A stretch of DNA of 64,000 nt from positions 31,686 to 95,685 of the forward strand of contig JBEKDT010000018.1 of NCBI GenBank assembly GCA_050014195.1, in the 5' to 3' direction. The notes below the pieces were generated by a model that did no database searches, was not told the DNA's origin, and saw only the letters and a program-made list of their open reading frames with translations. Of the stretch, positions 1 to 64,000 are shown piece by piece. Source of the DNA: Desulfomonilia bacterium. Its GTDB lineage: Bacteria > Desulfobacterota > Desulfomonilia > UBA1062. Position numbers and translations under genes: made by a program. Numbering within the stretch: the stretch's first letter is position 1; the number at the start of each line of letters is the position of its first letter.

Positions 1-157
1 TGTAAAGGGCACCTATTATGGCACCAAATGAAATACCTGCGATACAGTCAATAGGGATGAGAGAATCCTTCAGTGCCCTGATGACACCTATGTGGGCAAG
101 TCCCCTTGAACCTCCGGCCCCCAGGGCAAGTGCCACCCTCTTTTTCCTTCTCAGCAT
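1..157 (-). CDS. patatin-like phospholipase (partial, runs off window start)
   Basis: Manual translation from ATG at 157: [52 protein letters not shown]. Shows the Gly-rich GAGGSRG and GxSxG (GISFG) motifs; ATG overlaps the TGA of the upstream HDAC gene. Not in the ORF track. Confidence 0.9.
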
Positions 158-1476
158 CAAAGTTTCCTGCAGATATATTGGTCCTGATCCATATCCTGCA
201 TATAAACGGCATAATAGCTGCCGGCGGGGTTGTCAAACCAGCTCATACCCTGGTCGCGGCAGGCATTACATGCATGGCGCGGCACATGGATGCCCAGGAT
301 ATGATAACCCGTGGTTGCCGCAGAATCTATTCTGAATGTTCCGGGGCAGGCAGTGCAGTACCTAAGGACTTCCTGCTGATTCTCGGAGATCCCGTCCGTG
401 TCGTAGAAGATGCTCCTGAACCGCTCCATGAAGGGCCGCCTCTCAGGCCTCAATCCTGCACGGGTTTTCCACATGGTAAGAATCTGTTCACACAGCGCTT
501 TGATGTAATCCGTGATCCTCGGATCCTGTTTTAATTTCACAAGGTCAAGATCGGGTTCCCGTACATAAGAATAGTCAACGCCTGCCAATGCCAGGATGAT
601 GCCGGTGTTCACATAAGGAAGGGCTCCTTCAATGGAGTAGCCGCCCTCGAGAACACAGATATCAGGACCAAGCATCTCATTGAGCTTTGCATAGCCTCCT
701 GCGGTGAAGGACATATTGGTGATGGGGTCTGTATAATGGTTGTCCTGGCCTGCGGAGTTGATGATGAGGTCAGGTTTGAAATCCTCTATCACCGGCATCA
801 CAAGGTTTTCCACTGCATAGAGAATGCCCTCATCGCTGGTCTTAGGCGGCAGGGGGATGTTCAATGTGAGCCCGGCGGCATTAGGCCCGCCGTATTCTGC
901 GGGGAACCCGGAGCCCGGATACAAGGTCCTGCCGTCCTGATGAATGGAGATGTAGAGCACATCCGGATCATGCCAATAGATATCCTGGGTTCCGTCTCCA
1001 TGATGGCAGTCCGTATCCACGATCGCGATCTTTTTAATCCTTGGGTAATGAGTCCTCACCCACTCCACCATAACCGCCTCAATGTTGATATTGCAGAAGC
1101 CGCGGGCACCCTGGACCACCCGCATGGCATGGTGCCCCGGAGGCCTCACAAGGGCAAAGGCATTGTCAACTACCCCTTCAAGAACAAGTCGGGCCGCCTC
1201 GATGCATCCTCCTGCAGATACATTATGGGACGGTGTAATGCGGGAGCCGACATCGGGGACGCAAAAATGGGCCCTGTTAATATCATGATCTTCCGCCAGG
1301 CCTGCCTTAAACTCGCGGATACCCTCGATATCGAGGATCCCCTCCTCCAGGATCTGGTCCTGGGTATAGAGGAGTCTCTCCTTACGTTCGGGATGGGTGG
1401 GTGTGATCTCCCAATCATATGCCGGGAAAAAGATCAGCCCTGTCCTCTTCTTTGCCTTGATCATTTTCCGCTCCAT
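157..1476 (-). CDS. histone deacetylase-family amidohydrolase with Cys-containing C-terminal extension
   Basis: [26 protein letters not shown] and EGGY motifs; alternative ATG at 1464 gives an ATGA overlap with the upstream gene. Confidence 0.92.
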
Positions 1477-3116
1477 TCATGCAGGATGCCGGGCCTTGTC
1501 TGGATCTTGACCCTCATGTTCTTCCCTACGGTGGAAAAACCCCTTACCATATTGAAGCTTTGTTCTTCGATAACGCTGAACTCCGCATTATCACTAAGCC
1601 CAAGCAGGGAGGCATTCTCTCTTATAGCGGCAAACCCAAAGGCCTTCAGTTCATCCATGCTCAGCGTCTGTTCAGCCTCTTTTTCCATGTGCAGCTCGGG
1701 GCAGACGATCCTGCGCAACTGTGTGTCGGCAACCAGGGTGATCTGGGCCGTGGTCCGGGCAAGGGCCGCACCCAGGGCATTGGCCACCATTGCATGCTCG
1801 GGCACCTCACACTCCATGTTCAGCGACGCCTCGATATACGGTTTGAGCAACCTGGCCGGGCCTCCGATGAGGATAACCCTTTGCGGCTGTACGATGTCGG
1901 GATGGAGCATCTCATGAATGGTGTAGACCGGATGGCTGTTCACCTCGTCGACAAATTCTTTTGCCGCTTTTCTGATATTCTCCACGATTGTCGATATGAT
2001 CTCGGAGTTAAGTCGGGGGATATCCATACCCAGGTGATCCCCCAGGGGCGAGAGCGCGTCTATAGACTTTCCGGCATCTCCTCCCTCAAATTCGCCACGT
2101 ACTGCAAACACATCCATGGGCGTGGGTACGACACCTCCCATGCAGGCAGGGGGACCGCTTCTCGCCGGACCGACCCGTAATTCGCCGTCTTGTTCCCATA
2201 CACATGAGTCGCCGCCGGCACCCACAGAGACCACCTTGAGTCCGCGTACCAGTGTCTTGCGTCCATCGATATCCACTCCTTTAGGTTCCAGGATGGGGAT
2301 GCCATCCAACAGGATGCCGATATCCGTTGTCGTACCGCCCACATCGAGTACCAGTGCTGTCCCTTCAGGCTTTTCCGTCAACGCCAATGCCCCCATCATG
2401 CTCGCTGCCGGGCCGGAAAGAATAGTCTCCACAGGGAGCCTGTTCGCAGCCGGTGAGGCATAGGTCCCCCCATCGGCCTTGAGGAAAAACAAAGGGGCAT
2501 TAACGCCCAGGTGTGCAAGGGCCTTTTGAACGGCCAAAACAAAGCGTTCCTGCACGGGCATGACTGCAACGTTGAAATAGGTGGTATTGATTCGTCTGGG
2601 AAAATTAAGGCTCCCGCTCATGGTATGGCCCTGGCAAACGAATGGGAAATCGTCTTTGACCAGAGATGCTATGAAAGACTCATGGGCAGGGTTTCTGACG
2701 GAAAACTTGGAGACAATGCCGACGCCCTCGATACCTGAACCTTTCATATGCCGGGAAGCCCTAAGGACTTCTTGTTGATCTACCGGGACATACTCTCGGC
2801 CCCGGTGGTCGATGGCACCCTGCACAAGATGAAACGAATCAGTAAGAAAATAGTGGCCGGGATATATACCAGGGCCGGCAGAGACAATCATGCCGGTTTT
2901 TGCATATTTCTTCTCCACAATTGCATTCGTGGAGAGTGTCGTGGACAGGACCACCCTCTTTACCCCTGAGTACTTGATCCCGAGGCTGCCGAGCGCCTCC
3001 ATGATGGAACCCACGAGATCTTTGCCTGTAGGGGTCTTGGCAGTTGAAAGAATGTCTCTTCCTGACAGACATACAGCATCGGTATGTGTGCCGCCAATGT
3101 CGATACCCAATATCAT
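1461..3116 (-). CDS. hydantoinase/oxoprolinase A-type (ASKHA ATPase) family protein
   Basis: GIDIGGTHTD, LSGPAAS, DVGGTTTD and ANALGAA motifs; start placed at ATG 3116 after AAGGAG (ORF track starts at 3143). Confidence 0.88.
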   Translation of the reverse strand: MILGIDIGGTHTDAVCLSGRDILSTAKTPTGKDLVGSIMEALGSLGIKYSGVKRVVLSTTLSTNAIVEKKYAKTGMIVSAGPGIYPGHYFLTDSFHLVQGAIDHRGREYVPVDQQEVLRASRHMKGSGIEGVGIVSKFSVRNPAHESFIASLVKDDFPFVCQGHTMSGSLNFPRRINTTYFNVAVMPVQERFVLAVQKALAHLGVNAPLFFLKADGGTYASPAANRLPVETILSGPAASMMGALALTEKPEGTALVLDVGGTTTDIGILLDGIPILEPKGVDIDGRKTLVRGLKVVSVGAGGDSCVWEQDGELRVGPARSGPPACMGGVVPTPMDVFAVRGEFEGGDAGKSIDALSPLGDHLGMDIPRLNSEIISTIVENIRKAAKEFVDEVNSHPVYTIHEMLHPDIVQPQRVILIGGPARLLKPYIEASLNMECEVPEHAMVANALGAALARTTAQITLVADTQLRRIVCPELHMEKEAEQTLSMDELKAFGFAAIRENASLLGLSDNAEFSVIEEQSFNMVRGFSTVGKNMRVKIQTRPGILHEWSGK

Positions 3117-3374
3117 AAAGACTCCTTCTTGGTCCTTGGGCATGTCTTAACTGCCGGATTTACGCTTGTGCTCCGCCATCTTGGTTATGGGCGGCGATTA
3201 ACCGTCTTTAAAAAGGCCGTATCAGGATAATGAGCACAAGATGGTTTTTCAGCATGGGCACATTCGATTAAGATCATACCAATTCATTTCTAAAATGACA
3301 ATCCTTTGAGGGGATCTTGCGTTGATTGTTTGGATCTGATAGATCTCGGAAGTGAAAGTTACTTGGAGGTCGAT

Positions 3375-4523
3375 TTGAAAAAAACATTTCTCGCATGTAT
3401 AGCGTTGCTCACGATGCTGGGCTGCTCCAAATCAGGAGCTACCCTGTCGGAATCTAACATAACCAATGATAATGCGGTCACTGGCCAACGGATCTTCGCC
3501 CAGGTCAATTACCTCACGGACAACCCCCCTATGACATACCAATGGACCGCAACAGGCGGGGTACTTGATATACCCGATACTGCACCGTATTCCACCTACT
3601 GGACAGCCCCGGATGTCCCCGGCACTTATAACCTCACCTGCACGGTTACTGACAAAACGAAGAAAAATATGACACATACCTTCAATATCCAGGTTCGTGC
3701 TCGGTCCTTGGAGAGCAACCTTGTCGGTACCGGTCTTGAAGTCATCACTATCTCCAAGGAGACTGAGTACGAAATCGGGGGGATATGGGCTTCTGTTAAA
3801 GATAATAAACTCAGGTTCATCACATCACAAACCAATGAGGAGAGCATCTGGAGCATGAATTTCTTTACCATGCTGAACCATACAGATCCTACTACTCAGC
3901 TATACACCCTCTGGGGGGTTGAGTCTGTGGGTAACAATATCATAGAACTCACGTCCTCCACCGAGACTACCCTTGTCTGTGGAACCTGTTTGAATATTGA
4001 TAAGATAACGGCATTGGCACAGGATGTAACTGATACTTCCGTTCTCTGGGTAGGCACTGAATCAAGCCTCAATTATTACACACCCGCAACCGATACAACC
4101 ACCGCATCGTGGACCAATTATTTGTCTGCACATGTCTACGACCTCTCTGAGGGGCCCGACTATGTCTATGCTGCGACGAACGGTGGAATATACAGGACCG
4201 ACGGGACCAAAACCCCGATCTATGGTGGTGATACCTGTGCAGTGCTTGCAGTGGACAATGGCACCACTTCACCAGAGGTATGGTCCGTGGTCCAAGGAAA
4301 GATCCAGAAAGACGGTCAGCAGTTAGAGGTTCAGCCGAGCGTTGTGATATGCAGTCTTGACGAGGACCCTGCCGGAAACATCTGGTGCGGCAAATACTGG
4401 TGGGACGGAAGCCAGTGGCATGTTGTACCCGGTCTGGATTCAGTTACCATCGTCAAATCCGTTGCAAGCACGGAAGGCCTGACCTATTTGCTCTCCGACT
4501 CAGGGGCTCTCTACCGCTGGTAG
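3375..4523 (+). CDS. lipoprotein with PKD/Ig-like N-terminal domain and probable beta-propeller
   Basis: GGAGG then TTG at 3375; MKKTFLACIALLTMLGC lipobox; TYQWTATGG..WTAP..GTYNLTCTVTD PKD-like motif; LWVGT and IWCG propeller-like repeats. Confidence 0.7.
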   Translation: MKKTFLACIALLTMLGCSKSGATLSESNITNDNAVTGQRIFAQVNYLTDNPPMTYQWTATGGVLDIPDTAPYSTYWTAPDVPGTYNLTCTVTDKTKKNMTHTFNIQVRARSLESNLVGTGLEVITISKETEYEIGGIWASVKDNKLRFITSQTNEESIWSMNFFTMLNHTDPTTQLYTLWGVESVGNNIIELTSSTETTLVCGTCLNIDKITALAQDVTDTSVLWVGTESSLNYYTPATDTTTASWTNYLSAHVYDLSEGPDYVYAATNGGIYRTDGTKTPIYGGDTCAVLAVDNGTTSPEVWSVVQGKIQKDGQQLEVQPSVVICSLDEDPAGNIWCGKYWWDGSQWHVVPGLDSVTIVKSVASTEGLTYLLSDSGALYRW

Positions 4524-5087
4524 GTTCGTGCGCGAGGCGATATCCTTGGCAATACCCTCAAGCATACCGTTCATGACCTCTTCGATGTAGGGTGACGGCA
4601 CGTCAATACTTCGCAACAATGTAATGTCGAAGGCACTCTTTTGGGATGACGCCTTAGCGGTACGATAGAAAAGGGTCTGGGAATCAGAAGCCCCTGTCAC
4701 CCGGATTGTGAGGAATACGGTGGTAGGTTCCTCATTGCCTCCATAAGAAAGGTGATCCAAAGTCCCAGTGATGATATAATTCACAGCCTGGGGCCTTTTT
4801 TCGACAAAGAAAACCCTGCTGAATGCCTTTTGTTCGATCAGGTATTCCGTCAGCCTCTGTGCTGCGTATACCCCCCACTCGTCATTGCCCTTTGCATGGA
4901 ACGGCATTACCGCTGCAGTGTTCGAATACGCGCCTGCAAGTCCAGAGTCTATTGGGGTGGCTTCCTCATAGTGCCGGGTGGGCATGACAAGGGCGCAACC
5001 GCTTGCAAGGATAGCGATAATAATAAAGACTGCAGGCATAAAAATATGTGCGTAGCAGGTGTGACCATCTTTAAATCTTCTTCTCAT
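4500..5087 (-). CDS. hypothetical lipoprotein (alpha/beta, CsgG/TolB-N-like)
   Basis: Hydrophobic stretch ending in LASGC; AVMPF and YIITGT patterns; AGGAG upstream. Confidence 0.6.
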   Translation of the reverse strand: MRRRFKDGHTCYAHIFMPAVFIIIAILASGCALVMPTRHYEEATPIDSGLAGAYSNTAAVMPFHAKGNDEWGVYAAQRLTEYLIEQKAFSRVFFVEKRPQAVNYIITGTLDHLSYGGNEEPTTVFLTIRVTGASDSQTLFYRTAKASSQKSAFDITLLRSIDVPSPYIEEVMNGMLEGIAKDIASRTNLPAVESP

Positions 5088-5252
5088 GCCTGGTGCTCCC
5101 TTCTATCTCTTACACTTAAAATTATCGGGATTCCAGCATTTGATCTTTAAAAGGACCATCTTCAATTATTGGTAATTTGTTCCATATAAAACAATGAAGG
5201 GCCGACCAAATGGGGCGACCCTTTTATCACCATGAGTTTGGACATGGGATAA

Positions 5253-5678
5253 TTAATTTTTCAGACTATCCCATAACGTAGTGTTTACAGCAACTGCGGC
5301 TCCATTTAATGTTCCACGGTTGCCGTTGTTATCAATGGCAAATACAATACCATCCCCTGCCTGAGCATTGATGGGGGTGGCTGAGGCAATAAATGCTGTT
5401 CCTCCATTCTGGGAGGTTGCTGCGATAAGGTAGTTGCTCGTACTCGGATTGGGATAATTCCTTGGGGGACCTATTAAGGTTGCCAGGCCCACATAATTAT
5501 TATTTTCAGCAAAGTACTTCTCTTCATATAAAGCCACGGTCTCCAGGGCTGTGACCGCATCAGCCCGCCTGGTCCTGGTCATATATCCTGTGTACGCAGG
5601 TATGGCAATAGCGGCGAGGATACCTACAACTACCACCACGATCATGATTTCGATCAGGGAGAATCCCTTCTTGTTCAT
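5253..5678 (-). CDS. type IV pilin (PilE-like)
   Basis: Prepilin motif KKG/FSLIEIMIVVVVVGILAAIAIPAY with E5; AAGGAG RBS. Confidence 0.92.
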   Translation of the reverse strand: MNKKGFSLIEIMIVVVVVGILAAIAIPAYTGYMTRTRRADAVTALETVALYEEKYFAENNNYVGLATLIGPPRNYPNPSTSNYLIAATSQNGGTAFIASATPINAQAGDGIVFAIDNNGNRGTLNGAAVAVNTTLWDSLKN

Positions 5679-5818
5679 GCCCTGTCTCCTTTTTATACAA
5701 ATGCCTCAACATAACTTATCGGCTGTTTTCTCAGCTTGCAATAGGGATTACAAAGATTTCGAGGTTCCGGAGTGAGCAATACTTGACCCTTTGAACCGGA
5801 GGATATATTGAGGGGTTC

Positions 5819-7141
5819 ATGAAAGGCCGCATCAAGATATTCACCTATGGATGCCAGATGAACGACCTGGACAGCCAGAAGATGTATTCCGAGCTTTCCA
5901 AGGCCGGTTTCATGTCCACCCATGAGACCAAAGAGGCGGATATCATCATCATTAACACCTGCTCAGTCAGACAAAAGGCCTATGAAAAGGCCATCAGCAA
6001 CCTGGGAAGATTAAAGACCCACAAATCGAGGAAGCCTTCATTGATTATAGCAGTGACAGGCTGTGTTGCACAACAGGAAGGTGAAAGCCTCCGAGAGCGT
6101 ATGCCCCACGTTGACATCATCCTCGGCACCCATCAGCTCCATCGCCTCCCAGAGCTCATTGAGCAAATGCGTAGTAAGTCAAACCCAATAACTGAGACAA
6201 GATTCGGCAACTGCATTCCGTCCATGGAGATTGTTCCTGACCTTGAATTCTCAGAGAAACCCCACCGCGCCTATATCAATATCATGCAAGGGTGCGACAA
6301 TTACTGCTCTTATTGCATCGTACCCTCGGTAAGAGGCCGTGAGATCAGCAGGGACAGCATGAACATCCTCAATGAGGTCAGATTGCATGCCTCACGGGGG
6401 GTCAAAGAGGTGTTTTTGCTCGGCCAGAATGTCAATTCATACAACGGGGGCATTTCTTTTCCACAACTCCTGAGAGATATCCATGCAATGGAAGGGATTG
6501 AGCGCATACGCTTCACCACATCCCATCCCAAGGATGTGAGTGATGACCTCCTCGGGTGTTTCAAGGATCTTGGAAAATTATGCAGTCACCTGCATCTCCC
6601 CTTCCAGTCCGGATCTGACCGCGTGCTCAAGGCAATGAATCGGAATTATACTCACCGGTCGTACCTCGACCTCATCGCACGACTTCGCTCGGCCAAGCCT
6701 GATATAGCCTTCAGTGCGGATGTCATGGTGGGCTTCCCGGGTGAGACGGAGCAGGATTTTCTGGACACCCTTGCCATCATCGAGGCGGTCCGGTTTGATG
6801 TGCTCTATTCATTCAAGTACTCGGTGAGACCCGGCACTGCAGCGGCATTGTTAGATGACAATGTCACGCCGGAAGAAAAGATCGAGCGGCTTACAAAACT
6901 CCAGTCCCTTCAAAAGGGGATAACCCTTGATAACAACCGGTTCCGCATCGGAAAGACATATGATGTCCTCGTGGATGGTATGAGTCCTAAAAATCCTCAA
7001 CAGGTCCGCGGAAGAACCATCCATAATGCCATAGTGAACTTCTCGGGCGAGAAGGGCCTCATCGGAAAGACCCAGGCTGTTCGCATCACCCGGGCAAACC
7101 CCAACTCGCTCACAGGAGAGATAGCCTCAGACTTTTGTTGA
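5819..7141 (+). CDS. miaB: tRNA-2-methylthio-N6-dimethylallyladenosine synthase
   Basis: TYGCQMN, NTCSVR, GCVAQ, radical SAM motif CDNYCSYC and a C-terminal TRAM domain. Confidence 0.95.
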   Translation: MKGRIKIFTYGCQMNDLDSQKMYSELSKAGFMSTHETKEADIIIINTCSVRQKAYEKAISNLGRLKTHKSRKPSLIIAVTGCVAQQEGESLRERMPHVDIILGTHQLHRLPELIEQMRSKSNPITETRFGNCIPSMEIVPDLEFSEKPHRAYINIMQGCDNYCSYCIVPSVRGREISRDSMNILNEVRLHASRGVKEVFLLGQNVNSYNGGISFPQLLRDIHAMEGIERIRFTTSHPKDVSDDLLGCFKDLGKLCSHLHLPFQSGSDRVLKAMNRNYTHRSYLDLIARLRSAKPDIAFSADVMVGFPGETEQDFLDTLAIIEAVRFDVLYSFKYSVRPGTAAALLDDNVTPEEKIERLTKLQSLQKGITLDNNRFRIGKTYDVLVDGMSPKNPQQVRGRTIHNAIVNFSGEKGLIGKTQAVRITRANPNSLTGEIASDFC

Positions 7142-7210
7142 TAAAGTTTTAAGTTTGAAGATCAATTCCACTTGGATCACGTAAGCTTCTAGTGGTATGA
7201 ACGTACCATC

Positions 7211-8125
7211 ATGGAACAGCCCAAACGGTGGCCAACCATACTCATCCTCATCATCATGCAGATCGCCTGGCTTATTGTTCTGGTCATAGGGGTAGTCTGG
7301 TTTATTCATTATCGCCACATCCGCATTCGCCCGATAGGCGTCTGGGATGTTGTCGTAATCACCGAAGTCTCTATACTCTTTACCCTTATCCTCGCAGGGA
7401 TTTATGTGCTCTTCATCCTTTACCAGAGGCAGCTCACCCTTCTGAAGACCCAGATGTACATCCTCCAGTCCGTCACCCATGCCTTCAAGACGCCGCTGGC
7501 CACCATGCAGCTCTACCTGGAAACTATTACCAAACGGGACCTCCCGGAGAAAACGAGGGTTGAACTCTTAAACGGCATGCTCATGGTGAATCAGCGCTTG
7601 AAATCGCTGGTATATAATTTTCTTGAGAGCGCCCGTCTGAGTTCAAACCGAAGACCCTACTCTTTTTCCATGGTATCCCTACCCCGGTTCATCTCCTCCT
7701 ATATTGGAAATAATGAGATCTTCCTCAAAGATGTCGATGTGCACTTCCATCCACCCGATGAAGATATCCTCGTCTGTGTGGATGCCGATACCTTTGAAAT
7801 GGTATTCTCGAACCTTATCGAAAACGCCATCCATTATTCCACGTCCTCTCCGAGGGTGGACATCAGGTTGTGGAAGGATGACAGGTGGGCATTTATCGAA
7901 TTTTCTGATACAGGGATAGGTATACCCCAAGAGCGCCACCTAGATGTATTCAAGATGTTCAAGAGGCTTCCGGAGGGTGCAAACCTCTGGGGCTCAGGAA
8001 CAGGTATGGGCCTGTATGTGGTAAAAGGCATTATTAAGGCACATGGAGGGACTATAAGGGTGAACGTTAAAGACAAGGGAGAGGGCACCTCCTTCAGGAT
8101 TCGATTGCCTATTACGAGATTATGA
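7211..8125 (+). CDS. membrane sensor histidine kinase
   Basis: Two TM helices; H-box VTHAFKTPL, NLIENA, DTGIGI, GTGMGL. Confidence 0.93.
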   Translation: MEQPKRWPTILILIIMQIAWLIVLVIGVVWFIHYRHIRIRPIGVWDVVVITEVSILFTLILAGIYVLFILYQRQLTLLKTQMYILQSVTHAFKTPLATMQLYLETITKRDLPEKTRVELLNGMLMVNQRLKSLVYNFLESARLSSNRRPYSFSMVSLPRFISSYIGNNEIFLKDVDVHFHPPDEDILVCVDADTFEMVFSNLIENAIHYSTSSPRVDIRLWKDDRWAFIEFSDTGIGIPQERHLDVFKMFKRLPEGANLWGSGTGMGLYVVKGIIKAHGGTIRVNVKDKGEGTSFRIRLPITRL

Positions 8126-8811
8126 CCATCAAATGGCGCATTCTCATTATTGAAGACGACCATGCACTGTCATTGGGGTTGAGAATTAATCTGGAGGCTG
8201 AAGGATATGAAGTTCTCCATGCATTAACCGCTGAGGAAGGTTTGGCCATCCTTGATAATTCCAGTGCAGACTTGGTGGTCCTCGACCTTATGCTGCCCGG
8301 TATGGACGGGGTTGAAGCGCTTGAGCGTATACGGAGCGAGAACCTTAAGCTTCCTGTGCTCATCCTTACTGCACGTTCTTCTGCGGATGATAAAGTCGAG
8401 GGACTGAAGGCCGGGGCCGACGACTATCTCACCAAGCCCTTTCACCTGGAGGAGTTTCTCCTCAGGGTTCGCAGGATGCTCGACCGGTACCAATGGTACA
8501 AACCGGAAGATGTACTCCAGATCGGCAATACCAGGGTCGATTTCAATACCCTGGAGATAGAGGATAGTACCGGTAAGATCTTGCGTATCACACCTCATGA
8601 GGCAAACCTTATTCAATACATCACCCTCCACCAGGACCGCATTGTGACACGCTCCGAGCTGCTGAAGAACGTCTGGGGACTCGACCCCGATATCGAGACA
8701 AGGACCGTGGATACATTCATCTCCCGGATCAGGCGATATCTTGAAAAAGACCCCTCAAAACCTGAGCATATCATCAGCATCAGGGGCAAGGGATATCGGT
8801 TTCTCCCTTAG
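8122..8811 (+). CDS. OmpR/PhoB-family response regulator
   Basis: EDD, DLMLPGMDG, GADDYLTKPF, RTVDTFISRIR and winged-helix RGKGY; ATGA overlap with the kinase. Confidence 0.95.
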   Translation: MTIKWRILIIEDDHALSLGLRINLEAEGYEVLHALTAEEGLAILDNSSADLVVLDLMLPGMDGVEALERIRSENLKLPVLILTARSSADDKVEGLKAGADDYLTKPFHLEEFLLRVRRMLDRYQWYKPEDVLQIGNTRVDFNTLEIEDSTGKILRITPHEANLIQYITLHQDRIVTRSELLKNVWGLDPDIETRTVDTFISRIRRYLEKDPSKPEHIISIRGKGYRFLP

Positions 8812-8844
8812 TGAATAGTGGCTAGTGATTACTGACTAGTGGTG
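8810..8844 (+). repeat. degenerate heptamer tandem repeat (AGTGANT-like x5)
   Basis: AGTGAAT AGTGGCT AGTGATT ACTGACT AGTGGTG starting at the stop codon. Confidence 0.7.
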
Positions 8845-8920
8845 TAAAGGATTTCTTGGCAGTACAGTTAAAATGGGGGATCATAACAATTAAATAATAT
8901 AGAAAACAGTAACTGATATT

Positions 8921-8969
8921 TTGACACATTTGATACAATGATTTATATAAATCTTATAGTTTAACTTTA
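8921..8969 (+). promoter_or_regulatory. sigma70-like promoter plus palindromic operator
   Basis: TTGACA at 8921, TATATA/TATAAA at 8944/8946, then TATAGTTTAACTTTA at 8955-8969. Confidence 0.7.
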
Positions 8970-8985
8970 TACTTAAGAGGAGCAG

Positions 8986-9681
8986 GTGATGGGGCTGAAA
9001 ATAGGTGAGATTGCCAAGAAAAGCGGTGTGCCCCCCTCAACGATACGTTACTATGTGCGGCAAGGGCTCCTTCCGGAGCCGGACAAGGTCAATAAGAGCA
9101 TGGCCTACTATGACGAGCAATGCATAGAAAAGATATATGCCATCCGTCATCTCCAGGAAAGGAAATACTTTCCTCTGTCGGTGATTAAAAACATCCTCCG
9201 GAGGATGGACCAGGGCCTCAGCCTCGATGAGGCTGAAGCTATTGAGGACGCTGTCTTTGGGGCTGTACCCGAAGCCGCGGAGAAGGTAATGGATAGGGCC
9301 CAGTTTCTTCAGAACACCAAACTTACCAATGATGAACTCCAGACAGCCCTTAAGATAGGGCTCTTGATTCCTTATCTCCAGGAAAAAGGACGCACCCTCT
9401 ATAACCAAGAAGATGTCCGTTTTGCACGAGAGGCCCTCAAGAAGATACTTACCTTCGGCCAGGATCTCCATGAACTGAGCTTCTATGTGGATCTTGGGAA
9501 ACAGATCGTCGACCATGAAATGAGCCTGCGGAAAGCTGCGGTTAAAGGAAAATCTCAACAGGAAAATATCCGTGTCACAACCGAAATTTCAAAGATGGCA
9601 GACCTCCTGAGGGGCTACATTATCCGGAGACTTTTTCAGAGAAGGGTCCAAGCTGCTATCCAGAAGAGTCTTACTGAATGA
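8986..9681 (+). CDS. MerR-family transcriptional regulator
   Basis: KIGEIAKKSGVPPSTIRYYVRQGLLP HTH; a second degenerate HTH-like segment mid-protein. Confidence 0.9.
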   Translation: MMGLKIGEIAKKSGVPPSTIRYYVRQGLLPEPDKVNKSMAYYDEQCIEKIYAIRHLQERKYFPLSVIKNILRRMDQGLSLDEAEAIEDAVFGAVPEAAEKVMDRAQFLQNTKLTNDELQTALKIGLLIPYLQEKGRTLYNQEDVRFAREALKKILTFGQDLHELSFYVDLGKQIVDHEMSLRKAAVKGKSQQENIRVTTEISKMADLLRGYIIRRLFQRRVQAAIQKSLTE

Positions 9682-10052
9682 TTATCCGAGGATATTTTCT
9701 TTCCACACCTTTGGGTAATTCTTTTCCAATAAACCGGAAAATCTGTTAATCAAATTTCATAACGCACCGTATTTCCAAGCCCACGCATTGAGCATGATTT
9801 TTGCAACACAAGTATTTGATTATTTTTTTATTTATCACATGTTTGATCAATTATTTTGAACGTGGGGGATTCTCTTTGCGGAGGTAATTATACGGGAATA
9901 GATAAAGACGTGTGAATCCAATAATCCCTCTATAAGTCTGGCGGTCTTTGTCCGTTGAGGGCATAGGGATAAAGACCCAGAGTTGATATAATATTATGCT
10001 ACAGAAATACTTTATGGTATTATGTCCTTGAGCGTAGAAGGAAACGTATACG

Positions 10053-11318
10053 ATGCAGCAAACCCTCTCGGCAATACGAACTCATATGGTCTTTCTCTTA
10101 ACCGTAAGTGCGATCCTCACCACCCTGATCGGTATTACGGGATGCGGTAGCGGAGGCGGGCCTGCTATTGCTAAACCCGAAGGCTCTTATAAAGTCGGGT
10201 ATTTCATTGATAGCCCTGTGGAGGGACTGCAATATAAAACACCCTCTTGGTCCGGCCTCACGGATTCAAAAGGTAGCTTCAACTATCAAGACGGAGAAGA
10301 GATAACCTTTTCTCTTGGTACTGTTATTCTTGGACAAACACAGGCGAAAGGAATTATCACCCCTGTAGACCTTGACAGTGCGAACCCAACAACTTCAAGT
10401 ACAAAAGTTATCAACATTTCACGGTTGCTGATAACTCTCGATCAAGACGGTAATCCTGATAATGGCATAACAATAACCCAGAGCGTCAGAGATGCACTGA
10501 AGGGAATCAACGTAGATTTAACTAACCCGAATATTGATAACAGTGCAGGAATCCAAGAAATGTTCAAGCGGTTGAATGGTCTCGGGATCTATCCAGAAGA
10601 AGTTACCGGGCTCGTATCTGCTGATGTTGCACAGAACCATCTTGAGAATTCCTTAAGCCAGATCGCGGCAGAAGATGAACAGGCGGCCGAAGCTCTCAAA
10701 AACTTGAAGATTCAACCGGCTATAGGCCTGCCATTCTCAAGCATTATCATGGTGCAGGGGCAGTCATTAAACCTTAAGGGCTCCATTTCCGGCGGTAAAG
10801 CACCTTATACCTACTCATGGAGTATCAACGATGAGAAGCCCTTTTCAACAAAGCAAAGCCCAGGCAATCTCACCTTCAAGGCACAAGGTTCCTATACCCT
10901 CACATTCACCGCATCAGATAGCACCGGCGATACAAAGACGGATGTGCGCCACATCACCGTATTCGGACCGGAAACCCAGGAGGGCCCCTTTCCAAGCGAT
11001 TCCATCCCTTCGGCATCGATCCTCTCCCCCACTCAGGGTACAATAATAAAGGCAGGGAGCACCGTAAATATCCAAGCGATGATTTATAACGGCGATGTCC
11101 CATTATACTATGGCTTGAGTATGGGTGCTCCCGGTAACTCCTATACCCTCCAGAATGAGACCGTCGTTTGCGTTTCGCCTCGTACCTACCTTATTACGCA
11201 GGCTATGACCTTTACAGCACCCGGGACATACTCTATTGGAATTGCAGTACAAGATACGGGACAAAATGGTAAAACACCTGACTACAATGCCGCCAGCGGT
11301 GGGATTACCGTAGAGTAG
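10053..11318 (+). CDS. surface lipoprotein with PKD/Ig-like domains
   Basis: ITGC lipobox; DSPVEGLQY..TDSKGSF..DQDGNPDNGITI motif; YTYSW..GSYTLTFTASD PKD-like region. Confidence 0.75.
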   Translation: MQQTLSAIRTHMVFLLTVSAILTTLIGITGCGSGGGPAIAKPEGSYKVGYFIDSPVEGLQYKTPSWSGLTDSKGSFNYQDGEEITFSLGTVILGQTQAKGIITPVDLDSANPTTSSTKVINISRLLITLDQDGNPDNGITITQSVRDALKGINVDLTNPNIDNSAGIQEMFKRLNGLGIYPEEVTGLVSADVAQNHLENSLSQIAAEDEQAAEALKNLKIQPAIGLPFSSIIMVQGQSLNLKGSISGGKAPYTYSWSINDEKPFSTKQSPGNLTFKAQGSYTLTFTASDSTGDTKTDVRHITVFGPETQEGPFPSDSIPSASILSPTQGTIIKAGSTVNIQAMIYNGDVPLYYGLSMGAPGNSYTLQNETVVCVSPRTYLITQAMTFTAPGTYSIGIAVQDTGQNGKTPDYNAASGGITVE

Positions 11319-11434
11319 GCAAAAAACCATACCTTCTCCTTGAGAAGGAAACTTCAATTCAATATCAAGTATGGAAATCACTTTCCGGCTCTTGAAAGTA
11401 TTCATCTCCCTTCCGGGCTACTGGAAAAGTGATG

Positions 11435-11483
11435 TTGACAATGTATGAATATATCCGGTATAAAACCTTATAGTTTAACTTTA
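11435..11483 (+). promoter_or_regulatory. sigma70-like promoter plus palindromic operator
   Basis: TTGACA(11435)-18 bp-TATAAA(11459), followed by CTTATAGTTTAACTTTA, identical to 8953-8969. Confidence 0.75.
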
Positions 11484-11554
11484 ATCTTTATAACTTGCGT
11501 GGAGTATTATCGAAAGGTAGCCCTCTTAAAAAACAAATCATAGGGGAGTCATAT

Positions 11555-12694
11555 ATGAAGACACGTATAACTGAGCTCTTCGGCATCAAGCATCCCATCG
11601 TACTTTCCGGCATGAGCTGGATCAGCATTCCGAAGATGGTTGCAGCGGTATCCAATGCAGGCGGCCTGGGTATTTTGGCAACGGGGCCGTTTGATGCAGC
11701 ACAGACAAGGGATGCCATCAGGGAGATCAAGTCATTAACCAATAAACCGTTCGGAACAAACGCCACACTGCTCTTCCCCGGCGCCTCTGATAATGCACGG
11801 GTGGCGCTGGAAGAAAAGGTGCCGGTCATCAACTTCTCGCTGGGCAAAGGCGATTGGATTGTTAAGGCCGCCCATGAATACGGCGGCAAGGTTGTTGCCA
11901 CAGTAGTCAACCACAAGCATGCCAAGCGTGCCCAGGACTATGGGTGCGACGCACTGCTCGTAACCGGCCATGAGGCCGCAGCCCATGGCGGAGATGCCAC
12001 CACCTTCTGTCTTGTACCGAGCATTGCGAATGCGGTTAATATTCCCATCATCGCAGCAGGAGGCATTGCAGACGGAAGAGGTCTCGCGGCTGCCATTGCG
12101 CTGGGTGCCGATGCAGCGGCAATGGGTACAAGGCTCATGGCTACCAAAGAGAGTCCGCTCCACGAGAATTACAAACAACTCTCCATCCAGAAAGAGGTGT
12201 ATGATACCGTGTATTCGACCCGCTTTGACGGCCTTGGCTGCAGGGTGCTTGATACAAAGGCGGCCAGAGATGCTATCCGCCAAGGCCTGAACATCAGAAA
12301 GCTCCTTGAGGCACTGCCTAATTCTGTGAGCATAGCCGACCAGCTCCATCTCCCCTACTTTAAGCTCTTCCTCGGCGTTATGGCCTCAGGATGGAAGAAT
12401 GCCAGACAGCTTGCATTCATGGCGAATGCCTTCAAGGCAATACGGATTGCCACCGAGGATGGCGACATCAAGAAGGGTGTGCTCCCCGTAGGTCAGGCTA
12501 CAGGCTTAATGAGGGATATCCCGACCGTAGCGGAGGCTATCGAGCGGACAGTGAGAGAGGCCGAGGAGATTGTCATTCATCTGGCACGAATGTCGAACGG
12601 CTCTCCAAAGGTGTATGCAGCGCCTAACCCAAAACCCAAGGCAGCCAAAGCCCCCAGGAAGTCTGTATCCAGGAAGAAACCCAAAGAGCTCTAG
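11555..12694 (+). CDS. nitronate monooxygenase / FabK-like flavoenzyme
   Basis: PIVLSGM, AAVSNAGGLG, GHEAAAHGG, AAGGIADGRG, MGTRL; GGGGAG RBS before ATG 11555. Confidence 0.9.
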   Translation: MKTRITELFGIKHPIVLSGMSWISIPKMVAAVSNAGGLGILATGPFDAAQTRDAIREIKSLTNKPFGTNATLLFPGASDNARVALEEKVPVINFSLGKGDWIVKAAHEYGGKVVATVVNHKHAKRAQDYGCDALLVTGHEAAAHGGDATTFCLVPSIANAVNIPIIAAGGIADGRGLAAAIALGADAAAMGTRLMATKESPLHENYKQLSIQKEVYDTVYSTRFDGLGCRVLDTKAARDAIRQGLNIRKLLEALPNSVSIADQLHLPYFKLFLGVMASGWKNARQLAFMANAFKAIRIATEDGDIKKGVLPVGQATGLMRDIPTVAEAIERTVREAEEIVIHLARMSNGSPKVYAAPNPKPKAAKAPRKSVSRKKPKEL

Positions 12695-12713
12695 AATTAT
12701 CCGTCAAAATGTG

Positions 12714-12757
12714 AAAAGCGGTCATGCCCCCCTTGGAGGGCATAACCGCTTTCTTTT
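12714..12757. terminator. bidirectional intrinsic terminator
   Basis: AAAAGCGGTCATGCCC-loop-GGGCATAACCGCTTTCTTTT between convergent genes. Confidence 0.8.
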
Positions 12758-12765
12758 ATCGAAGT

Positions 12766-13755
12766 TTATTGGACTAGGGTTGATGTCTTTTTCAGGCAGG
12801 TAATTGCATCATCATGCATCTTTTTCATCAGTTCGCTACAACTGATTACATCGTGAATATGACCAATGGATTGTCCCACCATCATAGGTGCATCCTCCAC
12901 ATCTCCGGTCTCCCAGGCCCTTTTAATACGCTGCCCGGCGATAAGCGGAATGAGGGCTTCGATCCCCTTGCCCGCTGCTTCAGCGGTAAGTACCTCTAAA
13001 ATAATCTTGTTCTTCAAGGCCCTGCCCTGAAGCCCGATAGTCTTGCACATGATGGTGGTCTCGTATTCCTGGCGTTTGATGAGTTCTTGCTTGATATTAT
13101 CATGCACATCACATTCTTTTGTGGCAATAAACCTGCTTGCCATCATGACGCCTTGCGCCCCAAGGGTGAGTGCTGCAGCCAAAGACCTGCCGTCGGCAAT
13201 GCCTCCAACCGTGACGACCGGAATCTTGACGGAATCGACAATCCTCGGGGTGAGAACCATGGTAGTGACATCATCTCCAAGCGGGTGCCCTCCCTCCTCG
13301 AAACCGGCGGCGTATACGCCATCGTAGCCGGCCTTTTGTGCGTGGACAGCATGCCTCACCGAACCCACCTTATGAAACAACTTCACTCCGGCATTTTTTA
13401 ACTCTTCAAAGGTCTTTTTGCCGAGTGCCTTGTCCAGGGGGGTACCTGAGACCTCGATACCGGCAACGCGCTCTTCTCTGCACACCTTGGCATACATGGC
13501 ATGATGCTCCGAGGTAATGCGTACCGATGGAAGTATGGTGATGCCCACCATAAAGGGTTTGTCCGTGAGCTTCCTCACCTCTTTTATTGCAGCCCTGAAC
13601 TGCTCTTCGGTCTCAAAATTACCCGCTGTAAGGTTGCCCATACCCCCGGCATTTGAAATGGCTGCACACAGTTTCGGTGTACAAAGCCACATCATGGCAC
13701 CGCAGATAACAGGGTATTCAATGCCGAACATATCCGTAATGGCGGTCTTGATCAT
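12766..13755 (-). CDS. nitronate monooxygenase / FabK-like flavoenzyme (paralog)
   Basis: AAISNAGGMG, GFEEGGHP, GGIADGR, MASRF, MVGQSIG. Confidence 0.9.
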   Translation of the reverse strand: MIKTAITDMFGIEYPVICGAMMWLCTPKLCAAISNAGGMGNLTAGNFETEEQFRAAIKEVRKLTDKPFMVGITILPSVRITSEHHAMYAKVCREERVAGIEVSGTPLDKALGKKTFEELKNAGVKLFHKVGSVRHAVHAQKAGYDGVYAAGFEEGGHPLGDDVTTMVLTPRIVDSVKIPVVTVGGIADGRSLAAALTLGAQGVMMASRFIATKECDVHDNIKQELIKRQEYETTIMCKTIGLQGRALKNKIILEVLTAEAAGKGIEALIPLIAGQRIKRAWETGDVEDAPMMVGQSIGHIHDVISCSELMKKMHDDAITCLKKTSTLVQ

Positions 13756-13780
13756 GTTTCCCCCTCTGGATATAAAAGGT

Positions 13781-13835
13781 TAAAGTTGTACTTTATGCTT
13801 TAGTATTCGTACACGCATCCCCCCACCTGTGTCAA
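13781..13835 (-). promoter_or_regulatory. palindromic operator and -35 box
   Basis: TAAAGT-TGT-ACTTTA at 13781-13795; TTGACA on the minus strand at 13830-13835. Confidence 0.65.
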
Positions 13836-13997
13836 TATTTTTTTGCAAGAGAGTGTCTCATGAAAATTATTCAATGCGCTTCATATCAAGCTTTTACAAA
13901 CTCTTCATTCTGTGTTCTTGCATAACAGCAGAAACTTGTCCTTTGTATAACCCTATGGTAGGTTTATCCGGCACATCGGATAAAGGGGGTACATCTT

Positions 13998-15209
13998 TTG
14001 AAATATAGGTTCTCAACAAACGATTATTTTATTTATCTCCTGAGTTATGTCTTCTTCTTTCTCTATATAGCCGATGCCCAAGCATTTTTTATCATCCCCT
14101 TTCTCAGAGATATTCCATCCTGGATTTATCTCATCATAGCTATTGCACTCAATGTATGGGTCCTCCCTTTACCCGGCATTCACCCCAGGTTGCCGAAACC
14201 ACCCGAGGTAGAGGGGCTTCCTGCCCCGCTTGAGGCCCCTGCCCTGCCGGAAAAGCCCGCTGAACGTGAAAAAAAGGCCCCACCCAAACCAACACCGGAA
14301 GAAAAACTCGGCAAAGGTTTATCGAAAACGCACAAGGGGTTCATCGATAGAATATCCGCAGTATTTAAGCGGTCATCTTCCCTTGATCAAGGTTTGCTTA
14401 TTGAGCTTGAAGAGACTCTCGTGGGCACCGACATCGGTGTAAGAACCGCCTATGCACTCTTCGAGTCAGTCCAGAAAAAGGCCGCCTCATTGAACGGCCC
14501 TGATTCGGCCTTGAGAGCCATCCGGGAAGAGGTCGAGACCATCCTTGAAAAACGGGAGTCACCCCTTGAAATTCCTGAAGGCGTTAAGCCTTTTGTCATG
14601 ATGGTGACCGGGGTAAACGGTTCAGGTAAGACAACCACTATCGCCAAGATCGCCTATCATTTGAAAAACGAAGGTAAATCGGTAGTGATTGCATCAGGCG
14701 ACACATTTCGAGCCGCAGCAATAGAGCAGCTCGAACACTGGGCCAATAAGGTAGGGGTCGATTTCGTCAAGGCCCAGGAAGGTGCCGACCCCTCATCCGT
14801 CGCCTTTGACGGTCTACAGGCTGCCATCGCCAGAAATCATGATGTACTCATCATCGATACGGCCGGCAGGCTCCATACCAAAGAGAATCTCATGGAGGAA
14901 TTGAAGAAGACACAGAGGGTTCTTGGAAAGAAATACGAAGGCGCACCCCATGAGATCCTCCTTGTGCTTGATGCCACCATCGGCCAGAACGCCATCGAGC
15001 AAACAAGGCAGTTCAACAATGCCCTTACGGTTACCGGCATTGCTCTGACCAAACTGGATGGATCATCCAAGGGAGGCGTGATCGTGGGTATTGCCAATGA
15101 GTTCGAGATACCCATACGTTTCATCGGTATCGGCGAGGATATGGACGATCTCCAGCCGTTTCATGCGAAAAGTTTTGTAAATGCCCTCTTCCTTGACAAT
15201 GAGTCTTAG
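13998..15209 (+). CDS. ftsY: signal recognition particle receptor with hydrophobic N-terminus
   Basis: GVNGSGKTTT, DTFRAAA, DTAGR, TKLDG, GIGE; start codon uncertain. Confidence 0.95.
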   Translation: MKYRFSTNDYFIYLLSYVFFFLYIADAQAFFIIPFLRDIPSWIYLIIAIALNVWVLPLPGIHPRLPKPPEVEGLPAPLEAPALPEKPAEREKKAPPKPTPEEKLGKGLSKTHKGFIDRISAVFKRSSSLDQGLLIELEETLVGTDIGVRTAYALFESVQKKAASLNGPDSALRAIREEVETILEKRESPLEIPEGVKPFVMMVTGVNGSGKTTTIAKIAYHLKNEGKSVVIASGDTFRAAAIEQLEHWANKVGVDFVKAQEGADPSSVAFDGLQAAIARNHDVLIIDTAGRLHTKENLMEELKKTQRVLGKKYEGAPHEILLVLDATIGQNAIEQTRQFNNALTVTGIALTKLDGSSKGGVIVGIANEFEIPIRFIGIGEDMDDLQPFHAKSFVNALFLDNES

Positions 15210-15227
15210 GGCTCAGGTAGTTAGGTT

Positions 15228-16226
15228 ATGCTGAAGATTCCTAAAAAAAGGCTCAAGCTTATCTTCGATGCCATGAAGTCAAAGTGCATCATGGTTATCG
15301 GCGATCTCATGCTGGATGAATACATCTGGGGTAAAGTGGAACGCATCTCACCAGAGGCCCCGGTCCCCGTGGTAGAGGTACAAAGCGAACTCTTTAAGCT
15401 CGGCGGGGCCGGAAACGTTGCAAACAACTTATTGGGCCTAGGGGCGCAGGTAATCATCATTGCAGTAAAAGGCAGTGACCGCCATGGCGATATCCTCCAG
15501 GGTATCCTTACAGACTTGAAAATTTCAACCGATTCCATCTTCACCGACCACAAGCGGGGCACTACGGTAAAGACCCGGATCATTGCTCACACCCAGCAGG
15601 TGGCTAGGATCGACAAGGAAAATACATCTTTAATCACGGATGCCATGCTGAAAAAAATAGTCTCCTCATACCGGGACCGCCTGAAAAAGATCGATGCACT
15701 CATCATCTCCGACTATGGCAAGGGGATGGTGAGCAAAAAACTTATAAACCAGGTAGTTCCCCTTGCCCGTGCTCACGGCATCCCGGTATGCGTAGATCCC
15801 AAGGAAAGAAATTTCCCCCATTATAAGAATGTGAGCGTCATCACCCCGAATATCAAAGAACTGGGCTTTGGGGCGGGCATTAAAATCGAGGATTACGATC
15901 ACATCATCCAGGCGGCGCGGAAGGTTAAGGACATGCTTCACTGCAACATGATCCTGGTGACCAGAGGGGAACATGGGATGAGTCTGTTTGCCGAGGATAG
16001 TGATCCCACTGATATCCCTACCACCGCCAAGGCAGTATTCGATGTCACCGGCGCAGGTGATACCGTTATTGCGTGTTTCACCCTGGCACTGGCATCAGGC
16101 GCCACCCCCAAGGAAGCAGCCATCATCGCCAACGTTGCGGCAGGACTTGTAGTAGCACAGGTCGGTGCCGCGAGCGTGCCCTGGGAGAAGCTCAAAAAGG
16201 TATGCATGGAGGAGATCGGTGGGTAA
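15228..16226 (+). CDS. rfaE1: D-glycero-beta-D-manno-heptose-7-phosphate kinase (RfaE domain I)
   Basis: GDLMLDEY, RISPEAPVP, GGAGNVA, SDYGKG, DVTGAGDT. Confidence 0.92.
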   Translation: MLKIPKKRLKLIFDAMKSKCIMVIGDLMLDEYIWGKVERISPEAPVPVVEVQSELFKLGGAGNVANNLLGLGAQVIIIAVKGSDRHGDILQGILTDLKISTDSIFTDHKRGTTVKTRIIAHTQQVARIDKENTSLITDAMLKKIVSSYRDRLKKIDALIISDYGKGMVSKKLINQVVPLARAHGIPVCVDPKERNFPHYKNVSVITPNIKELGFGAGIKIEDYDHIIQAARKVKDMLHCNMILVTRGEHGMSLFAEDSDPTDIPTTAKAVFDVTGAGDTVIACFTLALASGATPKEAAIIANVAAGLVVAQVGAASVPWEKLKKVCMEEIGG

Positions 16227-16755
16227 GGTGTCCTTCCCTGAAAAGGTCATGCTTTTCAGCAGCATGATCTATAATAATGAGAAGTCGCCAGTGGAGAAGG
16301 CAATTTCATTACTGAAAGAGCAATTCGGCCAGACTATCATGACTACCGAAGCCATGCCTTTTACCTACACTGATTATTACTGCAAGGAGATGGGGTCTCC
16401 CCTTTATCGGCTTATCCTTGCATTCTCTGAGCTCGTGAAGAGAGACTCCCTGCCCGAGATAAAAATGAAAACAAATAAGATGGAAAACGATTTTCTTGAA
16501 GAAGGAAAAAGAAGGATTAACCTCGACCCGGGACTCATCACCTTGGAGAATATATGCCTTGCCACAACAAAACCCTTCACCCACCGTATCTATCTCGGCA
16601 AAGGCATATGGGCTGAGATCACCCTCATATACCGGGGGGAATCTTACCGGAGACTGGAATGGACTTACCCTGATTATGGGTCTGATGAACTCATCGGGAT
16701 CTTCAACAACCTCAGGGAGACATATAGGAGGAGGCTGAGATGCCAAGAAGCATGA
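16219..16755 (+). CDS. DUF4416 family protein
   Basis: FTYTDYY..EMG, RRINLDPG, LATTK..HRIYL..GI..E..L, WTYPDY; GTG start after GGAG. Confidence 0.8.
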   Translation: MGKVSFPEKVMLFSSMIYNNEKSPVEKAISLLKEQFGQTIMTTEAMPFTYTDYYCKEMGSPLYRLILAFSELVKRDSLPEIKMKTNKMENDFLEEGKRRINLDPGLITLENICLATTKPFTHRIYLGKGIWAEITLIYRGESYRRLEWTYPDYGSDELIGIFNNLRETYRRRLRCQEA

Positions 16756-17603
16756 CAGGGTTCGGTCAGGCCGATGCCCACGGATATCATGTGGAGATCA
16801 AGGGGGTCAACCATCGATACAAGGATATACGGGTAAAGATGCCCAAAGACCTTTCAGCCTTTGAAATACCGGTTCGAGATATGGTTTCTGAGGCGGTCCA
16901 CAGAGGGAAGGTGGACGTAACGGTCACGAAAAGCACTACCGGCAATGCCCAGGAGAAAATGGCCATCAACTGGGAGCTGGCAAAGGCATACTTTGAAGAC
17001 CTCCGCACCATGGCGAATGCCTTTGGAGGTGAGGTGACCTTCCGCGATGTCCTCCTCATTCCGGGGATATTCAGCGAGGGACCGGATCGGATTGAAGATC
17101 CATTGCCCCTCATCGCTCAGGCGCTCAGAGAGGCCCTTGGATCATTCTCCAACGCACGAGAGAATGAAGGAATGAACTTAACAAAAGATATTCTTTTCCG
17201 GGTCGGGCACTTGCATGAAATGGCCGAGTCTATGAAAAAACTTGCATCAGATATGACAAACGTATATAAAGACAGGCTGCATGCCAATTTAAACGCACTT
17301 CTCTCAGACAAGTCAAGTATGATTGATGATGTTCGTCTGGAGCAGGAAGTGGCGTTACTGGCAGATAAAAGCGATATCACCGAAGAATTGGTGCGGCTGA
17401 ACAGCCATACACGTGTACTTGAGGAGACGATCACTACCCAGACAGGTTCTATCGGCAGACACACTGATTTCATCCTTCAGGAGATCAACCGGGAGATAAA
17501 CACTATCGGGTCAAAGAGCCAGATCAATGCCTTGAGCCGCATCGTGATTGATGCAAAGACGGAAATGGAAAAAATCAGAGAACAGGTTCAAAATATTGAA
17601 TAG
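16740..17603 (+). CDS. yicC: YicC/YloC family endoribonuclease
   Basis: RSMTGFG, EIKGVNHRY, DITEELVRL, QEINREINTIGSK, IREQVQNIE. Confidence 0.93.
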   Translation: MPRSMTGFGQADAHGYHVEIKGVNHRYKDIRVKMPKDLSAFEIPVRDMVSEAVHRGKVDVTVTKSTTGNAQEKMAINWELAKAYFEDLRTMANAFGGEVTFRDVLLIPGIFSEGPDRIEDPLPLIAQALREALGSFSNARENEGMNLTKDILFRVGHLHEMAESMKKLASDMTNVYKDRLHANLNALLSDKSSMIDDVRLEQEVALLADKSDITEELVRLNSHTRVLEETITTQTGSIGRHTDFILQEINREINTIGSKSQINALSRIVIDAKTEMEKIREQVQNIE

Positions 17604-17633
17604 TAAATGGTTGAGGGAGAAAGGAGAGCGGGT

Positions 17634-17918
17634 ATGGGCAAACTTGACACCAGACTTCTCAATATCGGCTTTAACAATGGGGTGGTAGCATCAAGAATCA
17701 TTGCAATTGTTAATCCATCATCTTCTCCAATGAAACGCCTCAGAGAAGAAGCCAAGGAGAGAGGTCAACTGATCGACGCAACCCAGGGAAGGAAGACGAG
17801 ATCCATTATTATTACCGATAGTTCCCATGTTATTCTGAGCGCGATTCAGGCAGAAACAATCTCAAACCGCCTTTACGACGGGGGTGGCCAGAAAGAGAAT
17901 ATTGCACTGAAGGAGTAG
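17634..17918 (+). CDS. remA: RemA (DUF370) family regulator
   Basis: [38 protein letters not shown]. Confidence 0.9.
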
Positions 17919-17920
17919 CA

Positions 17921-18517
17921 GTGAGGATTTTCATCTCCGGTCCTTCCGGTGTTGGGAAATCAACTATCATCAAAGAAATACTTGCAACGAATCCTGATAT
18001 GGTTCTCTCAGTTTCCTACACAACCCGTCCTCCCAGGACAGGTGAGAGGGATGGCTTCGATTATTTCTTTGTTTCCAGGGAATCGTTTGAAGAAATGATC
18101 AAGACGAATTCATTCCTGGAATGGGCTAACGTGCATGACCATCTCTATGGGACATCTTTGCAATGGATCGAATCAAAAGAACACGTTGGGTTAAGCGTCC
18201 TCTTTGATATCGACGTGCAGGGGGTTATGCAGGCGAAAGAAAAGGGATCACCCGGATGCTTCATATTCATCATTCCCCCCGATATGGAGGAGCTTGCAAA
18301 GCGCCTGAGCGGCCGGGGAACGGAAGAACCCCAGGCAGTAAAGCTCAGACTCGAGAATGCAAAGAAAGAGCTTAAGTATTGGGACATGTATGACTATCTT
18401 GTGGTAAATGATTCCCTGGAGAGGACGATTGAGGACATCTCCACGATCATGAAGGCCTATAGATCCTCAAAAGAGATAGTTATCGGGGAACTTCAATGGC
18501 TCAGAACAATCGCATAA
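17921..18517 (+). CDS. gmk: guanylate kinase
   Basis: SGPSGVGKST, SVSYTTRPPR, DYFF, YGT, DIDVQG. Confidence 0.95.
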   Translation: MRIFISGPSGVGKSTIIKEILATNPDMVLSVSYTTRPPRTGERDGFDYFFVSRESFEEMIKTNSFLEWANVHDHLYGTSLQWIESKEHVGLSVLFDIDVQGVMQAKEKGSPGCFIFIIPPDMEELAKRLSGRGTEEPQAVKLRLENAKKELKYWDMYDYLVVNDSLERTIEDISTIMKAYRSSKEIVIGELQWLRTIA

Positions 18518-19212
18518 TCTTCGCGCTGGATGTCGGCAATATGGACTCTGCCAGGCATTGGATCCGCACCCTTATGGGGCATGTCGGATGGTTTAAGGTG
18601 GGTCTTGAACTCTTCACCGCCGTCGGCCCGGATGTTGTGAAGCTCGTGAAGGACAGCGGTATCAAATGCTTCCTCGACCTCAAGCTCCATGACATTCCGA
18701 ACACCGTTGCCGGTGCCGTCAAGTCGGCTGTAAGAACGGGAGCGGACATGATGACAATCCATCTCTCCGGCGGAAGGGCCATGGTAACTGCCGCACTGAC
18801 GGCTGCTCAAGATGAGTCACAAGCCCTTGGCATTGAGAGACCAAAGATTGTGGGGGTAAGTGTCCTCACCTCATTAAGCGGTGAAGATCTCAAAGAGATC
18901 GGGGTAGACAAGGCCCCTTCCGAGCAGGTGGAACATCTTGCACGATTTGCAGCCTCCTGTGGTACTGATGCCCTGGTCTGCTCTGCAGAAGATCTCGCCC
19001 ATATCCGCTCGAACGTTCCCAAAGCCCTCATGCTCATCACCCCGGGGATAAGGCCCGGCTGGTCGCAAAAAGGAGATCAGAAGCGTATTGCCACGCCACG
19101 CTCAGCCCTGCAGGCAGGGGCTGATCTTCTGGTGATAGGCAGGCCCATCAGTGACTCACCGGACCCTGTAGGGGCTGTTCAAAAGATCACACACGAGATG
19201 GAAACCCCTTAG
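18496..19212 (+). CDS. pyrF: orotidine-5'-phosphate decarboxylase
   Basis: KVGLELF, FLDLKLHDIPNT, TPGIRP, DQKR, VIGRPI. Confidence 0.96.
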   Translation: MAQNNRIIFALDVGNMDSARHWIRTLMGHVGWFKVGLELFTAVGPDVVKLVKDSGIKCFLDLKLHDIPNTVAGAVKSAVRTGADMMTIHLSGGRAMVTAALTAAQDESQALGIERPKIVGVSVLTSLSGEDLKEIGVDKAPSEQVEHLARFAASCGTDALVCSAEDLAHIRSNVPKALMLITPGIRPGWSQKGDQKRIATPRSALQAGADLLVIGRPISDSPDPVGAVQKITHEMETP

Positions 19213-19306
19213 GGGAGCCGGTATTCTTATCACGAGAGAAAAACTAAGAGCACGTTCTTTTTGATGTTGTGTTGACCTCTTAACTGTTCTCCCCTATCGT
19301 GCATCC

Positions 19307-19837
19307 ATGTCTATCAGGATATGCGGCGGCAGATACCGTTCAATTCGTCTTGATTGTCCTGCTTCCCGCGTGCGGCCAACGACCGATCGCGTAAAAGAAG
19401 CGATATTCTCAACGCTGGTCCATGACCTTGAGGATTCTGTTGTCCTGGATCTTTTTGCAGGAAGCGGCAGCCTCGGGATTGAGGCCATAAGCAGGGGTGC
19501 ATCCCAGGTCACCTTTATTGAGAAATCAGGCGAATGCATCAAGGTCATCAAGCAAAACATCGAGACCATAGGGGCGCAGCAGCGCTCAATCATCATCAAG
19601 TCGGATGTCCGAACCTATATCAATACATGCCCCACATCCTTTGACCTGATATTCATGGACCCTCCTTACCATAAAGATCTTGCCTCACAATTGGCGCCTC
19701 ATGTATATAACCTCCTCAAGATTGGAGGGATATTGGTGGTGGAACACTCAATCAGAGAGGAGGTCCCCTTGGCTGTATGGAAATCGAAGCGATATGGGGA
19801 CACTGCAATCTCATATTTTATCAGGAGTGAGCAATGA
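19307..19837 (+). CDS. rsmD: 16S rRNA m2G966 methyltransferase
   Basis: RPTTDRVKEAIF, LDLFAGSGSLG, DPPY. Confidence 0.93.
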   Translation: MSIRICGGRYRSIRLDCPASRVRPTTDRVKEAIFSTLVHDLEDSVVLDLFAGSGSLGIEAISRGASQVTFIEKSGECIKVIKQNIETIGAQQRSIIIKSDVRTYINTCPTSFDLIFMDPPYHKDLASQLAPHVYNLLKIGGILVVEHSIREEVPLAVWKSKRYGDTAISYFIRSEQ

Positions 19838-20343
19838 AGAGGAAAAAAATCGCTGTCTGCCCCGGCTCCTTTGACCCCATCACCCATGGCCACCTTGATA
19901 TCGTGCGCCGAGGCCTGTGTGTGTTCGACAAGGTGATCATCGCAGTCGGCCATAACCCCCTGAAGCAGGATCTGTTCACCACGGATGAAAAAATCGAGAT
20001 GATTACAAAATCCGTAGAGGGAAATCCACGGATAGAGGTAGATTCATTCGAAGGCCTGCTTGTCGACTACCTCAAGAAGGTTGGTGCCTGTGCCATCCTG
20101 CGCGGCCTGAGGGTCATCTCGGATTTTGAGCTGGAGATGCAGCTCGCCCTCATGAATAGGAAGCTCTGCAAAGAAGCAGAGACGTTTTTCTTGATGACAG
20201 ACTACAACCACCTCTTTGTGAGCTCCACCATCGTCAAGGCAACAGCCGCGGCAGGCGGATCGGTCGAGGGCCTGATTCCGCAGCCCGCCCTGGAGAAACT
20301 CCTTGAGAAGTTCCACCATATAAATAATAAACAGCATCCGTAG
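19834..20343 (+). CDS. coaD: phosphopantetheine adenylyltransferase
   Basis: PGSFDPITHGH, RGLR..SDFE, SSTIVK. Confidence 0.96.
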   Translation: MKRKKIAVCPGSFDPITHGHLDIVRRGLCVFDKVIIAVGHNPLKQDLFTTDEKIEMITKSVEGNPRIEVDSFEGLLVDYLKKVGACAILRGLRVISDFELEMQLALMNRKLCKEAETFFLMTDYNHLFVSSTIVKATAAAGGSVEGLIPQPALEKLLEKFHHINNKQHP

Positions 20344-20355
20344 GGAGGTTTTTCT

Positions 20356-21534
20356 ATGAAGATATCGAGGCTCGTATCCAAGATCCCGGGATCACCGACA
20401 CTGGCCTTGACCGCCAAGGTCAATGAGCTCAAGGCTTTAGGCAAGGATGTCATCGGATTTACTGCAGGTGAACCGGATTTCGATACCCCTGAGAATATAA
20501 AGAATTCAGCTATTGAAGCCTTGGCCCGGGGAAAAACGAAGTACACACCTGTGGGCGGCACACCCAAACTCAAGGAAGCGGTCTGCGCAAACATCAATGA
20601 GGATTACGGGATTTCCGTGTCTCCCGAGAATGTCATCGTCTCTTGCGGTGCAAAGCACAGCCTGTACAACCTCTTTCTTACCCTGTTTGAAGGTGGGGAT
20701 GAGGTGATCTGTCCCGGACCGTACTGGGTATCGTACCCACCCATGGTTGAGATGACCGGCGCAACCCCTGTGATCATCGACACCAGGCCCACCGGCATGA
20801 AACTCCATGCCGACATGGTGGCAGAGGCGATCACCAGGCGCACGAAAGGCATCATCATCAATTCACCATCGAACCCTACCGGCATGGTCATTGAAAAGAA
20901 CGAGCTGGAAAAGATTGCCGAGTTGTGTGTAAGGCATGATATCATAATCATCTCTGATGATATTTATCGCAAGATCATATTCAACGGGCTCTCATTCTTC
21001 AGCCCTGCCATGATATCACCCGCGGTCGCCGGAAGGACCTTCATCATCGATGGGTCCTCCAAGACCTATGCCATGACCGGGTGGCGCATAGGTTACTGTA
21101 TAGGTGACAGCAAGGTTATCAAGGCTATGGAAAGACTCCAGAGCCAGAGTACATCGAATCCGACCAGCTTTGCCCAGGATGGCGCCATTACTTCTTTAAC
21201 CAACGGCCGGATCAACTCGATCGTGGATGAGAGAAGGCGGATATTCGAAAAACGAAGAGACCTTATCGTTACCAAGCTCAAAGAGATCCCCGGGATTGAT
21301 GTTATACCTCCGAACGGGACCTTCTATGCCTTCCCCTCAATAAACGGGTACATGGACCGGTTCGGCAACTCAACCGCCTTCTCGGAATACCTGATCGAAA
21401 AGGCCTTAGTGGCGCTCGTTCCGGGCGGTGAATTCGGCGCTCCGAACCATGTGAGGTTTTCATTTGCCACATCTGAAGAAAATATTATCAAGGGGCTGAA
21501 TAGGATAAAGGAGGCCCTCGCATCGCTTAAATAA
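20356..21534 (+). CDS. class I PLP-dependent (aspartate-type) aminotransferase
   Basis: GEPDFDTP, NSPSNPTG, DDIY, SKTYAMTGWRIG. Confidence 0.93.
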   Translation: MKISRLVSKIPGSPTLALTAKVNELKALGKDVIGFTAGEPDFDTPENIKNSAIEALARGKTKYTPVGGTPKLKEAVCANINEDYGISVSPENVIVSCGAKHSLYNLFLTLFEGGDEVICPGPYWVSYPPMVEMTGATPVIIDTRPTGMKLHADMVAEAITRRTKGIIINSPSNPTGMVIEKNELEKIAELCVRHDIIIISDDIYRKIIFNGLSFFSPAMISPAVAGRTFIIDGSSKTYAMTGWRIGYCIGDSKVIKAMERLQSQSTSNPTSFAQDGAITSLTNGRINSIVDERRRIFEKRRDLIVTKLKEIPGIDVIPPNGTFYAFPSINGYMDRFGNSTAFSEYLIEKALVALVPGGEFGAPNHVRFSFATSEENIIKGLNRIKEALASLK

Positions 21535-21631
21535 TGCTTTGGAGAAATTCGTATCGAGACGGAAGGGCCGCAAACAATGCCATCAGGTGAATGTATGCAT
21601 CTGATGGGCAGACCATAAACCTTAAAACATT

Positions 21632-22453
21632 CTATACCCTGCACCTAACCTCCTTGCTGCTGAACGGGCAGATGAACACTATCTCGCAGGCCGTGAGCCT
21701 CATGGGCCGGCCGTCTTTATTGCCCTTGCCGTAGCGTGGGTCGCCCATGACCGGGTGGCCGGCGGCGGCGAGGTGGCGGCGGATCTGGTGGAGCCTGCCG
21801 GTTTCGATCTCTACCAGCAGGCTAGAAGTGTTCGCATCCGGATCGTAGGAAAGCACGCTATATCTCGTGACTGCCGGCTTGTGGTCAAGGGGCATCTCGA
21901 TGGTCCCCTGCCCTTTTTCCATCTCGCCGAGCGCCTCCACCCGGTAGCGCTTGATCACATCACGGCCCTTAAAGAGGTTTGATAAACCGGACGCCGCCTG
22001 CTTTGTATGGGCGACTATCACCAGGCCTTGAGCCTCCCGGTCGAGCCGGTGCACAAGGAATGCCCCGCGCCTCGGGGTGAAGTGTGTCTCCACCTGCCTC
22101 AGGAGCGAGCAGTGGTCGCCGAATTCCGTACCCTGGGTAAGCAGGCCTGCCGGCTTGTGCCAGATGCTGTAGTGCTGCTTGTCCATCACACATTGGGCTT
22201 GAGGCGGTTCGATGGAAAGAAGGGCAGAATCGTAGAAGAGCTCGACACGGTCTCCGGGCTTTAACACGGCGGTGGCCCTGCGCATGCGCTCACGGCCCTT
22301 TCCCTTCCTGCAAATCCAGGCAGCACCTTTGTTCATGGCGTCCTTGATGCGTGCCTTGGCCAGGCCGGTATTGGCGGCAAGAAAGTCACTGGCTTGAAGG
22401 GGGCCGCCGGAGCCGACTGCCTTTTTGAAAATGATCTTTTCATCCGCTGTCAT
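21632..22453 (-). CDS. RluA-family pseudouridine synthase
   Basis: KPAGL, HRLD, TGRLHQIR, GDPRYG. Confidence 0.92.
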   Translation of the reverse strand: MTADEKIIFKKAVGSGGPLQASDFLAANTGLAKARIKDAMNKGAAWICRKGKGRERMRRATAVLKPGDRVELFYDSALLSIEPPQAQCVMDKQHYSIWHKPAGLLTQGTEFGDHCSLLRQVETHFTPRRGAFLVHRLDREAQGLVIVAHTKQAASGLSNLFKGRDVIKRYRVEALGEMEKGQGTIEMPLDHKPAVTRYSVLSYDPDANTSSLLVEIETGRLHQIRRHLAAAGHPVMGDPRYGKGNKDGRPMRLTACEIVFICPFSSKEVRCRV

Positions 22454-22513
22454 GGATATTCATTACCCCTGTTTCAATTTGATTAAACGTGAAGATTAAA
22501 ACACCTATTTACG

Positions 22514-22553
22514 CACCCCCTCCCCTTGATCCCCTCCCGCCAGGGGAGGGGAA
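22514..22553. repeat. GC-rich REP-like hairpin
   Basis: CACCCCCTCCCCTTGA followed by the stem-loop TCCCCTCCC-GCCA-GGGGAGGGGA. Confidence 0.6.
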
Positions 22554-22700
22554 CTCAAACTTTTTACGGGATTATCGATATTGTATGGATGGCATACTCA
22601 TTTCGAGCGATGCGAGAATCCTTGTCCCTACCAAAGGGGGCGATGACACAAATGGGTACCCCGGGTACGAGGGATGATCCGCCGAGGAAATCCAAAAACC

Positions 22701-24497
22701 TCACGCCCCCTGCATCAGTGCCTTGATCTCGTCATGGTCGATCTTTTCCTTGTCCAGCAGCAGGCTCGCGCCTTTGGCAAGCACATCCCTCCTCTGTTTA
22801 AGGATATCCAGGGCGACCTTATACTGGGCAAAGATGATCTGCCGGATCTCTTTGTCAATGGCCTGCGCCGTTGATTCGCTGTAATCGCCGCGATTTTCCA
22901 TGCCGAGGTCCATAAACTGCGAGCGTCTGTCATGGGCGAGGTAGACCTGGCCTAATGAATCGCTCATGCCGTATTCCTTGACCATGCTCCTGGCGATATC
23001 CGTGGCGCGGGACAGGTCGTTGTGCGCACCGGTGGATATATCGCTGAAGATAATCTCCTCTGCCGCCCTGCCGCCGAGCAGGGATGCGATCTTGTTTAGG
23101 AGCTCGGTCTTGCTCATGAGAAACCGGTCCTCTGTGGGCACCTGCATGGTGTAGCCGAGCGCGGCAATACCCCGGGGGATGATGGAGATCTTCTGGACAG
23201 GGTCCGTGCCGGGCAGGCTCATGGCGACTATTGCGTGGCCCATCTCATGGTGCGCCACCACTTCCCTCTCATGCTGATTGATGAGCCGGTTCTTCTTCTC
23301 GAGCCCGCCGATGATACGTTCCACCGCCTCCTGGAACTCGCTCATGCCCACGAGCTTCTTGTTCCGCCTGACCGCGAGCAGCGCCGCCTCATTCGCGAGG
23401 TTCGCCAGGTCGGCGCCCACCATGCCGGGTGTCATGGCAGCGAGCTTCTCAACATCGACATCGGGTTCGGTTTTGACATTCCTTAAGTGAACCTTGAGGA
23501 TATCCGCCCTGCCGACCTTGTCGGGACGATCCACGAGGATATGGCGGTCAAACCTTCCCGGCCTGAGCAATGCAGGGTCCAGGATCTCGGGCCGGTTGGT
23601 GGCCGCCATGAGGATGACCCCCACCTTTGAGTCGAAGCCGTCCATCTCCACCAGGAGCTGATTGAGGGTCTGCTCGCGCTCGTCATGGCCACCCATGACG
23701 CCGCCGAGCCCTCGCGCCTTGCCCAGTGCATCGAGCTCATCGATGAAGATGATGCAGGGGGCCTTCTCCTTGGCCTGGACGAAGAGGTCCCTCACCCGGG
23801 CGGCGCCAAGGCCCACGAACATCTCCACGAAGTCGGACCCGCTCATACTGAAGAACGGCACACCGCTTTCCCCGGCCACTGCCTTTGCCAGCAGGGTCTT
23901 TCCGGTGCCCGGAGGCCCCACTAAAAGGATGCCCTTGGGGATCTTGCCACCAAGCTCGCCGAACTTCCCAGGGTTCTTGAGGAAGTCGATCACCTCCACG
24001 AGCTCCTGCTTCGCCTCATCCACGCCCGCCACATCGGTGAACCTCACATTGAGCTCATTTTCCATATAGATCTTGGCCTTGTTCTTGCCGAGCGACATGA
24101 AACCGGGCTGCTGGCCCGCCATACGCTTCATGAAAAGGTACCAGATCCCGATGAATAGGAAGATAGGCAGCACCCAGGAGATGATGTCCCTCAGGAAGGT
24201 GGACTCGATCTCGCCTTTGAATGTGACACCATACTGTTCCAGGGTCTTCGAGAGCTCCTGGTCGACCCGCACGGTTTTAAATTCTTCAGCCTTTCCCTGA
24301 GAGTCCTTCATCTTCCCCTGGATCTTGTCCTGAGTAACGGCGATCTCGGTGACCTTGCCTGTCTTGAGCAACATCATGAACTGGCTGTAGGGGATGGTCT
24401 TCACTGCGAACATCGATGCGATGTAGCTCTGGATGATAAGCACCACCCAGACCCCGATCAGGATGTAAAAAACAGAAAACTTATGCTGTTTCTCCAA
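22701..24497 (-). CDS. ftsH: ATP-dependent zinc metalloprotease FtsH
   Basis: Two TM segments, [16 protein letters not shown] motif [23 protein letters not shown]; TTG start after GGGAGG. Confidence 0.96.
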
Positions 24498-24613
24498 GTA
24501 GGGCCCTCCCCTTCATCTATGGCTTATAGTGAAGTAAATATTACTATAGTTAAGATCGCGGCTATTGTACTGCAAGAGGGCATGATCTGCAAACATTTGA
24601 GAACCGGACAATC

Positions 24614-24658
24614 GGTGAACAGTGACCAGTGATCAGAAAAGAAGTGAGTGGTGACTAG
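24614..24658 (+). repeat. degenerate heptamer tandem repeat
   Basis: GGTGAAC AGTGACC AGTGATC ... AGTGAGT GGTGACT. Confidence 0.6.
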
Positions 24659-24733
24659 ATCAATGGATAAGAGCCATGGCTGAACCATTATCATTCATGG
24701 AATCATCTAACAATGATTCAGGGGGATTAAAAT

Positions 24734-25807
24734 ATGTTTAAGAAAATCATGAAAGGACTGATAACCATGATGTTTGTCCTGCCACTGTCTACCGGGATCT
24801 CGGCTGACACAAAATATGAATTGGCCACCTTCGCGGGGGGATGTTTCTGGTGTATGGTGCATCCCTTTGATAAGCTCCCAGGGGTGAAAGAGGTTATATC
24901 GGGCTATACAGGAGGCCACACCATCAACCCTACCTATGAAGAGAACTCATCCGGGACAACGGGCCATGCCGAGTCCATCCAGGTGACCTATGACCCGGCG
25001 AAGATATCGTATGCGGACCTGCTGGAGGTGTTCTGGCGGCAAATAGATCCGACCGATGCCGGAGGGCAGTTTGTGGATAGGGGAAACCAGTATAGAAGCG
25101 CCATCTTCTACCATAACGATGAGCAGAAGAGACTCGCAGAGGAGTCCCGGGACCGGCTCGCAAAGTCCGGCAGGTTCAAAAAGCCCATCGTCACCGAGAT
25201 CGTGAAGGCAGGCACGTTCTATAAGGCAGAAGAATACCACCAATATTACTACAAGAAGAACCCCATCCGGTATAAGTACTACCGGTTCAACTCAGGCCGT
25301 GACCAGTTCCTTGATAAGGTCTGGGGGAAAGACAGGGATTATGTGCCCGCAAAGACCGGAACTGGTTCGTACACCAAGCCGAGTGCGGAGGTCCTGAAAA
25401 AGAAGCTCACACCAATGCAGTTCAAGGTCACCCAGAAAGAGGGAACGGAACCGCCCTTTGACAATACCTACTGGAACAACAAGCACGAGGGCATCTATGT
25501 GGACGTGGTCTCCGGAGAGCCGCTGTTCAGCTCCAAGGACAAGTACGATTCGGGCACGGGCTGGCCGAGCTTCACCAAGCCTCTGGAGCCGGGTAATATC
25601 GTGGAGAAGAAGGACAGGAGCCTTTTCACGACAAGGACAGAGGTCAGGAGCAGGCATGCCGATTCTCATCTCGGGCATGTCTTTGATGATGGGCCGCCGC
25701 CTACGGGGCTGCGCTACTGCATGAACTCGGCCGCATTGCGCTTCATCCCCAAGGAGGACCTGGAAAAGGACGGCTATGGCCAGTACCTCAAGCTCTTCGA
25801 AAAATGA
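24734..25807 (+). CDS. msrAB: exported bifunctional methionine sulfoxide reductase MsrA/MsrB
   Basis: Signal peptide; GGCFWC, GYTGG, AEEYHQ (MsrA); [24 protein letters not shown] (MsrB). Confidence 0.95.
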
Positions 25808-25918
25808 TTGTCCGGATAATGATATAATTGACTGAAGAGGGCATTTCTTTTTAGCATGCAATAGGCTATTCCAGGTATATGTATACCTTATGGGTATATA
25901 CAAAGAATATATCGGTGG

Positions 25919-27268
25919 TTGAAAATGTCCGGGCCATTATTAAATATCCTCGTCGTTGACGATGAGCTGAACATCCGCAAGACCCTGACGGTCTTCCTCG
26001 AGACCGAGGGGCATAAGGTTGTTGCCGTCAGTAATTTCCAGGATGCCGTTTCAGAGAACTCACGGCATTCTTTTGATATGGCCTTTGTGGACCTGAGACT
26101 CGGGACCCAAAGCGGCCTCGACCTCATTCCCGTGCTGATGGCTGCTTCACCCTGGATCAAGATCGTGGTGATAACGGCCTATGCATCGATCGATACGGCC
26201 GTGGAGGCGATAAAGCGGGGTGCAACGGATTATATCCCCAAACCGTTCACCCCTGCCCAGGTAAAATTGGCCGTTCAAAAGACAGCCGAGGTACGTTCTC
26301 TTGAGCAGCATGTTGATGCCCTCCGGACGGATCTGCACCGAATCAATCCGGAGATGGAATTCACCAGCAGAAGTCCTGTCATGCAGCGAACTATCGAGCT
26401 CGCCAGGCAGGTGGCATCGACCGACTCGATCATCCTGTTGACCGGTGAAAACGGCACCGGCAAGAGCGTGCTCGCGCGGGCGATTCATGCCTGGAGCAGC
26501 CGCTCCAACAAGCCATTTGCCGAGATCTCATGCCCGAGCCTCTCACCGGAGCTCCTGGAGAGCGAGCTCTTCGGCCATGTCAAAGGGGCCTTTACCGGGG
26601 CAGTCAGGGACAATCCAGGGCGGATCGCCTCGTGTGAAGGCGGGACCCTTTTCCTCGACGAGATCGGCGATCTCCCCCTTTCCGTGCAACCCAAGCTCTT
26701 GAGGTTTATCCAGGAAAGGCAGTATGAGCGCCTGGGCGACCATGCCACCCGAAAGGCGGACATGAGACTGGTTACGGCCACGAACACCAATCTGGAGCAG
26801 GCCGTTAAGGACCACAGGTTTCGCGAAGACCTCTACTACCGGCTCAATGTGATCCCCATCGAGATCCCTCCGCTTCGTGAACGGTCTGAGGATATAGCCG
26901 CCCTTGCCGTAGCGATGCTCTCCTTTTTTGCCCGGAACAACCACCGCCCCGTGCAGCGCTTCACAGACAAAGCAATGAATGCCCTGAAAAGCTATGCCTG
27001 GCCGGGGAATGTCCGCGAGCTCCGTAATGTCGTGGAAAGGGCTTCCATCCTGTGTCCTTACGAGCTCGTAGGGACCGAATTCCTCCCGGAGGCACTCGAA
27101 ACCGAAGGAGAATCCATAAAGCCCGGAGATCTCGTTTCCATCGAGAGGCTTGAAGAGATGCACATCCGCCACGTCCTGGCTTCGACAAAATCCTTGCAGG
27201 AGGCCGCCGACATCCTCGGGATCGATCAGGCAACGCTCTGGAGGCGGCGGAAGCGATACAATATCTGA
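25919..27268 (+). CDS. sigma-54-dependent response regulator (NtrC/AlgB-like)
   Basis: REC domain, GENGTGKS, ESELFGH, GAFTGA, WPGNVREL, C-terminal Fis-type HTH. Confidence 0.95.
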   Translation: MKMSGPLLNILVVDDELNIRKTLTVFLETEGHKVVAVSNFQDAVSENSRHSFDMAFVDLRLGTQSGLDLIPVLMAASPWIKIVVITAYASIDTAVEAIKRGATDYIPKPFTPAQVKLAVQKTAEVRSLEQHVDALRTDLHRINPEMEFTSRSPVMQRTIELARQVASTDSIILLTGENGTGKSVLARAIHAWSSRSNKPFAEISCPSLSPELLESELFGHVKGAFTGAVRDNPGRIASCEGGTLFLDEIGDLPLSVQPKLLRFIQERQYERLGDHATRKADMRLVTATNTNLEQAVKDHRFREDLYYRLNVIPIEIPPLRERSEDIAALAVAMLSFFARNNHRPVQRFTDKAMNALKSYAWPGNVRELRNVVERASILCPYELVGTEFLPEALETEGESIKPGDLVSIERLEEMHIRHVLASTKSLQEAADILGIDQATLWRRRKRYNI

Positions 27269-27277
27269 AAGAACGCC

Positions 27278-27323
27278 TTGAAAAATGCAAGACAACCATT
27301 ATCCATATCCTTGCAGAATGCAA
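27278..27323 (+). promoter_or_regulatory. tandem enhancer-like palindromes
   Basis: TTGAAAAATGCAA (27278) and TTGCAGAATGCAA (27311), 33 bp apart, upstream of a sigma-54 promoter. Confidence 0.65.
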
Positions 27324-27376
27324 CGAGGGTTTGTGCTCGTTGCAACTAACCCTTTGATTTCTTATGACCTTAGTCA

Positions 27377-27391
27377 TGGCACACAGATTGC
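27377..27391 (+). promoter_or_regulatory. sigma-54 -24/-12 promoter
   Basis: TGGCACACAGATTGC, an exact GG-N10-GC match, 27 bp before the kinase ATG. Confidence 0.85.
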
Positions 27392-27418
27392 GTAAGATAA
27401 AGAGGGAGGAGTGGACGG

Positions 27419-29284
27419 ATGCTGAGCTTACGACAGAAGTTGCTGGTGGGGTTCGGAGGCCTTCTGCTCATTATCATTTTTCTCGGCGTGAAGAGCATCA
27501 TCCAGGTCACGGACCTGGGGGGTGCCATCGATGCCATCCTCAGGGAGAATTACCGGAGCGTAATCGCATGCCAGGACATGAAAGAATCAATGGAGAAGAT
27601 CGATGACGGCGCGCTGCTCGTGATCCTGGGGTTTAGAAAAGACGGGATTGATGCCATCAATAAAAATGCCCCGGATTTCGAGAAGGCACTCAACACTGAA
27701 CTGCACAACATAACCCTGCCCGGCGAGGGACAAAAGGCGAACCATCTCCGGGAACTCTATGCCCGGCATAAATCCATCATACAGAACCTGGAAGATCAGT
27801 CTCTATCCCCTGGAACGCTGCGCCGGATGTATCTGACGGATCTTAAGCGGCTCTACGGGGAGATCAGCGACACTGCGGATGAGATCCTCACCATGAACCA
27901 GAAGAATATGTACGATGAAAGCCAGCATGCCCGCAAGAAGGCCGCAATTGCCAGGCATGAGATGTATGTCCTCCTGCTCATGGGGGCTGCGGTTGCTGTC
28001 TGCTACATGTTTCTGATCGGTAAATGGATCTTGAGGCCGATCAAGACCCTCACCCAGTCGGTGGACGAGATCAGGCATGGGAATCTCGACCTTGTGGTGA
28101 AGAGCAACACCCATGACGAGATCGGCCATCTCTCTGATGCATTCAACGAAATGACGGCCGGCCTCAGGGAGGTCCGCCGGAAAGATGAAGACAAGCTGAT
28201 CAGGATGCAGCAGTCCACGCAGCAGACCTTCAACATCCTTCCCAATGCGGTTGCCATGGTCGATCTGGACGGAAAGGTGGAAATATCCACGGAAACGGCC
28301 TCGAAGACCTTCGGGCTCAAGCGCGGTGTGCAGATTCAGGGTCTGCATGTCAAGTGGATGAACGACCTCTTCAAAGAGGCCCTGGCAAGTGATCCTGCTC
28401 AAATGCAGAAGAAAAGTGCACCCGTCATACAGCACTTTGTCAATGCCGAAGAACACTACTTCCAGCCCACTGCCGTACCCATCCTGAACAAATGGAAGCA
28501 GATGACGGGCGTCATCCTGGTGCTCAATGATGTCACCGAGCAGATGGAACAGGATGAGCTCAAGCGGGAGTTCATATCAACGGTCTCGCATCAGTTGAAG
28601 ACTCCGCTCACCTCGGTCCGCATGGCCCTTCACATCCTGCTCGAGGAAAAAATCGGCTCTCTGACACCTAAGCAGGCCGACCTCCTGATCGCCGCACGTG
28701 AAGACTCGGAGCGACTGCATGGTATTATCGATAACCTGCTGGACATCAGCCGTATCGAATCCGGCAAGATAGAGATGAATATACAGCCGGTCTCTCCCGC
28801 TCAGCTCGTCCTCAAGGCCGCCGAGTCTTTCCGGAGCTCAGCCCATGACCACGGTGTGGAACTGGCAACAGAACTGCCGGACGATTTACCGCATGTCTCT
28901 GCGGATACGATCCAGATCTCTCATGTCTTTGCCAACCTCATTTCGAATGCCCTGAAGTACACTGCGTCCGGCGGCAAAATCATTGTCTCTGCCCAGGCCG
29001 ACAGGGAGCTTGTCAGCTTCAAAGTGTCCGATACCGGTCAAGGCATTGATGTCCAATACCTTCCCCGGGTATTCGACCGGTTTTTCCGGGTACCCGGTCA
29101 GGAAATGGAGACAGGCACCGGACTGGGCCTTGCGATAGTCAAGGAGATCGTCGAGGCACACGAGGGGACCGTGAATGTTGAAAGTACCATCGGCATAGGA
29201 AGCACCTTCTCCTTTACCCTTCCGAGATCGGATAGAATCAAGGTTCTCACGAGCGAAAAAGAGGAACAGACATGGTTGATGTGA
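27419..29284 (+). CDS. sensor histidine kinase (TM, four-helix periplasmic domain, HAMP, PAS, HisKA, HATPase; KinB-like)
   Basis: DEIGHLSDAFNEM HAMP, VSHQLKTPL, NLISNALKY, DTGQGI, GTGLGL. Confidence 0.93.
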   Translation: MLSLRQKLLVGFGGLLLIIIFLGVKSIIQVTDLGGAIDAILRENYRSVIACQDMKESMEKIDDGALLVILGFRKDGIDAINKNAPDFEKALNTELHNITLPGEGQKANHLRELYARHKSIIQNLEDQSLSPGTLRRMYLTDLKRLYGEISDTADEILTMNQKNMYDESQHARKKAAIARHEMYVLLLMGAAVAVCYMFLIGKWILRPIKTLTQSVDEIRHGNLDLVVKSNTHDEIGHLSDAFNEMTAGLREVRRKDEDKLIRMQQSTQQTFNILPNAVAMVDLDGKVEISTETASKTFGLKRGVQIQGLHVKWMNDLFKEALASDPAQMQKKSAPVIQHFVNAEEHYFQPTAVPILNKWKQMTGVILVLNDVTEQMEQDELKREFISTVSHQLKTPLTSVRMALHILLEEKIGSLTPKQADLLIAAREDSERLHGIIDNLLDISRIESGKIEMNIQPVSPAQLVLKAAESFRSSAHDHGVELATELPDDLPHVSADTIQISHVFANLISNALKYTASGGKIIVSAQADRELVSFKVSDTGQGIDVQYLPRVFDRFFRVPGQEMETGTGLGLAIVKEIVEAHEGTVNVESTIGIGSTFSFTLPRSDRIKVLTSEKEEQTWLM

Positions 29285-29365
29285 TCTCCATTGTATCCGC
29301 ATTCTTTCAAGGATGGGTATTATCCTGATCTTAAAAAAGCAGATCCGAACAGGAACATAAAATAA

Positions 29366-31060
29366 ATGACCCCAGATAGAACCGATGCATTCTTACGAAT
29401 GATCCGCCTGTCCCAACGTGGACGGTTGAAGATATACCTTGGATATGCCGCAGGTGTCGGGAAGACCTATGAGATGCTCCAGGAGGCACACCGGCTCAAG
29501 GCGGAAGGCATCGATGTGGTGGTCGGTCTGGTCGAAACGCACGGCCGGGCGGGGACCGCCAAACTCCTGGAAGGCCTTGAAATAATCCCCAGGCGGAAGC
29601 AGGAATATCAAGGGATGATCCTGGAGGAAATGGATCTCGATGCCATTCTGAAACGCAAACCGGGAATCGTTCTTGTAGACGAACTTGCCCATACAAACGT
29701 ACCAGAGAGCCGGAATCCCAAACGCTATCAGGATGTCCAGGATATCCTTAGCCAAGGGATTCATGTCATCACGACCTTAAATATTCAACACCTGGAGAGC
29801 CTCTATGATGTCGTTGAGAGGGCTTCCGGAGTCAAGGTGCATGAGCGTCTTCCCGACTCTATCCTGACCGAGGCGGACCAGATCGTAAACGTCGACGTAA
29901 CCACCGAAGACTTAAACGACCGGCTGAAGGAGGGTAAGATATATCCCAAGGAAAGGGTCGAGACCGCCCTGGCGAACTTCTTCAAAAAATCGAATCTGAC
30001 TCAGCTCCGCGAACTTACCCTTCGAGAGCTCGCCTCACAACTCGACGTGCGCTCCCGGGACGACCAGGAAAAAGACATGAGTGCAACCCCGGACCAGATA
30101 ATGGTTTGTCTCAGCAGCAGGGGACCCAACAGCGAAAGGCTCCTCAGGTATGCGTCACGGGTGGCCGGCAGGCTCAACCGCAACTGGTACGCCGTATATG
30201 TCCAGACACCCTCCGAAGACCCGATGGTCATTGACGCCAAGATCCAGCGCCTCATTTCGAATACACTCACCCTTGCCAAGCAGCTCGGTGCAATCGTCTT
30301 CACGTTCAAGGGAGAAGACATCGTGAGCACCATCCTGCAGTTTGCAAAGGAGTACCGGGTCGGTCACATCGTCATCGGCAGCCCTGATAAGATCCCTTTC
30401 AGAAAACGGATATTCGGCAGACGGAGCATTGCCGAACGCCTTATCCAGGAGGCGGTGGGCGTCACGGTCGTTGTCCTGGATACCAAGACATCCGAGTCGG
30501 AGTATGCCCCTAAGGTGGAAGAAAAGGCTGTCCCAACGAAACCGAGCTCATCACATGCCCCTTCTCCGGGAGACGACCATGGAGGCTTAAGCCGGTTTCT
30601 CTCACCCAAAGGTATCCTCATCTGGAATGAGCCGGTAGCAAGTGATGTCCTGTTGCAAGGGCTTACGGAGGTTGCCGCACAATGCGCGAACGACTCTCAT
30701 CAAAGTCTGAAATACCTTTCGGCCATCCTGGAAAGAGAAACCCAGGGGTCTACCTTTTTCAACGAAGGGGTTGCCTTTCCCCATGCGAGGATCGAGGGAC
30801 TTGAACATGCATGTGTTGCGTTCGGACTTACCCATGGAGGTGTTTCCGATGTGACGACCGACAATCCCATTAAATGTGTTTTCCTCATTTTATCACCAAT
30901 GGAAAACCCTGACCAACAGATCCAGATCCTGGGTCTTGCCAGCAAGCTGGCCCAGGACAGGCACCTCATGGGCACGCTCCAATCCGCCATGAGACCCGAT
31001 GAAGCGTATGAAGCCATCCGCGATTGGGAATTTATCCAGGACAATAAGACGGATGAATAA
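29366..31060 (+). CDS. KdpD N-terminal domain-Usp-PTS EIIA fusion without TM or kinase domains
   Basis: GRLKIYLGYAAGVGKTY, VDELAHTN, TTLNIQHLESL (KdpD-N); Usp region IMVCLSS..HIVIG; C-terminal ERETQGSTFFNEGVAFPHAR (EIIA phospho-His motif). Confidence 0.9.
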   Translation: MTPDRTDAFLRMIRLSQRGRLKIYLGYAAGVGKTYEMLQEAHRLKAEGIDVVVGLVETHGRAGTAKLLEGLEIIPRRKQEYQGMILEEMDLDAILKRKPGIVLVDELAHTNVPESRNPKRYQDVQDILSQGIHVITTLNIQHLESLYDVVERASGVKVHERLPDSILTEADQIVNVDVTTEDLNDRLKEGKIYPKERVETALANFFKKSNLTQLRELTLRELASQLDVRSRDDQEKDMSATPDQIMVCLSSRGPNSERLLRYASRVAGRLNRNWYAVYVQTPSEDPMVIDAKIQRLISNTLTLAKQLGAIVFTFKGEDIVSTILQFAKEYRVGHIVIGSPDKIPFRKRIFGRRSIAERLIQEAVGVTVVVLDTKTSESEYAPKVEEKAVPTKPSSSHAPSPGDDHGGLSRFLSPKGILIWNEPVASDVLLQGLTEVAAQCANDSHQSLKYLSAILERETQGSTFFNEGVAFPHARIEGLEHACVAFGLTHGGVSDVTTDNPIKCVFLILSPMENPDQQIQILGLASKLAQDRHLMGTLQSAMRPDEAYEAIRDWEFIQDNKTDE

Positions 31061-31089
31061 TGAATACACAAAAAAGGAGGACCTACCCT

Positions 31090-31185
31090 ATGAACCTGAT
31101 AATCTGGTTTCCGGCAATGTTTCTCTTGGGCCTGGTATCCATGGGCCTTTGTTTCCTGTTCTTGAAAGCGTGCGAGAAAATCTAA
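31090..31185 (+). CDS. 31-aa hydrophobic membrane peptide upstream of kdpF
   Basis: AAGGAGG RBS; MNLIIWFPAMFLLGLVSMGLCFLFLKACEKI*; below the ORF-track cutoff. Confidence 0.75.
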   Translation: MNLIIWFPAMFLLGLVSMGLCFLFLKACEKI

Positions 31186-31201
31186 AAATGAGGTGATGCC
31201 A

Positions 31202-31282
31202 ATGATCTATCTGACAGCGGCCGTAGCGGCCTTCTTGATCGTTTACCTTTGTGTGGCCCTGATACGGCCTGAATGGTTCTGA
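31202..31282 (+). CDS. kdpF: K+-transporting ATPase subunit F
   Basis: MIYLTAAVAAFLIVYLCVALIRPEWF* with the YL..AL.RPE.F signature; GAGGTG RBS. Confidence 0.9.
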   Translation: MIYLTAAVAAFLIVYLCVALIRPEWF

Positions 31283-31326
31283 ACAAAGACAACAGCGGAT
31301 ACCGAGGTACTGAAAGGAGTTAAACA

Positions 31327-33159
31327 ATGTTTTTAAAGACCTGGTTACTTCCATTCGCGCTTCTTGCCACAGCGACCCTCATCGCGTTTCCTCTGAGTCG
31401 CTATCTAGCGTGGATCATGGATGGAAAATATAAACCCCTGGGCATCTTCGGATGGTTCGAAAATCGTTTGAACAGCGGGGCCCAGAACTGGAAGCAGTAT
31501 GCAGGCTCCCTGCTCGTTTTTCAAACCCTGCTCTTCGTCTTCGGCTTCCTTGTCCTGGCACTGCAGCCATGGATGCCGTTGAATCCTGATGGCAAGGGCA
31601 TGCTGTTCCCCAGCACCATCTTCCACAGTGTGGTGTCGTTCATGACGAACACGGACCTCCAGCATTATGCAGGGGAAGTCCATCTCTCGAATTTCAGCCA
31701 GATCTTCTTCGGCATAACCAATCTCTTCATATCGGCTGCCATCGGGCTCTGTGCACTGACTGCGATCATCCGGGCCTTCCGGGGGGAATCAAAGGTCGGC
31801 AACTTTTTTGTGGACATGTGGCGGGTGCTGATTTACCTGTTCGTGCCCATTGCATTCGTCATAAGCCTCATTTTCTTGCAGCAAGGCAGTCCCATGACCC
31901 TTCAAACCTCTTCTTACCATGTCTCCACCCTCGAACCTGCTGCCATGGGAACCACGGATAAAGGCGAAGCCAAGCAGCAGACCATCGTTGTCGGGCCGGT
32001 GGCCGCCTTCGAGTCCATCAAGATGCTCGGCACCAACGGCGGCGGGTTCTACGGTATGAATTCAGCTCACCCCTTTGAGAATCCCACTGCAGCATCCAAC
32101 TTCGTGGACACCCTTTCCATGATGATGTTTCCGTTCGCTCTGGTGCTCATGTACGGCCGTATGCTCAATAGGTTCCGGCATGGCATGGTCGTTTTTCTGG
32201 TCATGCTGACAATGATGACCGGCACTATCGTCTGGTCGGTCTGTTTCGACACTCTGATGCCGAACCCCGGGTTGACCGGCCATCCTGTGGCACGGACGTT
32301 CGAAATACCCAGTGCAACGGCACCGGGCGGAAAACGGATAGTGACCTTGCCGGCTGTGGCGGGCCTGCCCGTGGACCAGCACCTGGGCAACCTCGAGGGC
32401 AAAGAAATGCGATTCGGGACCTCGGCAGGCGCTACCTTCGATGCACTGACAACAGATGTGACGTGCGGTGCGGTGAATGCGGAACAAGACAGCCTTAACC
32501 CCATCGCCGCCCTGGCGCCCATGACCGGTATGTGGCTGAACTGCATCTTCGGCGGCAAGGGAGTGGGCATGATCAACATGTTGCTCTTCTTGATCATCGG
32601 GATTTTTCTGGCCGGTATGATGGTCGGCCGTACGCCCGAGTACCTGGGCAAGAAGATCGGGGCCCGCGAGGTAAAGCTCGCAGTGATAGCCCTGCTGGTC
32701 CATCCCATCATGATCCTCTCCTTTACCGGTCTTTTTTCAGCAACGAGCTGGGGATTGCAGGCAGTCAGCAATCCCGGCGCTCATGGGTTTTCACAGATGC
32801 TCTTCCAGTTCTCTTCGGCATCGGCCAACAACGGAGCGGCTTTTGACGGACTGGGGGTTGTCTACGGTTTTGCGAATAACCCGAATCCCGCACCGATGGC
32901 TATTCCCTGGGACATTGCCGCAGGGCTTGTCATGCTCTTCAGCCGCTTACTCCCCATCATTGCCCCTATAGCCATGGCGGGATATCTCGGGGCGAAAAAA
33001 ACCAGCCCGTTCGGTCTCGGGACCCTGCGCGATGACACCCCCACCTTCGGCTTCCTCCTGCTCGGCACGGTTCTCATCATCGGGGCACTGCTCTTCCTGC
33101 CGGTTGCCGCACTGGGGCCACTTGCAGAGCACCTGGGTCCCATCCCCTTCGGTGGCTGA
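31327..33159 (+). CDS. kdpA: K+-transporting ATPase subunit A
   Basis: SFMTNTDLQHY, GTNGGGF, EGKEMRFG, GRTPEYLGKKI, NNG, ALGPLAEHL. Confidence 0.96.
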   Translation: MFLKTWLLPFALLATATLIAFPLSRYLAWIMDGKYKPLGIFGWFENRLNSGAQNWKQYAGSLLVFQTLLFVFGFLVLALQPWMPLNPDGKGMLFPSTIFHSVVSFMTNTDLQHYAGEVHLSNFSQIFFGITNLFISAAIGLCALTAIIRAFRGESKVGNFFVDMWRVLIYLFVPIAFVISLIFLQQGSPMTLQTSSYHVSTLEPAAMGTTDKGEAKQQTIVVGPVAAFESIKMLGTNGGGFYGMNSAHPFENPTAASNFVDTLSMMMFPFALVLMYGRMLNRFRHGMVVFLVMLTMMTGTIVWSVCFDTLMPNPGLTGHPVARTFEIPSATAPGGKRIVTLPAVAGLPVDQHLGNLEGKEMRFGTSAGATFDALTTDVTCGAVNAEQDSLNPIAALAPMTGMWLNCIFGGKGVGMINMLLFLIIGIFLAGMMVGRTPEYLGKKIGAREVKLAVIALLVHPIMILSFTGLFSATSWGLQAVSNPGAHGFSQMLFQFSSASANNGAAFDGLGVVYGFANNPNPAPMAIPWDIAAGLVMLFSRLLPIIAPIAMAGYLGAKKTSPFGLGTLRDDTPTFGFLLLGTVLIIGALLFLPVAALGPLAEHLGPIPFGG

Positions 33160-33238
33160 CCGAGAACTATTTCGTATGAACGAGACAACACACTGAAGAG
33201 GAATTGCAAAATGAATTCAGTGCACAAAGGAGTGCGAC

Positions 33239-35401
<2,163 letters not shown>

Positions 35402-35429
35402 TGTTTCAGGGAAAAAGGAGACATAAGTT

Positions 35430-36452
35430 ATGATACGATATCTTTCAAAGAGTATCCTGCTGTTGATATTCATGGTGTTTATCCTCTGCATCCTTTATCC
35501 GCTCGGATTATGGGTGATCGGACAGACTGTCTTCCCCTTCCAGGCCGACGGCAGCCTGCTGAAAGGCCTTGATGGAAAGGTTGTCGGGTCACGGCTCATT
35601 GCCCAGCCATTCACCAAGGATGAATACTTTCAGCCCCGTCCATCCGCAGCGTCCTATGATGCCTCTGCATCAGCCTCATCGAGTCTTGCGGCCTCCAACT
35701 ATGCGCTGCGCGACAGGGTCGCCCGCACGCTCGGTCCGATTGTGAAGTACCGAAGCGGCTCCAAAGCAGGGCAGCTTGTGGCCCCGGATATAGAACTCTG
35801 GTTCCAGAAAGATGTCTTTCAGGGCAAGCCGCAGATCGTTGCCCAATGGGCCGAAGCGCACAATTCCCTTGCCCAAGCCTGGGTCAATGCAGACCCGAAA
35901 AACGCCAAATTTGTAGAAGACTGGGAAAAGACGCATCCTGCTTTGGTGGCCAAATGGATCAAGGACAATCCGGGCACCCCTAAGCCAAAGGCCGGAGATC
36001 TGGCTGTTTTATTCTTCGAAAATTTCTCCAAGGAATGCCCTGGTAAATTCCCTTCTTCCGTCACCAAACAAACAGCCGGCGGCAAGACGGAAACAACGAT
36101 CGGACCTGTCAAAGAAGGGTCGGACATACAGTTGATCTTCTTTGATATGTGGCGGCAGGACCATCCTGATATTGAACTCCAGGATATTCCCGGCGATCTG
36201 GTCACCACATCCGGTTCCGGGCTCGATCCCCATATCACGCTGCAGAACGCCGAGTATCAGCTCGACCGCGTTGCCTCCACATGGGCCTCCGATACAAAAC
36301 GCGACCCGGCCTCAGTCCGAAAAGAGATCGAACAGATACTTGAGAAGAACGCCACGGCGCCGTTTGACGGACTTGTGGGGGAGAAGATCGTCAACGTGCT
36401 TGAAGTCAATCTCGAACTTTGCAAAGAGTTTGGAGCGCCTGTTGAACATTGA
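35430..36452 (+). CDS. kdpC: K+-transporting ATPase subunit C (long form with internal insertion)
   Basis: YFQPRPSA, TTSGSGLDPHI, VNVLEVN; 340 aa versus the usual ~190 aa. Confidence 0.9.
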   Translation: MIRYLSKSILLLIFMVFILCILYPLGLWVIGQTVFPFQADGSLLKGLDGKVVGSRLIAQPFTKDEYFQPRPSAASYDASASASSSLAASNYALRDRVARTLGPIVKYRSGSKAGQLVAPDIELWFQKDVFQGKPQIVAQWAEAHNSLAQAWVNADPKNAKFVEDWEKTHPALVAKWIKDNPGTPKPKAGDLAVLFFENFSKECPGKFPSSVTKQTAGGKTETTIGPVKEGSDIQLIFFDMWRQDHPDIELQDIPGDLVTTSGSGLDPHITLQNAEYQLDRVASTWASDTKRDPASVRKEIEQILEKNATAPFDGLVGEKIVNVLEVNLELCKEFGAPVEH

Positions 36453-36495
36453 TTCGGAACTTGGTTGGCGGGGTATTCATTTCTCAAGAAAATAA

Positions 36496-36550
36496 TGTAG
36501 GAGCGGCTTTAGCCGCGACCGGAGCTGTCGCGGCTAAAGCCGCTCCGACA
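36496..36550. repeat. GTAG-family REP doublet
   Basis: TGTAGGAGCGGCTTTAGCCGCGAC-CGGAGCT-GTCGCGGCTAAAGCCGCTCCGACA inverted pair between convergent genes. Confidence 0.85.
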
Positions 36551-36580
36551 GGATCAAACTCTCATAGGTAAATTTTAGGT

Positions 36581-37411
36581 TCAAGGCTTATAGCTTTGCG
36601 TGTCATTCAGGCATTCCGGGCCGAATATAACATCCGACGGGGAGTCGACGATCTTTTGAATGAAAAAGTTGCGATTGGACCCGTCATTATTCCAGAACAT
36701 GACACAATCCTCATTCGTGCAGTGATGGGGATGTCCGCTATCTTCATGGTCCGTTACCATCGGAACCCCGCCGTTCACGAGCCCCAGGGTATGTCCGAAC
36801 TCGTGGACAAGGGTTGTCTGCTCTATAACCTCCTCAATTGACACGAGGTAGCCTGACGCATTGATGACATCTTTAAAAACGCAAACAATGGAAGTCCCTC
36901 CGAGAGAGACACCGATTACCTGTTGATATACCGCACCCTGGTCTTTGAAGTATCCGTTTACAAACAACACATAGAACTCAGCGGAGGTCGATGTCTGTGG
37001 GATGTCCCATGTGCTCTGCGCAAGTGTATCTATTTGTGCCGTTGTCCAGGATGCCAGAAATTGCTTTGGAATCTGTTCCATCCCGGAGAGGTCTTTGGGG
37101 ACAGAGATATCCGGTTCGATGATGCGGCCGAGGAAAAGGGCATTCAGATTATTTTCGAGCACCGACCAGAATTGACCGCCGTCTGAGAAAGCCCCGGTAA
37201 ACGGCACTGCATCCGGTTCATAGGCCACATGAACGGTGATGGAGCGCACGGTGGAATAGAGTGTTACAAGATTCAAGGCCATGGGATCTTGACCTGTCCC
37301 GTTACTGCCGGAATTTCCGCTCGATCCGCAGGAAAAACCTGCGAGGGCAATAAGAACACCTATCAACAAGGAGAGGAATGAATACTTCAATCGATAATAT
37401 TTTAGCGTCAT
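36581..37411 (-). CDS. zinc metalloprotease lipoprotein
   Basis: AGFSC lipobox; HEFGHTLGLVN zincin motif; HC...CVM. Confidence 0.8.
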   Translation of the reverse strand: MTLKYYRLKYSFLSLLIGVLIALAGFSCGSSGNSGSNGTGQDPMALNLVTLYSTVRSITVHVAYEPDAVPFTGAFSDGGQFWSVLENNLNALFLGRIIEPDISVPKDLSGMEQIPKQFLASWTTAQIDTLAQSTWDIPQTSTSAEFYVLFVNGYFKDQGAVYQQVIGVSLGGTSIVCVFKDVINASGYLVSIEEVIEQTTLVHEFGHTLGLVNGGVPMVTDHEDSGHPHHCTNEDCVMFWNNDGSNRNFFIQKIVDSPSDVIFGPECLNDTQSYKP

Positions 37412-37571
37412 TGACGATTCCTTGCTTTTAAGCTCTCTCTATATTAGAAGGGAACAACCAAAAAGTCCATCCCTGTACCCCCTCTTTTACAAAAATTAAG
37501 CAAATGAAGAGGAACACTGTATCTGGATCATGTGATTGACAGCATCTCATTAAGCTGCTTCAAAGACGTTC

Positions 37572-39095
37572 ATGGACATCGTGCTCATCCACCCGCCCGT
37601 TTCAAGGCCGTGCGAACCCCCTGCCGGTTTGGCGAGACTGGCAGGGGCCTTGAAAGTGCACGGCAGGCAATACATAATCATTGATGCAAACATGGAAGGG
37701 ATCATGAGCCTCATCGCCGGCCCGGTGACAGCAAACGACACATGGACCAGGCGGGCATCGTTACACCTTAAGGAGAACCTCTCATCCATCAGAAGCTCTA
37801 AGGCATTCAAAAACATCGGCAGCTACACAAAAGCGGTTACGGAGATAAGCCGTATCCTTGAGGTCAACTCTCAGGCGTTTTCCACACGGGTAAGCCTTAA
37901 TAACTTCCAGCATGACACCCTCTCCCCCGTATGCAGCGCCGACCTGGTTCGCTCTTCCGAACATCCTGAGGAGAATGTGTTCTTTTCCTATTTTGAGAAT
38001 CGGCTTTCCTCACTTATGGAAGAACATGCACCGCGCATTGTGGGGTTCTCGCTCAACTTCCTGAGCCAGGCGCTCACCACCTTTGCCATGATCGGTTTTC
38101 TCAAGCGATTGAGCAAAGGAATAAAGATCATCGTCGGCGGCTCCCTCGTCACCTCATGGATGAAAAGGCCGGGCCGGGGGAATCCCTTCTCAGGACTGGT
38201 AGACGAACTCGTGATAGGCCCGGGAGAAGGACGAATCCTGGCTTTGACCGGGGTTGAATGTTGCAATGAGAATACCCTGCCCGATTACCGGCCCTTTTGG
38301 CATTATGATTATCTCTCCCCCGGCCGGGTCCTCCCCTTCAGTACCTCTTGGGGCTGCTACTGGGGCAAGTGCTCCTTCTGTCCTGAAAAGGCCGAGGGAA
38401 ACCGGTATTCCGGTATTCCGGCCGGGCACGTTCCAACTCAACTCCATGCATTGACTGATATGAACTTACCGGACCTTATCCACGTGACGGACAACGCCAT
38501 GAGCCCTGCCCTTCTTACAGCCATGGCCCGTCATGAACCTAAGGCACCGTGGTACGGGTTCGCCAGATTTACCCACCACCTGACTGATCCGGACTTTTGT
38601 TCTGCCCTTAAGAAATCCGGATGCGTAATGCTCCAGCTCGGCCTGGAATCGGGGGACCAGGCGGTGATTGACGAACTCGGCAAAGGCATCAGGCTCAATA
38701 AGGCGGCCATGGCACTTGCCGCCCTTCACGATGCAGGCATTGCCACCTATGTGTACATCCTCTTCGGCACCCCGGCCGAAAACGAGCAAGGCGCGCGGAA
38801 GACCTTGGCCTTTGTCGCTGCTCACGCAGAATCCATCGACTTCCTTAATATTTCCATCTTCAACCTTCCACGAGGAAGCATCGAGTCTAAAGGATTAGAG
38901 ACATATGAGTTTTTCGATGGAGACTTGTGTCTGTACCAGGGGTTCGTACACCCCGGAGGATGGGACAGAAAAAAGGTCAGGCAGTTTTTGGATAAAGAAT
39001 TCAAAAGGCATCCTGCCATCGCCCGTATCGTCAGAAACGATCCGCCGTACTTCACCTCGAACCACGCACCGTTCTTTGCAATGAACAGTGAATAG
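37572..39095 (+). CDS. B12-binding radical SAM protein
   Basis: N-terminal LIHPP..PPAGLARL; CYWGKCSFC; GLESG. Confidence 0.88.
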   Translation: MDIVLIHPPVSRPCEPPAGLARLAGALKVHGRQYIIIDANMEGIMSLIAGPVTANDTWTRRASLHLKENLSSIRSSKAFKNIGSYTKAVTEISRILEVNSQAFSTRVSLNNFQHDTLSPVCSADLVRSSEHPEENVFFSYFENRLSSLMEEHAPRIVGFSLNFLSQALTTFAMIGFLKRLSKGIKIIVGGSLVTSWMKRPGRGNPFSGLVDELVIGPGEGRILALTGVECCNENTLPDYRPFWHYDYLSPGRVLPFSTSWGCYWGKCSFCPEKAEGNRYSGIPAGHVPTQLHALTDMNLPDLIHVTDNAMSPALLTAMARHEPKAPWYGFARFTHHLTDPDFCSALKKSGCVMLQLGLESGDQAVIDELGKGIRLNKAAMALAALHDAGIATYVYILFGTPAENEQGARKTLAFVAAHAESIDFLNISIFNLPRGSIESKGLETYEFFDGDLCLYQGFVHPGGWDRKKVRQFLDKEFKRHPAIARIVRNDPPYFTSNHAPFFAMNSE

Positions 39096-39109
39096 TGATC
39101 AGTGAGCAG
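39080..39109 (+). repeat. degenerate heptamer tandem repeat
   Basis: AATGAAC AGTGAAT AGTGATC AGTGAGC spanning the stop codon. Confidence 0.65.
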
Positions 39110-39198
39110 AAAAAATGAAGCTCCACGCAACAAGCCTAAGGGGAATCATATAATCGAATAGGTCAATCCGAAATTTGAAATAACAATAGGCCGGTACT

Positions 39199-39328
39199 TT
39201 ACCACGAAGGACACGAAGAGCACGAAAAAGATCGAAGAAATGCAGAACAGACAATCGTGGGTTTTTTGAACCGGTCCACTATTTCAAAAGGTTTCCTTTC
39301 TTCGTGTCCTTCGTGCTCTTCGTGGTGA
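39199..39328. repeat. MITE-like element with 9-mer inverted arms, copy 1
   Basis: ACCACGAAGGACACGAAGAGCACGAA...TTCGTGTCCTTCGTGCTCTTCGTGGT; core shared with 50036-50157. Confidence 0.8.
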
Positions 39329-39527
39329 GTGAGAACAATAGGCTGCAAACCATAAGAGTATGCTTCACAGAGAAGAACCTTATTTACCAATTGAATTATT
39401 TACTGGCATTTCCTGAAAAATCAGCTATAAGGCGCTCAAGTAACTCTTGGCACCACCTTCAAAGGTATCTCTTGCTGATCCTTTGTGTGTCTGCGAGATG
39501 TTCACTACAACAACAAAGGAGATCGGC

Positions 39528-41111
39528 TTGGAACAGTTCAGAAACCTCGGTCTGTCGGAGATCATGCTCAAGACGCTAGCCGGCAAGGGCTTCATCGAGC
39601 CTACGCCCATTCAGAAGGCAATTATCCCGTTTCTTATGAACGAGGATCGCGATGTCGTGGCCCAGGCCGCCACCGGCACCGGCAAGACCGCCGCCTTCGG
39701 CATCCCCATCATTGAATGTATGGAATCATTGGATGGCAAGGTGAAGGCCCTCGTGTTGGTACCGACCAGGGAGCTTGCCCTCCAGGTGGCCCTTGAGATC
39801 AAATCGCTTAAGGGTACGAAAAAGATCGAGATCGTGTCCGTCTATGGTGGCCAGCCCTTCGGTCCCCAGCGTAGCGCCCTGAAAAAGGCCGATATCGTCG
39901 TAGGTACGACAGGACGCATCCTCGATCACCTTGAAAAGGGAACGCTTCGGCTTGAAAGCCTTTCCCATCTGGTGCTCGATGAGGCCGATGAAATGCTCGA
40001 TATGGGCTTCATCGACGATATCAAGGCCATCCTTGCATATACACCCTCAAAGCGCCGGACCATGCTCTTCTCGGCCACCATGCCCCATGAGGTGATCACC
40101 ATCGCCAAACGCCACATGAAAGGCTATGAAACTATTGCCATGGGCCAGCAGAAGCAGACACAGCAGCTTACCGACCAGATCTTCATTCAGCTCCGAGAAC
40201 AGGACAAGTTCGATGCCCTGTGCCGCATCATCGATATGGAGCCCGAGTTCTACGGCCTGGTCTTCTGCCGCACCCGCATAGAGACCTCCGAGATCGCTGA
40301 AAGGCTTGCCGGGCGCGGTTATGATGCCGAAGGCATTCACGGCGAGATCGACCAGCGAGATCGCGAGCGGATCATGCGGCGGTTCCGTGAAAAGGACCTG
40401 ACCATCGTGGTTGCCACTGACGTGGCTGCCCGGGGGATCGATATCAACAACCTTTCCCACGTAATCAACTACGCCCTGCCCCAAGACCCCGATTCATACA
40501 TCCATCGCATCGGCCGCACCGGCCGGGCCGGCAAGACGGGCATTGCCATCACCTTAGTGACTCCCCGGGAACAGCGCGCCCTTGACCTGATCCGCAGGAC
40601 TTCAGGCTCTGCCATGCGCAAGGGGAGCATCCCCGGCGTGAAGGATATCATTGCCTCCAAGCGCACGAGAATTAAAGATCAGATACAGAAGGTCATGTGC
40701 GAAGAAGACCTGGGTACCTATGCACTGCTGGCTGCAGAGCTGCTTGAGACCGGAGATGCGGCAATGGTCCTGGCAGCCTGTCTGCGCCATACCTTTGCCG
40801 ACGAGCTGGACCCGAAGGCCTATAAAGAGATCCTCACCGTGGCCCAGTCGGACACGAAGGCGCACACGCGGCTCTTCGTGGCACGCGGGCGCAAACACGG
40901 TATGACACCCCAGAACATCCTGCGCTTCATTCGGGAGCACACGGGGGTAAAGGAAAAGCTCGTGAGCAACATCGAAATCAAAGACGACTTCACCTTCATC
41001 AGCGTACCCCAGGCCGAGGCCGATGTCATCCAGAAGAGATTCAGCCAGAAGAGGGGCCGCCCGCTCATCAGTATCGCCAGGCCCGAGCAGGGACGCAGAA
41101 TGGCGGGCTGA
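39528..41111 (+). CDS. DEAD-box RNA helicase with DbpA-type C-terminal domain
   Basis: PTPIQ, ATGTGKT, PTRELA, DEAD, SAT, HRIGRTGR; TTG 39528 after AAGGAG chosen as start. Confidence 0.95.
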   Translation: MEQFRNLGLSEIMLKTLAGKGFIEPTPIQKAIIPFLMNEDRDVVAQAATGTGKTAAFGIPIIECMESLDGKVKALVLVPTRELALQVALEIKSLKGTKKIEIVSVYGGQPFGPQRSALKKADIVVGTTGRILDHLEKGTLRLESLSHLVLDEADEMLDMGFIDDIKAILAYTPSKRRTMLFSATMPHEVITIAKRHMKGYETIAMGQQKQTQQLTDQIFIQLREQDKFDALCRIIDMEPEFYGLVFCRTRIETSEIAERLAGRGYDAEGIHGEIDQRDRERIMRRFREKDLTIVVATDVAARGIDINNLSHVINYALPQDPDSYIHRIGRTGRAGKTGIAITLVTPREQRALDLIRRTSGSAMRKGSIPGVKDIIASKRTRIKDQIQKVMCEEDLGTYALLAAELLETGDAAMVLAACLRHTFADELDPKAYKEILTVAQSDTKAHTRLFVARGRKHGMTPQNILRFIREHTGVKEKLVSNIEIKDDFTFISVPQAEADVIQKRFSQKRGRPLISIARPEQGRRMAG

Positions 41112-41212
41112 GCAGAGCGAGTATGGTTGCTCATTATAATAGGTGATTAACTCATAGATTCCATTGAGACAACAATAGAAGATGTGTTCTTTGTATGACA
41201 CCAGATTAATGG

Positions 41213-41872
41213 TTAGTTCTTTCCCTGTAGGTTCTTCTGCTGAAGTGTTGCCGTCCTCACAGCCTCTTTGATGTCTTTATTATTAGGGTCAATGACAAGA
41301 AGACTCTGCCAGAGCACGATTGCCTTATTGATGTTGCCTTTCCTATATTCCTGAAATCCCTGCATGGAGAGAGACTTCTTGCAGTAAGAAAGCTTTGTAT
41401 TCAAATAAGCACTGTTGAATGTGAGCATCTGAGTAACATTGTTAAATTTAGTATAATTGTCCTGTAGAACATAATACATTCTGCCTGCAGATGCGAAGTC
41501 CCTCTTTTCTAATGCCTTGTCGGCCGTTGACTTGATACCCTCAAGGCTCTTCGCATACTCTTTCATCATTGGCAGATCCTGTGGCTTCTTCCGGCACTCG
41601 TCACTGTAGATTTCAATAGCCTTCTGGTACTCACCTGCCTCCATATGTCGTCTGGCCAAGGTTGCTGCCTGAACTGGTGCTTGACTGGGCACCTGATGTT
41701 GTCTGGCCGAGGTTGGTGCTTTACTGGGTGCCTGCGAAGTATGTTTGACTTGAGCCGATGTCTTGACAGGACTTTTTGGTGATATCCAGCTTTTCATCTC
41801 AGCACACGACTGCACGGTGAGCGAGAGTATAAGGACGAAGAGGAGCAGTTTTGGTTTAAAGAGATCCATCAT
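41213..41872 (-). CDS. TPR-like lipoprotein
   Basis: VQSC lipobox; helical repeats (GEYQKAIEIY, GNINKAIVLWQSLLVIDPNN); overlaps the HD-GYP stop. Confidence 0.75.
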   Translation of the reverse strand: MMDLFKPKLLLFVLILSLTVQSCAEMKSWISPKSPVKTSAQVKHTSQAPSKAPTSARQHQVPSQAPVQAATLARRHMEAGEYQKAIEIYSDECRKKPQDLPMMKEYAKSLEGIKSTADKALEKRDFASAGRMYYVLQDNYTKFNNVTQMLTFNSAYLNTKLSYCKKSLSMQGFQEYRKGNINKAIVLWQSLLVIDPNNKDIKEAVRTATLQQKNLQGKN

Positions 41873-43362
41873 CAGACCGCTTTCTTAACAGATAGTGGCA
41901 TAGTATAAGCACTATGCTTTTTCATCAACTCAATGAAGACAGTGACTAACTCTGGGCGGAACTGTATTCCCGACATACGAGTGATCTCACTCAACGCTTC
42001 CTCCTCAGAGAGAGCCTTCCTGTAGGGCCTGTCTGAGGTCATCGCATCAAATGTGTCACCTATGGCAATTATTGCTGCAAAGAAAGGAATATTGTCTCCG
42101 ACCAATCCATCAGGATAGCCTTTGCCGTTGTGCCACTCATGGTGGTGGCGAGTAGAAGGGATATACTTGGCTAAGGAGGGAGCCCAGCTAAGAATGGAAG
42201 CCCCATACTCAACGTGGTGCATCATTTCCTTATATTCAGCCGGGCTGAGTTTCCCCGGCTTAAGCAGAATTGAGTCTGGGGTCTTTATCTTACCCACATC
42301 ATGAAAGAGGCACGCTACTTCCAGGTCTGTCAGTTCATCTTGGGAAAGGCCGATCTCTTTCCCAATGAGGAGGGACAGTTGTGCAACCCGGGCAGAATGC
42401 CCATGGGTATAGGAGTCTCTTGCATCTATGGCCGCAGCCACTACCTTTACAATGGAAACGTAAGCGTCTTCAAGATCCTGAGCATATCTATTCAGTTTGC
42501 CCCGCTGTTCTGCTATCTGGGTCGACATTTCATTGAAATTGCGTGTCAGATTACCAAGCTCATCTTGAGAATAGATCCTGAGAGGCTCCTTTGCTGTTCC
42601 ATTTTTCAGTTCATCCACACCTGCGGAGAGCTCTTTTATGGGCTTTATCAGGAAAGATGCAAGCAGCGAACTTGCAAATATTCCGAGAACGACAATGATT
42701 CCGAAGACGATCAATATCCTGTCAGTGACTTTTCTCTGTGCCTCTATCAATACGGACCTGTTCATGCCGAGAATCACACTGCCCAGAGATTTCTTCATAA
42801 AAACTATGGGACATGATATTTCGAAAATAGTGCCTGACTGGTTTGGTAATTCTCTTATCATAGTCCCGTCGGCAGCCCTTCTGAGAAGCCGACCATGGCT
42901 GATTAACATAGTCTCTCCGATCATCGGAGTATCGCTATGGACAATGACCTTCATGCCAGGATCGACAATAGCCACGTAAGGCATGTCATTGTTTGATGAC
43001 TTGGCTTTAAAAACAAGGGTATCCAGACCCAGGAGGTCTCTTGATAGAAGGCTATACCCTGCCGATGCAGCGATACTCTTACCTACGGATTCCCCTCTTT
43101 TAATAATCTCATTCAATATGTAATTGTTCATTATCCCGACAGTCATAATACAGAGGATAAAAGAGGTACTGGTGAGGAGAATAACCGTAAAGAAGGCAAT
43201 CTTGAATCTCAGATTGGCAGAACGGTATCTTTGTGACATCAACAGCAGCGCAGCCTTGAAGAACTTCAAGAGCGCATGTACGTATGAAGCTATTTTAAGC
43301 GCAAATGATCTTTGGCCTGAAAAGAACCGTTGTGCAGCTCCCATGATCGTTGGCATTTTCAC
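41872..43362 (-). CDS. membrane HAMP/HD-GYP c-di-GMP phosphodiesterase
   Basis: Two TM segments, HAMP, YTHGHS, HDVGK, HHEWHNGKGYP, RPYR. Confidence 0.92.
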   Translation of the reverse strand: MKMPTIMGAAQRFFSGQRSFALKIASYVHALLKFFKAALLLMSQRYRSANLRFKIAFFTVILLTSTSFILCIMTVGIMNNYILNEIIKRGESVGKSIAASAGYSLLSRDLLGLDTLVFKAKSSNNDMPYVAIVDPGMKVIVHSDTPMIGETMLISHGRLLRRAADGTMIRELPNQSGTIFEISCPIVFMKKSLGSVILGMNRSVLIEAQRKVTDRILIVFGIIVVLGIFASSLLASFLIKPIKELSAGVDELKNGTAKEPLRIYSQDELGNLTRNFNEMSTQIAEQRGKLNRYAQDLEDAYVSIVKVVAAAIDARDSYTHGHSARVAQLSLLIGKEIGLSQDELTDLEVACLFHDVGKIKTPDSILLKPGKLSPAEYKEMMHHVEYGASILSWAPSLAKYIPSTRHHHEWHNGKGYPDGLVGDNIPFFAAIIAIGDTFDAMTSDRPYRKALSEEEALSEITRMSGIQFRPELVTVFIELMKKHSAYTMPLSVKKAV

Positions 43363-43665
43363 ACGAAGTACTCTGTCTTCTTTATCGGTAAAAAGAAGGG
43401 AAAACTTGATCTTACCTCACTTTGCTGCTGCCATGTTCTGTTTCATAATATTTTGCGATTTTTTATAGATAAGCCCTAAGCATAGATTCCGTGCCGGTTG
43501 TAACACTATGATATGATGTGTCCATTTTTATAGGGCATATCAAGTTATATTCATTTTTCACGACTTTTTCGACAGCTTCCACAAAAACCCTAATATAAAT
43601 TTAATGGTTTAAGATTATATGACGAAAGTATATGTGATACATCAGGGATGTATAGGTAGATAAAA

Positions 43666-44808
43666 ATGGTGCACATTATTCCCAAGGATGACCCGAAACA
43701 AACCTTGAGGGTCAAAAGATTCCTCATGGCATTTGACACATACGTCATATGGATGCTTATCGCCCTATACTGTTATTATGACGGGCTGTTCGCGAGATTG
43801 CCATGGTCGATTTACTGGACTCTTACCCTCATCATAACGACGAACCTTATCATTTTCTTCTTAATCCGCTCAGGGTTGAATAGACGATTTAAGGACCCGA
43901 GTCTTACGATGATTCAAATAGTTCTCGCAACAGTATGGATCATGTTCATGGCATATTGCCTGGATGAGGGGCGAGGGATAATGCTCCTCCTCTACTTGGT
44001 GGTCTTCACCTTCGGTACCTTCAAGCTGAGCTTCCGCCAGTTTTTTATACTCTCTGTTCTCGCTCTCTTGGGGTATGGCTTTGTTATTACACTTCTGCTC
44101 ATCAACCACCCCAAGAGTGTTAATCTCAGAGTAGAACTATTTTACTCGGGTACGCTGTTCGCCGTGCTCATATGGTTTTCTTTTATCGGGAGCTATATCA
44201 ATGGGCTCAGAAAGAAACTGAGCAGGGCAAATATTGAACTCAGCAACACCAACGATGCGCTCAATGACGCCAATCAGGTCATTAAGCAGCAAGCGATTCT
44301 CGATGACCTCACAGGGATATATAACAGAGGCCATCTGTTCCATATTCTATCGCGAGAAAAAAGTCTTGCTGATCGTGGAGCATTCATGTTCTGCCTATGC
44401 ATTTTTGATCTTGACGACTTTAAAAAGGTAAATGACACCCATGGCCACCTTGCCGGAGACATGGTGCTGAGGGTTCTTAGCAAGAGGATTAGGGATAGTA
44501 TCCGGAAAGAAGATTACTTTGCCCGTTACGGCGGTGAGGAATTTGTCCTCATCCTTGCCTACCCGAACCTGAAGGATGGGCTAATCTCTGCCAACAGGAT
44601 CCAAAAGCTGGTCTCGGAAACTACCTATCCTGATCTGCCGGAAGATTTTCGTATAACCATCTCCATGGGGATCACCCGATATCAACCTCTGGAGGACATC
44701 GATACGCTCCTGAGAAGAGCTGATGATGCTCTTTATAAGGCAAAGAAATCCGGCAAGAACTGTATCGTATGCGAACCATCCATGGTTCAACTAAGAGCCA
44801 TAGACTAA
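43666..44808 (+). CDS. multi-TM diguanylate cyclase
   Basis: Several TM helices; DDLTG, FKKVNDTHGHLAGD, RKED (RxxD I-site), RYGGEEF. Confidence 0.94.
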   Translation: MVHIIPKDDPKQTLRVKRFLMAFDTYVIWMLIALYCYYDGLFARLPWSIYWTLTLIITTNLIIFFLIRSGLNRRFKDPSLTMIQIVLATVWIMFMAYCLDEGRGIMLLLYLVVFTFGTFKLSFRQFFILSVLALLGYGFVITLLLINHPKSVNLRVELFYSGTLFAVLIWFSFIGSYINGLRKKLSRANIELSNTNDALNDANQVIKQQAILDDLTGIYNRGHLFHILSREKSLADRGAFMFCLCIFDLDDFKKVNDTHGHLAGDMVLRVLSKRIRDSIRKEDYFARYGGEEFVLILAYPNLKDGLISANRIQKLVSETTYPDLPEDFRITISMGITRYQPLEDIDTLLRRADDALYKAKKSGKNCIVCEPSMVQLRAID

Positions 44809-45272
44809 AAATTTTACTCCCAGTCACATCTTAAATTATTCTCACAATATCAAATTACAAACGGCAATTCTCCAGCATGGGAATGCATAGAACATGTGCG
44901 AGTCTGTTGAAAAAGTCCGAATCACCAGCTTTTGGCATATTTAATTGAAAAAGCTGTCTATACGATCAAAATCTGGGCCGAGTAATGCCTTGCATAAGAT
45001 GAATTAATAGTTATTATATCAGAATAACTACTAGAATACTATAAAGTTTAAGGCAGACTGCCTTGCATGTAAAGCCAATTATATATAAGACTTTTGTTTC
45101 ATACTTATGACTGAATCTGGTTCCGGGGTTTTATAAAAGCATGAGCAGTAAGTAGCTAAATATAGTGAGGGAAAGCCGATGAAGGGCCTAAGAAGACTTT
45201 TTCTCTCGCATTTCGGATCATTCATTGTCTTCTTTCCTATTTACACTTTTTACAACAAAAGGTGTTGACCCG

Positions 45273-48200
45273 ATGTTCAAAAAACCACAGGGTAAAGAAT
45301 CCAATAAAATTGAAAAGAAGCAAAAAAAGAAAGCTGGTCTAATTGAGGAAATTGAAAATGATTGTATTGAACAACTTAAAGATTTGACAGCAATTAAAGA
45401 TCTGGCTCAAAAAATTACTTCCACTCTCTCACTTAATCAAGTTATCGCATCTGCCTATGAACATATTCTCTCTACTATAGCCCCAGATTTAGTTGTTATC
45501 TACTTACTTGATGAAGATAAATTGATTACGCAGGGAGAAAAACCTGAGAACCCGATATTCAAACAGGAATCACCTGATATAAAGTGTTTTGGCCAGTGTC
45601 TCTGCGGCTTGGTCGCTAAAGATGGTGAGCCAATATATTCTATCGATATCCATACTGATCACCGGTGCACCCTGAATGAATGTAAAAAGGCAGGGTTAAT
45701 ATCATTTGCAGCATTACCCCTTATCGTGGACAGAGATATTCAAGGTGTATTGGGTATTGGGTCATTTACTAGGCGAGATTTTTCTCACCAGGCATCTTTC
45801 TTGGAAATGCTTTCACTTCACATTGCAATTGCCATTAAGAACGCAATGTTGCATGAAAAACTGGGAGAGTATTCTCAGAAGCTCAATCAGACTTTAATGA
45901 ATCTCGTACAATCAGAAGAAGATAAAAAACGTGCTCAGAAAGAATGGGGTGATATCTTTCAAGCAATCCGTAATCCAATCCTTATTCTAGATGTGAACCA
46001 CAACATACTCATGGCAAACCCAGCGGCAGAAAAACTCACAGGCATGCTGAAGGATGAGCTCTACGGGAAGAAATGTCATGAAATAGTCCATGGGATTGAT
46101 ATCCCGGCCGAATGCTGCCCTATAGAAAAAATGCTCCAATCAGGTCAGTTGGAAACCTTTGAGATGCAAATGGAAACCATTGGAGGTGTATTTCTGGTCT
46201 CCTGTACCCCTGTTGTAGATGAGAAGGGGCAGATCGAAAAAGTCATCCATATCAGCACCGATATCACCAAACGAAAGCAGATGGAAAAAGCGCTTTACGA
46301 GAGTGAGCGCAAATACCGTGAGCTCGTTGAAAAAGCAAACAGCATCATCCTGCGCTGGAACCGCCTGGGAGAAATCACGTTCATGAATGAGTTCGGCCAG
46401 AGATTCTTCGGCTATACCGAAGCAGAGATCCTGGGACGACATGTAGTGGGCACTATAGTTCCTGAAACGGAGAGCACTGGGAGAGATTTGCGACCACTTA
46501 TGGAGGAAATCTGTCTACATCCATTGAAGTTTGAGAGAAACATCAATGAAAACATGCGCCGGAACGGTGACCGGGTTTGGATCGATTGGACTAACAAGAT
46601 AGTTCTTAATGATCAGGGCGAGCTGATCGAAATATTGAGCATTGGATCGGACATTACAGAGCGCAAGGAATTGGAGAATTCGCTACAGGTATCTGAAACC
46701 AGGTTCAGGAGACTCCTTGACAGCATCATGGATGCCTTTGTCGTTGTAGATATGAATGGTTCCATTAAGGAGTTCAATCATGTCTACCGGGACATGCTCG
46801 GCTATGAGCAAGATGAATTGTACAGCCTTACGTATAAAGATATCACTCCTGAAAAATGGCATAAATTCGAAGAAGAAATTGTTGAAAAACAAGTACTCCC
46901 GATGGGATATTCAGAGATCTATCAAAAGGAATACCGGAGAAAAGACGGCACAATCTTTCCTGTCGAGTTAAGAACATATCTCATTAAAGATGAAGCCGGG
47001 AAACCCATCGGCATGTGGGGAATCATACACGATATCACAAGACGAAAGCGGGCAGAGGATGAACTACGGGAGAGTGAGAGACGGTATCGTCAATTAATAG
47101 AACAGGCTGCAGACGGCATCTTTGTCGTGGATCCCAACGGCAATTATCTACTGGTCAATTCAACGTTCTATAAAATGCTTAGGTATACGGGGGATGAGCT
47201 GCTCAAGCTGAATGTCCTTGACACCTATCCTGACGAATTAAGAGATGTCGGTCAACAGCGTTTTGACCGTGTTACATCAGGGGAGAATCTCAGGTTCGAA
47301 CGGCCCATGAAGCGTAAGGATGGTACGATATTTCAAGTGGAAATAAGCGTGTCAAAACTTGATGACGGGAGGCACCAAGGGATCGTTCGTGACATTACAG
47401 ATCGAAAAAAAGCCGAGGATGAAAAGAAGAAGTTAGAGAATGAGCTCATCCAAGCCCAGAAAATGGAATCCATAGGGACGCTGGCTGGCGGCATCGCACA
47501 CGACTTCAACAACATCCTGTCTGCAATCATCGGATACGCCCAGCTTGCCATGTACGATGTCTCAGAACCGGAGCAGGCGAGGAAAGAGCTCAATGAGGTG
47601 CTCAAGGCGGGTGACCGGGCCAAGGACCTTGTGAGTCAGATTCTCACCTTCAGCCGCAAGGCCGATGCCAGATATTCTCCAATTTCACTGACCAAAACTG
47701 TTATGGATTCGATCAAGATGATGCGGTCCGTTCTCCCCACAACGATTGATATCCGTCATGACCTTATCGATTCAGGACTGGTCATGGCTGATCCTACACA
47801 GATCCATCAAGTCATGCTGAATCTCTGCGCCAATGCAGCCCACGCAATGGACAAGACCGGCGGCGTGATGGAGGTGAGACTGAGGAGAGTTGATATCGAT
47901 GAAGGCCCCCAGTCCCTTGAACCGAATCTGCCTCCTGGTCCCTATCTGTGGCTCTCCATAAGCGATACCGGCCATGGCATGACCCCTGAGGTCATGGCTC
48001 GGATATTTGATCCATATTTTACCACCAAGGAAATCGGACGGGGAACGGGCCTGGGGCTGGCGGTCGTTCACGGGATCGTGCAGAGCCATGGTGGCACCAT
48101 CACCTGTGCAAGTTCACCCGGCAAGGGGACAACCTTCGATATATACCTGCCTGAAATAATGTCAGAAGAAGCTGTAGTGAGGCAACATGAGGAAAGGCCT

Positions 48201-48581
48201 CTCCCGATCGGAACTGAGCGTATCCTCTTCATTGATGATGAACCTATTTTAGTGGAGCTGGCTGAAGAGATGTTGAGCAAACTGGGATATACCGTGGTTA
48301 CAAAATCAAGCAGTACAGAAGCCCTCGAACTTTTCCAGAAAGACCCTGACAACTATGATCTGGTGATTACCGACATGACAATGCCGGGCATGACAGGGGA
48401 CAGACTCGCCCAGAAAATTCTGGAGATCCGTCATGATATCCCGATCATCCTGTGCTCCGGTTATAGTGAGCATATTTCGGAGGAGAAGGCAAAAAAGATC
48501 GGCATTCGGAAATTTGTCATGAAGCCCTTAGAAGTGAAAGAGTTGGCGAAAACCATCCGAAAGGTACTTGATGGAGGGTAA
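45273..48581 (+). CDS. hybrid sensor kinase (GAF, 4 PAS, HisKA, HATPase, REC)
   Basis: GAF-like N-terminus, four PAS/PAC repeats ending in DIT, AHDFNN, PYFTTK, GTGLGL, C-terminal REC; start uncertain (track 45225). Confidence 0.93.
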
Positions 48582-48905
48582 TAAAATCTCCTGCATTATG
48601 ATCTTGGGCAACAGTCCCTCCCCTAGCCATCACTTCAGACCTGATTATGTATTGCCATGAGTTTAATGCTGTACGCTCACGTACGTGTGTACGAATACAT
48701 CCGAACAACTCCATACGGCTTGTCATGCCGGATCTTAAGTTTAATAGTATCATCCATTCACCTTAGATTTATCACCTTGACACAACCGCAGAAAGAAAGG
48801 ATGAATGATGCGTTACCGCGTCATGACTGGATATGACGGCGGATAAATCGAATGTGGAATGTACCATGCACCGGCAAGAGAAAAATTTCCCACAAGGAGT
48901 GATCA

Positions 48906-49736
48906 ATGGCAATACTGGAAAAGACCCAGAGCATGGCATTGTTCTGTGACTTTGAGAATATCGCCCTCGGCGTTCGAGACGCCAAATATGCCCAGTTCGA
49001 CGTGAAGAAGATCCTTGAGCGATTGCTGCTCAAGGGGAACATCATTGTGAAAAAGGCCTACAGCGACTGGGAGCGATATAAAGACTATAAGCCGGTCATG
49101 CATGAGGCATCCTTCGAACTCATCGAGATCCCGCACCTCAGGCAGTCCGGCAAGAACTCGGCCGACATCCGCATGGTCGTGGACGCGCTGGACCTCTGCT
49201 ACACCAAGTCGCATGTGGACACCTTCGTGATCATCAGCGGCGACTCGGATTTCTCGCCGCTGGTAAGCAAGCTGAGGGAGAACAACAAGCTCGTCATCGG
49301 TGTGGGGGTGAAGAACTCATCGTCAGAGCTTCTCATAGCAAACTGCGACGAGTTCATCTTCTACGACGACCTGGTGCGTGAAAGCGAGGCCAAGAGACGC
49401 AAAATCAGAAGGCCCGTAGTGAAAGCCACACATGAGGCACCGGTCAAGCCGGAGCAGAAGGAGAATGCCGAGGAAGACAAGAAGCAGAAGGCGTTGGACC
49501 TGGTGGTAGAGACCGTGGAGGCGTTGTTCGATGAACGGGGCGAGGAAGACAAGCTCTGGGGCTCCATGATAAAACAGGCCCTCAGACGGCGCAAACCCGG
49601 ATTCAACGAGAGCTACTACGGGTTCAGGTCCTTCAGCCGGCTCCTGGAAGAGGCGCGGGACAGGCACCTGCTGGAGCTGGAGCTCGACGAGAAGTCGGGC
49701 AGCTACATCATCAAGACCGTCCTCCACGAAGAGTAA
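48906..49736 (+). CDS. NYN domain protein with C-terminal OST-HTH/LOTUS domain
   Basis: FCDFEN, GKNSADI, SGDSDFSPL; FNESYYGFRSFSRLL. Confidence 0.9.
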   Translation: MAILEKTQSMALFCDFENIALGVRDAKYAQFDVKKILERLLLKGNIIVKKAYSDWERYKDYKPVMHEASFELIEIPHLRQSGKNSADIRMVVDALDLCYTKSHVDTFVIISGDSDFSPLVSKLRENNKLVIGVGVKNSSSELLIANCDEFIFYDDLVRESEAKRRKIRRPVVKATHEAPVKPEQKENAEEDKKQKALDLVVETVEALFDERGEEDKLWGSMIKQALRRRKPGFNESYYGFRSFSRLLEEARDRHLLELELDEKSGSYIIKTVLHEE

Positions 49737-49745
49737 ATCAGAACC

Positions 49746-49770
49746 TGTAGGAGCGGCTTTAGCCGCGACA
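49746..49770 (+). repeat. single REP unit identical to the left arm at 36496
   Basis: TGTAGGAGCGGCTTTAGCCGCGAC. Confidence 0.85.
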
Positions 49771-49844
49771 GGAATAAGGGGTGCACGCAACTTCTTCGCC
49801 CCGTTCATCCGACCCTCCATGCTGTTGCGACCATTATTAATATA

Positions 49845-49985
49845 TGGAACCACCGGTGTGAGCAGTGCTTCGCCTGCCTGCAGTGGTGCCCGCAGGAGGC
49901 GATCCAATACGGCAAGAAGACACCCCGGTATGAGCGGTACCATCATCCGGAGATTGTCTTGAAGGACGTCCTGAAATCACGGTGA
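49845..49985 (+). pseudogene. C-terminal remnant of a 4Fe-4S ferredoxin-domain (EFR1-like) gene
   Basis: WNHRCEQCFACLQWCPQEAIQYGKKTPRYERYHHPEIVLKDVLKSR*; CxxCxxCxxxCP motif; no ATG back to the in-frame TAA at 49734. Confidence 0.8.
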
Positions 49986-50035
49986 CTATCGGGCTGGTAT
50001 AGCCTGATAGATGGTTCGCATCCTAAATTCTTTTC

Positions 50036-50157
50036 TCACCACGAAGAGCACGAAGAAGATCTAAAAAATGCAGAACAAACACTCTTGGATCCTATGAACC
50101 GGTCCGCTATTTCAAAAGGTTTCCTTTTTTCGTGTTCTAAAGTGCTCTTCGTGGTAA
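50036..50157. repeat. MITE-like element with 9-mer inverted arms, copy 2
   Basis: CACCACGAAGAGCACGAAG...AAATGCAGAACA...TGAACCGGTCCGCTATTTCAAAAGGTTTCC...GTGCTCTTCGTGGT. Confidence 0.8.
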
Positions 50158-50516
50158 AGGATCCCTCTTCTCGTACTTCCAATGTTACACTCTTGCCCTG
50201 TTCCTTCAACAAGTAGCGTCCCCCACACTCGGAACCCCAGGCCTATGGCCTTTTCTCACACCTCTAGATTTTAAGATCCATTCATGATATAATTTTCATA
50301 GTTCATGATAGTAATCTTATAATCCTACACCACGAAATCACTTATCACGGCAATGAGTATGCGGAGGGTGGAACGTACCTTCTTCTTTTTGAAGTGTTGA
50401 CATGGGATATTCCATCATGAGGATAGGTATGAAAGGTGATAACAGGTCAAGGCAACTTTGCCTGAAAATGTGTCCACTATCATATTATCAAGGCAAATCT
50501 ACCTGTTAATCAATGG

Positions 50517-50643
50517 TTGGCGCGGCGCTTCTCGCCGCTTTGGTAGTTGCAGTGAAGAACGCGGGGGGGGGGTAGTTCAATGGTCGGAAATAATCCAACA
50601 CAGCGCCGCGCCCAAGGGGGTTCCGCCCAACTCGCCGTTAGCC
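50517..50643 (+). mobile_element. 5'-degenerate long attC site (attC-0)
   Basis: 11-bp perfect inverted repeat GGCGCGGCGCT/AGCGCCGCGCC, then R' core GTTAGCC (50637), complementary to the R'' of the next attC. Confidence 0.6.
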
Positions 50644-50685
50644 GCACAAAGGATAGACAATAATGCCAATGCAAAAGGGTAACAA

Positions 50686-51708
50686 ATGACCATCAATGAA
50701 AAACTACTGCCAACTTGGGAATATTATGAATACTATTATGATTGCAGCCAGGAATCGATCAGAGAATTCTTAATGCATAAACATAAGTTTCTAGAAAGGC
50801 AGTCCATGGCGATTACTTTCATAGAGACAATAATGAAAAATCATAACAAACAAGAGTTATTAACTCATGTTTCAGAACTGGCACGCATTGAACATGGCAT
50901 CCGGGGATTAGAACCCTGGGTTAGAGATCATGTTGTCCATGCTATGCTTAGTTATTTGCTCGGAATATATCTGAATGAGAAGTTTATAAAGAATGTAATC
51001 GGCAGCAGTGTTGATACATTTCAGTGGAAATTAGCCGGACTATTTCATGATGTTGGTTACCCCACAGAAATAGCCACGGACTTACTAAAATCATATGCTG
51101 ACAAAATAAATGAAATAAGAAATAAGATAGGAGTGTCCGCACATGATATACATTTTAGTATAGTTCTCCAAGGGATAGCAAAATTACAGAATAACGCAGA
51201 TAGTTTTGCTTTAATTCAAAATTATCTCGACAAATGGGGCCTTAAAATTAATAGTAGAAATATCTATGATAGTTATATTGAGACCGGTAAGATTTGTCAT
51301 GGTATGATAAGCGCTCTTTGCGTTTTATATATTATTGATCTGTTATATCAAAAAAATAATCCACACAGAGAAAACCTTCTATACTCTGGTTGGTCACAAG
51401 AATATTTTGATAATGATGTGGTGCCTGCATGTGCTGCCATATTTATTCATAACCTGCCTGCGCAATATTTTAGAGAAGCAAAAATATCCCTTGAAAGGAC
51501 TCCTATAGCTTATTTGCTAAAACTTTCCGATTGTTTGCAGGACTGGGAACGACCATCAAAGAATAATAGAAAAGGGTTTTCAGCAAGTTTATATGATATA
51601 GAAATAAACAACAATAAATTACTATTTTCTGTACCTCCAAAAAGAAAGAATAAAATTACTAATGAAGTTGAGGGTTGTATATCATCAGAACATATAATAA
51701 TCAAATAG
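50686..51708 (+). CDS. HD-superfamily phosphohydrolase, integron cassette gene
   Basis: RDHVVH, FHDVGYP, HGMIS, IHN, SDCLQDWER; AT-rich; bounded by attC cores. Confidence 0.8.
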   Translation: MTINEKLLPTWEYYEYYYDCSQESIREFLMHKHKFLERQSMAITFIETIMKNHNKQELLTHVSELARIEHGIRGLEPWVRDHVVHAMLSYLLGIYLNEKFIKNVIGSSVDTFQWKLAGLFHDVGYPTEIATDLLKSYADKINEIRNKIGVSAHDIHFSIVLQGIAKLQNNADSFALIQNYLDKWGLKINSRNIYDSYIETGKICHGMISALCVLYIIDLLYQKNNPHRENLLYSGWSQEYFDNDVVPACAAIFIHNLPAQYFREAKISLERTPIAYLLKLSDCLQDWERPSKNNRKGFSASLYDIEINNNKLLFSVPPKRKNKITNEVEGCISSEHIIIK

Positions 51709-51715
51709 ACGACTC

Positions 51716-51779
51716 GGCTAACCTTGCTGCTGCAGGGGGACGGTGTAAAAGCGCGCCGCCCCTGAGCAGCCCGTTGGGT
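51716..51779 (+). mobile_element. integron attC site 1
   Basis: GGCTAAC..GCTGCT[G]CAGGGG..CCCCTGAGCAGC..GTTGGGT; 64 bp with extrahelical G; directly after the stop codon. Confidence 0.88.
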
Positions 51780-51814
51780 GGCTCATTTCCAATGAGTTTC
51801 AGAGAACAATAACC

Positions 51815-52708
51815 GTGGCTCCTACCAATAAAGCTTGCTGGAAATGTAGGAAGATAGTTGAGGCCGAATGGCTATGTTGTCCTTATTGTGCAACTCGCCT
51901 GCGCGATACCCGTGAGCCATCTTTGCCACAAATAGAAAGAGATATCCATTTTCTGAAAGATTTGTACTCTTTTGGTTGGTATAACCGTGACCTAACGGCA
52001 ATTGTTCTTTACGAAAGCGTTGCCACCGTTGAGCATTACTATAACCCCGGAAGGTTAGATAACCACAAGCCATTAGTTGAAACAAGTCGTGCTCAGAAAA
52101 TCCTCCGCTTAAAGATATTTGCTGAGTACATCGCACTTCTTGAAGCATTTGGTTATCTTTGTATCGCTATAAGAGAACGCCGAAAGAAAAGTATCCCCTG
52201 GACATATATAAATACTGACCCGCAGGAAGTCGTACAATTTTATAATCAGATATTATCTAACCCTAATCCACCCTCCTTACACCGCCTTCTCAAATTGCCG
52301 TCACTCTCACAAGTTCAGAAAGCAGCCGTATCCCATCTTGATGCAATCTTTCCCGAACTCGAAAAAATAGGTGATGCTAATGGCATCTATGCACCGTTTA
52401 TTCAAAACATCCGCATTTGCGCGGAACTATATCGCGATAAGTCCGATTTAAATGTGCGCATCTACAATAAGATAAAGCATGTATTTTCGATTGTGGAAGG
52501 ACAGAACTGGATAACTTGGGAAAACCCGCCAGATGTAGCTCATGCTACAATTCTCGTAGAATTAAATGATACTGCGCAGACAATTTCTTTTGATATGGCA
52601 CAAGAAAAAGCCGATGATGAAATGGCAAACATCCGGCGGGTAACAGAAATGGGCGCTGAACTTTTGGCGATATGTATTGGCCTCAACGAATTAGGTATTT
52701 TGTTTTGA
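51815..52708 (+). CDS. Zn-ribbon plus HEPN-like protein, integron cassette gene
   Basis: CWKC..CPYC at the N-terminus; helical body with RIYNKIKH; GTG start. Confidence 0.7.
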   Translation: MAPTNKACWKCRKIVEAEWLCCPYCATRLRDTREPSLPQIERDIHFLKDLYSFGWYNRDLTAIVLYESVATVEHYYNPGRLDNHKPLVETSRAQKILRLKIFAEYIALLEAFGYLCIAIRERRKKSIPWTYINTDPQEVVQFYNQILSNPNPPSLHRLLKLPSLSQVQKAAVSHLDAIFPELEKIGDANGIYAPFIQNIRICAELYRDKSDLNVRIYNKIKHVFSIVEGQNWITWENPPDVAHATILVELNDTAQTISFDMAQEKADDEMANIRRVTEMGAELLAICIGLNELGILF

Positions 52709-52719
52709 CCAAAGCCGCC

Positions 52720-52777
52720 ACCCAACACCGCGTGCAGCGGATTGGCCTCCGGCCAGCCGCTGACGCATCCGTTATCT
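52720..52777 (+). mobile_element. integron attC site 2
   Basis: ACCCAAC..GCGT[G]CAGCGG[A]TTGGCC-TCC-GGCCAGCCGCTGACGC..GTTATCT; 58 bp with two extrahelical bases. Confidence 0.9.
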
Positions 52778-52800
52778 TCCTCGTCTTTCTCCTCATCCTA

Positions 52801-52834
52801 TTGAAATACACATAATTTGTGATATAATGTGTAT
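52801..52834 (+). promoter_or_regulatory. vapBC promoter with inverted-repeat operator
   Basis: TTGAAA-16 bp-TATAAT overlapped by ATACACAT/ATGTGTAT. Confidence 0.7.
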
Positions 52835-52860
52835 ACGAGTAAAAACAACGGGAGTTGATT

Positions 52861-53064
52861 ATGAAACGTACCAATATCGTGCTTGATGATAAACTAGTAG
52901 CTGATTGTATGAAAGCCACAGGTATTAAAACACAGAAGGCATTAATAGATCATGCTTTGAATGAGTTACTTCGTCGGGAAAATCAGACAAAAATAATTGA
53001 ACTTAAGGGCAAGGTTCATTGGGAGGGCAATCTGGACGAGTGGCGTCAGGGGCGTAGTTTATAA
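52861..53064 (+). CDS. vapB: VapB-family antitoxin
   Basis: MKRTNIVLDDKLV..TGIKT..ALNEL..LKGKVHWEGNLDEWR; GGGAG RBS. Confidence 0.9.
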   Translation: MKRTNIVLDDKLVADCMKATGIKTQKALIDHALNELLRRENQTKIIELKGKVHWEGNLDEWRQGRSL

Positions 53065-53291
53065 TGGTGCTGGTTGATACAACCTTTTTAAGATCTGCTG
53101 AAATCTATCGTTCTCTCCGACAGAAAGGTATTACCATAAGAAAACCTGTGGATTGCATGATTGCCTCTGTTGCAATTGAAAATGAAATCCCTCTCCTTGA
53201 TAATGACAAGGATTTTGATCTTATTGAAAACCATTTCGGCATGAGAAGAATTTCAAAAGTTAAACATCCAACCGGCCCTGGCATCCGGTGA
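53064..53291 (+). pseudogene. vapC: VapC PIN toxin with large in-frame internal deletion
   Basis: MVLVDT joined directly to the C-terminal half (RQKGITIRKPVDCMIASVA..LLDNDKDF); 75 aa versus ~130 aa typical. Confidence 0.8.
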
Positions 53292-53302
53292 CACCATCTT
53301 TT

Positions 53303-53755
53303 TCACTTTCCCCTGAGAACTGCCTGGATCAAGCCATCGAGATGCTGCAGGAAGCGGGAACGATCCCGCTTTCCAAAAGGGACAGGCCCGCTGGTATTGT
53401 TCCCCATATCGCGGAGATAGGCTGACAGTTCTCTATTTGCAAGGGCATCGCCAATGGTTTCCTTGGTGAAGACACGTCCCTTGGGATCTATCACACGGGC
53501 GCCATTCTTCAGACACCGCGAAGCAAGGAGGATGTCGGCCGATACTGCGATATCGTTATCATGAATATTCTCGGTAATCCAATCGTCAGCAGCATCAAAG
53601 TGGTCCTTAACAAGGACCATCTCGGCCAATACGTCTTTCGGTATCCTTATGCCGGTGTTGGAGACAAGGTAGACCTTGAACCCGTAACGTCCGGCAACTC
53701 GAAACACCTCATCCTTCACCGGGCATGCGTCGGCATCGACATATATCTCCATCAA
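53303..53755 (-). CDS. YaiI/YqxD (UPF0178) family protein
   Basis: [23 protein letters not shown]. Confidence 0.9.
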
Positions 53756-53976
53756 GATGCGCCCTTTTGGCTGAGGTACAAGTCTTCAACCTTTTTCCTG
53801 GCCCAGGGTGTTTTTCTTAAGAATATCAAGCTGGACTTGATCGTTGGATTATTTCTGAAACACCTGATACTGATGGTCCTTCCCATTTCATCCCAGCCAT
53901 ACCGTTCAACCAGCTCGGTAAGCATCCTTTCCAAGGTCAAGCCGTGCAGAGGATTGTTTGGTTGTTGATCAGCCAT
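53752..53976 (-). CDS. VF530/DUF2132 family small protein
   Basis: [37 protein letters not shown]. Confidence 0.88.
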
Positions 53977-54007
53977 GGATTAAGCATGAATGTAACTACG
54001 TACCGCT

Positions 54008-55849
54008 CTAACCTGAGGCCTTCTTCTTTGCTATGCTCATGCCGTGGCGCTTGCCTGCCGAGAGCTCTGTCTTGCGGAGCCTTATGGACTTGGGCGTGAC
54101 CTCCACCATCTCGTCTTCCCTGATGAACTGGAGTGCCTTCTCCAGGGTCATGGGGGTGATGGGCGAGAGTATGATGTTATCGTCCCTGCCTGCGGCCCGC
54201 ATGTTGGTGAGCTTCTTCATCTTGCAAGGGTTCACGTCGATATCGTTCTCGCGGCTGTGCTCGCCGATGATCAACCCCTCATAGATCGGATCACCGGGGA
54301 CAACGATGAGCCTGCCTCTAGGCTCCAGGCCGCTCAGTGCATAGGGTACCGCCGTACCCTTGCGGTCGGCCACGATGGAGCCGGTGAAGCGGCTGGTGAA
54401 TTCGCCTCGGAATTCTTCATAACCCAGCAGGTACGAGCTCATGATGCCTGTGCCCTTGGTGTCGGTGAGGAACTCGTCGCGATAGCCGATAAGCCCCCGT
54501 GAAGGTATGTTGAACTCGACCCGTACCCGTCCGGCGCCGTAGTTGGTAAAGTTTATCATCCTGCCCTTGCGGATGGAGAGCTTCTGGGTGACGACGCCGA
54601 GATACTCCTCGCCGCAATCGATATAGAGGTGCTCGATGGGCTCCATCACCCTGCCTTCTTGATATTCATAGATTACCTCGGGCCTGCTCACGCACATCTC
54701 GAAACCCTCGCGCCTCATGGTCTCGATGAGGATGGCGAGCTGGAACTCGCCCCTGCCCTTGATGATGAAGCCGTCTTTATCCGGGGCAACCTCCATCTTA
54801 ATAGCCACGTTGCGCAGCGTCTCCTTGACCAGGCGCTCGTAAATCCTGGTGGACTGCACATAAGTGCCCTCGGTTCCCGCCAGTGGGGAATTGTTGGCGA
54901 TGATGCGCATGGACACGGTGGGCTCATCCACAATTATCCGCTTCAATGCCTTGGGGTTCTCCTGGGTGCAGATGGTGTCGCCGATCTTCACATCATCGAT
55001 GCCTGCGAGCACCACGATATCGCCGGGCAGTGCATAATCGACCTCGCGGATGGATATGCCCTCATAGCTCTGGAGCTTAGTGACCTTGAGCGGTTTATGA
55101 ACACCCTCCGCATCGATGCAGAGCAGTGCATCGCTTGCGCTGGTCTGCCCATGAAAGACCCTGCCGATGGCAAGCCTGCCCACATAATCGGAATAATCCA
55201 GGTCCGCCACCAGCATCTGGAACGGCTCTGCCGGGTCGTATGCCGGGGCCGGGATCTCGGAGAGGATGGTGTCGAACAGGACCTTGAGGTTTTGTCCTTC
55301 TTCATCCAGAGACCCTATGGCCACCCCGTCGCGGCCTATGGCATACAAACAGGGGAAATCTATCTGCTCATCGTCGGCTCCCAGGTCGATGAAGAGGTCG
55401 TATATCTCGTTCAGGACTTCAAGAGGCCTCGCGTCCTTGCGGTCGATCTTGTTGATCACCACGATCACCTTCAGGCCTGCCTCCAGGGTCTTTTTCAGGA
55501 CGAAGCGCGTCTGGGGCAGCGGCCCTTCGGATGCATCCACCAAAAGGATCGCGCCGTCCGCCATGGAGAGCGCCCGCTCCACCTCGCCCCCGAAGTCGGC
55601 ATGGCCGGGTGTGTCGATGATGTTGATCTTGATCCCGTTCCAGATCACGGAACAGTTCTTGGCAGCAATGGTGATGCCGCGCTCGCGCTCCAACTCCAGA
55701 TTGTCCATGACCCTGGCCTGGACCTCCTGGCCTTCGCGGAAAACCCCGCTCTGCCGGAACATGGCATCCACGAGCGTGGTCTTCCCGTGGTCGACATGGG
55801 CGATAATGGCGACGTTCCTGATGTTCTCATTTTTTGCAGGCTGCTTCAT
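54008..55849 (-). CDS. typA: translational GTPase TypA/BipA
   Basis: AHVDHGKTT, ERGITI, DTPGHADF, NKID, IETMRREG, KKLTNMRA; start placed 10 nt from AGGAG. Confidence 0.96.
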   Translation of the reverse strand: MKQPAKNENIRNVAIIAHVDHGKTTLVDAMFRQSGVFREGQEVQARVMDNLELERERGITIAAKNCSVIWNGIKINIIDTPGHADFGGEVERALSMADGAILLVDASEGPLPQTRFVLKKTLEAGLKVIVVINKIDRKDARPLEVLNEIYDLFIDLGADDEQIDFPCLYAIGRDGVAIGSLDEEGQNLKVLFDTILSEIPAPAYDPAEPFQMLVADLDYSDYVGRLAIGRVFHGQTSASDALLCIDAEGVHKPLKVTKLQSYEGISIREVDYALPGDIVVLAGIDDVKIGDTICTQENPKALKRIIVDEPTVSMRIIANNSPLAGTEGTYVQSTRIYERLVKETLRNVAIKMEVAPDKDGFIIKGRGEFQLAILIETMRREGFEMCVSRPEVIYEYQEGRVMEPIEHLYIDCGEEYLGVVTQKLSIRKGRMINFTNYGAGRVRVEFNIPSRGLIGYRDEFLTDTKGTGIMSSYLLGYEEFRGEFTSRFTGSIVADRKGTAVPYALSGLEPRGRLIVVPGDPIYEGLIIGEHSRENDIDVNPCKMKKLTNMRAAGRDDNIILSPITPMTLEKALQFIREDEMVEVTPKSIRLRKTELSAGKRHGMSIAKKKASG

Positions 55850-56125
55850 GGTGTTCATTCTCCTGCCGCACACACAGGTATTATCATGCGCACCGTGCGC
55901 ATATACCAGCTTCAGCGCATTGGCAACAGAAATCTCTCAGAATCAGACCTTGATGAACATTCACTTAAGAATAGCGATGATGAAGAGTATGTTTAGAGAT
56001 ATTCAATGAAGGCATAATGCTTGTAATGGCACATAATCATCAATTTTGGTCAAACATAAATTTCTCAAGAGATACCTCCATTGAAACATTAGATGAAATA
56101 ATACAAATGGGATATAGAAGGTAAA

Positions 56126-58051
56126 ATGTTAATAAAAAGAATAGTTAGCTTATTGGTAGTCTCGGGATTGCTTTTAACTATTCTTTCTTGTGCAGGTAAA
56201 ACTCCTGCTGCACAAAAAACACCAATGGTCTTAGGGGCATCCACGGCTCTTATGAACCAATATTTTAATAACTTTCAACTCCTCGCCACCTATCGTGGAA
56301 TAGGTGCAAATTTTGCTCTTACCGTTGGTCCAGGTGCAACAGCAGGTAGTGAAAGACTCTATGCTAGCTACATCTACATAGGAAATACATTTGAGATGGC
56401 GGCAATCGATCCTGCAACAGGCGAAGTTAGATTATACCCCAATCCGATAAAGGGGGAATACGGAGCACACTGCATGGTTGCAGGACCTGATGGCAACGTG
56501 TACCTCGGTACACTACCAAATGCACATCTTGTCAAACTCGATACGAAAGCTGGAAAACTTATCGATCTCGGAAGACCTAGTGCCACTGAGGAGTATATCT
56601 GGGATGTTGCCTTTGGGTCGGATGGGAAACTGTATGGTGCAACCTATCCAAATGCCAAATTGGTTCGATATGATCCAACGTCTCGGGTTTTGGATGATCT
56701 GGGCCGTATGGACCCTGTCGAGAATTATGCTCATTATCTCGCCAGCAGTGATGCCGGATTCATGTATGTAGGTATCGGTATGGCTAAGATGAATATCGCG
56801 GCGTACGAAATCACCACGGGAAAATATCGTGAGATTCTTCCCCCACAGTTTCAGGTTTCGGGAAATGCAATGGTATATCGTGGTACTGATGGGAATGTCT
56901 ACGGTATTTCTGGCGAGCAATATTTCCGTTTAGATCATTGGATTGCCATGCCAATAGCAGTAAAGGATGCTGCCCCTCCCATGCCGAAAAATAAGTTATA
57001 TGATGGGCGCTTATTGGAGCTGCGGGGCCATACGCTGGTGATCAAAGATCCTATACACGAGCAATCGATTGAACGCGACATTGACTATGAAGGTAATGAG
57101 TTACCAGTTTTTCGAATCGGTTTTGGACCAGATGGTTTTCTTTACGGGAGCTCGATTTTACCGGCCCGGTTACTGCGCCTTGATATGACCCAGCTTCAAT
57201 TCCAGGAACTTGGTGAATTAGGAGGAGGCGAAGTCTATTCATTCTTGGAACACGAGGATAAGTTGCTGATGGCAGCATATTCCAGTCTGGCACCATTAAT
57301 GGTGTATGACCCGGTTAAACCGTTCCAGAAAGACCCTACTGCCCCAAACCCCATGTTGATAAACTTTAAGGACTCCGACGAGAATTGGCGGCCACTAGCA
57401 TTTATAAATGGGCCAGGCGGAAAGGTGTTTGTCGGTTCCATAGCGGGTTATGGAAAGTTAGGCGGACCTTTGTGCATGTGGAACGTTCAAACCAGCACAA
57501 TCGATCTATATCCGAATCTCATCCGTGACCAGAGTGTGACTACCCTTGCAGTTTGGAGAAACCTTATTACAGGTGGAACAACCATCTTCGGCGGAGGTGG
57601 CAGTCACCCTACTCAAAAAGATGCAGAGATCTTTTTGTGGAATCCCGAAACCCGAAAGCTTGAGTTTGAAGCCATACCTGTGCCTGGTGCCAGTTCCATC
57701 TATAACCTGCTTACAGCCCCAAATGGTCTTGTTTACGGGATAGCTGACCGCACGATGTTCATATTCGATCCTGCTGCACGTATCGTAACGCATAACCAAG
57801 CTTTGCCCTTTCCGGGTAAAACGATATACAATGCTATGGCTCTTGGTCCCGATGGACGGATCTGGGGGTTAGCAGAACATCCCAAGGCTGGAATATTTAC
57901 CATTGATACAACAACGAACAAGGTAACCCTAATTGCACACGCCCCAAGAGCGATTACAGGAGGATTTGCGATTAGGGGAAATTACCTTTATTTTGTTTGC
58001 GGGGCATCTTTATATCGCTACATCCTGCCTGGAAAGTACATCATCCAGTAA
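56126..58051 (+). CDS. beta-propeller repeat lipoprotein
   Basis: ILSC lipobox; repeated GPDGNVYLGT / GSDGKLYGAT / GPDGFLYG / APNGLVYG / GPDGRIWG blades. Confidence 0.8.
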   Translation: MLIKRIVSLLVVSGLLLTILSCAGKTPAAQKTPMVLGASTALMNQYFNNFQLLATYRGIGANFALTVGPGATAGSERLYASYIYIGNTFEMAAIDPATGEVRLYPNPIKGEYGAHCMVAGPDGNVYLGTLPNAHLVKLDTKAGKLIDLGRPSATEEYIWDVAFGSDGKLYGATYPNAKLVRYDPTSRVLDDLGRMDPVENYAHYLASSDAGFMYVGIGMAKMNIAAYEITTGKYREILPPQFQVSGNAMVYRGTDGNVYGISGEQYFRLDHWIAMPIAVKDAAPPMPKNKLYDGRLLELRGHTLVIKDPIHEQSIERDIDYEGNELPVFRIGFGPDGFLYGSSILPARLLRLDMTQLQFQELGELGGGEVYSFLEHEDKLLMAAYSSLAPLMVYDPVKPFQKDPTAPNPMLINFKDSDENWRPLAFINGPGGKVFVGSIAGYGKLGGPLCMWNVQTSTIDLYPNLIRDQSVTTLAVWRNLITGGTTIFGGGGSHPTQKDAEIFLWNPETRKLEFEAIPVPGASSIYNLLTAPNGLVYGIADRTMFIFDPAARIVTHNQALPFPGKTIYNAMALGPDGRIWGLAEHPKAGIFTIDTTTNKVTLIAHAPRAITGGFAIRGNYLYFVCGASLYRYILPGKYIIQ

Positions 58052-58337
58052 TCACATGTTATCCACAATGCATGAAGAGCGTTGTTATGGGGCTTGAAAA
58101 ATGAAGTCTGCTGATGTTTTTTACATAGGCAACCATCTCATTACAGAACGTTCTCTCTGAAACATAGTTGTTTTTTGTATAGAGATGATCACGACCATAC
58201 ATACCATCATGAAATCTAAACCTAACATTCCAGCCTAATAGCATTTTCTTCCCATTTATAAGAAATAATTTATTCATATTTTTATTTCGCAGAGCACTCA
58301 CCATTCATAACTCATTGTATTATATGATAATAAACGA

Positions 58338-58353
58338 TGGCATTTTCTTTGCT
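58338..58353 (+). promoter_or_regulatory. sigma-54 -24/-12 promoter
   Basis: TGGCATTTTCTTTGCT (GG-N10-GC), 39 bp before the ATG at 58392. Confidence 0.6.
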
Positions 58354-58391
58354 AATAATTTTAGATCTTATTCATTAAAAGAAGAAGTTCA

Positions 58392-58583
58392 ATGAATTGC
58401 GACATTACGATAGGAAACGAGCAACGTAGCTTCTTTCAAAGAATGTTGATTATTACTGTAATCATTATTTTATTTTTGGTAGGTTTTTGTGTAGGCACTG
58501 CAATTACATGTGTTGCCTATAGCAAGTTATCTTTTTTAAACGATGCGGATGATTATGCAGAGACCATATCAAATCTTCTTTAA
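58392..58583 (+). CDS. small single-TM hypothetical protein
   Basis: Long hydrophobic stretch; preceded by a sigma-54 promoter motif. Confidence 0.45.
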   Translation: MNCDITIGNEQRSFFQRMLIITVIIILFLVGFCVGTAITCVAYSKLSFLNDADDYAETISNLL

Positions 58584-58605
58584 GGCCCACCCTTAGATCT
58601 CCGAA

Positions 58606-58738
58606 GAGGTTGTCGAAAAACTCCAGTAAGCTCTAAAACCATCAAAACACAAGCCTCGATCAAAGATTCCCCATCGTGGGGCATTCTATGAGGTCGTTTT
58701 TTTGTCACTTTTCATCCTTTGAGTTTTTCGACACCCTC
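58606..58738. mobile_element. 133-bp MITE with IS1182/IS5-like terminal inverted repeats
   Basis: GAGGTTGTCGAAAAACTC ... GAGTTTTTCGACACCCTC (17/18 match); no ORF inside. Confidence 0.75.
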
Positions 58739-58959
58739 GATCAAGATCTCTATAGAACAGCGAATGTAATTTGAGCCTAAATATGTGGGCAGGAGATAGA
58801 GACATCATCAGTAAGGTTTATGTGTCCTATTATCACCATCCATCACCATTGATTCTCTGTTTTCCCCTGGCAGCACCAGACAGATCATCAGAATCCGGAT
58901 ATGCATATTGCCGTTTGCAATTCTTGATGCTATACACTGCTCCCTGAACCGAGGCATCC

Positions 58960-60045
58960 ATGAAGATAGGACTTGTAGGGCTTAAAAAATCAGGAAAGAC
59001 CACCACATTCAATGCGCTCACCCGCATGGATATCGCCATAGACCAGTACTCATCGGCCAAGGATGAGCCGAATGTTGCAGTCGTCCATGTGGCCGACCCA
59101 CGCATCACACGTTTAAGCGATATGTACAAACCGAAGAAGACTACCCATGCCACGCTCGAGTGCATCGACTTCGGGGGGTTCCGCTCAGAGAGCGGCAGTG
59201 AGAAAAAGGAGGTCTTCTCCGCCTCCGAGCTCGGCCTCATCAAGACTGCCGATGCCCTTGCCCTGGTGGTGAGAAACTTCCACGATCAATACATCGACAG
59301 CCTCCTGGGCGAACCTGACCCTCTTTCGGAGATCGATGGGATTGTCTCGGAGCTCATCCTGGCCGACCTCATCCTGGTGGAGACCAGACTCGAGCGGATC
59401 GAGCACCAGATAAGCAGGGGACAGAAAAACGCAGCGCTGGAGCTTGAAAAGACCGCGCTTGAGAAGGTCAGGGAATTCCTCGACAAGGGAGATCTCTCAG
59501 TAACCCCTTCCCTATCCCCTGATGAAGAAAAGGTCCTTCGCGGCTTCCGTTTCCTCACATTAAAGCCCATGCTCGTCATTCTCAACTCGGATGAAGATAC
59601 CTTCGGCCGCAACGCCGAGCTCTTGGGGCGGATCTGGAAGGACTATCGCGGCATCGAGTTTGCGGGCAGATTTGAGATGGACCTCTCCCGGCTCGATGCC
59701 CACGAGGCGGCGGAATTCATGGAGGATATGGGCATAAGCGCCTCGGCCAGGGACCGGCTTACCCTGGCGGCCTACGAGTTGCTGGGCTATATCTCGTTCT
59801 TCACCGTGGGCGCCGACGAGGTGCGCGCCTGGACCGTCCGCAGGGGCGACACGGCCCTCGATGCCGCGGCGGCCATCCACTCGGACCTGGCCCGTGGGTT
59901 CATCCGGGCCGAATGCTTCACCTACGACGACCTTATGGCCCACGGTTCCGAGAAGGCGCTCAAGGATAAAGGGCTCATCAGGCTCGAAGGTAGGACCTAC
60001 CCGGTCAAAGACGGCGACATCCTCTCCGTCAGGTTCAGTGTGTAA
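58960..60045 (+). CDS. YchF/Obg-family NTPase (divergent, DUF933 C-terminus)
   Basis: GLVGLKKSGKTT, DPRITRL, FFTVGADEVRAW, IHSDLARGFIRAE, YPVKDGD. Confidence 0.88.
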   Translation: MKIGLVGLKKSGKTTTFNALTRMDIAIDQYSSAKDEPNVAVVHVADPRITRLSDMYKPKKTTHATLECIDFGGFRSESGSEKKEVFSASELGLIKTADALALVVRNFHDQYIDSLLGEPDPLSEIDGIVSELILADLILVETRLERIEHQISRGQKNAALELEKTALEKVREFLDKGDLSVTPSLSPDEEKVLRGFRFLTLKPMLVILNSDEDTFGRNAELLGRIWKDYRGIEFAGRFEMDLSRLDAHEAAEFMEDMGISASARDRLTLAAYELLGYISFFTVGADEVRAWTVRRGDTALDAAAAIHSDLARGFIRAECFTYDDLMAHGSEKALKDKGLIRLEGRTYPVKDGDILSVRFSV

Positions 60046-60047
60046 CG

Positions 60048-60068
60048 AGTGATGAGTGAATAGTGATT
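60048..60068 (+). repeat. degenerate heptamer tandem repeat
   Basis: AGTGATG AGTGAAT AGTGATT just after the stop codon. Confidence 0.6.
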
Positions 60069-60134
60069 GGTATACTATTGCCGGAATATTGGGTATACCA
60101 GTAAAGAACATTCTCTAAATCAAGGAGCTTTCCC

Positions 60135-61820
60135 ATGAGCAATGGGCCGGAAAAGATCATCTATTCCATGATGAAGGTCAGCAAATCATACCAGAACAGG
60201 CCCGTGATTAAAGACATTTCCCTTTCCTATTTCTACGGCGCCAAGATAGGTGTCCTGGGCCTGAACGGATCGGGAAAAAGCACCCTGCTGCGCATCATGG
60301 CGGGTGTCGAGAAGGAGTATGATGGGAAATCCGTCCTTTCACCGGGATACACGCTGGGGTTCCTTGAACAGGAGCCTGTGCTCGACCCGAACAAGACCGT
60401 GAAGTCCGTTGTTGAGGAAGGCCTGCAGGCGACTGTGGATCTGGTCAAGGAATACAATTCCATCAGTGAAAAATTTGCCGAGCCCATGAGCGAGCCCGAG
60501 ATGGACAAGCTCATGGCCCGCCAGGGAGAGTTGCAGGAAAAGATCGACCATCTGGATGCCTGGGATATCGAATCGCGCCTGGACATGGCCATGGATGCCC
60601 TGCGCTGCCCTTCCGGAGACACGCCTGTCCGAGTCCTTTCCGGAGGTGAAAAGAGGCGGGTGGCCCTGTGCAGGCTCCTGCTGCAGAAGCCGGATATCCT
60701 CCTTTTGGATGAGCCGACAAACCATCTGGACGCCGAGACCGTAGCCTGGCTGGAGCATCATCTCCAGCAGTACGAAGGTACGGTCATCGCCGTCACGCAT
60801 GACCGGTATTTCCTGGACAACGTGGCCGGCTGGATCCTGGAACTTGACCGGGGATACGGCATCCCCTGGAAGGGGAACTACTCGTCATGGCTGGAGCAGA
60901 AGCAGCTGCGGCTTCAGAATGAAGAGAAAAGGGAGACGGAGCGGCAGAAGACCCTGCAACGGGAATTGGAGTGGATCCACATGTCGCCCAAGGGCCGCCA
61001 TGCTAAGGCTAAGGCGCGTATCAGCGCATACGAGACCCTCCTGAACCAGAATTTCGAGAAAGAGGACAAAGACCTTGAGATCTATATCCCGCCCGGACCC
61101 CGTCTGGGAAAGGTGGTGATCCAGGCGGAAGACCTGTCCAAGGCGTATGGCGAAAACCTGCTCTTCGGAGGGATGAACTTCTCTCTGCCTGCAGGCGGCA
61201 TTGTGGGTGTCATCGGCCCCAACGGCGCCGGCAAGACAACGCTCTTCAAGATAATAACCGATAAGGAGAAACCCGATTCCGGCGTCATCAGGATCGGGGA
61301 GACCGTGAAGCTCGCGTATGTCGAACAGGAGCGCGATACGCTTGACCCGGAGAAGACCATCTGGGAAGTGATCTCCGGCGGCCACGACATGATCGATCTC
61401 GGCAAGCAAGAGGTGAATTCCCGGGCATATGTGGCGCGCTTCAACTTCTCGGGAACGGACCAGCAGAAAAAGGTGAACACGATTTCGGGCGGCGAGCGCA
61501 ACCGCGTGCACCTGGCGTGCATGCTCAAGGAAGGCGCCAATGTGCTTCTTCTGGACGAGCCCACGAACGATCTGGACGTTAATACCATGCGCGCCCTGGA
61601 AGAGGCCCTGGAGCATTTCGGCGGCTGCGCGGTCATCATCACCCACGACCGCTGGTTTTTAGACCGCATCGCCACACACATCCTTGCCTTTGAGGGCGAC
61701 AGCTCCGTAGTGTGGTCCGAAGGCAATTATTCGGATTACGAGGCGGACAGGAAAAAGAGACTCGGCAAGGCTGCTGACCAGCCGCACCGGATCAAGTACC
61801 GGCACCTGACACGAATATAA
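60135..61820 (+). CDS. ettA: energy-dependent translational throttle ABC-F protein
   Basis: GAKIGVLGLNGSGKST, two ABC cassettes, ELDRGYGIPWKGNYSSWLEQK, PHRIKY C-terminus. Confidence 0.95.
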   Translation: MSNGPEKIIYSMMKVSKSYQNRPVIKDISLSYFYGAKIGVLGLNGSGKSTLLRIMAGVEKEYDGKSVLSPGYTLGFLEQEPVLDPNKTVKSVVEEGLQATVDLVKEYNSISEKFAEPMSEPEMDKLMARQGELQEKIDHLDAWDIESRLDMAMDALRCPSGDTPVRVLSGGEKRRVALCRLLLQKPDILLLDEPTNHLDAETVAWLEHHLQQYEGTVIAVTHDRYFLDNVAGWILELDRGYGIPWKGNYSSWLEQKQLRLQNEEKRETERQKTLQRELEWIHMSPKGRHAKAKARISAYETLLNQNFEKEDKDLEIYIPPGPRLGKVVIQAEDLSKAYGENLLFGGMNFSLPAGGIVGVIGPNGAGKTTLFKIITDKEKPDSGVIRIGETVKLAYVEQERDTLDPEKTIWEVISGGHDMIDLGKQEVNSRAYVARFNFSGTDQQKKVNTISGGERNRVHLACMLKEGANVLLLDEPTNDLDVNTMRALEEALEHFGGCAVIITHDRWFLDRIATHILAFEGDSSVVWSEGNYSDYEADRKKRLGKAADQPHRIKYRHLTRI

Positions 61821-61862
61821 TCCTGCCATTTACAGGATGAAGAGATACCGGAGGGGAAATCC

Positions 61863-62438
61863 ATGAAAGTGATCGCATTCAACGGGAGTGCACGAAGAGA
61901 TGGAAATACGGCCATCCTTGTGAAGCATGTGTTCACAGAGCTTGAAAAACACGGCATTGAGACGGAACTGGTCCAGCTGGCCCGCAAAGACATCCGGGGC
62001 TGCATAGTCTGCTACAAGTGTTTTACCAACCAGGACAAACAATGCTCGGTAAAGAACGACTCGGTCAACGAATGTATCCGAAAGATGCTTGATGCCGATG
62101 GGATCATCCTGGCATCACCCACATACTTCACCGATGTGACAACCGAGATGAAGGCCCTCATCGACAGGGCGGGTATGGTGGCCAAGGCCAACGGCGATAT
62201 GTTCAGGCGCAAGGTGGGAGCTGCTGTTGTGGCTGTCCGGAGGGGCGGTGCCATCCATACGTTCGACACCATCAACCACTTTTTCTTCATCAGCCAGATG
62301 ATCGTGCCGGGTTCAAACTACTGGAATGTGGGTATCGGCATGGAGCCCGGCGAGGTGGAAAAGGATATTGAAGGAATCGCCACCATGAAGATCCTCGGTG
62401 AGAACATGGCGTGGCTTCTGAAGAAACTCCATGCATAA
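61863..62438 (+). CDS. iron-sulfur flavoprotein (Isf)/flavodoxin-like protein
   Basis: NGSARRDGNT, CIVCYKC..C, SPTYF, RRGG. Confidence 0.88.
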   Translation: MKVIAFNGSARRDGNTAILVKHVFTELEKHGIETELVQLARKDIRGCIVCYKCFTNQDKQCSVKNDSVNECIRKMLDADGIILASPTYFTDVTTEMKALIDRAGMVAKANGDMFRRKVGAAVVAVRRGGAIHTFDTINHFFFISQMIVPGSNYWNVGIGMEPGEVEKDIEGIATMKILGENMAWLLKKLHA

Positions 62439-62441
62439 GGG

Positions 62442-62780
62442 GTGAGACACGATATAGGGAAACCGATGACGATGCAGCGTGAACAGCAACTGAGAGAGAA
62501 GCTCACAGGGGAGATAGGCGTGTCCTCCTGGAAAGGACTGATCCCGGATATGCTCACCAAATCGCTCTTCCTCGTGGCATCGGATCTCGACTTGGTGGAG
62601 GTGGGTGTTCATGTGGCCCTTGACCACACCAGTGAAGTAAAGAAATGGCTGGACACCGGCCGCCTGATGAGACCGACCAAAGAGCAGATTGCAGATTGGG
62701 AGACCTTCGGTTCTCTGTTCCGGTTCATCATCGTGGCGCCGTTTGTCTTCTTTCAGGAATATGACGAACCTGTCAGCTGA
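62442..62780 (+). CDS. DUF2288 family protein
   Basis: W..L.P, LDLVEVG..A.D..V..W..G.L, IVAPFV..QE. Confidence 0.75.
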   Translation: MRHDIGKPMTMQREQQLREKLTGEIGVSSWKGLIPDMLTKSLFLVASDLDLVEVGVHVALDHTSEVKKWLDTGRLMRPTKEQIADWETFGSLFRFIIVAPFVFFQEYDEPVS

Positions 62781-62896
62781 ATCATACGCCAAGGGGTCAT
62801 ATCTTCCCCATGGACTTCTTCCCTCGGATGAAATGTTCAAAAAAGATATGCCCTGCATGAGATGTGCATGAGTCATACAGCAATGGAGATGAACAG

Positions 62897-63739
62897 GTGA
62901 CACCGCACATCATCGGGGTTATCTTCGCCATCATGTCGGCATCGGCATGGGGCACCGGGGACTTCAGCGGCGGCATAGCCACAAGGTCGCGGAGTCAATT
63001 CCAGGTCCTCTTCCTCGTTTCGATCTATGGGATTATCATCCTGGCGGCCTTGGGTCTTCTCACCGGGGAATCCCTGCCATCTTCCAGGGATGTGTCATGG
63101 GCTTTGATCGCAGGCCTGACCGGTTCTTTCGGCATCGCCGCCCTCTACAAGGGTCTTTCGCTGGGAAATGCCGTCGCTGTAGCCCCCACTGCAGCGGTCA
63201 TCGGCGCCGGGCTTCCCGTGGTATTCAACTGCCTTTCCATGGGTCCTCCCGGCTCAGTTCAGGTGCTTGGCTTCATCTTTGCGATCTTCGGCATCTGGAT
63301 CGTGTCGCGCCAGCCCGACGGCCACAGGCATGCAAGCTCTCAGGAGCTTATCCTTTCGATAATCGCAGGTATAGGCTTTGGCGGGTTTTTCATCATGATC
63401 GCCCAGGTAAATAAGGGGCTGGTGTTCTTCCCCCTGGTCCTCTCGAAGGCCGCAGCGATCATCCTTGCCGCCACAATTCTCTCTTTAAGGCGTGAACGGT
63501 TTCCGTCGCCGGGCCGAAACCCCATGGCTGCTATCGCCGGTCTGTTCGATGCGGGGGGGAATGTCTTTTTCATGCTGGCAAAGCAGTTTACCAGACTTGA
63601 TGTGGCCGCCGTACTCGCGTCCATGTACCCGGCAGTAACTGTGATCCTGGCCTGGTGGATCCTTAAGGAGAAGGTGTCATCCTCTCAATGGTGGGGGGTT
63701 TCCCTGTGTGTGATGGCCATAACGCTCATCGGGATATGA
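62897..63739 (+). CDS. EamA/DMT family transporter
   Basis: About 10 TM helices; WGTGDFSGG, ASMYPAVTV..ILKEK; GTG start after GGAG. Confidence 0.88.
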   Translation: MTPHIIGVIFAIMSASAWGTGDFSGGIATRSRSQFQVLFLVSIYGIIILAALGLLTGESLPSSRDVSWALIAGLTGSFGIAALYKGLSLGNAVAVAPTAAVIGAGLPVVFNCLSMGPPGSVQVLGFIFAIFGIWIVSRQPDGHRHASSQELILSIIAGIGFGGFFIMIAQVNKGLVFFPLVLSKAAAIILAATILSLRRERFPSPGRNPMAAIAGLFDAGGNVFFMLAKQFTRLDVAAVLASMYPAVTVILAWWILKEKVSSSQWWGVSLCVMAITLIGI

Positions 63740-64000
63740 TGCATAAGTTTCAACCCCAGATCATCAGTTTTCAGAGATTTCAAAACCGATATGAAAATGA
63801 ACTTTTTCAACAATCTCCGCAGTTATATTCAGTCTGGCTTGAGCTTCAATTCCTTATGGTAATATGCAGTCTCATGCCTGTTGGCTTGTGATGATTATCA
63901 AAAGAGATATTTAATAGTGGCTAATCCCACATCCTGGAACGAAATATTTATTTTTACCAGCAGTTATTGATATCTTTGCTAGAAGAAACATTACCTTTCA

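Follow-up and report, generated by a model that had tools for sequence, protein, structure and literature searches.

How does a cassette array come to stand without an integrase, and can it still change once the integrase is lost? This question is raised by a short gene cluster within a 64,000-nucleotide stretch of contig JBEKDT010000018.1 from a Desulfomonilia bacterium (the window; all positions count from its first letter), which a first-pass annotation had described as an integrase-less integron cassette array (CALIN). For CALINs, four origins have been proposed, the loss of intI among them (PMC4889954). The accessible part of that survey reports intI pseudogenes near 15 of 279 CALINs and an attI search limited to exact matches to classes 1-3. 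In the literature consulted, the origin and continued activity of CALINs are an open point, since most are without a recognisable intI pseudogene and attI sites beyond classes 1-3 were not searched.

The cassette array and its attC sites

The locus is a genuine integron cassette array and by definition a CALIN, a known class: it contains at least two attC sites with R'', L'', L' and R' boxes and a bottom-strand hairpin, and intI is absent nearby (Table 1). The four cassette-end motifs cited in the first pass are present at 50637/51715 and 51773/52717 with complementary ends, and the two attC sites begin, as had been noted, just after stop codons, namely 8 and 12 nt past the ORF stops at 51708 and 52708. 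The AT-richness of the cargo was also reproduced, with a GC content of 33.5% for ORF1, 41.8% for ORF2 and 39.7% for vapBC compared to 50.2% for the genome.

Table 1. Features of the array and of the region upstream of it, in window coordinates.
Feature	Position	Strand	Remarks
Non-intI block in place of the intI body	50229-50385		continuous with the sister-genome orthologue
intI stub, first six codons (MSTLQK)	50386-50403	-	start shared with L107, L094 and L100
Candidate Pc	50397-50425	+	-35 hexamer: intI start in reverse complement
attI	50447-50522	+	direct repeat 50447-50469 / 50488-50510; crossover 50516/50517
ORF-less unit, 121 bp	50517-50637	+	terminal inverted repeat; ends in a half attC
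Cassette 1	50638-51773	+	ORF1 50686-51708, 340 aa; unnamed family of putative HD-fold phosphohydrolases
attC of cassette 1	51716-51779	+ (bottom strand folds)	covariance model 37.9 bits, E 1e-6
Cassette 2	51774-52771	+	ORF2 51815-52708, 297 aa; N-terminal zinc ribbon and HEPN-like helical domain
attC of cassette 2	52720-52777	+	covariance model 25.2 bits, E 0.001 in the window
Cassette 3	52772-53301	+	promoter 52801-52828, vapB, vapC
vapB, intact	52861-53064	+	PF09957, 52.4 bits (cut-off 23.4)
vapC, 75 aa	53064-53291	+	lacks about 65 residues through an internal in-frame deletion
Terminal attC, collapsed, probably inactive	53266-53301	+	comparison with G106 and G105

The covariance-model check proposed in the first pass was carried out with a model of our own, trained on 30 attC sites from other genomes and metagenome contigs (97.4% of cells paired). 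Both sites scored on the bottom strand, and the source genome (G000) contains 48 matches to this model. A de-novo attC scanner run over the 64-kb window at a threshold of 12 returned only these two sites, and two matches were never reached in 200 Markov-3 controls for the 3-kb array (mean 0.025). Folded in the array context, the sites have weak shuffle z-scores (-0.59 and -2.23); rebuilt in circular form, they fold end to end with -22.4 and -29.5 kcal/mol. An Rfam search of positions 49700-53400 found nothing, even with E allowed up to 1. The right end of the array lies at 53301/53302, where an intact attC ends in the sister genome G106 and an attC remnant is found in G105. This fourth, collapsed site was missing from the first reading and receives no score from the covariance model. 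Contigs from four sequencing runs contain no joint inside the array, as far as contigs, which drop rare variants, can tell, and two of the four runs are possibly the source sample.

The entry site and the trace of the integrase

The array had been thought to start at 50517 under an eroded attC. The actual entry site lies just left of this position and is an attI simple site (core 50504-50522) with an L box at 50504-50510, a 5-bp spacer and an R box at 50516-50522. Two 23-nt direct repeats, 78% alike and 41 nt apart, precede the crossover and are putative integrase-binding sites. The 150 bp upstream share homology, the start codon of intI included, with the intI-attI region of integrons that are intact, and homologous loci part at the G/TT of attI. 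Judging by this homology, the entry point is a true attI and not an eroded attC, and the array is a decapitated integron that has kept attI and the first six codons of intI. The intI start lies 113-120 nt from the crossover also in L107, which has an intact intI, and in L094 and L100 with pseudogenes or longer stubs. The candidate Pc has a degenerate -10 element (3/6) in the window and in L107, and 5-6/6 positions in six relatives (L087, L088, L092, L094, L100 and L108). The block that replaces the intI body has its only match, at 84% identity, on contig C2 of the source genome, where it is duplicated together with attI; this second copy of the platform without intI is eroded. On its left side the platform shows no fixed recombination boundary, as end points vary between loci, and REP-type repeats in that role found no support.

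In line with the first-pass view, the array lacks an integrase: the search for intI over the whole assembly gave no TIGR02249 match over the cut-off, and at the locus only the six-codon stub is left. Apart from this stub, the source genome has one trace of intI, an internal remnant from the 3' part of the gene with the last ~22 codons, which belongs to another clade. No intI gene stands beside attI, as it would in a complete integron or an In0, and the left junction is attI and not the kind of genomic target, neither attI nor attC, that defines attG sites and SALINs.

Directly behind the crossover lies the ORF-less unit, and the presumed eroded attC is its 3' end. Folding and the covariance score (12.5 bits, E 1) rule out a full attC at 50625-50643 and leave a right half only (L'-5 nt-R'). 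The unit occurs at four places in two genomes, twice whole and twice truncated, and always directly after G/TT. No full-length parent was found in 401 genomes of the phylum and plasmids, and viral contigs gave one unrelated match only. It is probably either what is left of a long attC or a gene-less cassette, although the complete 3' attC of the latter is lacking. The gene-less promoter cassettes of Vibrio superintegrons (10.1101/2023.11.21.568050), as described in the accessible text, likewise place an ORF-less unit at G/TT before the gene cassettes; the 121-bp unit differs from them in its half attC, and no promoter consensus was found within it.

A 31-nt pattern of the attI core was present in 8 of 52 family genomes, with 11 sites in all, and in 15 of 401 phylum genomes, with 19 sites; the reversed pattern had none. 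It also occurs in 24 metagenome stretches. Among 45 non-duplicate loci, not all independent, the flank reaches 600 nt or more in 36. An opposite-strand intI beside attI is full-length in 2 of these 36, partial or frameshifted in 8 and absent in 26. A genome has at most two of these sites, and the loci are unrelated. attI adjoins intI in L107, L108 and L127, and the three attI-adjacent integrases tested form one clade (100/99). A downstream attC could be detected at 19 loci, and at 15 of these its R'' is an exact complement of the four bases that follow GTT. Among 27 intI-less loci, 8 end just past the -35 element of Pc and 13 before it, and only 5 keep the strict intI start stub. An IntI over the cut-off is present in 25 of the 52 family genomes; no intact integrase of the cognate clade was found in these 52 (best intact 60%; fragments 86-89% and 70%). 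A loose fuzzy count for a second attI family yielded 18 matches and 9 in the reversed control. In the literature, mainly open-access and without supplements, we found nothing on this attI family or on integrase-less attI sites.

Apparent turnover after loss of the integrase and probable origin of the array

The orthologous locus in the sister genome (G106, contig C9) has flanks 92-96% identical to those of the window and is continuous across the same intI stub junction up to G/TT. Beyond this point it carries four other attC-bounded cassettes without any match to those of the window, and it rejoins at 53302. As the same intI deletion junction is followed by four different cassettes, the array appears to have been remodelled after intI was lost. 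An integrase supplied in trans is the most likely agent, and the comparison supports the earlier proposal of mobilisation in trans. This suggests that integron arrays can go on changing once their own integrase is lost, a turnover seen here in one orthologous pair. In the other genomes of the genus that were compared (G104, G105, G109 and G097), the genes left of yaiI differ and this attI is missing. Non-overlapping arrays could also arise by differential loss from one long ancestral array.

We consider it probable that an integron of a distinct IntI clade formerly occupied the locus and that its intI was deleted save for six codons, whereas attI and, by homology, the overlapping promoter remained. 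Comparison with G106 indicates that cassettes would then have been inserted at, or cleanly excised from, attI by an integrase encoded elsewhere, either a once-living cognate copy or a member of another IntI clade common in the family. Since no intact intI is left in the assembly, the array is probably frozen today. An intact intI in an assembly gap or on a transient mobile element might still serve all attI sites; in this assembly of 29 contigs, some contigs end in attC clusters (C7, C9, C10, C12, C13 and C28), and inspection by eye showed about a dozen second-family attI-like motifs, of which four have first-cassette ends that are complementary. We regard such a still-active distributed integron as unlikely, because completeness is given as 100%, no IntI exceeds the cut-off and the only trace of intI is the 3' remnant. 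It is quite improbable, too, that the array is a relic from before the loss, of which G000 and G106 kept different pieces by integrase-independent deletions with no later insertion. Signs of decay such as the half site at 50625-50643, the collapsed terminal attC and the deleted vapC would fit a relic, as would the first cassette end of G106, where only two of four bases match its first attC, and Xanthomonas strains with a common intI lesion usually have identical arrays (10.1101/2025.06.18.660453). However, the two genomes part exactly at G/TT of attI, rejoin exactly at 53302 and have no cassette in common, and such clean junctions at the crossover indicate integrase chemistry. The original interpretation, a secondary chromosomal site of the attG type or a broken-off tail under an eroded attC with no attI, can point to the likeness of the half site to the right arm of an attC and to a different cassette behind it in G106 (contig C44), but is hardly credible in view of the upstream homology to intI-attI with its start codon and of the three loci with attI beside intI (L107, L108 and L127).

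An intI-deleted integron with a retained attI resembles several known systems, as far as their published descriptions are accessible. Like the CALINs of PMC4889954, the locus is a small array of uncharacterised genes with two or more attC sites and without a nearby intI; here attI and a six-codon stub, too short for the search used in that survey, would be direct witnesses of the origin, and the cassettes appear to have turned over since intI was lost. SALINs (10.1101/2022.09.11.507474) are likewise small integrase-less cassette units, explained by an integrase acting off-locus, whereas the target here has the direct repeats and the intI stub of a genuine attI and is no generic site in the genome. 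Xanthomonas chromosomal integrons also keep the platform with intI deleted or truncated, but concern one locus, ilvD, with usually identical arrays (10.1101/2025.06.18.660453), while here one common lesion is followed by wholly different arrays. A simple site with upstream direct repeats and a Pc in the 5' end of intI is known from class 1 attI1/Pc (PMC8876359, 10.1101/2022.02.06.479319); the sequence is unrelated, and here the candidate Pc has its -35 element on the intI start, about 120 nt from the crossover.

A more far-reaching reading is tentative. An intI-less attI with its promoter might be a free-standing, copyable landing pad that outlived its cognate integrase throughout the family, was duplicated within this genome as one unit and was reloaded in trans by non-cognate integrases, so that the integron would work as a distributed system. 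As the -35 element of Pc is the intI start reversed, selection for cassette expression might trim intI to a stub. Many CALINs might then be cryptic attI platforms, with trimmed stubs invisible to integrase searches, and cassette 1 might represent a new single-gene HD defence family of bacteria and archaea. With its defined attI, the integrase clade that matches it and a before/after pair provided by nature, the locus allows a direct test of whether an attI without integrase is loaded in trans.

Cargo of the cassettes

ORF1 has the H...HD...D metal ligands of the HD/PDEase superfamily (PPX/GppA HD domain, PDE, YhaM) and probably its helical fold: H82, H85, H121 and D122 are present in 116 of 116 diverse relatives and D282 in 114, and the top matches of a fold search were all HD/PDEase proteins (best Z 11.4, rmsd 3.1, 156 aligned), the nearest solved folds being the PPX/GppA HD domain and cyclic-nucleotide phosphodiesterases. 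In contrast to this superfamily, the ORF1 family is stand-alone, about 345 aa long and below every Pfam cut-off, that of HD included. Foldseek gave no match to the model at E 0.001 or better, a PDB sequence search with the HD alignment returned nothing meaningful and no solved sequence relative, likeness to HD-CE appears only in Atlas matches below 0.9, and the mainly open-access literature, supplements excluded, yielded nothing on this HD family. Two further histidines are conserved in the family.

The fold search for ORF2 gave a non-HEPN protein at rank 1 (Z 7.5) and HEPN proteins at ranks 2-4 (3jrt, Z 7.1, rmsd 4.1, 146 aligned; 7ae2, Z 6.9; 2hsb, Z 6.6), with HEPN Z-scores within the range of generic helical bundles. 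N218, K221 and H222 are invariant in 23 of 23 rows, and R215, the arginine of the Rx4-6H motif, was counted by eye in 12 of 23. HEPN RNases are homodimers with the motif at the interface. ORF2 is predicted to form a homodimer: the score is 0.86 as against 0.00 for the best control, shared contacts amount to 94% or more, and pLDDT is no lower than 83. Of 30 true homodimers, 20 reached the mark used here, as did 1 of 23 single chains. The predicted interface includes residues 219 and 221-232. With HEPN RNases, among them the integron cassette protein 3jrt (PMC3710099), ORF2 appears to have in common the four-helix arrangement, NxxKH at a helix end, upstream acidic residues and the motif at the predicted dimer interface; it differs in the variable arginine, the N-terminal zinc ribbon and the lack of a Pfam HEPN match in all 23 family members. 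HEPN variants without the motif arginine are on record in the same source. No similarity to an LA2681-type HEPN protein was detected, no relatives were found in 400 other phylum genomes or in viral contigs, and Foldseek matched nothing to the model at E 0.001 or better.

We take anti-phage defence or another conflict function to be the likeliest role of the cargo. The more specific assignment, ORF1 as a metal-dependent phosphohydrolase acting on nucleotides or nucleic acid and ORF2 as a dimeric HEPN-like RNase, is evenly balanced in our view. The defence role claimed earlier is retained as putative, on the basis of gene neighbourhoods and fold likeness only, and PADLOC (2023 library, E up to 1) matched none of the four array proteins. 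It is possible, but not what we favour, that ORF1 is a phosphohydrolase of the nucleotide pool or of signalling and ORF2 a non-catalytic or regulatory dimer. This would be in line with the absence of any family naming ORF1 or ORF2 in PADLOC, NCBIfam and PHROGs, with the nearest solved folds of ORF1, and with 10 of 17 ORF1-family loci that have no clear defence family among the scanned neighbours. Defence-type Pfam families lie at most three ORFs away in the other 7 close-family loci, a raw count that has no matched control and in which 15 of 83 neighbour ORFs were outside the scan. These neighbours include AbiJ-NTD, Cap12-TIR, HEPN and restriction enzymes, and one relative is inserted within a type I restriction operon (L010); together with the patchy spread of the family across many bacterial and archaeal groups at 45-55% identity, this argues against a non-defensive cargo. 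ORF1 and ORF2 are ready candidates for anti-phage screens.

The toxin-antitoxin pair of cassette 3 had been called self-promoted. Its promoter agrees with the consensus at 11 of 12 positions, but VapC residues 6-59 match only positions 71-124 of the 125-position VapC model, below the cut-off. As vapC is short by about 65 residues, the pair is probably dead and the toxin function lost. The deleted form of vapC is spanned without a gap by contigs in three of the four runs.

An integrase-less array with a retained entry site

Judged from sequence, the locus reads as a genuine CALIN (integrase-less attC cluster), more exactly as a decapitated integron that retained its attI, the cassette entry site, and was remodelled after integrase loss. 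The CALIN class and the loss of intI, the integrase gene, as its proposed origin are already known; new here are an attI family together with the integrase clade that adjoins it, the overlap of stub and promoter, a before/after pair, and two proteins without a name that are candidates for defence.

Two attC sites just after stop codons had been proposed in the first-pass annotation, and both were recovered 3' of the stops of the 340-aa ORF1 (cassette 1) and the 297-aa ORF2 (cassette 2); the cassette-end motifs that it quoted are likewise present where it had placed them. These sites were the sole two matches of a de-novo structural scanner over 64 kb, two matches were obtained in 0/200 composition controls of the array, and our own covariance model, whose training set was 30 attC sites taken exclusively from other genomes and contigs, scored both on the bottom strand (37.9 and 25.2 bits). 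Their folding z-scores as placed in the array were unremarkable, which is expected because the sites are hybrid, and rebuilt in circular form both showed end-to-end pairing. The genes are AT-rich as described, with a GC content of 33-42% in the three coding units versus 50% in the genome. No IntI over the cut-off was detected in the whole assembly of the window's genome, G000 (4.2 Mb, 29 contigs, stated completeness 100%), which holds an intI remnant of the last ~22 codons on a contig other than the window's and at least 48 attC-model matches (150 of 1155 first-look candidates scored). The array is a CALIN by the definition in PMC4889954.

At the head of the array, for which an eroded attC had been suggested, homology to intI-adjoining loci identifies an attI instead. 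With 50370-50645 as query, 9 of the 52 family genomes gave matches, most ending at 50518-50521, and the aligned loci have ~135 bp in common, closing with an L box, a 5-bp spacer and G|TT, beyond which unrelated cassettes follow. The four bases past GTT match the R'' of the downstream attC exactly in 15 of the 19 loci with a downstream attC, which sets the crossover (see table). A 31-nt attI core occurs at 11 sites in 8/52 family genomes and at 19 sites in 15/401 phylum genomes (reversed pattern 0); it was also matched in 24 metagenome stretches, of which three have the same sequence as the window locus. From 53 loci examined, 45 were left without one lacking the pattern and 7 duplicates, and 36 without 9 short-flanked ones; among these 36, some of which are near-copies, the adjoining intI is full-length in 2, partial or frameshifted in 8 and missing in 26. 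The integrases adjoining this attI (three in the tree) form a separate clade (support 100/99), of which the 52 family genomes yielded fragments (86-89% and 70%) and no intact member; other IntIs are present in 25 of them.

The intI start MSTLQK is kept in the window on the opposite strand; its distance to the crossover, 113 nt, equals that in L107, a locus with intact intI beside the same attI. The intI start codon in reverse coincides with a perfect -35 hexamer of a candidate cassette promoter (Pc), and the -10 paired with it agrees in 5-6 of 6 positions in six relatives and in 3 of 6 in the window and L107. Other integrons are likewise known to have their Pc within the 5' end of intI (PMC8876359). 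The 27 intI-less loci differ in where they cease to resemble intI-bearing ones: 8 (two of these are orthologues) do so immediately beyond the -35, 13 before reaching it and 6 at a point still farther out, and the strict start stub is retained in 5; therefore, it is fair to assume that promoter retention drove intI trimming in a subset of loci only.

Features of the array, its left flank and related loci in the same genome
Feature	Position	Remarks
PAS/histidine-kinase-like gene	45225-48581	3.4 kb
REP-like palindrome	49746-49770	dozens of genome copies (53 BLAST matches for 49735-49800)
Ferredoxin-like gene	49800-49987	3' fragment only, CxxC motifs
Second dispersed element, left of attI block	50010-50161	imperfect inverted repeat, ~150 bp; 46 genome BLAST matches, high read depth
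-35 hexamer	50397-50402	
Crossover	50516|50517	
121-bp unit	50517-50637	without own ORF; terminal inverted repeat; half attC at end
attC after ORF1	51716-51779	
attC after ORF2	52720-52777	
attI copy (L146)	G000:C2:265604-265899	
Large integrase-less array (L060)	G000:C1:149481-165076	at least 16 attC-model matches, behind second-family attI
Restriction-modification-like cassette (L053)	G000:C9:44040-46830	two genes, 520 aa and 328 aa, function read from motifs; second-family attI before, truncated 121-bp unit after
Remnant of last ~22 intI codons (L078)	G000:C10:179387-181142	a pair of attC sites and a self-contained cassette of two genes adjoin it; close to contig end passing into IS-like sequence

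Probable cassette turnover and duplication of the platform

In the sister genome G106, the flanks of the orthologous locus are 92-96% identical and run unbroken over the same stub junction as far as G|TT, beyond which four attC-bounded cassettes follow, none matching those of the window, until shared sequence resumes at 53302. As the stub junction is common to both, the intI deletion is older than the lineage split. This comparison of sequences suggests that cassettes were replaced at the exact crossover after intI loss in at least one of the two lineages, which would need an integrase supplied from elsewhere. In Xanthomonas, identical arrays usually accompany shared intI lesions (10.1101/2025.06.18.660453), whereas here one shared lesion goes with wholly different arrays. 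The comparison consists of a single orthologous pair, and differential loss out of one long array could also have given the different cassettes in G000 and G106.

The 121-bp unit is found in four places in two genomes (G000 and G106), each time after G|TT: whole behind the window's attI family in the window and on G106:C44, where another cassette is next, and truncated on G000:C9, behind the restriction-modification cassette, and on G106:C27. Most simply, it is a long-attC remnant that moved as a gene-less cassette; a full-length parent was not found.

A profile search of G000 revealed one further copy of the window's attI, on C2 (E 2e-8), against no match in the reversed genome; this copy corresponds to window 50229-50519 at 82% identity. 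Since non-intI sequence is included, the intI-less platform was duplicated as a unit. The core of this copy is eroded, and no attC was detected with the 946-aa gene downstream, which is possibly a defence gene. By eye, its product has a metallophosphoesterase-like start. Roughly twelve copies of a second attI family, the one adjoining the integrases of G104, G099 and G109, were recognised in G000, also by eye.

At the 53302 junction, G107 and G104 carry a 54-bp piece of the vapBC-cassette promoter region (L149:968-1022, L151:1444-1497; 87-89% identity to 52772-52825) and G105 an attC remnant, which indicates that this junction has long served as a cassette site within the genus. At the position of the ferredoxin-like fragment, G106 has ~3.5 kb extra, including a longer ferredoxin-like gene, and this points to a deletion left of the platform. 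Compared with the G106 locus, which is collinear apart from this, window 43666-48581 holds the PAS/histidine-kinase-like gene and ~1.4 kb of other sequence that are absent there.

Cassette cargo

The last unit had been described as a self-promoted toxin-antitoxin pair; its vapB is intact, but vapC is short by ~65 residues, a deletion also present in contigs from three runs. Therefore, vapBC probably no longer stabilises the array.

Chromosomal-integron cassettes are reported to encode phage defence often (10.1101/2024.07.02.601686). ORF1 and ORF2 are unnamed candidates for such a role. A search with ORF2 gave 24 matches. The protein has a zinc ribbon, and its NxxKH motif is invariant; the motif arginine varies among relatives, as described for some families in PMC3710099. 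HEPN structures, integron protein 3jrt among them, ranked 2-4 in a fold search with modest Z. The predicted homodimer, with the motif within the interface, reached 0.86 versus 0.00 for the best control, at a mark that 20/30 true homodimers and 1/23 single chains attain, and this score may reflect a resemblance to HEPN dimers of solved structure.

Proteins of ~345 aa make up the stand-alone family of ORF1. One search returned 295 relatives and another, at E 1e-30 or better, 173 50%-clusters; the family ranges over many bacterial phyla and archaea and was given no name by any library searched. The confident ORF1 model (pLDDT 89.9) resembles HD/PDEase folds (best Z 11.4), and the complete set of metal ligands is conserved. 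Restriction, AbiJ-NTD, HEPN or Cap12-TIR neighbours occur at 7/17 close-family loci (68/83 neighbour ORFs scanned; a count without control), and among close-family loci the attC model marks one as a cassette, with a second recognised by eye. Distant HD-protein relatives (L026-L052; 22-27% identity over residues 75-290) come from Promethearchaeota, related archaea and Bacillota, and an Atlas structure search returned longer HD-protein forms, some clustered with RyR domains.
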